Positions 1 through 64,000 of a stretch of 64,000 nt of DNA are shown here, piece after piece. The stretch is from assembly GCA_951406725.2 (NCBI GenBank), contig OX597814.1:127844001-127908000 (forward strand). Reading direction: 5' to 3'. The DNA is from Octopus vulgaris (lineage: Eukaryota). The notes under the pieces were generated by a model. That model saw only the letters and a list, made by a program, of their open reading frames with translations, made no database searches and was not told the DNA's origin. The position numbers and the translations under genes were made by a program. The stretch's first letter is position 1. Every line of letters starts with the position of its first letter.

Positions 1-1468
1 TTCCAGTCATCTGAAATTTATATTACTAGCAGCATTACTTTTGCCTAAGTAATTCCTCCCTCAATATTTGTGAACCGTCAATAATGCATGTGTTTAGCAT
101 CACCAAACACTCTTAACAATGGATGCTTTATTAATAGCTATATTGCCTAAAAACAGCTTTGAATCAATTCTCAGGCACTGCACCTCTTTGTCACTTATAG
201 TATCTACTTCCCAGCACCTCAGTGTTTCCAACTACTATCTCCCCCTCTTCCTCTTTATCCCTTTCATTACCATTGCCACGATTATTGTGAAGAATATTTC
301 CAATAATATCGATTGGGTTGATTATTTCGATCAGTATTCAATTTTGTCTTTATACAATTTCTTATTCTCCCTTTTAGACGAAATAGTTTAATTTACTGTA
401 TCTTTACTCATACTTAAGTATCCAAATTATATACAAAAATACATTTGCCTCTGGTTAAAATAATTATTATATATGTTTAGTAGTAATCAATATTGATTCC
501 TTTTTTTGTGAGATTTGAAGATGCAAATATGGTGTGTTGAAATTTTCAATGGATTTTACTTTGGAGCTGAATAAAATAACTTGATAAATTATTGGCTCAT
601 TATCAAAACACTGTTTGTACACCAGCAATTTGATGATTTATTTTCTAAGTTGCTAAAGATGGATCAACCTGACAGAATTGAAACTGGTCTGACTGATTCA
701 TTTTTGTGTATATCTGAAAATATTACATATAAAGAGACAAGAGGTTTCCATCTGTTTATTTCACACAATGTTGGTTCAAATCGATTGGTATATTATGTGG
801 TGCTGTTTAGCATTAAAAAAATAATTTACTCTTTGTCTTCTGTGATTAAATTCTGGGATTTAAGAACCACGTATATTAGTGAGATGATTTAGAAATAGTG
901 GTAATTTTTAACCCATTTGTTACCATTTTTCTGTTGGTACATGGTCCGTATGTCATTTAATTTTGAAAATAATAAAGAATTTATTAAAATAATTTTGTCA
1001 TCATTAAGCTGGTGTTTGGAACACAAACTAACATGAAATTTTGATGACAGATATTAAGAATACTTGTATACAGGGAACTTGTATCATACAATCAGGGGTG
1101 GTTTCAGACAGGTTGGTATGAAAAGGAATAAATAAATTTTACCCATTTTCAACTTACTACATACATTATAGAAGAAACACCAAACATTTTCTTTCTTTTT
1201 CTTCTCTCCTTTTTCTTTTCTATCTTTCCTTTATGGAAAATCACTGTTTGAAACGTTGAAATATCCCTTGTTTTTCTTCCTTATAATTAATACAATTAAT
1301 TATGCTGTACTCCTGTTTGTTTTTGTTTTATTTAATTCATGAAACCCTTAAAAATTTTACTGTGTTTTATTTGTTGTCAATATTAACACTAGTGAGAAAT
1401 AATTAGTAGTAAACCCTTATTAGAGAGATATCTAATTCCATTTTTTAAAAAAATGTTTTCTTTTTTAG

Positions 1469-1600
1469 AGCAATCTACTTATCATCCAAAATTTCTTGTT
1501 ATACCTTCAAAATCTTTGTAATGATCTGCTAAAAGCAACAGCTAGTACCAAACTGCAGATAATTCCCAAAAGATGTTATGATGATATTAAAAAAGTGAAA
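1469..1600 (+). CDS. RNF31: HOIP exon 1 in window (PUB domain, SNLLIIQNF...DIKKVK)
   Basis: ttttttag acceptor, open frame, gtaagt donor at 1601; joins in phase 0 to the PUB exon at 3753. Confidence 0.75.
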
Positions 1601-4600
1601 GTAAGTAGCTTCATTCATTTCTTTCATTTCTAATCAATTTTTTTCTCTAAACTGTCATGGTGGTAGTAGTGGTGGTGGAGGGGTATGTAAGGAAGAATAG
1701 CTAGGCTTGCAAATGCCATAAGTACATCATCATCAACTCTTGGATATTACTGTCTTGAGTTCTAGGACTTATAGGGCCGGTCACCCCAGTTTCCATGGCT
1801 TTTAATTGATCAAGAGTATACTGTCGCCCTCTGAACAGGATGTCAGTTTTTTCTAAAAAAAAAGTGAAATAGTATAGTTACAAAACTGATTGACAAAAAC
1901 AATCAGACTAAATTCCAGCAATAATGGAAACTTCCTCTTACCATCCTATTTTACATTGGCATGCAGAACAGAAATTTGTGCTCTTTGTAACAATGATGAT
2001 GTTGCTGATGATGATGTATTATTAGTTACTACACAAAATGTGATTCAACTACCCATAATATATTCTTACTGGTACTCGAGCCCCGTGCTAGTAGGGTGTT
2101 TAGGAGCACCATCTGAGCGTGATCGTTGCCCGAGCGGCTATCTGGCTTCTGTACTGGTGGCATGTGTAAAAGATTCGAGCGAGGCCGTTGCCAGTACTGC
2201 CTGACTGGCATGTAAAAGCACCCATTACACTCTCAGAGTGGTTGGTGTTAGGAAGAGCATCCAGCTGTAGAAACTCTGCCAGATCAAGATTGAAGCCTCA
2301 GTCAAATCGTCCAACCCATGCTAGCATGGAAAGCGGACGTTAAACAATGATGATGATGAAGAGACAAATCTTACTTGAGAGACAATGCTTACTTGATTCT
2401 TCTACATCAAAGAGTTATATTTATGAAATGCAAAAGGAAAAATGGTGTTATTATTTAAAACTCTAAACAAATATCTAAATCTCTGTAGACAAAGAAAAGA
2501 ATATTGATTTTTGGAGTGATCAGTTTTCTTTTCTTTCTTATACAGTAGATGGCTGGCTGATGCAGCATCCCAATTATCTTACATGGGTTAAGTAAATATT
2601 GACCAGTAAAATAGTTAATCATTGATTTTTGATGGTTGTCATTCATTTATACATTGGCCCTTTAGTATTTAAACTGACCATATTCGGCCCAAATATTCTA
2701 CTTGTTTTATGTTTAAACTATCCAGATCTGGCTGCTCATACCTTTCCCACAATGTCATTCTAAAAATAAACAATGGCATCATCAAACTCTCAAAGCTATG
2801 AAGTAATGCATGATTAATTGAAAACAGCATGAATAAATAAACATTGCATTTGACAGAGTAAAGTGTGTAGATTCGTGAAAATATTTGTGTAGTGCATTTG
2901 TGCATCATTAGATGAAATCTGATCACTTACACTGACAACATATACTAACAAACGGATACATTATATAATGGTCATTTATACATATGGCTGTGGTGTCTAG
3001 TGGTCATCTCCACAGCTATGGTTTGTAGTGGTCATTTTATACACATATACACTATCTATTAAGTCATTACACTCTAGATATGACACATAGCTATGGTATG
3101 TAGTGGTAATTTTACAGGGACACACAGCTATGATGTGTAATGGTTATTTTATATGCTAGATACAGTGCCACAGAGATAAGGTGTGTTGTAGTCATTTTAC
3201 ATACTAGATCCAGTGTAAATACTATGGTGTGTAATAGTCACAGCTATGGTTTGTTGTTGTTTACATACATGCTAGTTGCAGTGACACACACATAGAACTA
3301 CTATGTGCTGTGGTCACTTACATGGAAGATAACAGCCATGTAATGACAGTAATAACAGGCACCGTCTGAATGTGGCAGATGCCAGCGCTGCCTGACTGGC
3401 GTCCGTGTTGGTGACACGTAAAAGCACCAATTGATCGTGGCCATTTGCCAGCCTCCTCTGGCCCCTGTGCTGGTGGCATGTAAAAAACATCCATTACACT
3501 CATGGAGTGGTTGGCGTTAGGAAGGGCATCCAGCTGTAGAAACACTGCCAAACAAGACTGGAGCCTGGTGCAGCCTCCATGGCTTACCCGACCCCTGTCG
3601 AACCGTCCGACCCATGCTAGCCTGGAAAACGGACGTTAAATGATGATGATGATGATTCATCGTTACTTTCTGATTTTAGTCTTTAGTAGTTCTTTATTTT
3701 CTGTTTGTTTCTTTCACTTTTCATGTTTTAAGTTGATTTTCTGTTATTCTAGGGTGCTGATAATATTCTAAAAAAGATTGGATTCACCCCGGATTCTTCC
3801 AACGGAGCTAAAATATCAAAAAGTATGATTGCAGACAAGGCAGCACTCATATCATGGATTATAGATCTTGCTATTGCGCAGTGTGAACTGGTAAATTTCA
3901 TGAAGGACAAGCATCCATATCCTGGCTTTATAAAGAAAGTAAGTGGCAAAGATGTTTGACAGTGGATTGAAGATAGCTTGATAATGAGTGATGGTCATCA
4001 ATGGGATAACATAAAACAACAATTTGAATCATATTATAGGTGTATGTGCGAGAATAGCTGTGTGTCAGGATAATACCTATTTCTTTACTGCCCACAAGGG
4101 GCTATACACAGAGGGGACAGACAAACGGATTAAGTCGATTATATTGACCCCGAAAGGATGAAAGGCAAAGTCAACCTCAGCGGAATTTGAACTCAAAATG
4201 TAACAGCAGACGAAATATGGCTATGCATTTCGCCCGGCATGCTAGCGTTTCTGCCAGCTCGCAGCCTTATTGTCAGGATAATACCACAAAATGATTATGT
4301 GCAGCATATAATTTTGAGGGAGTAGTTCATGATATTGCGACAATTGGGACTATATATACATAAAGAGAATCATTTAACATAACCCCCATGCCCATACGTA
4401 CACATACATACATGATGGCTGCGGCTCAATTTTGAGCAATGTTATCACTTGATTGTTCTCTTAAACATGAGCATCACAGGTATAGCTTTTCAATTCTGCT
4501 AGGGACCTACACTCTTTTGCATAGATGTAGCAGCATTGGGTACTTTTTGTAGCTGGTGTACAGAGAATTACCATCCAAACTGACACATACCTGTATCCCT

Positions 4601-6682
4601 TCATAGAATTTTTCATTGTGTGTTTTGCGTTTTTCAGCTGTAGCCAGCCATAGTAAAGATGTTAAAAACACTTAATAGAGATGTAAAAGTCAAGTGGTGC
4701 CTGTGCTTGAAGCTTTTTAGTGAAGGAAGGCCTTGCACAAGACCAACCACACTCTAAACAACATTCACATTTTCCCAAAAAGAACTAGTCTACATATAGA
4801 TGTAGACTAGTTCTTTTTGGGATACGAAAATGAGGGGTCTCTCACTCCCAGCTGTTAGAAGGCCATTGGCTCTGCTGAGTTCATCTGCTCTATGTCCCAA
4901 CACTCTTAGTACTACTGGTATCTAACTCAGTACAACCAGTCACGTAGTTGGGCCTTTGGTGATTAAACTGGCAGCCCTAATCAGCCTGCACTTACTAGAT
5001 ACTGTAAGCTATAGTAGTTAATACCTTAATATCATGGATTATAGCTTTAACACAAGGCCACACACAAGGTCCCAAATCATTAGGGAAAGGATGTATGTGA
5101 TATATGGCAGTCAGTACATGGCTTTATGTCCTGTGTATCTCATGTGATACACAGTACATGTTTCTCAGGAGTCCATGCATCCTATTTGATTCTCAGTTTT
5201 TTTTCAACTGCCAGAATAACTTGGGACTTATGAAAGGAAAGCTTCAAATTACTCAGAATATATAAAACATGAAGCTAGCTAAAACTCTGAAAGCAAGCAT
5301 GGACATTTAGGACTTACTTATGAAAATGCTTTGAACAGGCAAAGGGTTAAAGAATATAGTGTAGGATTGTGATTATAGTGTCTTATGTTGTTCAAAGTTT
5401 TATATAGAATTCATTGCTGGTATTATTTGGTTGACTAATGATCTGCTTGTTCTTTTTTGTAGCTCCTGGAAGAATCTGAAGTGGAGCAAGGTTGGTGATA
5501 TATAGTTATCTTCCCTTGTGTATATTTTCTGTCTTGTATCTTTTGCTATAATTCTTTATAAAACTTATGTCTTGGTAATATTTCTTCTGTAGTTATTCAT
5601 ATTATGATTGTTGTAGATTGTGATGTGGTGTGAAAGGTTGACTTTAACTCTCACAAAATTGATCCTGAACTACTGAATAAACTAAAGTAGCAAAAATTAT
5701 AATTAAAATACCACAACATAATTTAAATATCTACTTGTTTTAACTCCTAGACATCCTTATGGATGTTTAATAATTACATCCTTATGGATGTTTAATAATT
5801 ATATGATACATATATAATACTAAACCACATTAAAATACAAATCTAAAACAAAAGAAAACACAATCATAACTGGAGAAAGGGAGGAAGAAATAAAGAAAAT
5901 ATCAATTCAGCACTAAGTGCTTCAATTGGTAGCACACCACAAGGTTCATTGGAACCTGTTGAAGCTTGGTGGACACAAAACTATAAATTTTTTGCCATCA
6001 TCATTGTGTTAACGGACAATACATGCACGAGTTGGACAGAATTTATTGAGGCTGATTTTTTATGGCTGGATATCCTTCCTACCCCCCCCCTGTTTACAAT
6101 GAAGATAATATTTCCCTGTGTTTGGACAGGTTTTCATCCTGCTTGCATGGCAATAATGCTTAGTTTATAATTGTTATGTGATTTCAAAGCAAGAAGGTAC
6201 ACACACACACACATGCACGCATACAATAGGCTTTTGTCAATTTCCATTTGCCAGATCTACTTAGAAGACTATGTTTGATCTAGGGCTACAGTCAAAGACA
6301 GTCGTCTAAGGCGTCTTGCAGTGGGACTGTACTAGAAACTGTCTTTGAAAAGCACAGCCATGCCAATGCCATGGCTTTTATTAAGAAAAAACTTTCTCCA
6401 CGAAATCTTGGATTCCTTTTGGCTTATTGAACCTTATGTACATTTGCTTCCATTTCATTTCTATGTGCTATACTTGTTTACTCTCTCTTTTACTCGTTTA
6501 CTTGTTTCAGTCATTTGACTGTGGCCATGCTGGAGCACCGCCTTTAGTCGAGCAAATCGACCCCAGGACTTACTCTTTGTAAGCCTAGTACTTATTCTAT
6601 CAGTATCTTTTGCTGAACCGCTAAGTTACGGGGGCGTAAACACACCAGCATCGGTTGTCCCCCCAATGTTGGTGGGGGACAA

Positions 6683-6713
<31 letters not shown>

Positions 6714-9700
6714 CATATATACGACGGGCTTCTTTCAGTTTCCATCTACCAAATCGACTCACAAGGCTTTGGTCAGCCCAAGGCTATAGTAGAAGACACC
6801 CAAGGTGCCATGCAGTGGGACTGAACCTGGAACCATGTGATTTGTAAGCAAGCCAATTACCACACAACCACTCTTACGCCTATATATTTACTTTTAGATA
6901 ATATTTCTACTTAATCTTTTATTTACTGATCTATATTTGTTATAGAGATCTGAAGGTAATTTATGTAAAGGACACAAGGCTTGTGGCATTAAACAAAATA
7001 TTTATATTGTAGAAGATATGCTGTAGGAATATAAATATGTATATATAGGCACAGGGCATGGCTGTCTGGTAAGAAGTTTGCTTCCCAACCACATAATCCT
7101 AGTTTCAGTCTCACTGTGTGGCACCTTGGGCAAGTGTCTCATAGCCTTGAGCCAACCAAAGCCCATCATGTATGTGTGTGTATGTGCACATGTTACTGTC
7201 TCCTTGTCTTGACATCGTGTGATAGTTGTAAATAAATGTAATTATTACCTCACTTAGAAACAGGTGATGGTTGGTGACAAGAAGGGCAACTAGCTGCAAG
7301 AAATCTGCCTCAACAAAATCCTGTCTGACCCATGCAAGCATGGAAAATCATCATCATCACCATCATCCTTTAACATCTGTTTTTCTATGCTGGCATAGGT
7401 TGGATGGTTTGGCAGGAGCTGGCAAGCTGAGAATGCTGTGCCAGGTTCCAGTCTGATTTGGCTTAGTTTCTATGGCTGGATGTCCTTCCTAACACCAACC
7501 ACTTTACAGTTTGTGCTGGGTGCTTTTAATATGTCACTGGCACAAGTGCCTTTTATGTGGCACTGGCATGAGTGATTTTTATGTGAGACTGGCATAGGAC
7601 TCTTGCTGGCCAATTTTCTTCTCCAGGGAATGCTGCCTTAACACTTCTGCTGTACAGCAAGGTGCTAGTCAAAGTGGATGTTAAATTGATGATGATATAT
7701 ATGGGTTTTTGTGTGTGTGTGTTGGTTGCTATCACATCATCATCATCATCATCATCGTTTAGCGTCTGCTTTCCATGCTGGCATGGGTTGGACGGTTCAA
7801 CTGGGGTCTGGGAAGCCAGAAGGCTGCACCAGGCCCAGTCTGATCTGGCAATGTTTCTACGGCTGGATGCCCTTCCTAATGCCAACCACTCCATGAGTGT
7901 AGTGGGTGCTTTTTATGTGCCACAGGCACAGGTGCCAGACGAGGCTGGCAAACGGCCACGATCGGATGGTGCTTTTTACGTGCCACCGGCACGAAGGTCA
8001 GGCGAGGCTGGCAATTTCTATTTTACTTGGTTCTTTTCAAAATCCAGATTTTTATTTACTTGCCAAATAAAATTATTTTATTCCTTTCCAGGATGTAGCA
8101 TCTGTGGACAACCAAAGCCCAATATGATTTGTTCATCATGTGAAGATAAACAATTGTGCACTAGTTGTGATGTTACCTGGCACTCCCATCCAAAGCGTGT
8201 TGAACATATACGTTCTCCAATAAAAGATACTGCTCCACCGAGGTAAATTCTAAATATTTTCATACTGTTTAAAAAGAGAATCTGGTGCTTTGGAAAGAGA
8301 AATTGAAGAGAACATGTTGTGTCTGTTGTTTAGACACTGTAGCTATGAGCTGTATTGAAAATGTGAGGCAGAGGAATCAATTCCTGGTGAACTTGCTGTA
8401 AACAGATTTAACTGCCTAGGAGCAAATGTGGCTGTGTGGGTAAGAAGCTTGCTTCTCAACCATGAAGTTTCAGATGTAGTACCACTGTGTGGTACCTTTG
8501 GCAAGTGCCTTCTATTGTAGCCTTGAGTCAATTAAAACCTTGTGAGTGGATTTAGTTGACTGATTTTATGTCCAATAAGGCTTGCACAATGCCTCACAGA
8601 TCCTCTCCACCCTATTGACCCAATCCAGAGACAAGCCAAAGCAAGATATCCAGTGCCAGTACAGGTTGCAGGTTCAGGAATGTGGGAGAACTATGATCTC
8701 AAGTGCAAGCAAAAGATCTCCAAAATGTTCAATGCCATTCCCCTGCAAATCTGGTTTTATATCAGAGTGACCTTCTCCTAGAGACAAGATTTAACAAAAC
8801 CTGAGGGCTGTCTCACTCTCAGTGGTCTTCCATCATGCCAGACACCAACCTGGAATTTCTGAAGGCCCCATGCTATTGATAGACAGTTATTGAATCTACT
8901 CTAGGTTCATCTATCCTGCTAGGTTTCTAGCCACCCTCCTCACCAGGCAAGCCTAGTGGGCATGCTGGTTCAGTCACTGACAACCTGACCGTGCAACAGG
9001 TTGTACTGGGCTCCATGTTACCAGTAGCACTCATGAGTGACCTCACACACACACATGTATGTGTGTATCCTTGTCTTGATATTGGTTGGGAAGCAAGCTT
9101 CTTAGCCACATGCCCACTCCTGTATGGTTGGAGCAACTCCTTTTACATGTTTGACTGCTTTTGAATGTAAAAGATCTTGTAATTATGTTGTGTCTGGGGA
9201 GAGTCATTTTCTTTTTGTGCCTTATAAAGGTTGCAAGACGCAACGAAAATTTTAGGAAAATGAAAATAAGAAATTAGTGGAAATTTTACCGGTGCGTGTG
9301 TTAAACTATAAGGCACAAAAAGAAAATGACTCTCCCCAGACACAACAGAATATGCTTCAACGCATGAACTCATATAAAGAATCTTGTAAACCAAATCCAA
9401 AAACGATATCTTGTAATTAGATATTGAGAAAATATTTTCTGACTTGTTATTTGTAACAATTTAACATTAATGAAACTATTAACCCAGATAGATTTCTGTT
9501 TTCGTTTCTTTCCTTCAGTTTACTGTCTGGAATTTCAAGTATACATCAATCTGCAGATCCATATATCTCACAGGTAAGTTATTTTTTTCTTTCTAACTCT
9601 AGTTATCTGACATGGACTTAAACTATTCAAGAATCTCTTTATTTTTATATCAACTTTGTTCTTAATTTGTTTCCCATAAAACTGTGGTTATATGTTGTTG

Positions 9701-12700
9701 TAGTAGTAGTAGTAGTATATTATTTACATTATTTACATTGGATGGATATATGTCCTCACCTTGTTTGTTGTTACGATGTTTTAGTTGATTTACTCTCCAG
9801 CCTTCATCAGGTGTCCTGATGGAATTTTGAACCCAACCCTGGGTTCTCATTCCTAAGGTATTTTTTGATGATATTATTATTACTATTATTATTATTTATT
9901 CAAGGCACTGCCTGGAATTGAACTCGGAATCTTAGGGTTAATAGCCTACCCTCTTAACCATTATGCTATATTCCCGTGAATTATAGAGTGAATTCCAGGC
10001 AGTGCTTTGAATAAATAATGATGATGATCATCATCATCGTTTAACGTCCGTTCTCCATGCTAGCATGGGTTGGACGGTTCGACCGGGGATCTGGGAAGCC
10101 AGAAGGCTGCACCAGGCTCCAGTCTTATCTGGCAATGTTTCTACAGCTGGATGCCCTTCCTAACGCCAACCACTCCGTGAGTGTAGTGGGTGCTTTTTAC
10201 GTGCCACCTGCACAGGTGCCAGGCGAGGCTGGCAACGGCCACGGTCGGATTGGTGTATTTTATGTGCCACCAGCACGGAAGCCAGTCGAGGCGGTGCTGG
10301 CATTGGCCACGAGTCGGATAGTGCTTTTTACGTACCACCAGACCAGGGATCCTGGCTGGTTCAATTCGATTTCGATTTCGCTTGCCCCAACATGTCTTCG
10401 CAAGCAAAGGGGGTTGGCATAGGTGCCTGCCGTACGGTCGGATTGGTGTATTTTACGTGCCACCGGCACGGAAGCCAGTGGAGGCGGCGCTGGCATCGGC
10501 CACGAGTCGGATAGTGCTTTTTACGTACCACCAGACCAGGGATCCTGGCTGGTTCAATTCGATTTCGAATTCGCTTTCGCTTGCCCCAACATGTCTTCGC
10601 AAGCAAAGGGGGTTGGCATGGGTGCCTGTCGTCGGATGAGGTTCTATATCGACTTCGCTTGCCTCAACAGGTCTTTGTGTCCATGGGAGGAAAGGCATTC
10701 ATAAGTGGGCTGGGCTCACTTGTCCTGCCTGGTCTTCTCACGTACAGAATATTTCCAAAGGTCTCGGTCGCTGGTCATTTCCTCAGTGAGGCCTAAAGTT
10801 CGAAGGTCGTGCTTCACCACCTCGTCCCAGGTTTTCCTGGGTCTACCTCTTCCACGGGTTCCCTCAACTGCTAGGGATTGGCACTCTCTCACACACCTAT
10901 CTTCATCCATTCTCGCCACATGACCATACCAGCGCAATCGTCTCTCTTGCACACCACAACTGATGCTTCTTAGGTACAACATTTCTCTCAAGGTGCTAAT
11001 GCTCTGTCGAGTATGTACACTGACATTACACATCCATCGGAGCATACTGGCTTCATTCCTCACGAGCTTACGCATGTCCTCAGCAGTCACGGCCCATGTT
11101 TCACTGCCATGTAGCATGGCTGTTCGTACACACGCATCATACAGTCTGCCTTTTACTCTGAGCGAGAGGCCTTTAGTCACCAGCAGAGGTAAGAGCTCCC
11201 TAAACTTTGCCCAGGCTATTCTTATTCTAGCAGTTAGACTTTCATCGCACCCACCCTCACTACTGACTTGGTCACCTAGATAACGGAAGCTATCAACTAC
11301 TTCTAGTTTTTCCCCTGGAAAGTGACGGAAGTTGTTTTCTGCAGATTTTCGGAGGTTAATGCTCCCGAGCATCTGCCACATACAAAAACCATCTTCCCAG
11401 TTAGCCTACCTTTGACATTGCTGCACCTCTTATGTGTCCATAGCTTACACTGGGTACATCTTATAGAGTTTCTACCTACACCTTTTCTACAGATCGAGCA
11501 GGGCCATCTTCCTGATAATAATAATAATAGTAACATCTGCAAAAAATACCTTAGGAATGAGAACCCTGGGTTGGGTTCAAAATTCCACCAGGACACCTGA
11601 TAGAGGCTGGAGAGTAAATCAGCCAAAATGTTGTGGTAACAACAAACAAGATGAGGACATACATCTGTCCAATGTAAATAATGTACATAATTCCTCATCT
11701 CTCAAATATAGAACAGTAGTAGTGGTAGTTTGATTTTATTCAATGTCAAGATTATCCTTCAAGAGAACACCCCTGTGATTTATAGCATCACCATCCTGAT
11801 TCCATGATTCTATGACAGATTGGATGGAACCTATTTTCGTTAATATTGATGTTGCACCTCTTTTAGATTTGATTAATCTTAAGGAAAATGAATATTTGCA
11901 GAAAATGAATATTTGCAGAAAATAAACACAGAAAGCAGATTCATTGTTATTCTGTAAACAATACCAAATGGTATATTGCCTATTTGTTGCTAGTATTGAC
12001 TAAGATGAAGTTTAATGGTAAAAAGAATGTTGCAGATGATAAAAGAGCTTCTATACTAATGTGACAAATGTTAGTTCAACTTAAGTGACAATTCTAGTTA
12101 AGCAAACCATGTAATCTGGAAAGCAAGTTAAAAGTTCATGACTGTAAATGGTGACTGGGTAAAGCTAGAGTTCTTTCACAGCCAGTGTTTGTGTGTGTCT
12201 TAAGTTTGTGTGTGTTCCTATAAGTAAGTCTGCATGACGCAAGCATTCACAGATGTGTTTCTTTATGGTATATGTGTATTTCTATGTGTCCATACAAGTA
12301 AGTCTACAGCATGTCAGTCCATAGAAGTGTCTATAAATATATGATGTGAACATCCATACAAGTAAGGATGTATATGTATCTGTACAGTTGAGTCTGTACG
12401 ATGTGCATTTTCATCCATACAAATATGCATAAATGTACATTTTCACTATCCAGCTAATGCATGGTTTCATTAAGAAAGTGTAGAAAATGGTTAATCTGTT
12501 CTGGAATGCCAGAGAAAGTAAAGGAATGTTAGTCACTCATTGGTTGGTGATTAAAACCCATTTCACTTGCCCAGTAAAATGGTGTGCAATCAAATCACAA
12601 TGTAGCATAATTTATGGTGAAACATTTGCTTTAACGTGCAATGGTAATTATATTAGCCCTTCTCTCTCAGGTCGTAAGGTAATGAAATAGAAACAGCAAT

Positions 12701-15700
12701 TGTTAAGGAGCCACTCATGTATTGGAAAGTAAATGTATCTTTATATGAACATAGGCGCAGGAGTGACTGTGTGGTAAGTAGCTTGCTTACGAACCACATG
12801 GTTCCGGGTTCATTCCCACTGCGTGGCACCTTGGGCAAGTATCTTCTACTATAGCCTCGGGCCGACCAAAGCCTTGTGAGTGGATTTGGTAGATGGAAAC
12901 TGAAAGAAGCCCGTCGTATATATGTATATATATATGTGTATGTGTGTGTAAATGTTTGTGTGTCTGTGTTTATCCCCTAACATCGCTTGACAACCGATGG
13001 TGGTGTGTTTATGTCCCCGTAACTTAGCGGTTCGGCAAAAACTACCAATAGAATAAGTACAAGGCTTCCAAAGAATAAGTCCTGGAGTCGATTTGCCCGA
13101 CTAAAAGCGGTGCTCCAGCATGGTCGCAGTCAAATGACTGAAACAAGTAAAAGAGTAAAAAAGAGAGTAAGAGTAATAGGTTGCTAAAATGTTTTCTTTG
13201 ATTTCTTGAAGAAATTTTTTTTCACAATTAATGTAGGAAGTTCTACATTATCAGTAAAGTTTGAACTCGAAAAATGTCAAGTAAATGATTTTCTTCTAAA
13301 AATATTACTTGTCTTGTGTTACGGTTCTTTGCAGAATAAATATTTCAATAAACTGTTCTTTCAGAAACAATATCAAGATGCTTTGGATATGGATCCGAAG
13401 AAACTTGAACGTATTTTACAGGACCTGAGTAATACACTCGAGAGTATGGAATGTGATGAAAATTTTAATGCCAAAAAAATTGAATTGGCACGCAAACGCA
13501 CTGTTTTTACGAATGTCTATATAAAGAAAGTTGATAAAGAACTACAAAAATTAAGCCAACATATTGATAATGTGGATCGACACATTCAAACTCTTGTATT
13601 AGATGACCGGGATTTTTATGAACGAGATGAATATGTAGCCCTTACCCAAGACAAACAGTTTATCCAACAAAAAATAACTGAGTATAGGGAAAAACAAAAA
13701 TATTATATGCTTTTACCATACAAGGATGGTAAATTATTTCCCAGTCATGCATTAAGTCAGCAAGAATATGGTTATATGTCTGATTCTCAATTCAATCGAG
13801 ATAACCACAGATGTAAAGATTCTTCAGTAATGCTTTCTTCAAGTTATGGTAATTGGGAAAAATCTCCACTGCATAAACCTCCAATGGTGCTCAGTGATAA
13901 TTATCTTGATTTCCCAGACATAAATTTCTCTGTGCCACCGGAGTCTAGTCAGCTAGATGATCTTGCACAGTTAATAGGAAAATCTCCACAGAAAACATCG
14001 CCTTTAACGACACTTTTCTCAAGTTTTGGTGGCTTGGCTGATGATGATATTGGAATAATTTATTGGAAATGTTCTACATGTGGTCATAAAAATTCTACAG
14101 ACAGGGAAAAATGTTTTAATTGTGACAAGTGGAAAGAATGCAAAACTAGAAAAGACACACCTTCTTTTACTGAAGCAAATGAAAATATGTCTACAACTTT
14201 CCAAACAGTGGCTGCTGAACAAGATCAAGTAAGTGAAACTCTTGTAGGATTTTAATTGCTTTTATGATCTAGAGTAATGTTTATCATGTTCCAATGTTAT
14301 TCGACTTAATCCTGATGTTATGCTAGAGCAGGGGTCACCAAACTTTTTCAACCATCGACCTCCCCTTTAGCCACTTCTTCTGCATCAACCACCCTCCTCA
14401 TTTAAAATATCTTAATACCCTATCCTACTGTACCATGTCTTAAATGTGTACCAGGTACTGATGCTGGCAATTAAAATGTTAGTTAAAATATACATTTTAA
14501 GAAATTCTACTGAAGATGATGCACTTTTTACATTTAAAATTATGTGTTCGGGTATACAGTATTAAACTTTCAACTTTTATGAAATTGTTTTCATGGTTAG
14601 AAAATGTGAAAAACACATCATATTGTTGGAATATCTTTTATTGAAATTGAGACAACATCAATGTGAGGGATGAACATGACGCTGACTAAGTATTTCAAGC
14701 AGTTCATCTGGGTGAGCTGGTGTTTCACACGCTGACCCCCATTCGACCCCCTTGGCTATCATCGACTCCTATATTGGTGTAGATTGAAGAATTTTCCACA
14801 TTAACCTACATATTTTATTAGATGTTGGGATTGTTCTATTAGACTATGTAGATGTAGGCTTATGTATTATACAATTATTATTTCCATCTATTCATTTTCC
14901 TGTTATTTACATAACTAGCAATCATGTTCTACTTAACTAATCCCTTATCTATTGTTTTTAGCATTATCTTCTGATTATTATATAGCGGTTTAGCAGCCAA
15001 GTTTCTCTTATGTTAAATATTATAGCGTATATTTTCTAGTTAGTTTGTTTACAGTTAATGCAATGCTACTTATTATGTTTCCTATTTGGAAATGGATAAA
15101 ATTATTTAGCTTTTAAAGTAGGGATATATAATGATAAAACCGTCACTTATAACTTACTTAAGTGTTATCATTATACGCAAGTCCTAACTACAGCTATATA
15201 AACGCCATAGAGAAATATACTTTCTGGAACGCTAATGAACATTAGGAAGAATGTAGGTTGAATATTATTTTGTGTTCTTTTAACTGCTATAAAAAAATAC
15301 AGTTTAATAATTACAGAAATACATTTTATATATAGTTGAAGAACGTGAAGAAAGAGAAAACATTTTCTACATTAATTTCTATTATATACATATAGCATTT
15401 TTATATTATATACATTTTGAAGAAAAGTAAATTTAGTCATAGAGAATTACGACTATATATTTTAACTATCTATTTCTCATTCTAGCTATATTAAATCTCA
15501 ACAATTCAAACAAGACTTGTTGGATTTTCCTTGGACATGGCATGAAAAATCACCAATGTCTCAAAGGAGTGAGTGTCGTGGGGTTTAGTTACATCTAACA
15601 AACACTGAAGTTTTTCCCAAAATCCAGGGTTTTTATAACTGCTCAACTTGACTTTAAAGAATCGAAATCACATACAAATATTCTTTAACTAATTCTTATG

Positions 15701-17549
15701 AGCAGTTAAAAATGACAATCATATTTCTTTGGCAATACGACATTACATCACATTGCCAGCTACCACAAATTGGCGCACTTATTTAAAAATGGCTACATGC
15801 TACAATTACAAACACCACTGTCTACCATTTGTCTACCATCGTATTCAACTTCTAAATAGATTCTATTAGTAACTTGTAACTGTGATCAGGGAATAGTTAG
15901 TTAGTTAGTTAGTTAATTTGGCTCATAAGCAAATAGCAAGGCCATGTAGGGGGACATGGAGTTAAGTACAGGGTGGTGTTCATGTAAAGAGTTCAGGCCA
16001 CTTGAGGTCCAGGGAGGCTTTGAACAAAGCGGTCGTCGGCGTCTTCACCATCTCGTCTGGCAGCTTGTTCCATGGATCCGCAACCCGGACGGAGAAAGCT
16101 CCTCTCCTTCGATTGAGATGAAATCGTCGCAGGTAGAGCTTTTCGGAATGACCCCGCAGCCGACGCTCCGGAGCAGGAGTGAAGAACAGCTCTTTCGAGA
16201 GGTTACACTTCCCGCTTATGATGTTGTGGGCGAATAAGGGCCTCCTAAAACTAGGGAGTCCTATAACAAGACAGAGAACTCTTGAATTTTGTGAAAATAT
16301 CAGCTTTATAAAATTCACAAACATTTAGAAATATTTCAATATTTAGGTTTTGGTGAAATGTTTATTTCCCTAACTGAATCACAGTGTGTTGATGAAAATT
16401 AGAATACTTGACCATTTCTACTGATTCGTCTTTGTTTACTTTCTTGGTTCCATTTCTTTCTTTCTATGTTTCACTCTGCATTACCTGAATAAATAATAAT
16501 TTAAAATCTAATTTTCAGATTTTGTTAGAGAAAAAAATTGCTCAGCAACAATACAGAAACTCTCTTCAAATGATGTCTGAAGCCAACAACCCCTTTGATT
16601 ATGAATCTGCAATAGAACCTACTTCTCCATGTAGAACAGTGAATCAACCATGTATTAATTTAGAAGATGATAGAAAAAACCTGAGCTTTAACAAAGTCGA
16701 TATGGCCACAGCATCTCCTGATGGTCTGGATAAAATTGATAGGGTTAAAGTTTCATCTGAAGATCTGTCTCAAACCGGTGGGATGAAAGCTTTGCCTGAA
16801 GATCTGCATAAAATTGACGAGAAAAGGAGCCGAATTGAGATGGTAACTGAAGCTGGAGAAATTGTCAAACAGTTACGGGTAAGGCCAATGAACCATTAAT
16901 ACAATTAGTACTATAATAGTGAGCATTAACATTATTATTTAATGTCCATAATCCTTGCTTGTATGGGTTGGACGGTTTAGCAGTACTTGATGGACCAAAG
17001 AGCTGCATTGTACTCCAGTGTTTGTTAGATTTGCTAGAGAATATTAACTTGTTAACAACAAAGCCAGCAATATCTGGCCAAGATATTCTACCCATTTTAT
17101 GTTAAAACTGACCTGATCCAGACTCTCACACCTACCCTGCAATGTCATTCTAAAAATAAACAATCACATCATTGAAATCTTGAAGCTATGAGGGAATGTA
17201 TAATTCATTCAAAACAATGTTAATAAATAAGCATCACATTTCACAGAATAATCTGAATGCTAGAGTACATTGATTTACTGTTGTTAATACCCTTTAAAAT
17301 AACACAGTCTTTCAGTGATTGAATACAGTAAGAGTTTACAAGAGTTCAGTACACAACTCTGGGGAATAGTAATGAGAATAGCAATAGTTTAGCTCTTAAT
17401 GCTACTAAATTGGACTATATTATCGATTAGGAATTGAAATTGTGATGATTTTTGGTTGATAGCTGATGAGAAGTTGAGCATGTTTTGTCCATTGTGTATG
17501 TTTACTTTTTTGCATATGTTCCTTTATTATTCTCTTGTGCCACATTATA

Positions 17550-17598
<49 letters not shown>

Positions 17599-20500
17599 CA
17601 CACAACGACCTCGAACCCACAAGAGTAAACGAGAGACAGAGAAAGGCAGAAACAAGGAAAATGCCACTTATATTTGAACACTATACAAATATTCTTTTAA
17701 AAAAACTTTTCTTTTAACTTTTCTAAATTTAATTATTCAATTGTTACAGTTGAAAAGGTCTCAATGACTGAAACCGGTACTGAAATGTTCTTTATAAAAT
17801 TATTTTAGCATTTTCTATCCTGGCTTGTTTTTTCATATATATATATATATATATTGTGGTGTCGGTGGAGAGGATGACAGTTGGGGGAGGGCGGAAGTTG
17901 GGCTTGCAGGGCGCATGTGCGGTAGGAAGCGGAAGCGGCGAGGGACGACGCACGTGTGGCATCGACCAAGCAGGAGTTGCAGCTGAGACGAGGAAGGCAC
18001 AAGACGTATCGAGCTGGCTGAGAGAGATCTGAACTTCACGGAGTTTCGGTAGACTAATCTTTGCCGAGGTAAGGCCTACTTGTATTTCCATTCTCCTTTT
18101 TTCTGTTGTCCTCTTCCATCGTTCACACCACAAGCTATTTCGGCATATAAACAATCGGTTTTATAAATAAAAATGATGAAGAGTGCCCATGTTTCGCACG
18201 AACTTATAACACCGTTTAGCGGCGACACAGATGTAGTCGCTTGGTTGAAGAAAGTGAAGTTGGTGGCGAAGCTCCATGGTATAGGTGACCTGGCGAGCTT
18301 CATGCCGCTGTACTTGGATGGTCCGGCTTTGGCGTTGTATCTAGAGATGGAAGAGACAGACCAACTTAACGCGGAGAAAGTGGAAGTCCGGTTGATGGAG
18401 GCCTTTGTGGAGGGAATGTTCGAGGCATACGCTCGCCTGGGTAGAATGAGATGGACTGGGCAACAGGTGGACGTGTTTGCCAATGAACTTAGAAGACTGG
18501 CTAAACTGGCGTGTTACGAGGGAGAGTCGCTGGACCGGATGGTTAGGTTGGCGTTCGTGACTGGCTTTCCCGACAACATGTCGGTCGAGTTACAGAAACT
18601 TCCGAATGTGAATTCGATGCCGATGGCGGACATCATATCTCGGGCACGCGTACTAGTTTCGTGCAGCAGGATGACGTCGGTAGCAGTGACTGCAACGTCG
18701 AAAAGTGGCCCAGCTAGGAGCAGCGGAGAGGGGCTAAAGAAAGAACATGTGCGCCCGTTCAAAGGACAGTGTTTCCGGTGCCAAGGTCCACACATGGTGC
18801 GTGACTGCGTGTCACCCAAGCCTGAGGTGATTTGCCACCGGTGTCGAGAGCCGGGGCATATAGCCAGCGAGTGTCTGTGGGGAAACGGACTGCGGGAGAC
18901 TACTGCGCCGGTAGTTGTCCCTTTGGATCTGTCGGGGCGCGTTTATCATCGCTACCTGTGGTCGACATTCTGGTGAAGGGGAAGATGTCGCGAGCCCTTG
19001 TGGACACGGGCTGTACAACGACCCTGATGACTACAGAAGTGGCAGAGACGTGGAGTGGAGGAAGCAGTGTTAGGGCTGTCGACGGAAGAGAAGTACACTG
19101 CGAAGGGGTTACAGATGCACAGATTGTAGTGCAGGGACTACAGCTGACGTTGCGAGTGATTGTGGTTGGTCACTTGGTGGACGAGATTGACGTGGTGATG
19201 GGGATGGATGCAATCACCCGCTTGGGAGGTGTCACCGTTAACGAGGCTGGTGTAACGTTTGGGTTAGCAGGGAAACCATGTAGGGCGAGACCATGCACCG
19301 GCGACAACCATGAGGAAAAGGATGCTGCACACACCATTGAAGACCAGGATTTTCGGGCTGTCTTTGATGGCAAGAGGTGGACAGTGGAGTGGCACTGGAA
19401 GGGAGAGCCCCCGATGTTAAAGAATAAAGTGGGCTGCTATCAGCATACTCTAAAAGGAGATGTCAGAAGTGAGTTCGAGGGGGAGGTGGAGCGGTGGATT
19501 AAGGAGGGCATATTGATCACTTGGGAAAAAGAAGAGAGCGGAGTCCTGCCACTGATGGCGGTGATACAGCCCACAAAGCATAAGGTGGACGAAACCGTGA
19601 TACCAGCAATGGAGGTCATAGGCCACCTGAAGAGTTTTGGACTGATCGCCAAGCCGCCAGAGGCAATGGAGGGAGGTGCTGCACTGGGCCTCAAGCTATG
19701 GAGAGACAAGGCCGGCGCGTTGGTGTTCCGGCGAGGGAATGAGGTCCCTGAACTGGGCGCCAGCATGAATAGACGGGAACTGTTCTCTGTGTGTGGGAAG
19801 CTGGTGGGACATTACCCGATTGGAGGTTGGCTCCGAACAGCATGTAGCTTCATCAAGAGACGAGCCGAAGGAGTGAAGTGGAATGATAGAGTGGGAGAGA
19901 GGATGATTGACATGATGCAAGAAGTCTTGGTCAGAGTAGGAACAGAGGACCCAGTGAGGGGCAGCTGGTATGTTCCCAAATCAAAGAGCGGGATCGTATG
20001 GTGTGACGCCAGTAGCATTGCAATAGGGGTTGTCTTAGAAGTGGGAGGTGTCATGGTGGAAGATGCAGCCTGGCTCAGGAAGACGGATGACTGCAATCAT
20101 ATCAACGTGGCAGAGTTGGATGCCGTGTTGAAGGGGGTGAACCTAGCCTTGAAGTGGGGGTTGCACACCATAGAAATCAGGACTGATTTGGCCACTGTAC
20201 TTGGTTGGGCGACAGCAGTCATCACCGATGAGCGGAGGGTGCGGACCAAAGGGGCTGCAGAGATGCTGGTAAAGCGTCGATTGGGAATACTGCGTGAACT
20301 AACCACTGAGTTCAATCTGAAGCTGAGCGTGATCTTTGTGCCTTCCGAGAAGAACAGGGCAGACGTCCTGACCAGGGTAAAGCGAGCCTGGTTGCAGGTG
20401 CCAGAGGATGTGAAGCAGGCTGTAGCTGCAGTATGCCGTCTGAGCGACTCGGAGTTGCGGAGACTGCACACCATGCATCACATGGGTGTGGACAGGACAT

Positions 20501-21805
20501 TGTTCCTAGCCAGAAAAGTTGACTCCGACGTAACAAGACAGAGCGTGCAGAGAGTGGTTAGCAGTTGTGACAGGTGCCAGTCCATCGATCCTGCTCCAGT
20601 CGTACATGAAGCGGGAAGTATTCCAGTGGACCAGGACTGGAAACGACTGGCGGTGGACATAACACACTACCGGCAGGGGACATACCTCTCAATGGTTGAC
20701 TGCGGACCGGGGCGGTTGGCCATATGGAGGGAGATGAAGACGGGGACCGCAGAAGAAATTGTGAAAGTGTTGAATGAGATATTCCTGGAACGAGGCCCCG
20801 TGGATGAACTGCTTCTGGACAATGGCACTGCATTTCACTCGGATGTGCTGAAAGAAATGCTTGATGAGTGGAAGGTCAACCGCTTCTTCAGGGCGGCATA
20901 CCGGCCAAGTGGAAATGGGGTGGTGGAAAGGCATCATCGTACCATCAAGGCCAAGGCAGAGAGGGGTCACATTTCACCAATCGAGGCCGTGTTTTGGTAC
21001 AATATGTCGCCCAGATCAGGACAGGCTGAGGAGTCGGTGCCACACAGGGCAATATTCAGGTACGAGTGGAGGCATCCGTGTACTACATCAATGCGATCCG
21101 GGGCAGAGGAAGAGCACGCCTTCGTGCAGGTCGGGGAGGAAGTCTGGGTAAAACCCTCAAATGCACGGTGTACATCACAATGGGGAAAGGGGACAATAAC
21201 ATCTGTAAATTCAAAGAATAACATCTCGGTCGATGGTATGCCACGTCACGTTTTGGATATACGGAGGGTTGTCCATGCCTCAGAGGATGGGACCAGCAGC
21301 AGTGGGCAAGATGAAAACAACACCAGTAGACAGGATGATGAGGCCAGCAGCAACATACCAGGAACAAGTTCTAGGGTTGCACTGCGACCACAGAGGGAAC
21401 GGCACCCTCCTCCCTGGTTGGCTGATTATGAAACCAGTTAAGGTGCGGGAGCAGAGAGCGAGTGAGAAAGCCGGTTCAGTGATCTGTAGATCAGGGGGGG
21501 GCGTGTGGTGTCGGTGGAGAGGATGACAGATGGGGGAGGGCGGAAGTAGGGCTTGCAGGGCGCATGCGCGGTAGGAAGCGGAAGCAGCGAGGGACAACGC
21601 ACGTGTGGCATCGACCAAGCAGGAGTTGCAGCTGAGACGAAGGCACAAGACGTATCAAGCTGGCTGAGAGAGATCTGAACTTCGCTGAGTTTCGGTAGAC
21701 TAATCTTTGCCGAGATAAGGCCTAATTGTATTTCCATTCTCCTTTTTTCTGTTGTCCTCTTTCATCATTCACACCACATATATATATATATAAATTATAA
21801 CTGTA

Positions 21806-21844
<39 letters not shown>

Positions 21845-24800
21845 AATTATAACTGTAAAACTGTCATCTATGTTTGACTTTTATGTGTCTCCTTATCAGC
21901 TTGCTGAACAACAAGGGATTGATGTTGATACAATGGTGATAGCACTTGAGAACGTAGATGAATCAGTTACTCCAATGGAATGGATCCAGACCCAGTGGCC
22001 AGATTATATCACAACTGCTACAGTCTTGATTGTTAACCGAATTGGAGTCCAGTTTCATAAAGAAGACGTAACCTGTGCCTTGAAGAAGCATAAAGGCAAT
22101 GTAGAAAAAGCTGTCGAAGAATGTACTCATTCTTATCAAAAAAAGGTAACTTCACTAAAATGTTTTCTTCATGTGGTATAACATAATTGACAATTCATTC
22201 AATCAAATTCGATGACTGGCATCTGTGTTAGCTGGGTGCAAAGGGCGCCATACGAGTGTGATTGTTGACAGAGCAGCTAACCGACTTCCGTGCCAGTGGC
22301 ACATAAAAGGCACCATTCGAGTGTGATCATTACCAGCATCGCCTTACTGGCACTCGAACCCTGTGCTAGTAGGGTGCTAAGAGCACCATCTGAGCGTGAT
22401 CGTTGCCAGAGCAGCTAACTGGCTTCCGTGCCGGTGGCACATAAAAGGCACCTTTCGAGTGTGATCGTTACCAGCATCACCTCACTGGCACCTGTGCCGG
22501 TGGCATGTGTAAAAAGATTTGAGCGAGGTCATTGCCAGTACCGCCTGACCGCCCCCCGTGCCGGTGGCACGTAAAAGCACCCACTACACTTTTGGAGTGG
22601 TTGGCGTTAGGAAGGGCACCAGCTGTAGAAACTCTGCCAGATCAAGATTGGAGCCTGGTGCAGTCATCTGGTTTGCCAGCCCTCAGTCAAATCGTCCAAC
22701 CCATGCTGTCATAGAAAGCAGATGTTAAACGATGATGATGATGATATTACACAACACTGTTATGTACCTAGAATTTATTGTAGACAGCATTGTTATGCAA
22801 CCAACAATTCAGTTATGTTACATAACCTTATAATGCAATCCACAACCTGTTCATGTTGCACAATATTGTTATACAACTAACAATCCATTTTTGTTGCACA
22901 ACATTGTCACATGCATAATCATACTTCCTATTCCTACTCTAATATTCTTATGATGTCTTGCACTTTTTAACTCAAGCAAGCACAAACTGCTGCTACATTA
23001 GTAAAACTAGCCATATCCTTAAATAATATTACATATATTTTATCAACTGTAGTTATGTCTGTTACTAAGTGGTGTATCTAGCAGTAAGTGATTGTGTCTA
23101 ACACTGATTGACTGACATGTCAGGCAGTTATGCCCGCTACTCATGGCTTTGTTTGTTAAATGCTAATACCACGTAATTGTATCTATGTTCTTGTTCTGTC
23201 ACTGGGTGACTGTGTGTGTTACTGGATGACTTCTGTCACTGGGTCTCAGTGTCTTATTGCATGACTGTTTATTGGTGGATGACTGTCTGTTACTGCGTGA
23301 CTATGCCAACAACAGACTGTGACAATAGGTTACTGTGTCTGATGATAGCTGACTGTCTGTGGTCAATGGTATTTGCCAGCAGGTGATTGTCTGTCTGTCT
23401 TTGTGGCACAATGTTTGTCTGTGGGTTACTATCAGTGAGTGACTGAGTGACTCACTAGTTGATTGTGTCTGTCATAGAATGATAATTCTTGTACCTGTTA
23501 TAGTTATTGAAACTATGTCTTGGGAGTATACTAATTTTTTTTTTTTATTATATTCACTTATATGTATTTTTTGTTTTTTCAGCTTAGAAAGTCGCAAGAA
23601 TTTGGCAATTTCTCTGAAGAAGATTTCAAACAAGCTTTTCAGAAACATAGTGGAGATGTTGATCTAATACTCCAAGAGTTATTTACACCTAGTTTAGATG
23701 AATATGAGAAAAGAATTTGGGCTATAAATGAGCCTCTCAATCGTTCGTTATCAGCTGACTTAATTAACCTTTTAAAAGACAATCAAGTAGATGTCCAAGT
23801 AAGTTCTGCAACAATTCCATCAATTACTTATTTCGTCTAGATATCCATTTTTAACAGAAGATTACATTACATTATTAATCTAATTATATTGTAGCCTTTT
23901 CTGACTTTACATGATGTAGTGGTAATACCTATTTCTTTACTACCCACAAGGGGCTAAACACAGAGAAGACAAACAAGGACAGACAAACAGATTAAGTCAA
24001 TTATATCGACCCCAGTGCATAACTGGTACTTATTTAATCGACCCTGAAAGAATGAAAAGCAAAGTCGACCTTTTGAACTCAGAACGTAGCGGCAGACGAA
24101 ATACCGCTAAGCATTTTGCCTGGTGTGCTAATGTTTCTGCCAGCTCACTACCTTTGTGGTGGTGATACCACTGACTGGGGAGTGATGTTAGTGATTTGGG
24201 TCAAAGTGTCATTGATTGGGTGGTGATGTCACTGAGTAGGGTCAAGATGTCACTTAGTGTCTAAGGTAGGATAGGCACTCAGTAGAATCAGGATTTCATT
24301 GGAAGGAAGTGGGTGATGTCTCTTAGTGAGGTGAAGATGCTATTTAGTCTGAATTGTTGTTTCATTGTAGAATTCTCTGCAACTACTTTGGAAATTGTTT
24401 TATTTCCTCAACATCCCTTATTTTATTTGACTTTGAAAGAAGTACACTTGATTCTACTATTTCAAAGATTTACTATTCACCCCATCCCACACACATTAAT
24501 GTATCCACTTTCTGTTATTTTCAACAGCATGTAGAATTGATATCAACTGGTATTTATAACTTCAAAGAACTGACAAAATTATTTTTAAAACTAGGTCATT
24601 GACAAGATTTGAGTGTATTTTCATTTAATAAACTAGTAAGGTAAAAGTGCATCAAGTATTGATTGATAAGGGTAGTTATAACATGTCAATTGAGTATCTA
24701 TGTCTCCTCCAGGTTTAGTATATGTGGAAGTATGTAAGATATTTTCACTCATAGTATGTGTGTGTGTGTGTGTGCGTGTGTCTATATTTTACCAGGCACC

Positions 24801-27800
24801 GAAAGAGCATAAAATAAGAGCTGAAAAATGTCATTTGCTACATATTCACCCTCTCATATTTTTATCAGTTTCATTATTTTATTTCTTTTCAGAGACGTGT
24901 TAGGGCAGCCTATTCTGAAATTGCATTCAAAGGTTGGCGCCGAGCTGAATATGTTGTAGGTATTATTGACAAAAGTCTCCAAACTCTTGAGAACTGTGAT
25001 ATTGCTGATATTGTTGAAATAGTGCAGAATACAACTAGTATGGACCTTGCTTTGAAACAGTTGAGAATTGAATGCAAAATCTGCTTTAATTCTCACCCCC
25101 AAACCAAAGTAAGTATCACACACACACACACAGAATCCACTGTAAAAAACACTACACATTACAACCATATTAGAATATACCCTACAAACTACTACACTGC
25201 ACTCACTACAAACCACACAACACACTATAATCTACAGAGTGCACTGCAAACAGCACAATACACTCCTCAAACAACATAATACAAACTACAAAAAACACAA
25301 CACACCACCTGCTACAACCTATAGAGTACAATATATACTAACCCATGCTTTCTTAAGATTCTCCATCTTTATTATTTGATGGATATTTTACCTTAATTTC
25401 TGGACCATTTGATTGCTAGAGATCTCAGCTTTGATTGTAGATGGGACAAGTAAATGTTTGGTTGGAGAAGCCACGTGTAACTATGTTTGTTTGCTTCTTT
25501 TCTCACTTCTCTGAATAGTACTGAGTGTGTTTCTCCTATATATCTTCAGTCCCTGTTTGGCAGTGACTCTGTTAAAGGGAAGATCAATTAGCAATATCTT
25601 CCAGTCTTGAAAGACTGATTCTACATCTTTTCAAAGTGATCTTCAGTTAATCTTTGAACTGCTTTTTTGGTTCTTCAGCCTAGTGTTGCCCATCATGTAC
25701 TTGCAGGAGATCCTGATGTGAATTACGTATCTGAGTCATCTTAGTTGATGCCTGTATCTTGTGGGTTCAATGCTGGCATTGGTATTGGCTCCATGAAGGA
25801 TTTCTCTGTGCATAAACATATCTTGCTAGGTAATTGAAAGGATCTTCTGGAAGCACTGGATGTTAAAGGTCTTCAGCATCTTCCTTTTAATTACATTTTG
25901 GTAGAATACATTTAGATATTTACCTGTATTGCAATTATCAGCAGCAGTAATATAACAGTCACTAGCTCCCAACACAATATTCACCAAACCAACAACCACA
26001 AACAACATCACTGGAGGCTACCTGTGCATATATGATCTATATTACTATACAACTTGTGACCGTTCTTCCTATAGAATTTTCTTATCCATGTTTCTACTTT
26101 ACAGCAAGTCATCTATCCCTATCCACTTTTCATCCCTCTCAACTGGCACAAAGCCACCCCCATCAGTACTACTCCACACCCCCAGCTGAGGGTTTTTTTG
26201 TCTTGCAAGTTACTTGGTGACCCTGTCAGTGCTGGTCCCACATAAAAAGCACTGGTGCTAGTGCCATGTAAATATCACTCAGTACACACCGTAAAAGTGG
26301 TTGGCATTAGGAAGGGCATTCAACCAGAGAAACCATGCCAAAACAGACTATGGAACCTGATGTGGCTCCTGGCCTTATCAGCTCCTGTCAAACTGTCCAA
26401 CCCATGCCAGCATGGAAAACACACATTAAATGATGATGATAGGTGCAGGAGTGGCTGTGTGGTAAAAAGCTTGCTTCCCAACCACATGGCCCCGGGTTCA
26501 GTTCCACTGCATGGCACATTGGGCACATGTCTTCTACTATAGCCTCGGGCCAACCAAAACCTTCTGAGTGGATTTGATAGATGGAAACTGAAAGAATTCT
26601 GCTGTATATATATATATGTATTTGTTCCCCCAACTTTGCTTAAGAACCAATACTGATGTGTTTACATCCCCGTAACATAGCGGTTCAGCAAAAGAGACTG
26701 ATAGAATAAGTACTAGGCTTACAAAGAATAAGTCCTGGAGTTGATTTGTTCGACTAAAGGTGGTGCTCCAGCGTGGCTGCAATCAAATGACTGAAACAAG
26801 TAAAAGAATAAAAGAATGGTGATGTTCTACTCTGTAGCCATTTGAACATCACCATCATCATCATTTGCTTCTTGCCTCCTACTCTTTCTATCACCCTCTT
26901 CTTCACTTCTTCCCTCTTTACTTAACCTCCAATTGAGATTTGTTCAAAGCTTATGCCCTTTTTCTCTCTACACCCCCTTTCCCATTTGTTTACCTTGCAT
27001 CTCACCTACCCCACTTCTTATATTCTGGTCTTTCCCCCAACTCTCATTCATCATTCACTAAGTCAAAACTACAGCAATATCATCTTATTTGTCCTTACTG
27101 TCAAACAAAAGGCAAGTGTTCAAAACCTTAGGTTCTTTGCTGCAGTGAAATTTATTGAATTCTACAAATTTTCCTGTAAAATCAGTGTTTACCTTAGCTC
27201 TGACCTTTCAACATCTCTCTCTCTCTTTTCAGATTATGACACTTTGTTCGTGTGATTGTAAATTTTGTATTGGATGTTTCCAACAATATTTTGAGCTGAA
27301 GATAAATAATGAACCTGTTGTTACTTGGACTTGTCCTATATGTAGCTTACCTGAACTTAGTGAATCTGACACAGTTCGTAATTATTTCAACATTTTAGGC
27401 ATCCAGGTAAGCATCTTGTACAATGTTCTGTTATTTTCATTCACCTTTGATGATTTCATCATCATCATCATTTAACGTCCGCTTTCTATGCTGGCTTGGG
27501 TTGGACGATTTGACTGAGGTCTGGCGAACCAGACTCCAATCTGATCTGGCAGAGTTTCTACAGCTGGATGCCCTTCCTTATGCCAACCACTCCGAGAGTG
27601 TAGTGGGTGCTTTTACGTGCCACCGGCATGAGGGCCAGTTTGGTGGTACTGGCAATGGCCACGCCCAAATGGTGCTTTTTACGTGCCACCTGAACAGGAG
27701 CCAGTCCAGTGGCACTGGCGACGGCCTCGCTCGAATATTTCACATGCCACAAGCACAAGTGCTAGTAAGGCGACGTGGTAACGATCACGCTCGAATGGTG

Positions 27801-30800
27801 TGCTTAACGTGCCATCGGCACAAAGGCCAGCTTGTTGCTCTGGCAATGATCTCACTCGTATGGTACTCTAAGCGCTCCACTAGCAACGGATGCCAGTCAC
27901 CGAATTTGATTTCGACTTCGATTTGATTTCAACTTTGATATTTGATTTCAACTTCAACTTTAAATGTCTTTAACCCTTTCGTTACCATATTTCTATTGAG
28001 ATACTCTGCTTTTGTTTTGATTAATTTTGAAAATAATGAACAACTCTGTAAAATAACTTTTTTATTGCTAAGCTGGTGTTAGGAACATATTTTTTCCATC
28101 AAAATTTCTGAAATATAATTCTGATCTCTTTGAAACAAGGAATTTATATCAGAAGCAAGAGTGTTCTCTGGTGGGTTGGTATCAAGAGAGTTAAGTATTG
28201 AAAACATCATCAGCATTCTTGGCAGACACCCATAAAATTATTAACCATCTTACTAACAATAACTCTGAGCACCTTTTCAAACTCCATCTGTTTAACACCT
28301 GTGGACATGTTTACAGTCAGCTCCCATGACTTTTGGAAACATTTTTTCACGCTAAGAGTTGCTGAAGCATGGAACAAACTGCCGGCATCAGTTGTTAGTT
28401 GTCGGAGCACTGCATCTTTCAAAACTTCCATGCTTCCTGAGATTCGCCAACACTACACCTGATTTTCTCTCCTCCATACACACGCAAGCATGTATCTGAC
28501 TCATACGCTGTTCACTTCCCAGACATTTGTAGATTACTGCAAATGCTTTATACACACTTTTGACAAGTTGTGGTGCACCTGAGCACTGTATACAATAATT
28601 TCATTGTTATTATTATTATTACTGCTACAACATTTAACCATTCTAACTGTAAACTCTATTGTCAGCTGCTGTGGTTACTGTTTAACTACAGTCTGCCTCT
28701 TGATTCAACAGACTTATGATAAGAGGTATTCCATCTAACATCATTCCACCTTTTCTCCAGGCATAAATTATATCAGACTACATTATCTAATTTGCTTTTT
28801 TTTTTTAATACTGTAGGGTGTTAGTTGAAGGATATTTGACAATTATTTCTAGCAGGTCAAATAAGAAAGTCGAAAGCCCCTTGTTGGCTTGCTTCTGTTA
28901 TGTGATTAGTTTGGCTGGTATTTCATATAACAATAAGCATCTTTATAAATTCACTCACTTTTACATTGAATAATAGTATGAACATGCAAGAGTATCCCTA
29001 ATCTTGTTCAGAAGTTGAGAAACAAGTATCTTGCCTAAGAATCATATGTCACTCTATATTTTAATTTCGTCTTTTAACCCTTTAACAATCAGATTTATCT
29101 ATCAAATGTACTGGTTATTTATTCACATTGGTTTGAATTAATCATGCATTATCTTGTAGCATAGAGATTTCAATGATGTGATTGTTTATTTTTAGAATGA
29201 CGTTGCAGGGTATGGGCGAAAGCCAGATCAAACTGTTTTGGACATAAAAATAGGTAGAATATTTGAACTGGATGTGGCCAGCGTAAGCGCAAAAGTGTTG
29301 TCCCATGATTTACCACTCAACACTCACACATACACATTGCATCACTAGTGCTAGCAGCAAAGGGATTGGTTTTTATAGACAAAGAGAAGATTATATAATG
29401 GTTATCTCTCAGTAGGACCTTGTATAGTCAGGGTAGAAAATTCTTAAGACTTTCAAAAGTTGAAGAGAAATAGGGTACAGTACTTCAGATATATCATACG
29501 AAATTGGTGGGTAGGGTGAATAGTTTTCATAAATCATTTATGAAAGTAGGTGGTTATTATCAGTTAGCTACACTGTTTTTGTCTAACTCTAGGTTAAACT
29601 GTGACCAAGAAGATCCTATGATCAAAGGTATTTCATGTATCAATGTCCCGATGTAGTGTTTCGTTTTTAAGATAGTCAGATATGATTTGAGGGCAATTTA
29701 CCTGTTACTTCTAGCAGAATAATTGACCATATATATGACCAGTTGTTGGCCATAATTGTGTTATGCAATTAGCTAACATATATTGAGTATTAAAAATGTC
29801 TGAATATTGATTCTCTTACTCTGTTGTTGCTTTTTACTAATATTTTGAAAATATTTCAAAATGCAAATTTTTCAGATTAAACAAAATAATTTTAGTCATA
29901 AGACTAATATGTTGTATGAGACCAAACTACGTGATTGGCACTTACAGAGGGATCCTAACTTCCGCTGGTGTCAGCAGGTGAGTATTGCTCCTTTTGTAGT
30001 GTCTTCACTCTGTGTTGTATTCACTTAATTTGTTGACTGAAAAAGAAGCCTGTCGTGTGTGTGTGTGTGTAATGACATTACAGGATAGTTGTAAACAAGT
30101 GCCTCTGTTACACATGTGGTTCCTTTGCATCCAGTCTTCCATAAAAACATGCCTGGTTATGGGGAAATCTTACCTCGCTCGGAAACAAGTGAGGCTTAAA
30201 AATCTGGAAGAGCCTCAAGATGCAGAAAATCTTCCTGAATGAAATCTTTCTGATACGTGCAAGTACGGAGGAACAGGTGTTAAAATGATTATGATGATAA
30301 TAAATATGTTTTGGCATGGCACTTTCGTACAATTTGTTGAATTTTAATTATATTTTGCTTTTACAAAATATTGTGTGATGGCCTTAATTAGTAGACTGCA
30401 CATGATATTTAACTTTTTTCCCACATTCTAAATAGGACACTTATATCAATTCCGAGGCCCTAAAACTACCAGCAAGACTGAGGTTTAGCTTGAATGTCTG
30501 CTGGGGAAACATAAAGGTGCCACATAAAAAGTGTTGGTGCCATGTAAAAAACCACCCATCTGTACTAGTGCCACATTAAAAAAACACCCAGTACAGTCTG
30601 CAAAGTGTTTACTGTTAGGAGGGGCTCTCAGCTATAGATATCAAGCCAAAATACAGCCAGCTCTAGCCAAACCATCAAGTCCATCATCATCATTGTTCGA
30701 CCGTGGTCGAGACAATGGAATTTACTATGTTATGCCAGACTTCACAGTCCATCATAGCATTACAGAGGTCCTGTTGCTGGATGCCTGTATCCCTGGAGAT

Positions 30801-33800
30801 TACATCAGGGTAGGAGAGTGTGCGCCCTCTGGTATCGCGAGCAGATGGCTTCCAGAGGAGAAAAGTAGAAATTACCTCGTCTTCAGCTCTACAACAATGT
30901 CCAGCAAACTGGACTCTTCTACCTTTCACAAGAGATGATACAGGTGGTAATTTCCCATATATTTGTACTTTGGTTGGATGACGCTTCCACGAGAGATTTT
31001 GAGCTCTCATAAGGAGGCGAGTGTAAGTTCCATCCAACCGCCTCACAAACTTCTTTGATAACATCCAGGTTTCTGAGCCATATAGTAGATGGAAAATGGA
31101 CATTAAATGATGATGATGAGTCCCAGAAAGTTACAGTTGTATATATAGAAGGAGGATCGAGCAAGTTATTTGGTCTACAATTTGTGGATGGAACACAGTA
31201 AGGACGTTGAAAGGTGGAGAGAGAAACAGAGAGAGGCAGTCATATTAGGTGTGCTTGGATGGCACACAACTTGTAAGTTTTGAAGACAGAGAGTATTGTA
31301 TTAGCTATAGAAGTGATGGTGGAGAAGTAGGATAGGGATCTGTTACGGTGGTGACTAAAGGATTACTTAACTGTGAGGTTATTCTGGTGTGTGAAGGGTC
31401 TTGAATGGGGGTGGGAGTGTAATGATGTGGTTAATAGTCTGTGTATATAGTAAAGTATATTTTTCAAATGCATTCTAATCATGTGAATATAGAAAAATGT
31501 AGTAAGAAGCTTGCTTCCCGACCATGTGCTTCGAGGTTCAGTCCCACTGAGTGGCATCTTCTACAAGTGTCTTCTACTATAGCCTCAGGCAGACCAAAGC
31601 CTTGTGAGTGCATTTGGCAGATGGAAACTAAAAGAAACTTGTTGAATACATGTGTATATATATATCTTCTGGTCATTTCAATATGTGACCGCGTGTGTAT
31701 TGTTGGCGATTTTCTTTCTCTGTCTTCCCTTCCTTTGACCTTTCCTTTTTCTATGTTTCTGATGAAGAGCGCTGCTCGAAATGTTAAATCCTCCTTCTTT
31801 CTTTCCTTTCCTGAGCATCTAATAACACTATACTTGTTCCACGTCCTCGCGTTGTTGTGTTTTCTCTTTGTTCATTTTTGGATTAACTATGTGTGTGTGT
31901 GTGTGTCCTACTACCGCTTGAAAATCAGGTTGGTGTGTTTATGTCCCCATAACTTAGCAGTTCAGCAAAAGAGGCCAATAGAATAAATACCAGGCTTAAA
32001 TAAAGAAGTACTGGGGTTGATTCGTTTGACTAAAATTTCTACAAGGTGATGCCCCAGCATGGCTGCAGTCTAATGATAGAAACAAATTAAAGATAAGTGT
32101 TTGTATGTGTATTTTTATGTGTATAAGTGTGTGTGCGTGCATGTACTTTGCAAAGAATACAGGAAAATGAAGGGAATTTGCTCCTGTTTACCAGAACACA
32201 CCAGTATAAGGAAAAAATTATTGAAAATTCATTGTACTTCTTTTTCAGTGTGGTGGTGGTTTTCTGTTTGATGGAAAAGGACTGAAGATGAGTTGTCCAT
32301 TTTGTAACAGAGCGATGTGTTTTAAATGTGAGAAAGTGGTAAGTTTTTACTTCTCTCTTTTATTATGCTGCAGACGAGATGGATTAAGTTTAGGACCAAA
32401 GAGCAGACTACTATCATCTTCTCTCTTAATTTTCATCATGTTTCTATTTTTTGCAAAGTTTCCAGATTTACCTATATCATTCTCTTACACATGCAGGTAC
32501 AACACTAAATTTCCAGACACTGATGTTCTGGAACTGCTTATATTCTGCACTAATTAATGAGTGGGAACTTCAGATTCTTGCAGCCTTCAGACTAGTTTCT
32601 GGTACCTTAAACTTTTATCATTCATACTAATATACAGGCATCTGTATTTCATTTAATTATTTGAAGCAAATTTAACATTTGTTTACTTTAGAGGTGACCA
32701 CCTCTTATTTGGAAAAGTCAATAATCTGAAAAGGCTTCGGAACCAAAGGTTTTTGGAAAAATTGGTGTTGTACCTGCAGCTTACTATAAATTTAAACTAT
32801 ATCTTCTGTCTTAGTTCAACTCATAATTAGTGTTAATTTTATCTATTGCTGAAGGTCTTCTCTTAGAATTTAACTTGTGCTTTGTCTGTGAATTATTCAA
32901 GTTCAGGAAATGCAATCTTACACTTTAATTATAAAAAAATATAGAACATTAATGATAGTCTAGGCATCACCAAGAACTGAGATACCTATTCTGTTTAGGT
33001 TGTATAGATGAGGTGATATCTATAATAATAATAAAAGCGAAATTTTGTCTGTCCGTCTGGACCCCCGTATCTCAGTCTATATTTGCTCTACATAACCATA
33101 TCATACCTTTTTGGAATCAAGATGATCCTGGGATTGAAAATCTTATTTATTTATTGCCCACAAGGGGCTAAACATAGAGGGGACAAACAAGGACAGACAA
33201 AAGGATTAAGTCGATTACATCGACCCCAGTGCATAACTGGTACTTAATTTATCGACCCTGAAAGGATGAAAGGCAAAGTCGACCTCGGCAGAATTTGAAC
33301 TTAGAATGTAATGGCAGACAAAATACTGCTAAGTATTTCGCCCGGCATGCTAACGATTTTGCCAGCTCGCCTGGGATTGAAAATCTGCCCTTCATTTCGT
33401 TCTTGAATATCCAGCATTGGGATCTGACTTAAAAACATTTGTGTTGCTATTTCCAGCAGGTAAAGTTTGGCTAATCCATGCCACTTTGGTTGGCGTTTAT
33501 CAGATGATGCCAGAGATCAAGCAGGAGATAAATAACATTTGCTTTGTTAATTTTATGCCAAGATAAGAACTTTGGGACAAATTGGCCAACTGTCCTTAAC
33601 CTCTAATCAAACACCATGGAGGCATATATTCATTATAGAAATATTATAGTCATGCTATTTAGATCTCTTTAGTTTTGGGCAACAGGCCCGATTAGCCCTC
33701 TACAGGAGGAAGCTTAAAAGTCCGCACAGTGTGGCTTTTAAGCTAGTAACAGATATTACTTGCTTCATCTGATGCCAAGATATTTAATGATATTGCTATG

Positions 33801-34698
33801 CATCTCTATTCCCTCTATCTCACTTCCTGTCTTCCTTTTCTGTAAAGACATGGGAAGAAGTGATGGTGCCAAACTAAGATTAAAAAAGAAGACTCCCACA
33901 AGAGATGAGAAATCAGGCAGATATATCCAACCTTTATAACACCGTAGAAAAATGTTAAATATTGTTGATGCTGATATGATGTTTATTGTTGTTGCCTACT
34001 ACTAAATGTTGTCTTCTGTTTCAGTGGGGTGATCAGCACCAGAATCTAAGTTGTGAAAAATACAATGAATGGTTGATTAATAACCATCCAGAAAATCAAG
34101 CACAAGGTCTTGAAATGATACTCAAAAAGAATGGAATTAGTACGTATTTAAGTTTTCACCCTAAAACTTTTCACCCACAGCTCTCCTCATCCATCCATAG
34201 TACATGACCATACCAATGCAAACGTCTCTCTTGCACACCACATCTGATGCTTCTTATGTCCAACATTTCTCCCAGGGCGTCCTGTTTCTATATGTAGCAC
34301 AATCTATTCTATACCTTATCTATATGTTTACATACACACAAACAAATAATTGTTACTACCTCTTCTATTTCAGTCTGTCCACAATGTAAATACGTTTACT
34401 TCCTAAGTAAAGGTGGTTGTATTCATTTTACCTGCAAAGAATGCCTATATCAGTTTTGTTCTGGCTGCCAGAAAAGATTTTACTCAAAAGATGTAAGTCA
34501 TATATTTAAATTATGTTTGCTGATCTGTAGATTTGTCATTTAAGGAGTGAATACCAGTGTTTAATAGATTGCAGACTTATTTTACTCTTTTCCTATTCAC
34601 AGTGGTCTAGACAAACTGATCTCTTTGACAAGTAGTAACAGAAATACCACTGTCTAGGCACTTTTCTGCTAGATATATGCCATGTATTCTATCTTGCC

Positions 34699-34767
<69 letters not shown>

Positions 34768-35976
34768 CATCATCGTTTAACGTCCGCTTTCCATGCTAGC
34801 ATGGGTTGGACTGCTAGTGTATATATATATATCAGCTTCATCATTAGCCTTTAACGTCCTCTCTCCACGCTGGCATGGGTTAGATAGTTTGACTAGAGTT
34901 GATGAGCCAGAGAGCTGCACCTGGTTCCAGTCTGATTTGGCATGGTTTCTACAACTGGATGCCCTTCCTAATGTTAACCAGCAATGACCATGGCAATTAT
35001 TCACAGATGGGTGCCATTTACATAACACCGGCAATGACCACGATTCTGATTCATGGGTACCATTTGCATGGCACCACCAATGATCATGATTCCTGGGTAC
35101 CAATTTACATGGCACCATTTTACATGGTACTGGCATTGACCACGATGATTCATAGGTGCCATCTACATGGCACCATCAATGACCACAACTATGATTCATG
35201 GGTGTCATTTACATAGCACTGGCAGTGACCAAGACTACGATTTCACTTGGCCTGATGAGTCTTCTCATGCACATCATATTGCCAGAGATTTTGGGTCACT
35301 TGTCATCATCTCTCTGAGGTCCAAAGTTCATAGATCATGCTTCACCACCTCATCCCATGTCTTTCTGGGTTTATCTCTACCACAAGTTCCCTCCACAGTT
35401 AGAGATCAACGCTCTTTACAACTTTTTCATCCATATGCATCATATGACCATACCAACTGAGTTGTCTCTCTTGCACACCACGTCTGTCAAGATGCTTACA
35501 CTCTGTTGTACATACACATCGACATTGTACATCCAGCGAAGCATACTATCGTCATTTCTTTCAAGCCTACACATGTCTTCGGCAGTCACAGGCCCACTTC
35601 ACTGCCATGTAGCATGGTTACTTGCACACAGGCGCCATACAGTCTGCCTTTCACTCTTAGGGAGAGGCTCTTTGTTACTAACAGAGGTACGAGGTCTCTG
35701 AACTTTGCCTAGTATATTCTTATTCTAGCAGTTACACTCTTGGAGCATTCACCTCCACTACTAACTTGGTCATCTAGATAATGGACGGTATCAACTATCT
35801 CTAGCTTACCTCTCTGGCATTTGATGGAGTCTATTTTTTGTACATTTGTGGTGTTAATTGTACCTGTGCACCTGCCACACACAGTAACTAGTTTCCCATT
35901 TTAACCTTCCTTTGGTATTGCTGCACCGCTTATGTATCCATAGCTTATACTGGGTACATCTTAAGGAGTTTCTACC

Positions 35977-36013
<37 letters not shown>

Positions 36014-39000
36014 GAGAGAAGATTAAGTGTTAAGATTGAGAAAAGAACCTTTTTAGAAAGCTGAAAGACAATAACCTTTCGGAAGTGGTTTCACAAAATG
36101 TGTGTGGGCTTTGGTTTTATAGATATGCAAGTGCTTTCAATTCTTAACGTTTTCAAGCATGTGTTATTGTATATTGTGGAAGTTGTTTTCAGTCAAATTG
36201 TTGTTGACTGTTTCTGGTTTAGTTTCGGATTCAGGGATTGCACCTAGATGCATACCATGTAGTAATCATCTGGACACCTATGCACAAGGAAAATTTATAA
36301 TTTTCCTTCTTCATAAAATAAATGAAGAGAATGATCTTCTCCGGAAGGTAAAAGAAGAATATTTCATAAAATTTCTGAGTCCGAAACTGAACCGGAAATA
36401 GTCAACAACAATTTTACTGAAAACAACTTTCACTATATACAATAACACGTGCTTGAAAACGTTAAGGACTCTGTAAAGTGATTAGCATTAGGAAGGGCAT
36501 CCAGCTATAGAAATCATGCCAAAACTGACATGGAGCCCAGGTATCTCTTCAACTGGCCAGCTCTTGACAAATTGTCCAACCCATGCCAGCATGGAAAGCA
36601 GACGTTAAATGATGATGATTAAAGATGAAATATGTTTTGATGTCTCAAGGACAGCCTTTGTCTTGATCTTTCCAAAAAGGATTTTCAACTCAATATTTAC
36701 ATGCTATTATAGTTTTATATGTGCTCTAAGAATCAATTCCAAGAAAGAATTAGGTATATTGGTCAAGCTTTACACACATCAACAGACATACGCTATGCTG
36801 TTCAAAAAGCAAAATGAAGAAAAGAATTTGTCCTTTTCTGATCATGAAATGGAGATCTTGTGTTTGTACCTGATGGCATGTTTGTCTTGTGCTTTTGCAT
36901 ATTGTCTTCAACGAGAATTCTCTCCCAAGACTATTTGCACAGCAGAAGGTCTTCCCACAACTGGGTGTACTTGACTGTTTTTAGATATGGCTTTACACAG
37001 TTTCCCATGATTTGAAAGCTATTTTGCTGCTATTTCTGGCAGGTTGAGAATCTACATAGAAGTGCCCTCATTAGCTCAATATCTTTTTTTATTTAGAACT
37101 GTATGAAAATAATGATTTAATTTAAAATATTTATTGTTTCATTCTAATATTAAATGTATTTTAAAATTTGCATCTATCACTTCACTAGGAATGCAAAAAA
37201 TTCAAAAGCTGTTGCACAAAAGGTATCCATGCCCACCATCCAAGAAATTGTTTATATTACCTGCGAGACAACTCTATTGGAGACCTGCAGAAATTACTTC
37301 AGGTAAGTTTGAAATGTAACTGTGCTGGTGGTGGTGGTGGTTTATATTACATTGAGGTATTTAGAATAATATCTTTTCCAAATATCAAGTTGTTTTGAAG
37401 TGTCTCATACCAAAATTGTTTCTCCAAAGTGGCACCTCTCTTAGTTTTAACTCTTCATCATCACTTTAGGGTTAAAGTCCACCTTTCCATGTTTGCATAG
37501 GTCAGATGGAATAGGGGACATGTCTGCTTGATTTCAAAGATTAATTCAGAGAGTTAAAATTCTGTACCTGGTTCAAGATGCCTAGCCATTCAACTGTGAA
37601 GTGAACAATACTGGCACTTCGTCAGTTATGACAATGAGAGTTCTATCTGATCCACTCAACAGAACAGCCTACTTGTGAAATTAATATGCGAGTGGCTGAG
37701 CACTCCACAGACACGTGTACCCTTAATGTAATTCTCAGGGAGATTCAGCATGAAAGAATGTAACAAGGCTGGCCCTTTGAAATTCAGGTACTATTCATTT
37801 TTGCCAGCTGAGTGAACTGGAGTCAGTGTGAAATAAAGTGTCTTGCTCAAGGACACCACACACCACCGAGAATCAAACTCACGTCCTTATGATCGTGATG
37901 CAAATACCCTAACCACTAAGCCATCTGCTTTCATTAAAGCAAGTAATATGTTAACCGAAGCAACTATGGGATAGAAATGTTAAGAAAAATTGTTTTAACC
38001 ATTTCGTTACTGTATTTATTTTGAGATGCTCTGTGTTTCTTTCAATTACTTTAAATATAACAAAGAATTTAGTAAAATAACTTAGTTATCATTCAGCCAG
38101 TGTTAGGAACATAAATTGTGACTAAGGTTTGGTGGAAGATTTGAATTCAAAACTGATGAAAACAAGACATTTGTACTCTGAGCCAGAGCCGGTTTCAGCT
38201 GGGTTGGTAACAAAAGGGTTAATCTTTCCAAGCTTCTCTCTTAGTTAACATCTGGTTGTTAGGTGTTGCTTGTACAGGAAAGCATAGGTCTTCAGGTTTC
38301 CAACTAACAATAACCACGCCTTGGATAACCCTCATTGGCTATGGTACTGCCTTCTCATAGCATTAATTTATTTTAAACTTAAGCAGGAATGATGCAAAAA
38401 ATATTTGCAATTAAAATGTGAGAAATGCATGAAATCTGTTTACTTTTCTCTTCCTTTGCACAATCATAGCTGTCTGTGTTTGGATTAGAAATTAGAAACC
38501 CTTTACATAGCAAAGCAACTGCCATGAAGAATTATCTTGCATTTTTTTTTCCAACTATTTTGCAGATGAGTCATGTAAATTTTGACACAGAATCTAAAGA
38601 ACAAGTCGATGTGTGTCCTGTGATTGAACAGAAAGAAATCTCGTCTGATAATTACAAAGATGCCAAATGTGGAAAAGATGCTTCACGGGGTAACGCTGGT
38701 TTTTGCACGTAAGTTCAAAGGTTTTTATCTAGTATTCTGTAAGATGAGATACGTATAAGAACTTGTTGATAATCAAATATCAAGAAAGAATATGGGATAA
38801 TTTGAGACATATCTCTATTCAGCCTCTACCAGCATAGAACATTCTTTGATACTTATAGGGATTATACATGTGTGGGCATGGCTGTATGGTTAAAATCTTT
38901 ACTTCACAATCATCTGTCTTTATGTTATGTCTCTCTGTGGAACCTTGAGCAAGTGTCTTTTATTATAGTCCCTAACTGACCAAAACCTTGTGAGTGGGTT

Positions 39001-42000
39001 TCATTGATAGAAACTGGTTATATACATCTGTTTATTATGTACACTGTGTATATTAGTTAGGCTGGTGTCCCTCATCTTGATTCTTGCTGTGACTATGTTT
39101 CAGCTGTTGTATGCTTCAGCCTTCTTCAGGTGTCTTGTGATCCACCTTAGAACTTTGCTTGGGATTGGACTCAAAACTAGCCAACACTTTTTATCCTCTA
39201 CACCAGTGGTTCCCAAAGTGGGTGGCATTGCTCCCCTGGGGACGGTGGAAAGATCCGGGGGGGGGGGGGCTTTGAAGAAAAATGGGGCGATAATGGGGTA
39301 ACCAAAATGGGGCAATGGATGCAAAACAAATAAAATAAAGGGTTAATTAGGTCAAGTTTTATTTGTGACATACTGTTGTATTGAACTTGCTGCAGAAAAT
39401 GGTCTATGTCTGTGATGGTAAGTGGAGCGAGGGGTACTAGGAATGTGGCCTTAGAACCAAGAGGGTGGCAGCCTGAAAAAGTTTGGGAATCACTGCTCTA
39501 CACTATACCCATAGATAGAGCAAATTTTTTAAAGCTTATAAAACTCTATTGATGTCTTGTGTTGGCTCCGTACCAATTGGGTAATAAATACAGAATTGTA
39601 TATATGTGTTTGTATTGTTTGAGTTTGTATTTCTATCATCTACATGTGTATTTTGTTTGCTGATTGTAAACAGGCGCAGGAGTGGCTGTGTGGTAAGTAG
39701 CTTGCTTACTAACCACATGGTTCGTGGTTCAGTCCCACTGTGTGGCACCTTGGGCAAGTGTCTTCTACTATAGCCTTGGGCCGACCAAAGCCTTGTGAGT
39801 GGATTTGGTAGACGGAAACTGAAAGAAGCCTGTCGTATATATGTATATGTATATATATGTGTGTGTGTCTGTGTTTGTCCCCTCTTCCCTCCAACATCGC
39901 TTGACAACCGATGCTTGTGTGTTTACATCCCCGTAACTTAGCGGTTCGGCAAAAAGAGACCGATAGAATAAGTACTAGGCTTACAGAGAATAAGTCCTGG
40001 GGTCGATTTCCTCGACTAAAGGTGGTGCTCCAGCATGGCTGCAGTCAAATGACTGAAACAAGTAAAAGAGTAATGGTTTTTCTAATAGTGTTGTTTGCTT
40101 TCAGTCCATCTCGAAAGTATGTCGGGGCTTTTTGATATGTCTTGACATGTTGCATGGTCTTTGTAAACAAAAGGCTCATCTATGAAGAGAGTGCAGGTTT
40201 GTTGTGATGTATATGTATTGTGTGCAGACAGTTAGGGAAGAGTGGAAAGAGGTATTGTTTGCATAGGAATTGGCATTTGTTACAAGTGACAACAGGTAGA
40301 TAGTGAATGTGCTGGAAAAGATTTGGTGGGGAACATAACTGAAACATGGGATGCTCAAGAGTTGGTAGAATGAGGGTTTTACTCAGCAAAGTATTCATCA
40401 CTCTGAGGCTATAGAAGATACTTTTTCAAGGTGTCATTCAGTAGAATATGAATATATATCCTCATCATCATCATCGTTTAGTGTCCACTTTCCATGCTAG
40501 CATGGTTTGGACGGTTCAACTGGGGTCTGGGAAGCCAGAAGGCTGCACCAGGCCCAGTCTGATCTGGCAATGTTTCTACGGCTGAATGCCCTTCCTAATG
40601 CCAACCACTCTGTGAGTGTAGTGGGTGCTTTTTATGTGCCAGGCGAGGCTGGCAAACAGCTACGATCGGATGGTGCTTTTTATGTGCCACTGGCACGAGG
40701 CCAGTTGGATCGGTGCTGGCAACGGCCACGTTCGGTTCTTTTACGTACCACCGGCACTGTTACCACAGCTGCAATTTCCATTGATGTTGATCGATTTTGA
40801 TTTTGATTTTGGATTTTCACTTGCCTCAACAGGTCTTCACTAGTAGAGTTTTGTGTCCCAAGAAGAAAAGGTATACATAAGTGGACTGGCTACATCCCAT
40901 GTAGAGGCCACGGGTTATGATCTCACTTGTCCTGCCAGGTCTTCTCACGTACAGCATACTTCCAAAGATCTCGGTCTCTAGTTATTTCCTCGGTGAGACC
41001 TAAAGTTTGAAGGTTGTGTTTCACCACCTCGTCCCAGGTTTTCCTGGGTCTGCCTCTTCCACAGGTTCCCTCAACCGCTAGGGTGTGGAACTTTTTCACA
41101 CAACTATCTTCATCCATTCTCGCCACATGACCATGTCAGCGCAAACGTCTCTCTTGCACACCACAACTGATGCTTCTTAGGTCCAACTTTTCTCTCAAGG
41201 TACTTACACTCTGTCGAGTATGAACACTGACATTACACATCCATCGGAGCATACTGGCTTCATTTCTTGCGAGCTTATGCATATCCTCAGCAGTCACAGC
41301 CCATGTTTCACTGCCATGTAGCATGGCTGTTCGTACATATGCGTCATACAGTCTGCCTTTTACTCTGAGTGAGAGGCCTTTTGTCACCAGCAGAGGTAAG
41401 AGCTCTCTGAACTTTGCCCAAGCTATTCTTACTCTAGCAGTTACACTTTCAGCACACCCGCTCCTGCTACTGACTTGGTCACCTAGGTAACGGAAGCTAT
41501 CAACTATTTCTTTTTTTTCTCCCTGGAATGTGGCAGAAGTTGGTCTCAGAGCATTTTCAGTGTTTATTGCTCCTGAGCATCTGCCACATACAAAAACTAT
41601 CTTCCTAGTTAGCCTTCCTTTGACATTGCTGCACCTCTTATGTGTCCATAGCTTACACTTGGTGCATCTTATAGAGTTTCTGCCTACGCCTTTTCTGCAG
41701 ATCGAGCAGGGCCATCTACCTGAAGGCATTTGTGATTTGTCTACCTTTCTACTTATTAGGACTTTGGTTTTAGCCAGATTGACCCTAAGGCCCTTTGATT
41801 CTAATCCTTGCTTCCACACCTGAAACTTTTCCTCCAGTTCTGATAGTGACTCAGCAATTAGAGCAAAGTCATCAACATAGAAGAGCTCCCAGGGGCATCC
41901 TGTCTTGAATTCCTCTGTTATTGCTTGGAGGACTATGATAAATAGGAGGGGGCTGAGGACTGAGCCTTGGTGGACCCCAACCTCTACCCGGAATTCTTCA

Positions 42001-45000
42001 CTGTACTCGTTGCCAACCCTCACCTTACTAGCGGTGTCCCTGTACATGGCTCGCACAGCTCTCACTAACCATTCATCTATCCCTAGTTTCCTCATTGACC
42101 ACCAAATAAGGGATCAGGGGACGCTGTCGAAGGCTTTCTCCATGTCAACGAAAGCCAGGTACAGGGGCTTATCTTTGGCTAGGTATTTCTCCTGCAGCTG
42201 CCTTACCAGGAATATAGCATCAGTGGTACTTTCCCCTGGCATGAACCCAAACTACATCTCATCTAAACTAACTCTCTCTCTAATTAGTTGGGCTATGACC
42301 CTCTCCGTAACCTTCATTACCTGATCCAACAACTTGATACCTCTGTAATTATTTGTATCTAGGGCGTCACCTTTACCTTTGTAGCAGTTGACTATTATGC
42401 TGCTACACCAGTCATTGGGTATGACTCCTTCGTGTATCACCTGATTAACTATATGGGTGACTAGGCTATAGCTGACACTACCAGATATTTTGAGCATCTC
42501 TGCAGTGATTTCTGATGGGCCTGGGGCTTTCCCTGTCTTCATGCTTCTAATTGCCTTAACTACCAAGGAACTGTCAACTCGGATAGCTGGTCCCTCTGTT
42601 GGGTCGACATTCGGCAGACTCTCTTTATCCCATTCATTTTCTTTATTCAGCAACCTTTTATTGTGGCGTCTCCAAACCTCTCTCTTTGCATCCTCATTTA
42701 GCGCAAGTGAACCATCATCCATGTGAACACATTTCTCTCCTACCACATCACGATTCTCTCTCACACACTGTCTTGCAACACGAAATACCTCAAGTCTTTG
42801 GTCCTCACGGCGCAGAACATTGGCAAATTTTTTCTTATCTGCTTCCCCTCTGGCTAAATAGACCTGTCTCCTAGCTTCTCTTTTGGCAGTCTGATACAAT
42901 TCCCTGCTACCACCATTCTTCCAGTCCTTCCAAGCCTGTCTCTTTTGTCTAATAGCCCTGTCTACAACATTGTTCCACCACCACATTATTTTGGGTCGAG
43001 AGGGGTTTTGCACCATCCACAGATCTGGTCAGTGGCTCTCAGCAGGTTGTCCCTTAGAAACGTCCAGTTGTCTTTTACCCCATTTGAAGCTCTATCCCCT
43101 TCTACTTCGTCAAAGGCTTCAAGTAATATGTCCCTAAATCTTTGTCCATTCGCAGGATCTTTAAGCTTCCAGATCCTTCTTCTCCATGTTGGTCATCTTC
43201 TGGTCGTTCTCTTAGTCCTGATCCTAAAGTCACTAACTACCAGTCTATGTTGTGGGGTACATTCTTCGCCTGGGAACGTTTTGGCATTTATATATATATA
43301 AGTTCAGCAAAAATCTAGATTCAGATGAATATGGTACTTAAGTTAAAGGCACCAGAATTTGGTATGGTATTATCCATATAAATTAAATGGGGTGATTATA
43401 ATCAAAATAAGCAATGATATCCTTGTTGCTTATTTTGAGTATATATATATATTAACGAACTAGTTTGCTAGTTGCAAAACTAGTGACTGTCTGACACTGT
43501 TTTTTCTATATATATTGTAAGCTGGGTTAGACTACTGCTATGTCTAGCAGACGAGTATCCATCACTGAAGATGGTCTAATAAGATTGAAATCATGTGATA
43601 TGGTGGTCTCTGAGCTAGGAGAGTAGGGAGTTCTCTCCCCACTTGCAATATATATATCAAGTGCAAAGTGCACTGAATAGCCAGCTGAAGGAAGTTTCCT
43701 CTTGAGGTTAAAATAACAGTATTGTCTGTCCTTAAAGAACATGTTTAAGTGGTGATAAACATTACTTTTATATATATAATATCATCATTATTTAGTATTC
43801 ATGTTTCATGCCAGCAGTTGAATCCACCTATATATATGGAATATGAACATTTTTGGATGCTGTAAATGTTATTTACATGTTATGTTTAAATGTCTCTATG
43901 TACTTTATCAAGTAACTTATGTGTTGTAGGGATCATTACAAGGAATATTTAATAACATTGATCAATGAAAACAAAGTCGACCCCATTGAGTTGTTCACGA
44001 AACAGAAAATTATACAAGTTCTTTCTCGCTATGACAAAACTGCCCCAGACCAAGGCAATCAGTCAGAAAGTGAATATATCAACTCTCTCAAAAAGGTAAC
44101 TGCCATTTTTCTCTCTCGACTGCTTTACTCACTTTTACTTTTTCTTTTAGATGATGTGCAAAAGGAAAATTTAGAGAAATAAGCCTTTCTAATTTTGGCA
44201 CAAGGCCAGCAATTTTGATGGGAAGGGGAAACCGATTACATTGATCCTAGTACTCATCATCATCGATTAATGCCCGTTTTCCGTGCTGGCATGGGTTTGG
44301 TGCTTATTTTATTGACCTTAAAAGAATGAAAGGCAAAGTCAATTTCAGTGGCATTTGAACATGGAATATAAAGAACCATGAGAAATGCTACTAAGCATTT
44401 TTCCTTGATGCTCTAACAATTCTGCTCGTTCACTTGTCTTTGTTTAAATAAATCATGGCTCTTCATTTTCTCAATGGATTCAGCTGTCTTTATGTTCAAC
44501 ATTTGATCACTCTCTCACTCTGGCTGGGTAACCATATACTTCCTCAACTTCTGTCTCTCTGTCTCACTATAACCTTTCATCATCATCTGATACAAGATCC
44601 CCTCTTCCAATGCTTCCTCCACTCACAATGCAAGTTACTTGGTTTACTTGGTGACTCTACCAGTGCTTATGCCACTTAAAAAGCATCGAATCTACACTGT
44701 AAAGTGCTTGGTTTTTTGGAAGGGGATCCAGCTGTAAAAACTATGCCAAAACTAAACTTGCCTGTGCTTGTGCCATGTAAAAAGCACTCAGTCGACTCTG
44801 CTTGGTGGTTGGTGTCAGCTCCTGTCAAACCGTCCAACCCATGCCAGCATGGAAGGCAGACATTAAACAATGATGATGATGATGCTACTCTTTAGTGTCA
44901 TTAGTTTCTTCAGAACAAAAGTCTTTTTTTACCTTTTTATTAAGTCAAAAATTAATCATGAAATCCTGTCCAAACTGTTACAAATATTATTGGTATATTA

Positions 45001-45534
45001 GTTTTTCTTAATTTCTTTCAGTTCTTTCTGTAGTTACTATGCTATCATGGCAGCCACTTTGTCACTAATTAGGTTACATAGATAATAGGGGTAACCTATG
45101 ATTAACTACTACTGTGTATTTATCCCAGCTGAAGTTCTGATTGTCTATCACCCCACTAAATGCATTGTGATTAATCCAAACTTAGCTGCAACCATTATTA
45201 TAAAGGCAGCCAGGGTGGTGAATTGGCAGAAATGTTAGCATACTGGGTGAAATGCTTAGCAATATTTCGTCTGTCTTCACATTCTGAGTTCAAATTCTGC
45301 CATGGTTAACTTTACCTCTCATCCTTTCGGGGTCAATAAAATAAGTACCAGTCGAGTTAATGTAATTGGCTATCCTTTGTGCTCTTAGTAGAAAGGATTA
45401 TTGTAAAGTTACAATAGGTGCTAATCAAACCACACAGTTAAGCAGTTATTTCTGGGTGGAAGATGGTCAAATGATAATATCAATATTGCAGAATTACTTC
45501 TTGTAATGCTAGTGTGGAGAAGTGGATATAAAAA

Positions 45535-45576
<42 letters not shown>

Positions 45577-45760
45577 AAGGATAAAGACCCCTTCAGTCAT
45601 GAATGACCTAGAAATTCATTGTTGAATTGCTTCATGGTGGTTTTTCTCTAATTTATATACATATATTATATATATATTTATTTTATATGCATTATATATA
45701 ACAATGAATATTTATTTCTATTTTCAGTTGCTGCAGCAAGTTGAACCAATTTTGAAATGA
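1469..45760 (+). CDS. RNF31: HOIP/RNF31-like RBR E3 ubiquitin ligase (LUBAC catalytic subunit), 19 spliced coding exons, 5' end probably upstream of window
   Basis: Manual exon chain with AG/GT borders and matching phases sums to 3510 nt (1169 aa + stop). Domain order PUB, B-box, NZF, UBA, RING1, IBR, RING2 (GGCIHF), LDD ([14 protein letters not shown]; [11 protein letters not shown]) matches HOIP. Confidence 0.95.
2070..2358 (+). mobile_element. RTE 3'-UTR/tail-only copy
   Basis: ...ccaacccatgctagcatggaaagcggacgttaaac(gat)n, same 3' end as the LINE. Confidence 0.8.
2940..3320. repeat. Degenerate minisatellite (acagctatggt..gtagtggtcattt units)
   Basis: Several diverged ~35-bp units. Confidence 0.65.
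3358..3655 (+). mobile_element. RTE 3'-UTR/tail-only copy
   Basis: Shared tail motif. Confidence 0.8.
3753..3938 (+). CDS. RNF31: HOIP exon 2 (PUB C-terminal half, [11 protein letters not shown]...[12 protein letters not shown])
   Basis: ctag acceptor, gtaagt donor; resembles human GGRDVLRLYGY...LQNTHP. Confidence 0.85.
4072..4270 (-). mobile_element. tRNA-derived SINE family B
   Basis: gagctggcagaaacgctagc...gagttcaaattcc head on the minus strand; also at 23925, 33144, 44185, 45212. Confidence 0.8.
4773..4822. other. Perfect 23-bp inverted repeat with 4-nt spacer
   Basis: tcccaaaaagaactagtctacat-atag-atgtagactagttctttttggga. Confidence 0.9.
5463..5490 (+). CDS. RNF31: HOIP exon 3, 28-nt microexon (LLEESEVEQ)
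   Basis: Pyrimidine tract + tag acceptor, gttggt donor; supplies the phase 0 to 1 change needed for the B-box exon. Confidence 0.7.
6480..6885 (-). mobile_element. SINE family A
   Basis: Reverse complement of 12753-13175. Confidence 0.85.
7735..8013 (-). mobile_element. RTE 3'-UTR/tail-only copy
   Basis: Near-identical to 40460-40700. Confidence 0.82.
8092..8242 (+). CDS. RNF31: HOIP exon 4 (B-box, CSICG...[18 protein letters not shown])
   Basis: ttccag acceptor, gtaaat donor; HOIP-type B-box C/H pattern. Confidence 0.9.
9519..9573 (+). CDS. RNF31: HOIP exon 5 (55 nt, [18 protein letters not shown])
   Basis: Strong pyrimidine tract + cag, CAG|gtaagt donor, phase 2 to 0 fits neighbours. 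Confidence 0.8.
9716..11715. mobile_element. Inverted pair of a tRNA-headed, hammerhead-bearing element, interrupted by the RTE insertion
   Basis: 9720-9868 is the reverse complement of 11540-11700; 9898-9922 pairs with 9991-10014; tRNA A/B-box-like head on the minus strand at 9905-9975. Confidence 0.65.
10028..11512 (-). mobile_element. RTE LINE 3' fragment with ~193-bp tandem duplication in its 3' UTR
   Basis: ORFs 11303-11698 and 10716-11381 match the 41-kb copy; 10241-10433 is repeated at 10434-10632. Confidence 0.92.
12753..13175 (+). mobile_element. tRNA-derived SINE family A, full length
   Basis: ggcgcaggagtg...A/B-box head, central (TA/TG)n, (taaaagag)n tail; multi-copy in window. 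Confidence 0.88.
13365..14228 (+). CDS. RNF31: HOIP exon 6 (helical/coiled-coil region, low-complexity linker, one NZF-like finger WKCSTC...CFNC)
   Basis: 864-nt open frame within ORF 13206-14255; tttcag acceptor, gtaagt donor. Confidence 0.88.
15895..16237 (-). mobile_element. CR1-type LINE 3' fragment with (TAAC)n tail
   Basis: RLRGHSEKL...[13 protein letters not shown]...FKASLD. Confidence 0.85.
16519..16878 (+). CDS. RNF31: HOIP exon 7 (linker to UBA, ...[10 protein letters not shown])
   Basis: ttttcag acceptor, gtaagg donor, phase 0/0. Confidence 0.88.
17595..17835 (+). mobile_element. Penelope-like terminal fragment with degenerate hammerhead (17747-17782)
   Basis: cag-ttgaaaa-ggtc/gact-GAAA-ccggta-ctg; bounded by (TA)n. 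Confidence 0.5.
17855..18132 (+). repeat. 5' LTR (278 bp)
   Basis: TG...CA ends with short terminal inverted repeat; direct repeat of 21504-21778. Confidence 0.95.
18133..18144 (+). promoter_or_regulatory. Non-canonical primer-binding site AGCTATTTCGGC
   Basis: Abuts the 5' LTR; no TGG; reverse complement GCCGAAATAGCT equals nt 1-12 of metazoan tRNA-Phe(GAA) as recalled. Confidence 0.7.
18173..18976 (+). CDS. gag: Gag with two zinc knuckles
   Basis: 267-aa ORF; [13 protein letters not shown] and [14 protein letters not shown]. Confidence 0.92.
   Translation: MMKSAHVSHELITPFSGDTDVVAWLKKVKLVAKLHGIGDLASFMPLYLDGPALALYLEMEETDQLNAEKVEVRLMEAFVEGMFEAYARLGRMRWTGQQVDVFANELRRLAKLACYEGESLDRMVRLAFVTGFPDNMSVELQKLPNVNSMPMADIISRARVLVSCSRMTSVAVTATSKSGPARSSGEGLKKEHVRPFKGQCFRCQGPHMVRDCVSPKPEVICHRCREPGHIASECLWGNGLRETTAPVVVPLDLSGRVYHRYLWSTFW
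18832..21441 (+). CDS. pol: Pol (-1 frame): aspartic protease, truncated RT, RNase H, integrase
   Basis: ALVDTG protease; WCDAS/NVAELDA/RTD/NRAD RNase H; H-H-C-C, DIT, DNG and GVVER integrase motifs; no YxDD. Confidence 0.92.
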   Translation: MPPVSRAGAYSQRVSVGKRTAGDYCAGSCPFGSVGARLSSLPVVDILVKGKMSRALVDTGCTTTLMTTEVAETWSGGSSVRAVDGREVHCEGVTDAQIVVQGLQLTLRVIVVGHLVDEIDVVMGMDAITRLGGVTVNEAGVTFGLAGKPCRARPCTGDNHEEKDAAHTIEDQDFRAVFDGKRWTVEWHWKGEPPMLKNKVGCYQHTLKGDVRSEFEGEVERWIKEGILITWEKEESGVLPLMAVIQPTKHKVDETVIPAMEVIGHLKSFGLIAKPPEAMEGGAALGLKLWRDKAGALVFRRGNEVPELGASMNRRELFSVCGKLVGHYPIGGWLRTACSFIKRRAEGVKWNDRVGERMIDMMQEVLVRVGTEDPVRGSWYVPKSKSGIVWCDASSIAIGVVLEVGGVMVEDAAWLRKTDDCNHINVAELDAVLKGVNLALKWGLHTIEIRTDLATVLGWATAVITDERRVRTKGAAEMLVKRRLGILRELTTEFNLKLSVIFVPSEKNRADVLTRVKRAWLQVPEDVKQAVAAVCRLSDSELRRLHTMHHMGVDRTLFLARKVDSDVTRQSVQRVVSSCDRCQSIDPAPVVHEAGSIPVDQDWKRLAVDITHYRQGTYLSMVDCGPGRLAIWREMKTGTAEEIVKVLNEIFLERGPVDELLLDNGTAFHSDVLKEMLDEWKVNRFFRAAYRPSGNGVVERHHRTIKAKAERGHISPIEAVFWYNMSPRSGQAEESVPHRAIFRYEWRHPCTTSMRSGAEEEHAFVQVGEEVWVKPSNARCTSQWGKGTITSVNSKNNISVDGMPRHVLDIRRVVHASEDGTSSSGQDENNTSRQDDEASSNIPGTSSRVALRPQRERHPPPWLADYETS
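18880..18886 (+). promoter_or_regulatory. -1 ribosomal frameshift slippery heptamer G GGA AAC
   Basis: X XXY YYZ in gag frame just after the second knuckle, inside the gag/pol overlap; pol is in the -1 frame. Confidence 0.75.
21488..21503 (+). promoter_or_regulatory. Polypurine tract
   Basis: AGATCAGGGGGGGG immediately before the 3' LTR. Confidence 0.75.
21504..21778 (+). repeat. 3' LTR (275 bp)
   Basis: About 12 substitutions plus one 3-bp indel versus the 5' LTR (manual alignment). Confidence 0.95.
21900..22145 (+). CDS. RNF31: HOIP exon 8 (UBA region)
   Basis: tatcag acceptor, gtaact donor; [10 protein letters not shown] and [16 protein letters not shown] are HOIP UBA-like motifs. Confidence 0.9.
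22213..22745 (+). mobile_element. RTE 3'-UTR/tail copy with internal tandem units
   Basis: Repeated gtggcacataaaaggcacc units plus tail. Confidence 0.8.
23583..23798 (+). CDS. RNF31: HOIP exon 9 (second UBA lobe)
   Basis: tttcag acceptor, gtaagt donor; [16 protein letters not shown]...YEKRIW. Confidence 0.9.
23925..24152 (-). mobile_element. SINE family B
   Basis: Same consensus. Confidence 0.8.
24893..25108 (+). CDS. RNF31: HOIP exon 10 (pre-RING1 and RING1 start, ECKIC)
   Basis: GWRRAE...DIVEIV...ECKICF parallels human SWGRAE...DVVEAV...ECAVC. Confidence 0.92.
26441..26816 (+). mobile_element. SINE family A (directly after an RTE tail at 26195-26440)
   Basis: Same head, body and tail. 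Confidence 0.85.
27233..27406 (+). CDS. RNF31: HOIP exon 11 (RING1)
   Basis: [16 protein letters not shown]...CPICSLPEL; canonical splice sites. Confidence 0.93.
27455..27960 (-). mobile_element. RTE 3'-UTR/tail copy
   Basis: Shared tail and internal tttacgtgccac units. Confidence 0.8.
28210..28620 (+). mobile_element. CR1-type LINE 3' fragment with (ATT)n tail
   Basis: [19 protein letters not shown]...FKTS. Confidence 0.8.
29073..29297. mobile_element. piggyBac-type MITE family 2 (decayed; also ~2657-2860, ~17045-17265, ~47624-47830)
   Basis: ttaaccctttaac start; shared core caatgtcattctaaaaataaacaat. Confidence 0.6.
29876..29977 (+). CDS. RNF31: HOIP exon 12 (RING1-IBR linker, [10 protein letters not shown])
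   Basis: Matches human RDPKFLWCAQ; ttcag and gtgagt. Confidence 0.93.
30685..31085 (-). mobile_element. 3' fragment of a second RTE-like LINE family, inserted into an RTE tail
   Basis: LLYGSETW...QFAGHCCR; host tail is split at ccatcatc|...|gatggaaaatggacattaaatgatg. Confidence 0.75.
31500..32095 (+). mobile_element. SINE family A with a Penelope-like insert in its microsatellite
   Basis: SINE halves at 31500-31665 and 31890-32095. Confidence 0.75.
31665..31890 (+). mobile_element. Penelope-like terminal repeat fragment with minimal hammerhead core (31755-31790)
   Basis: gttt-CTGATGA-a-gagc/gctc-GAAA-tgtt-aaa; partial inverted copy at 62820-62900. Confidence 0.65.
32249..32338 (+). CDS. 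RNF31: HOIP exon 13 (IBR)
   Basis: CGGGF...[12 protein letters not shown]; ttcag and gtaagt. Confidence 0.93.
33019..33746 (+). mobile_element. Non-autonomous Helitron
   Basis: A|TCTATAATAATAATAAAAGCG 5' end; subterminal hairpin agcttaaaag..ca-cag-tg..cttttaagct; CTAG|T 3' end; no TSD. Confidence 0.78.
33144..33369 (-). mobile_element. SINE family B with 17-bp TSD, nested in a Helitron
   Basis: cctgggattgaaaatct at 33127-33143 and 33370-33386. Confidence 0.88.
34025..34139 (+). CDS. RNF31: HOIP exon 14 (IBR end, WGDQH...[14 protein letters not shown])
   Basis: Matches human WEEQH...QAQGLAMYLQENGI; gtacgt donor, phase 1. Confidence 0.93.
34374..34492 (+). CDS. RNF31: HOIP exon 15 (RING2, catalytic Cys codon 34418-34420)
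   Basis: [31 protein letters not shown]. Confidence 0.95.
34767..35977 (-). mobile_element. Decayed RTE LINE 3' fragment plus an extra short tail
   Basis: Same ORF2 C-terminus and tail motifs, more diverged; bounded by (TA)n. Confidence 0.85.
36050..36467 (+). mobile_element. Penelope-like element 3' fragment with inverted 5' segment
   Basis: GIY-YIG-type C-terminus [10 protein letters not shown]...[18 protein letters not shown]; 36140-36235 is an inverted copy of 36375-36467. Confidence 0.72.
37189..37302 (+). CDS. RNF31: HOIP exon 16 (RING2/[17 protein letters not shown])
   Basis: Matches human HGHHPRDCLFYLRD. Confidence 0.95.
37600..37930 (-). mobile_element. tRNA-SINE family C (Meta-SINE-like core)
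   Basis: Minus-strand tRNA head then gtgtccttgagcaagacacttt core. Confidence 0.65.
37999..38218. mobile_element. piggyBac-type MITE family 1
   Basis: TTAA flanks, CC..TTCGTTAC / GTAAC..AAGGG TIRs. Confidence 0.82.
38566..38708 (+). CDS. RNF31: HOIP exon 17 ([11 protein letters not shown]...DAKCGK...AGFC)
   Basis: Matches human CRVIEQKE...DEACGK...AGLC. Confidence 0.94.
39204..39495. mobile_element. hAT (Charlie-like) MITE
   Basis: TIR CAGTGGTTCCCAAA / TTTGGGAATCACTG; perfect 8-bp TSD CTCTACAC. Confidence 0.88.
39672..40072 (+). mobile_element. SINE family A, full length
   Basis: Near-identical to the 12753 copy. Confidence 0.88.
40460..43290 (-). mobile_element. RTE-clade LINE, 5'-truncated, with stops (end of APE, RT, PHD-like finger, 3' UTR, (GAT)n tail)
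   Basis: ORFs 42252-43016 and 41136-42095: [27 protein letters not shown]; QHRLVVSDF endonuclease end near 43250. Confidence 0.93.
43930..44095 (+). CDS. RNF31: HOIP exon 18 ([20 protein letters not shown])
   Basis: Matches human HYKEYLVSLINAHSLDP; phase 2 to 0. Confidence 0.94.
45212..45400 (+). mobile_element. SINE family B-related copy
   Basis: tggcagaaatgttagc...gagttcaaattc...cctttcggggtc. Confidence 0.7.
45728..45760 (+). CDS. RNF31: HOIP terminal coding exon ([10 protein letters not shown])
   Basis: ttttcag acceptor, phase 0, TGA stop; position similar to human LTEEVPL. Confidence 0.8.
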   Translation: MLQQVEPILK

Positions 45761-46184
45761 AAGCCTGACTGATAATTTTATTTTTGTTAACCTGAGATAT
45801 ATTTTGTTAATTTATTTAATTTAATCTTTTTTTTTTTTTGATTTGTTAACATTCTGAGTCGTAGGAAATGGTACTCTTGGCAGAGCAGCATTTAATTACA
45901 AGAATTGCATAAGTTTTTAAGCTTTCTGAAGTTAAAAATGGACAAGGGAATGTATAGTATACAGATTGGATTGAAGTCTATAGATTAGTCATGTAGAGAG
46001 AAAGCATGGTTGAATGATAATGTAGACCACTTTGCAGCCATTGGTCCTGAGTTCAATCTCACCATATGGCACTTTGACCATGTGTCTTCTGTCCTGCCTT
46101 TCAACCTTGTGAGTGGAATTTAATTAGTTTCTGTCTGCTAAATTTCACTCATTAAACTGAAAGCTATGGTAAAAGGCACACATA

Positions 46185-46575
46185 CGTGTGTATGTATTTA
46201 TCTGTGTGTGTGTGTTTGTGTATATGTGTGCATGCGTGTATGTGTGTGCATGCGTGTATGTGCATGTGTGTATATGTATGTGTGCATGTGTGTATACATG
46301 TGTGCATGTGTTTATGTGTGCATGCGTATGTGTGTGTATATGTATGTGTGTGTGCATGTACATGTATGTGTGTATATATTTGTGTGTGTGTATATGTATG
46401 TGCGTGTGCATGTACATATGTATATATTTGTGTGTGTGTATATGAGTGGATGTATATATTTGTGTGTGTGTATATGAGTGGATGTATTTATATCTGTGTG
46501 TGTATATGAGTGGATGTATTTATATCTGTGTGTGTATATGAGTGAATGTATTTATATCTGTGTGTGTATATATAT
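46185..46575. repeat. Compound (TG/TA) microsatellite with a ~30-bp minisatellite
   Basis: gtgtgtatatgagtggatgtatttatatct repeated about 4 times. Confidence 0.9.
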
Positions 46576-47899
46576 AATATATATGCAATTTTTTGTCTAT
46601 AATAGTCTAGTACCTTTAATCTGAAAAATTACTAGAGGGTACTTGAAATCTCCATGGCTGGCAGTTTAGCTCACTGCCTTACCACAGGTGGCATTGTGTG
46701 TATTTTGTGTTTACATGCATTATATACACTGCACTTGTTAGTGGTGATACCAAAATTTTGAGAGCTCCTCTGCTTATTTAGCTTAATGTTAGCTTTATTT
46801 TTGACTTGTATAGTAAGAGAACTGAAAGCACCATTGGCAATATCAAACATAAACACCAATCAATATCAATAAAGTAAAACTAATGAAAATATCGAACTGG
46901 GATGTCTCAGTACATAAGCTGTGTGATATCTGTGGTAGCTGGTTGAAGGATTAAGTGCAATCCACAGAACTGGTTTCCCAGTTATACAAAATTTAACCCG
47001 AGCTGAAGACATAGTGCAATGTGACGCTCTAGATGTGTTGCACTTTCCCCACTTACCAGCCTATTTCAGTATACCTGCAGATTCTTGTGGTGGTCACAGT
47101 AGATATGAGACAATGTGGACTCTGTTGGTATTCAAACAAATGCTGACGGCCGTAATTTTGACAAATATCATTCATTGTAATTTTTCTCGACCGCCAAGTG
47201 GAATTGCTAATACTTGGAACAACGTAGCATTCAGATTTTCTTACAACTTATCTAGTTTTTGTTCATAATAAAATATGCTTTTGTTTTGCGTTTTTTCATT
47301 AAAAGTTTATAATAAATTGCAAACATAAATCTTTCAACATTTTCTTTTTAATTAACTTCTTTTAATAAGTGGTAAAATTTTTTTAAAACCAATGCCTACA
47401 AATATTGTATAATTAACTAGCATACTGTTCTAGATAATACAGTCTGATAGAATTTTAATTGGTGTAAGCTTACACAGTATGTTTCTAAAGTGTCCAGATG
47501 ATCAATAAATATATTTATAGCAAAAATACTTTATATAATTACAAATCTTGAAAACTGCACCAAACAACTAGCACTAAAAGCAAGAATACTGTGTTAGTCA
47601 ATCAATGAAGTGAACAGAATATTTAACCCATTAGCATTTAAACCAGCCATATCTGGTCCGAATATTCAAATTGACCAGATCTGACCACTCGCAGCTATTC
47701 TACATTGTCATACTAATAAATAAACAATCAATCAGAATTTCAAAGATATTAGATAATGCACAATTAATTCAAATGGACATGAATAAATAAACATTAGATT
47801 TAACAGAGAAATCTGAGTGCTAAGGAATTAATACTAATGAATTATAGGTTTTGTGTTTAGATTTCACAACAGAAAATCAGTTTTGGCATCAAATTTTCT

Positions 47900-49800
47900 T
47901 CTATAAGTCTCTACTGGTAATCCAGTAGCTGTACCATTTAACTAAACTTAATTCACATCCAGATGAAAGGTAATTCTTAATATGTATCAGATCATTTTAA
48001 GAGGGACACCTTGATTAGCTGATTTTAATTGAAATCATACGAGTGAATTCAGAATCAGGTCTAGAGACTTGAAGTGTCCCATGACTGCCAACAACAGTTA
48101 AGGTCTTCAAAATCAACATTTCTAAGCAAATAAATAGTATATGACAGTCAATGAATTAATCAAACCATTTTTAACTTTCTCAGATACGATTAATTTTAAA
48201 TCCAAATACTGTTGGATTACTTTTGCAGCCATATTTTCTGTTTTTAAAGTAGCAGACTAGTTTTGCAATGTTTTTCTCACTCTCTACTACAAATTCAAAA
48301 TATTTTGCATTTGTATTAAATCTAAAAACTCCCATTCTTTTAACTTATCTAGAAAGCTCTCATCTAAATGAAAGCATCACATATTCATATTTCAATGAAT
48401 GCAATTTAGAAATTTACATCTGAATGAGAGCCGAGAAGCTCTTTTACTTTTTCAGTCCAGTGAACAGTATCATAAAGATATTGCAATCATGATTTATTCA
48501 TTCTTACCATTTTTGGCATTCTACTGTGTTTTTACTATGTTCAAACAAGATTTCTGTAGGTATTTGCAGAATCTTATCAAATCATAAAAAAACTTTATCA
48601 AGAATACTTATTGCAATTCTTTGCTATGTCAGAATCTTGAGATTCATTTGCTCTTCATTGTAATACTAATTCATTGTAATTTTTTCACTAGAGCAGCTAT
48701 AGCAAGAATGCCTTGAAAGCCTTCCTACTTCATTTAGAGGTCTAAATGATAATGCATTACAGTGCTAGTTAATTCTGCGAGTTTTCCTTTTACAATTGAT
48801 GATCTATTGTATATACTTTGGCAACACATTCGTAGTAGTTTCTTCCTTGCATCATCCAACCCCAAGTTTTAACTGTAAATAACAACACTGTTGTTATGAT
48901 AGATGCTTTCCTTTATCATTTTAGAACAGCTGTGATCCCATTATTTTTTTCTTTGCATAATTTGCACTCCATCTGATTTAAACATCACCATCCTTTGAAG
49001 GTCAAGATTGCCGTGAATGTAAAGATTCTTTATTGATACCATGATGCTGACACTGTTAGCTTCAATATACCAGCAAACATAGTCATATAAAAAAATTTCA
49101 TTTTGTAAACAGCATTTAACATACAATAATAACATTCTTTGGATGGTGCTATCAGTACTTTTGTCAACAAAAACTTGTATAGAAAGCGGATTTCTTCAAC
49201 TCATCTATTTTCTATCTTTGAAAAATAACATTGATGCATTTGACAAATTCAAGAGCATATTCTTTGTCCTACCAACCTTCAGGAATGTTTACATATTTGG
49301 CTAGTGTGAATTAATGTGTTGAATAGAATGTATTGAAGTGTAAATTTTAACTGGTGGAATAAAATTATCTACTAAATCTTTAACCATATTAGCAGTAAAC
49401 CTTTTCAAGACTGGCCTCCTGGTTTACTCTAAATTTTTTGATTATGGTGTTTCTTGTTAGCATTCCCAAAATATTACCTTTCTTTACGTTTCCTAATTTA
49501 GTTAGGGCATCCAAACAATTGCATTATTAAGATGTCATTTTCAAATTTAACTCCAATTTTTCTGTAGTAAATTTTCCTCAAATTTTTGCTTTGGTACAAA
49601 TGGTACAGATAACATCACCTGCATCTTGGTTCATGCAAACATCTGCTATTGTTACTTTCTGTTTTTAGTGCAAAGATAGTAATTTGTTTTCTACAAGATG
49701 TGAAAGTCATTCTTGCTTATAATTGGAGCAAATTTTCTGTATTTCTTTTTTTTAATTTCGATGTTTCTTCATAGTTTCTTTTGATATTGTGACAGCATTT
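47900..49800 (-). pseudogene. Decayed hAT (ZNF862-like) transposase
   Basis: Minus-strand remnants in the expected order: ICTIC zinc finger, FVDKSTD..LLLYVK, FKSDG..NGITAVLK, LGLDDA, FRPLNEVGRLSRH, dimerisation-domain remnant; many stops and frameshifts. Confidence 0.72.
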
Positions 49801-51300
49801 TTATCTTTATAGCCATGCATTAAAAAAAAAGAAATCTGTCAAAAATATACTTGCACCATTGTCTATTGTTATTTTGATAGCTTTCCTAGAAATAGTTGTT
49901 GAATGAAGCTGCAATGCAAGTGACAATATGATTTGTGGGAAATCCTGTTCTCAATTTTGAGAACAGAAATGTATGTTGTGAAGAAGAAGAAGGATCTAAC
50001 ATTTTCGACTCTTGTTCTTCTCTAGAGTGAAAGATTACATTAGTGAATCAGTTGGGATGCCAAAATGTGGAATTGGGAAAATAAAGGAAATGGAAAAGGT
50101 ATGTCAAAAGGTGGATATAGAGAGAGAAGGCAATTGTTTTGAGTTAACCAAGTGTTTATGGCATAAAATCCAGTATTTGGAGTTAACATGTTGGAATTTC
50201 AATCCAGTACATGCTTTCTTTATCAAGCAGCTGTGAGTTTCTAGCACTTGTTGCTCCCTGTATGCTGTGTGTATAATGAACTTGTGGATTCCTACAAGAA
50301 ACATACAAACTATGCAAGTCTTGGGAATATTTTCAAAGTGCCCAGTCTTTGAAACTAAACTACCGTATGTTTACAACTAACTTGCATTAAATTTACTCAG
50401 AACAACCAATTCTCTGGAGGGTTGGTATCAATCTTTCAAGAGTTTTGATAATTCTCTCAACCGAGTCTTAAATACATTAAGAAAATCCAGCTAGAGCAAA
50501 CTAACACTGAATTTTCAAATAAATATCTCTTGGGGTTAATCTGATGCGAACAAGTAAAAAATGTACCAGTGTTAATGATTATACTAAAAAGTTACTCTCA
50601 ACCAACAGCATATTTTCCTAAATGTCATTGGCTCAGACTTTATAGTTTAGTTATTTTAATTTTAAGACTAGTTGTTTTCGACAACTTTCAGCTTTTTAAT
50701 ATATTATTAAGTTTTGTAAATTTTGTATTATTAAATTATTAATTTTTTTTGATTAAATACAAATTTCGGGCAACTTCCTTCCATGTAATAGTGGAAGAAA
50801 GTTGCCAATTTCAGTTTTAAAATGAATTATTTTTTTAAAAATTAGTTTTTCTAAATAAAATCTTGGTATTTTGAATATCAACAATTTGACTGGAGTTTTG
50901 TCTTGTCGGTATTTTGATTGTTGACATTTTGGCATTACATCTGAACATGGATTCACTAAGAGCACAATTGTTAAGTTCATTTGCATTGTTAGCAGTGTGC
51001 ATCCTAGCCCTTTGTTCAAGACTATTAAAGCTAGATTGAGTAGGAGAGATTTGTTTGAATGCTCTTTTGCACCTCTGTGTTTGGATGTGATTTACCTTGT
51101 AGTGGCAGTAACTTTGAAGGTTAAAGATTGCTGTGGAAACAAACTGTGCCCTCTCACATGTTCGAGTTGTCTTTCATTTTTAGTATTTTTGTCTCTTTGT
51201 GTATGCAGTCCATATATAAGTTGTGATGATGAGTAGTGTTCTGCTCATGTACTTTGTAGTTTATTGTACTTTATTGTGAAAAGCATGACTGTGTCTTTAA

Positions 51301-51524
51301 CCCTTTCATTACCAACCCGGCTGAAACTGGCTCTGGCTCTGAGTACAAATGTCTTGTTTTCATAAGTTCTGAATTAAAATCTTCCACCAATTTACAATTA
51401 GTTACAATTCATGTTCCTAACACTAGCTGAATGATAACTAAGTTATTTTACTAAATTCTTTGTTATATTTAAAGTAATTGAAAGAAACACAGAGCATCTC
51501 AAAATAAATACAGTAATGAAAGGG
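51301..51524. mobile_element. piggyBac-type MITE family 1
   Basis: TTAA|CCCTTTCATTAC...GTAATGAAAGGG|TTAA. Confidence 0.88.
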
Positions 51525-51666
51525 TTAAGAAGCTTGTTTCCCAATTATGTGGTCTTGGGGTCAGTCCTACTGCTCAGCACCTGGGCAAGGGTCTTCTACC
51601 ATAGCTCCATGTTGTCCAAAACCTTGTGAGTGGATTTCATAAGCAAAAACTGAAAGAAACCTGTTG

Positions 51667-51699
<33 letters not shown>

Positions 51700-53153
51700 A
51701 CCCTTGTCTAGACATCACTTGATGGTTGTAAATGAGCATCAAGCAAGGTTGTTTGTTTCTAGTCTTCCATGAAAAACATGTCTAGCTGTGAGGGAATATT
51801 ACTTTGCTTGGAAACAGGTGAAGGTTGATAGCAAGAGGAGCACCCAGCTGTAGAAAATCTCTCAACAAATACTGTCTGACCCATGCAAGCATAGAAAAAG
51901 TGAATGTTAAATGATGATTTAATAAGATGATAGTGATAAGGTTCGTAGGTTGGCATAATCTCTGATGGATCTAATATAGTGTTTATACACCAGTTGTTTT
52001 TTTTTCTGTTGGCAAAATATAGTTCCTGTGTTTGTTCTGATTTTCTTTTCTTTATTGTATCTATGTTGTGATGGTTTGTATGTAATATCTAACATCTTTG
52101 TCTTTTGTGTGAGTTATGCTTATATTATTTAGGATGACTGGGGCTCATAGAATCAGTTACTCAGTTTCCATGCCATATAAGTGACTGAGCTCATAAATTT
52201 CTTCCTGAAAGGGATGGTCAGTCTGTTGCAAGCTTAATCATTTAGAGTCAAGTGGACTGAAGCATTGTGAAATGGGGTGTTTTGCACAAGAACACTACGA
52301 AATTCCTGGTGCAGGAATCAAAACCATTATCTTGAAATCCTGAGTGCAATATGCTAACCATTAGATTAACTGAGGGTGACAGGTAAACATGAGATTATTT
52401 TACTTGGTGCTTTGTTGGGCTTTAGGAGGGAAAAAAATGATTTTGTTAGCTTCCATATTCTTGGAAAATATAGAACCAAATGTAGATTTTGGCATGCAGT
52501 GATTCTTTTCAGCTCCAGCTATTTTAGGTGTAAATTGTAATTTTGTGTGGTTCTGAGAGTTTTACATTTTTAGGTTTTCCTGTTACTTTTTCAGTTTCTT
52601 ATGGAAGGACAAGATAAAAATCATGATTAAGATGTAAGGTGTATAATTATTGCATTGTATTCCTGTCTTGTTTGTGTGGATTTTTGGTGGCTGATTTTGG
52701 AGAAATGTCAGTTAAGAGCTTTTGCTTGATGTTGGAGTGTATGTTATTTCTGGTCGTTATGATATGGCTGTTATTGATACTGCTGCTAATTGCTCCATAG
52801 TGTTCTAATGTTTGTTTCATTGTTTATGTTGGATATAAACATTTACTAGTTTTCGCTTTTCTATAGTTATTTTTTTTATTTCCTGTGTTACTTGTCATTG
52901 AGTTTTATTTTTGGATGTGTTTGGTTTATTTTTTGGTGTCAGATTTGAGGTTGGTCATTTCTGGAGTATAACTGTATTCATTTATGTTACCTTATGAAAT
53001 TTATTTTCGTAGTTGAGTTTGTAATGTTTCTACTGAAAATTTCTGCTGCAGTGTCCATGTTGGTAATTGTGATGTTGATTTCTTAAAAAAAAAAAGAAAA
53101 AAGAATTTTTCTTGCTAATGGTGAAACTTGTTTCAATGGTTTTTTTTTTTTAA

Positions 53154-53377
53154 CCCTTTCGTTACCAACCCAACTGAAACTGGCTCTGGCTCTGAGTACA
53201 AATGTCTTGTTTTCGTAAGTTTTGAATTAAAATCTTCCACTAAACCTTAGTCACAATTTACATTCCTAACACTTGATGTTAAAACATAGGAATGGTTATT
53301 TTACTAAATTCTTTGTTATATTTAAAGTAATTGAAAGAAACACAGAGCATCCCAAAATAAATACAGTAACGAAAGGG
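53154..53377. mobile_element. piggyBac-type MITE family 1
   Basis: TTAA|CCCTTTCGTTAC...GTAACGAAAGGG|TTAA. Confidence 0.88.
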
Positions 53378-55435
53378 TTAAAGAAGAGTGCTGAAGTGTT
53401 TTTACCTTTTGACAAGACTTATTTTTCTCTGTCAGTCTGAGAATTCCTGAATCCAACCTATAGTTTCACCCTGAAACATTTTCTCTTCTCCCTTAGAGAT
53501 AGTTTAATCATTATTGATTTCCGTATAGGTTCAGAACAAGTCTGAGAAAATATGCAATCCATTTGCTCACTTTTGTATTTTTCCAGGTTGTTTATGAAGA
53601 GTGTTAATTGTATTTGTTATGATATGTATAGTTGTTTGTGAGGATAGTTTTAAGTAGATGTTACTGTAGTAATTAATCAGAAGTAGTTGATGGATTAATA
53701 AGTAACAATAGTTCATGTAATAGGAAGGGTATCCTGTTGCAAAAAGAACCATGCTGAAAATATCACACACATACAACAAAGATTGGCATTTTTTTCTCTG
53801 ATGTTGTATGTATGAAATGATGACAGACTATGACAAATGGTGAGACTGTGCTGGAGCAAACCTGTCCAACCTACACAAGTATAGAAAAACAAATGTAAAT
53901 TGATAATAATTATAGATCTATGATAATGGTCCCTTAAGAAGAATGAGGTGCTTCATTAGAGATCAGGTAATTAAGTAATTAAAAAAGAGCTCAAAAGTTA
54001 TTTCTGAGTACCATTCCTATGTTTTAAATAAAACTTTTGAAGAAATTTATTGTTTAAATATTTTTTTGTTTAAAAGTAGGACGAATGTAAATAAAAAGAA
54101 TATAAATTAAAAGTTTTGTTACTTTCTGTTGTCAACTTCTGTGAAATAATTCAAGTTATTTCTTCACTATTTCATCTCATCTGCATGGAAATTTTCCATA
54201 AACAACCAACAAATCCATCGATAATTTATATTTATTTAGCAATGGTTCAAATATTGTACAAATTCCTAGAATTATTGCAAAACCAATTCATTTCCATTGC
54301 TTGAAATAACAGAACAATTATTTTCAGTTTTATTTTCATGATTCACAATAAAAATCTATCGCTATTCTTTTGTATTAACATCTTTTATCTTTTTTAATCT
54401 AAAACTTGTGATAATATACATTTGTGATAATATACATGCAGTGATGTGTTTGTTACATTATCTAATGAACAGGCCATTCATTAATTTTTCAAATGAAATA
54501 AAATTACTTTGATAATTTCTTATTTTCTCTTGTATGGAATTATTTTTTTTAAACCCTATTTTCCTTCTTTTGTTTTATGTTTCTGGTATAAAAAAAAAAA
54601 AAAAATATATACCTTCATGTACACGATGATAATTTTTTGGATTTTTTTCTTACAGCTGAGATAGTCAATTTTTCTAATATTTGACATCTGTAACAACAGA
54701 AGAGCAACAGTTTTGTGTTAAATCTTAAATAATTTACATTCCAACACTTTTCACAATGCCTGCCACAAAAAAAAAAAGAAAAAGGAAAAGAAAAAACATC
54801 TCTCATCTTTTCAATCTACATTTTTACCAATAAATCTTCAGTTTGTTTAATTACTACACTTGGCTTTCATAGGTCCAAAAATAAGTGCTGATAATTGAGA
54901 TTGCTCTGAAATATTTGATCAGTTACCTTTGTGCCATGGATCTTGCTCAAGGAAAGCTGGTCAAAACAATCTATAATATGTTTACTATGTTATATTTGAT
55001 CTAATGTCTGTTTAGTGTTCTATATGGTCATTTAGTGTTTATTATCTGACATTCTGTGACTCTTAGTTTACTTTCATTATGTGATATTTTGTAGCGATTG
55101 TTTTAAAACAGACTAAGAAGTTCATTAGGGGAAATTTAATTGCTGTACTGAGTAGCTTGAATGACCCCAGGTCAGACCTGATGAAGCAAACCCTTGAATG
55201 AAAGCATTATTACTGCAATCATTTTCTCATTCTTTTCAGATACAGTATATCTTGGATGACACTATCCGCTGTATCTTTCTGGGTGTGATTTATTACTGTT
55301 AATTTATTTTTATTTCGTAACATTAGAAAAACTTGTCACTCTTCAATGAGACTTTTCATTCTGTTAGACTTCCTCCAACATAAAATCTGCTACTTAAACA
55401 CACTCAGCGGCCACACCTGCACCTATATATATATG

Positions 55436-55657
55436 AGCGTGGCCGTTGCCAGTACTGCCTGACTGGCCCTCGTGCCGGTGGCACATAAAAGCATCCACTA
55501 CACTCGGTGTGGTTGGCGTTAGGAAGGGCATTCAGCTGTAGAAACTCTGCCAGATCAGATTGGAGCCTGGTGCAGCCATCTGGTTTGCCAGTCCTCAGTC
55601 AAATCGTCCAACCCATGCTAGCATGGAAAGCAAACATTAAACGATGATGATGATGAT
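55436..55657 (+). mobile_element. RTE 3'-tail copy
   Basis: Shared tail motif, flanked by (TA)n. Confidence 0.78.
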
Positions 55658-55675
55658 TATATATATATATATACA

Positions 55676-56826
55676 TCATTTCAGAGTGTTTGGGTGTCCC
55701 TCTGAGGACACAAGTTACTCTGCCAGAAATTTGGAAACGACATGCTGTACTGCTTGGCATTCACCCCAGAAGCTCCAATACGAACATTTCAGAGTGTTTG
55801 GGTGTCCCTCTGAGGACAGTGCAGAGGATTTGGAAAGAGTTGGATGAGTCTAATGGTGATTACGAAGGTAGAGTAGCTCTGAAAACTCATTCTGATCATT
55901 CTGATTAGGAAAGAATTCCTGAATTTGTTGGTGAGATCCAGACCATGGTTGATAACAATCCCTCCAAGTCAATCAGGACCCTCTCCAGGGACATGGGAGT
56001 GTCTGAGTTTTTTATCAGGCAGGTATTGCATGAAGACATTTGGTATTTCTCATAAAAAATGAGAAAGGGCCAATTTTTATCCCAAGCCACCAAGGACAAG
56101 AGGAAAGGCCATGCTACGAAGCTTTTGAATAAACTCAAGCATCCCCTTACTTTGATTTTTCTCAGACAAGAAAAATTTTCGCCACGATCAGATGGTGAAC
56201 ACAACCATTGGCTTGCTCTTTCTCCAAAACATGTACCAAGAGTGATAAAAATCAAGCATCCAGCCAACATCATGGTGTTTGGAGTGCTCACTAGTGATGG
56301 TAGCGTTATGTCTCCATTCATCTTCCCACACAGCCTCAGATTCAACACAGAGACCTACATCAAGTGCCTGGAGGAGGTAGTGGTGTTCTGGGTCAAGAGG
56401 GTGGCTGCTGGAAGATCCTATGTCTAGTGACAGGACTTTGCACCATGCCACACAAGCAAGAGAACCTAGTCATGGCTGTCAGACAATTTCTGCAACCACA
56501 TCATTCCTAACATCTAGCTATCTAACTCCCCAGACTGCAACAGTTGAGCGAGAGACCAACAAAACTCCTTGTAACACCAAAGATGAACTGAAGGCAAGAA
56601 TTATGGCAGCATTCACCAACTTAAATTAGGAGACTGTCCAGAAAAGTTGCAGGAGATTCTGAAGTCATCTGAAGGCTGTGGTTGAAGCCAATGGCAATTT
56701 TATTTTACTCTTCAGTATTTCATGATGTTTTTATGTAATTTTGGTAAATATATCTGTTAAAATGCAATGTCAGTGTTATTTTCATTTTTGTATACTTTAG
56801 ACTACAATTTAATCACCACACCTTGT
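55676..56826 (+). pseudogene. Decayed Tc1/mariner (DD37D/maT-like) transposon, 5' end missing
   Basis: KHPANIMVFGVLTSDG...YIKCLEEVV...QDFAPCHTSK...NSPDC; ends caccttgta|ta. Confidence 0.85.
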
Positions 56827-56837
56827 ATATATACAGT

Positions 56838-58019
56838 GGGAAAGCAGACAAAACACAAATTCCTTCAGGTAGATGGTCCTGCTCGATTTGTAGAAAAGGC
56901 ATTAGTAGAAACTCCATAAGATGTATCTGGTGTAAGCTATGGAAACATAAGAGGTGCTGTAATATCAGAGGAAGATTAACAAGGAAAATAGCATTTGTGT
57001 GAAGAAGATGCACAGGTGCTATAAACATTAAAAAAATATACAAAAAATAGACTCCATCAACTGCTAGAGGTAGTAGTTCTGTTATCTAGGTGACCAAGTT
57101 AGTCGTAGAGGTGGATGCTCCAAGGGCATTGCTGTGAGAATAAGATTAGGCTTGGCAAAGTTCAGAGAGCTCCTACCTTTGCTGGCAACAAAGGACCTCT
57201 CTCTCAGAGTGAAAGGCAGATTGTTTGATGCCTGTGTGTGAACAGCTATGCTACATGGCAGTGAAACATGGCCTGTGACAGCCGAAGGCATGCATAGTCT
57301 TGAAAGAAATGAAGCCCGTATGCTTTGCTGGTTGTGCAATGTCAGTGTGCATGTTTGACAGAGTGTAAGCATCTTGAAAGAAAAGTTAGGCATAAGAGGC
57401 ATCAGATGTGTTGGTATGGTCATGTGATGTGTATAGATGAGGACAGCTGTGTAAAGAAGAACCGCTCTCTTACTGTGGAGGGAACCTGTGTTAGCGGTAG
57501 ACCAAAGAAGACATGGGATGAGGTGGCAAAGCATGATCTTTGAACCTTGGGCCTCACAGAAGCAATGGCAAGTGACCGATATGCTGTGCTTGAGAAGTCC
57601 CTTCAAGCAAGTGAAATTGTAATCGTAAAAAGCACATAAAAAGAACCTTTTGAGCATTGGGCCTCCCCAAGGCAAATTGGCTGATGCTGTTGGCATGTAA
57701 AAAGTTCCGTTTGAATGTTGGGTCTCACAGAGGCAATGATTGAGACCGTTGGCATTAGGTCATGCTTGAGAGACCCATCAAGCCAAGTAAAATTTCAGTT
57801 GTGGTAGATACTGATGCCACAAAATAGCACCCATGCCAGTGGCATGTAAAAGCACCTATTACACCCTTGGAGTGGTTGGCATTAGGAAGGACATCCAGCC
57901 ACAGAAACCATGCGAAACCAGACTGGAGTCTGGCGTAGCCTCCCAGCTTGCCAGCCCTGGTCAAACCAGCTAACCCAAGACAACATAGATAATGGACATT
58001 AAATGAGGATGATGATGAT
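56838..58019 (+). mobile_element. Decayed RTE LINE 3' fragment
   Basis: PSGRWSCSICRKG...GRPKKTWDEVAKHDL, then 3' UTR and gatgat tail. Confidence 0.85.
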
Positions 58020-58592
58020 ATATATAAAACCATGTTAACTTGGGTTCGGTCCCATTGTGTGGCACCTTGTAAGTGCCTTCTAGTATAGCCCCAAAGCAAC
58101 TAAAGCCTTGTGAGTGCAAATGGTAGAGAGAAACTGAAAGATGACTATCATGCGTGCTTGTGTGTGCGTGTGCGTGTGCATGTGTGTGTGTGTGTGTGTG
58201 TGTGATTGTCTTGATTTCAAGTGATGGTCATAAATGGGTTTCACCATCATACAATTGATGTTGTTCATTTCCAGTCTTCTATGTAAAACATCTTGTTATG
58301 GGGAAATTTTACCTTGCTTGCAAGCAATTGGGGTTGGTGACAGGAAGGGCATCTGACTATAGGATATCTGCATGTGGCTTGATTGGCTTTTGTGTTATAA
58401 TGATCATTAAGTTGCAGGTTCAGCTCCTGAATTGAGTAGTGCAGTGTGCTCTCGAGGGAGGCACTTCATTTCATGTTGTTTGAGTTTACTGAAATGAAAA
58501 TGAATCCCGGTTGCATCATGGTTGGGCTTTAAACTTGCCACGGACTAGCATCCTGTTTAATGGTTGAACTAGTCTTGAAAATTCAGTTGCAA

Positions 58593-59038
58593 CCCTTTCA
58601 TTACCGTATTTACTTTGAGATGCTCTATGTTTACTCTTTTACTCTTTTACTTGTTTCAGTCATTTGACTGTGGCCATGCTGGAGCACCACCTTTAGTCGA
58701 AGAAATCGACCCCAGGACTTATTCTTTGTAAGTCTAGTACTTATTCTATCGGTCACTTTTGCCGAACCACTAAGTTACGGGGACGTAAACACACCAGCAT
58801 CGGTTGTCAAGCGATGTTAGGGGACAAACACAGACACACAAACATACACACACATACATATATATATATATAGTCAATAATAAAAGGGTAAAATTAATTA
58901 ATTATTAATTATCAATTTTACCAAGTAGTGTTCAGTATGTAAAAAGACCATTTACGGTATATTTAAAACATTACATTATATAATTAGGGTTCAGTATAAT
59001 AATTTACTTTACCACACACTGAACTTTTAGAAATAGCA

Positions 59039-59079
<41 letters not shown>

Positions 59080-59399
59080 CGGGCTTCTTTCAGTTTCCGT
59101 CTACCAAATCCACTCACAAGGCTTTGGTCGGCCCGAGGCTATAGTAGAAGACACTTGCCCAAGGTGCCACGCAGTGGGACTGAACCCAGAACCGTGACTG
59201 AACCCAGAACTATGTTTCTTTAAATTAATTTTAAATATAACAAAGAATTTAGTAAAATAACTTAGTTATCATTAAGCCAGTGTTAGGAGAATGAATTGCG
59301 ACTAAGGTTTGGTGGAAGATTTTAATTCAAAACTAATGAAAACAAGACATTTGTACTACAGAGCCAGAGGCGGTTTCAGACAGGTTGGTATTGAAAGAG
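58593..59399. mobile_element. piggyBac-type MITE family 1 split by a nested SINE
   Basis: Halves join to the consensus of the 38-kb copy; older copies at ~910-1130 and ~27970-28194. Confidence 0.75.
58632..59209 (-). mobile_element. SINE family A nested in a piggyBac MITE, with a further insert at 58872-59041
   Basis: ctatgttt duplicated on both sides; SINE body on the minus strand. Confidence 0.8.
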
Positions 59400-59596
59400 T
59401 TAAATGCTCAGAAAACTTCAATAAGCAGTGAGTGACCTTAATAGTCCTGTAAACACAATACAGACTTCAACAATGTTGATTTGAAGGAGAGTTGACTGCT
59501 ATTTCTTGTAGTTCAGAAGATTGTTTAACAGTTCTCTTGTTGACTTTGTGCAACACAAATGTATTTGTGATGATGGAAAATGAGATGAAGAGAGAT

Positions 59597-59634
<38 letters not shown>

Positions 59635-60659
59635 GGAAAAAAAGAGAGTGGAAGAAAAGTGGGAGAAGGACTGACATAGATTAAAAGGGAAAGAGAGAGA
59701 AAGATAAGGAGGGAGCTGCCGAGAAACTCCCTCCTTTTCTCTCTCTCTCTTTCTTTCCCATTCAGAGCAGAGGAAGGAGTGAAAGTCAGTGGGGGCAATA
59801 GGATGAATTAAAGAGGAAAAAGAAAAGTAAAAATAAACAAAGAAAGTCATTGAGGAAGGTAGAGGAACTAAAAGAGGAAAGGGACTAAAATGGATAGGGG
59901 TTTAGAAATTGGAAAAGGGAGAAAAAGAGAAAGAGAGAGAGAGAGAGTGTGGGTAAGAGAGAAAGGGAGAAGAGAGAAAAGGGGAAGAATAAAGGATTGT
60001 CTCAGGTGGTGATGATGATGATGGGTGATGATGGTGTTGGTGGTGGTGGCAGTGCTGTTGTTTAGCCCTTGGTCTTTCACACCAGACATTCTGTTCACGT
60101 TTTATTTTACTGTAGTAGAAAGTGACTGGAGTGATCTCACACACACACATACACACACACACAGACTCACACTGAAGCTAGTTACCCTCCCCCTCTGCCT
60201 CACACACACATCCACATTCATGGCAGTTACATCCACACCCACACACTCCGCCACACTCACACCCACATTCATGGATTTACAGTTGAGGCAAGCAGATAGG
60301 CGAATACATATTATTTGTGAATAATGAAACTGAAGTAAAGCAGAGGGAAAAGAAAGGAACAGGGAGAAAGAAGGAAATAGAGGAGGGAAGAGAGAGAAAA
60401 AGCACATAAGATGCAAATTGCTTAAGTCAAAGAACTTTTATTAGAGAGGGAAGAAGAATGTTATTGGTTACATAGACTTTATAGTAACCACAGCTAAACA
60501 TAATTCAGTCATGACTTATACCCAACACAACCAAATTTACTTTTGTCTTTACTATTATTGCCGGTGAGTCCTTATATTTGTTTTTTGTTTTCTTTTTTTC
60601 GTTCAAGTCTTTCTTTTTTTGGTAACATCTCTTCACTGTTGATATGTCTATTGGTATAT

Positions 60660-62420
<1,761 letters not shown>

Positions 62421-62469
62421 CTCTTTTACTCTTTTACTTGTTCAGCCATGCAGCTGTGGTCATGCTGGA

Positions 62470-62760
62470 GCACCACTATGGGCTTTCTGGTTTTCTTAGT
62501 CTGGGGTGTTTTGCATCATCACTCTTATATGCGCTTTCGTCCCAGCAGCTGTTAGCCCATTTGGTGTACAAGGGAGTTTGATTCCACTGCCCTTGTCTGC
62601 AACTCATGTTGGGCTGTTGGTTCATCTGGTATTGTGGAGATGGGTATGTCTAGTTCCTCTTTGAAGACATCTATTTCCACCTTATATAGATTTCTTAATT
62701 TTTTTGGCAGGGCTTTCAGGAGGTGTGGGCTTACTATTGCAGTATCTGATCCTGAATTTA
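62470..62760 (-). mobile_element. L2/Crack-like LINE 3' fragment
   Basis: PHLLKALPKNLRNL...VFKEELD...IPDEPT on the minus strand. Confidence 0.6.
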
Positions 62761-63033
62761 GATGGAGTGGATATCATCTATAATAATATCTTTATATCTT
62801 ATATATATATATATATATAAAGTTAATCCAAACATGAAAACACAAAGAGAAAACACAACAATGCAAGGACGTGGAACAAATATAGTATTATTGGATGCTC
62901 ATATATATATATATATGTATGTATGTATATATATTTATAAAGTGTAATATTTATCAGTATCATTTCACAATATCTGGTATATATTTATAACTGTTGTATG
63001 CACAAACAAATATGCATATATATGTGTTTGTGC

Positions 63034-63064
<31 letters not shown>

Positions 63065-63072
63065 CATACATG

Positions 63073-63638
63073 CATCATCATCATCGTTTAACGTCCACTT
63101 TCCATGCTGGCATGGGTTGGACGGTTTGCCTGAGGGCTGGCAAGCCAGAAGGTTGAACCAGGCCCCAAATCCGATCTGGGAATGTTTCTACAGTTGGATG
63201 CCCTTCCTAACGTTAACCACTCCAAGAGTGTAGTGGGCACATTTTACATGCCACTGGCAAGTGGGCCAGTCAGCCAGTACTGGCAATGACCACACTTGAA
63301 TGGTGCTTTTTAAGTGTCACCAGTACGGGACCAGTCAGCCAGCACTGGCATTGATCATGCTCGAGTGGTGCTTTTTACGGGCCACTGGCATGGGTACTGT
63401 CATCGGCCATGACAACAACTTCACTTGCTTCAACAGGTCTTCACAAGCACAGTTTATTGCCCAATGAGTGAAGGGTACTCTTAAATGGGCTGGTTATGCT
63501 GCACTGGCATAGGCCACGGTTATGGTCTCACTTAGCTTGCTGGGTCTTCTCAATCACAGCATATCTCCAAAGGTCTCGATTACTTATCATCGCCTTAGTG
63601 AGGTCCAACGTTCAAAGGTCATGCTTCACCACATCCCA
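63073..63638 (-). mobile_element. RTE LINE 3' end fragment
   Basis: catcatcgtttaacgtcc tail and WDVVKHDL end. Confidence 0.82.
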
Positions 63639-63746
63639 TAAATATATATATTTATATTGATTCTAGAGCCTAGTGAGACATCCATGAGGTTAAGGTCTTT
63701 GTGGGTGCTAAACCACTGGTCACTCTATGACCAAACATAAACTTTA

Positions 63747-63785
<39 letters not shown>

Positions 63786-64000
63786 AAAGGATGCGTGATA
63801 ACACCATTCCATATATACAAAAACAGCCATTCTGACAATCCAACATACCTCCATGATCAGCTGCTCCATGGATATCATTTGGTTTTGACACCCATGCAGT
63901 ACCATTCAATCTGGCAATGTCAACGGCACTAAAAGGAGTGTTGTTTGGGAACAAGCATACCAATATATATACACACACACATATGCATACATATATATTA

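Follow-up and report, generated by a model that had tools for sequence, protein, structure and literature searches.

A conserved 12-nt site complementary to the 5' end of tRNA-Phe adjoins the 5' LTR in a Gypsy-like retrotransposon family of Octopus vulgaris and may bind a tRNA 5' fragment as primer

In copia and Ty5, minus-strand DNA synthesis is primed by a half-tRNA-iMet of about 40 nt, with a primer-binding site that corresponds to the anticodon arm; Kikuchi 1986 is said to be the reference for this half-tRNA priming in copia. In Tf1 the RNase H of the element's reverse transcriptase (RT) cuts an RNA duplex and thereby frees an 11-nt primer. Cigr-1, a Gypsy element with which the family described here shares several traits, is 4.2 kb long and has short LTRs. 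In the parts of the literature considered here, three modes of priming are distinguished for LTR elements, namely 3'-CCA priming, cut-tRNA priming and self-priming (PMC7472051; PMC7773854; PMC5445492). The relevant section of PMC5445492 also reports an internal tRNA-Lys site for the fungal Copia element FunCo1 and states that self-priming in Tf1 and Tf2 of Schizosaccharomyces pombe and in the sushi group requires complementarity to the transcript start. The small Cigr-1 clade was described from Ciona and is also present in Octopus bimaculoides, Biomphalaria and squids (PMC6238403), and the main text of that article makes no mention of a primer-binding site. As far as its methods are given in the part considered, one survey restricts the test for such sites to the last 12 nt of tRNAs (PMC13524379); a survey of tRNA 3' ends only would score the elements presented below as lacking a site.

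The element in question occupies positions 17855-21778 on the forward strand of the window, that is the whole 64,000-nt stretch of Octopus vulgaris DNA that was analysed, and is the only such element reported here for it. Its 5' LTR of 278 nt, bounded by TG and CA (17855..18132), was delimited by self-BLAST against the 3' LTR at 21504-21778, with which it shares 94.6% identity (12 substitutions over 275 aligned bases), and a probable 5-bp target-site duplication lies within (TA)n on either side (left copy 17850..17854, right copy 21779-21783). Between the LTRs, all on the forward strand, are found a gag frame of 269 residues from stop to stop with zinc knuckles (18167..18976), a pol frame that overlaps gag in the -1 frame and has the order protease (PR), RT, RNase H (RH), integrase (IN) (18826..21441), and, immediately before the 3' LTR, a G run resembling a polypurine tract (21488..21503), the position of which matches that in sister copies and in the relatives L064 and L066. 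Where gag and pol overlap, a slippery-type heptamer, GGGAAAC, is located at 18880-18886; Q-G-N is encoded there in many relatives, and in some relatives gag and pol share one frame. Compared with a natural sister copy, pol in the window lacks, near 19588, about 120 RT residues, the YxDD motif among them, and this copy is therefore non-autonomous. The element sits between exons (13188-14255 and 21900-22145) of a gene, probably RNF31/HOIP, whose product has a zinc finger of the RanBP type (E 1.5e-4) as well as a HOIP UBA domain (E 2e-10). Interspersed repeats from several abundant families, 120-340 nt long (for example 12746-12959, 39665-39878, 7727-7951 and 40446-40670), and many microsatellites are also present in the window.

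Directly 3' of the terminal CA of the 5' LTR lies the predicted primer-binding site, AGCTATTTCGGC (18133..18144), which occurs only once within the window; the 3' LTR is followed by host (TA)n without the site. The window sequence from 18128 to 18200 contains no TGG, which bears out the first-pass annotation in its description of a 12-mer next to the LTR terminus without this trinucleotide. The complementarity to the 5' end of tRNA-Phe(GAA), which the annotation had given for metazoans and described as ending at nt 1, is confirmed by the Octopus genes themselves: AGCTATTTCGGC is the exact 12/12 complement of nt 1-12 of Octopus vulgaris tRNA-Phe(GAA), this tRNA was called by ARAGORN at all 12 fetched loci, and the genes begin at the first G of the complement. 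A 15-nt pattern beginning with the complement of the site has at least 94 matches in the Octopus genome versus none for the reversed control; about 45 such matches form a tandem array with 200-bp spacing at G000:C18:30147732-30157146. When the site was aligned to a partial set of 12 Octopus tRNA types, tRNA-iMet not among them, the longest match was to tRNA-Phe with 12 nt from position 1, and all other types matched over at most 6 nt. The chance that a fixed 12-mer matches any 12-nt window in some 50 tRNAs is about 2e-4, and that it matches any tRNA 5' end about 3e-6. The tRNA-Phe gene is preceded by A in 16 of 16 gene matches and the base following the site, column 13, is T in just 12 of the 71 distinct contexts described below, so the match does not reach into the pre-tRNA leader. 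Pairing with this leader was rejected, since its base is unmatched at column 13.

The family to which the element belongs is large, with 1852 first-look integrase candidates in the genome, 150 of which were scored. Young copies of 4.2 kb have LTRs that are 98-100% identical and an open pol of about 980-1000 residues, and they encode gag and pol alone, without env; 5-bp target duplications were present at 13 of 14 sister elements. Twenty elements spanning 70-94% integrase identity were fetched, of which 15 had a full LTR pair and five had none. The exact 12-mer stands at the LTR end in 14 of these 15, and the remaining one has a single mismatch; this holds over strongly differing LTR types. Intact copies were also searched for an ordinary TGG site, and those with two LTRs and open pol carry the 12-mer instead. 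Among the 30 copies closest to the window element, 24 have an exact site, five have one mismatch and one has two. So as not to select on the site, 90 of 150 loci retrieved with a distant gag were taken, by gag likeness alone (the best 30 and 60 picked from the remainder, the window copy and some duplicates included). Here, 69 sites were exact, 14 had one mismatch and six had two, a single locus being without the site, which means that the 12-mer is kept within two mismatches at 89 of 90 loci. In the 71 distinct contexts represented by these 89 positive loci, columns 1-12 are constant at 93-100% and the last three bases of the LTR at 97-100%; constancy at column 13 is 45%, with all four bases occurring. 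The 12-mer preceded by ACA has 279 exact matches in the genome versus three for the reversed control. Forty further matches of this kind were inspected: 33 have gag downstream, the other seven are LTRs whose interior is deleted, inverted or decayed, and none of the 40 is a 3' LTR with an attached site. The 12-mer is a real and conserved feature and, as judged from sequence, very likely a functional one.

Several derivatives were encountered among these loci. In L274, L295 and L296 (near base 600, counted from the LTR side), only 8-60 nt separate the LTR and site from an inverted LTR copy; these structures result from fold-back during reverse transcription or integration. L284, L294 and L310 are very short derivatives in which a single LTR with the site is followed by a few bases of leader and then by no more than the terminal bases of a second LTR; two of them have a clear 5-bp duplication.

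Named pol relatives come from Octopus, Argonauta, Acanthosepion, Aplysia and Plakobranchus and further from Petrolisthes, Portunus, Penaeus, Oratosquilla, Amphibalanus, Trinorchestia and Nymphon. For three relatives, L064, L065 and L066, DNA including the 5' end was at hand. The metagenome relatives L064 (gag 42%) and L065 (gag 36%) carry the same 12-mer after CA in unrelated LTRs, the LTR border being set by the position of CA and not by a full second LTR. L066 (pol 39%, gag and pol frames open) has AGCTATCCGGGC in the same register, which amounts to three neighbouring changes relative to the Phe-type site; its LTR ends with TAAA rather than CA, and the border was placed by position without a second LTR. 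AGCTATCCGGGC complements nt 1-12 both of human tRNA-Lys3, in the sequence given by PMC8715211, and of one Octopus tRNA-Lys(CTT) gene; the comparison is thus with human and Octopus tRNA-Lys and not with that of the element's own host, and L066 is the sole element behind the switch to Lys. Of the two outcomes that the first-pass annotation had named for relatives, an invariant 12-mer or one that covaries with tRNA 5' ends, identity stands for L064 and L065 and a fit to human and Octopus tRNA-Lys nt 1-12 for L066. In the Octopus genome the Lys-type site gave five matches versus nine for the control, none with gag, and searches of this genome with two distant gag proteins led back to the same family.

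L066 resides in G001, a bacterial assembly with at least six eukaryotic retroelement contigs (C363, C154, C196, C371, C114 and C79, corresponding to L066, L067, L198, L199, L194 and L196). The eukaryotic contigs in G001 are contamination; among 85 prokaryote genomes of its family such contigs occur in G001 alone. Two other clade members in this assembly, L067 and L198, lack the 5' end, a search of the assembly for the eukaryote's tRNAs gave matches at control level, and an unrelated Gypsy element in it, L272, has an ordinary TGG site. Pol and gag patterns retrieved no relatives from viral contigs, where one weak match is not an element and none of 58 pattern matches has gag; plasmid and phage collections contained no match to the family, and the ESM Atlas returned unnamed clusters only.

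Further sites can be read from proteins, as gag is in places extended N-terminally through the site. Peptides that fit CA+AGCTA+7 nt in one of three frames are present in 35 of 54 such extensions, versus a mean of 0.5 in 2000 shuffles, for a pattern that was written after inspection of the data, and four more site-type peptides occur among 26 gag-pol proteins. Of the 34 peptides tabulated after removal of near-duplicates and addition of two by eye, 19 agree with the Octopus Phe 12-mer and 11 with different 12-mers opposite GCCnnnnTAGCT; four fit none starting GCC. The variant sites mostly alter only the letters opposite tRNA nt 4-7, which is presumably what differing tRNA acceptor stems would lead to. 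In a gag tree of 40 rows the variant sites fall into one branch of 12 rows (support 88/75, not starred) and L066 groups among Phe-type rows; the support in this tree does not suffice for counting switches.

Self-priming as in Tf1, in which the start of the element's own transcript would pair with the site and be cut and the likeness to a tRNA would be a leftover or a coincidence, has to be weighed against this pattern of conservation. The length of the site is close to the 11 nt of the Tf1 primer, and a U5 stretch at 18062..18071 can pair with it over 10 bp including two G-U pairs. This stretch is confined to the sub-lineage of the window element, is absent in other lineages and is equalled by 11% of 300 shuffles. 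In 12 of 12 LTRs, two of which (L064 and L066) are possibly incomplete, the best own partner does not outperform shuffles (fractions 0.11-0.85), and its position differs between elements. For the 11 Phe-type elements, pairing with tRNA-Phe is calculated at -18.8 kcal/mol versus -7.7 to -12.6 kcal/mol for own partners. A self-priming site would moreover be expected to drift with the LTR, yet the site is fixed while the LTRs change. We therefore regard this explanation as highly improbable.

The region upstream of the site bears a second alternative, namely that the site is conserved for protein binding, packaging or splicing and matches tRNA 5' ends by chance. A splice-donor-like GTAAG is present in U5 (18069..18074, a loose motif match), a pyrimidine tract lies upstream of the site, and the first two bases of the site are AG. 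The loose donor motif is found in 83 of 95 distinct U5 100-mers versus 39 of 95 in the next 100 nt upstream, and it is present in most lineages including L064 and L065. The distance from donor to AG, however, is about 22-49 nt in L065, L299 and L064, which is short for an intron, and contigs of four sequencing runs that cover the element contain no spliced form or joint at the U5 donor, a weak negative. A signal of this kind would also leave the LTR edge with no other primer site and would have to match 12/12 with borders exactly at tRNA nt 1 and 12, so that it appears very unlikely.

The enzymes predicted to act at the site are divergent. The RNase H residues D, E, D, D and the aspartates of the RT motif YxDD are invariant in 48 of 48 relatives. 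A confident structure prediction yields a compact RT-RNase H (pLDDT 88, pTM 0.81), the modelled fold of which resembles the RTs of HIV-1 and caulimovirus at 14-18% identity; by sequence the closest solved RT is that of MLV (E about 1e-3), and the best match among solved integrases is retroviral (E 6e-18). The RT of the element L043 scores under the Pfam RVT_1 cut-off, and RNase H matches RVT_3/RNase_H and not RT_RNaseH, the typical Gypsy profile. DUF7047 is present in 26 of 26 pol proteins. In L043, where pol spans 1549-4533, it is placed between the RT palm and RNase H and is helical in the model; it is probably the thumb region of this clade. Ty3/Gypsy-like traits, that is direct TG...CA LTRs, a short target duplication, the order PR-RT-RNase H-IN and no env, are all present, and by sequence criteria the anatomy is Gypsy-like while RT and RNase H are divergent. 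No TGG-starting site adjoins the 5' LTR as in canonical 3'-end priming; the match is to tRNA-Phe nt 1-12 and not to the anticodon arm, and IN follows RT, neither of which fits copia and Ty5; and, as scored on LTR sequence and not on mapped transcript starts, 12 LTRs contain no perfect complement of the site of the kind typical of Tf1 and sushi. The element fails the defining site tests of the 3'-CCA, cut-tRNA and self-priming groups.

It is from the position of the site, its complementarity and sharp borders, its conservation across lineages and the intact RNase H motifs that we infer the primer itself. We consider it likely that the 5' end of the tRNA pairs at the site, is cut or trimmed near nt 12 and primes minus-strand DNA. 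Gag would open the tRNA, allowing the 5' strand of the acceptor stem and the first bases of the D-stem to pair with the site. Because the base next to CA faces tRNA nt 12, priming into U5 requires a 3'-OH at this nucleotide or close to it; nt 13 lies within the D-stem and is unable to pair with the LTR end, so that cutting or trimming of the tRNA is needed. The 3'-OH would be made where the duplex ends. The simplest agent would be the element's RNase H, acting on the RNA duplex in a Tf1-like manner; alternatively, a host nuclease would trim back a longer fragment from the tRNA 5' end. RT would then extend the primer into U5. The primer may end at nt 12, giving blunt cDNA, or at nt 10, giving a 2-nt overhang. 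As its other end would be tRNA nt 1, the site would not reach beyond this nucleotide. Somewhat more than half of the confidence placed in priming by the tRNA 5' end goes to the version in which the element's own RNase H makes the primer. Nucleotide 9 is A in every fitted primer, which would avoid the block to pairing that m1G9 imposes. No conserved additional pairing with nt 13-76 of tRNA-Phe was detected (two of 12 elements below 5% of shuffles), so nothing here points to the means by which the D-stem would open or the cut would be guided.

The geometry of this duplex also bears on a third alternative, in which the tRNA 5' end is an anchor only and priming is achieved by the freed 3' CCA of the same tRNA elsewhere, or by another RNA ending in this sequence such as the transcript of a tRNA-derived repeat. 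Given the tRNA fold, strand invasion of the acceptor stem would indeed free the 3' strand; a two-part site is known for Ty3, most LTRs begin with TGTGG, and 9 bp including wobble could form between the start of the window LTR and the tRNA 3' end. This pairing falls to 3-6 bp in other lineages, L066 begins with TGTGTT, and TGG is absent near the U5 edge. Rebuilding of the LTR, in addition, needs a start at the U5 edge, to which only the nt-12 end of the duplex points. A role as an anchor only is accordingly considered unlikely. With priming by the tRNA 5' end as the preferred reading, a wider proposal can be put forward, albeit tentatively and at somewhat less than even chances: an old and widespread lineage of compact LTR elements marked by DUF7047, comprising elements of cephalopods, gastropods, crustaceans, sea spiders and more, might prime throughout from tRNA nt 1-12, switching between tRNA species and host isoforms within this register, with its own RNase H making the primer. 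This would be a counterpart of Tf1 self-priming that acts in trans and is fed by tRNA, a further means of starting reverse transcription that the 3' tRNA fragments known to block ordinary primer sites would not affect.

The first-pass annotation knew of no described family with this priming mode, and the open literature, searched by titles and starts of abstracts, with Repbase, GyDB, subscription journals and most supplements outside the search, yielded no report of such a site in a retrotransposon; the parts considered of PMC2774666, PMC5633606 and PMC7515703 contain nothing further on the topic. By its sequence features this is likely a use of cut-tRNA primers in a new register, for which an earlier mention is possible. 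If true, another priming mode of LTR elements would join the cut-tRNA priming of copia and Ty5 with the self-priming of Tf1. Competition at these sites would be predicted to come from 5' and not from 3' tRNA fragments, and annotation tools limited to tRNA 3' ends would overlook the site across the whole clade. A 12-bp RNA duplex and a compact RT-RNase H provide a short, defined substrate on which the making of a primer from a folded tRNA can be tested.

Compared with the known systems, the family described here shares with copia, Ty5 and FunCo1 a putative primer that is the 5' part of a tRNA and acquires its 3'-OH by a cut, as well as the lack of TGG at the LTR edge; it differs from these Copia elements in that the site corresponds to nt 1-12, the whole primer would be base-paired, the tRNA in question would be that for Phe (or Lys) and the domains are ordered PR-RT-RH-IN. 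As in Tf1 and Tf2, a short RNA 5' end (11 nt in Tf1, 12 nt here) would pair at the LTR edge and would need to be cut, whereas, unlike in Tf1 and sushi, the partner would be a host tRNA acting in trans, there is no matching LTR segment and a chromodomain was not found. With Cigr-1, compared by description only, it has in common the size, the short LTRs and the presence in cephalopods and gastropods. TG...CA LTRs, a zinc-knuckle gag, an overlapping pol with PR-RT-RH-IN, a polypurine tract and a 5-bp duplication are shared with Ty3/Gypsy elements (Metaviridae) and retroviruses, from both of which the family is set apart by a site without TGG, a divergent RT and RNase H and the presence of DUF7047.
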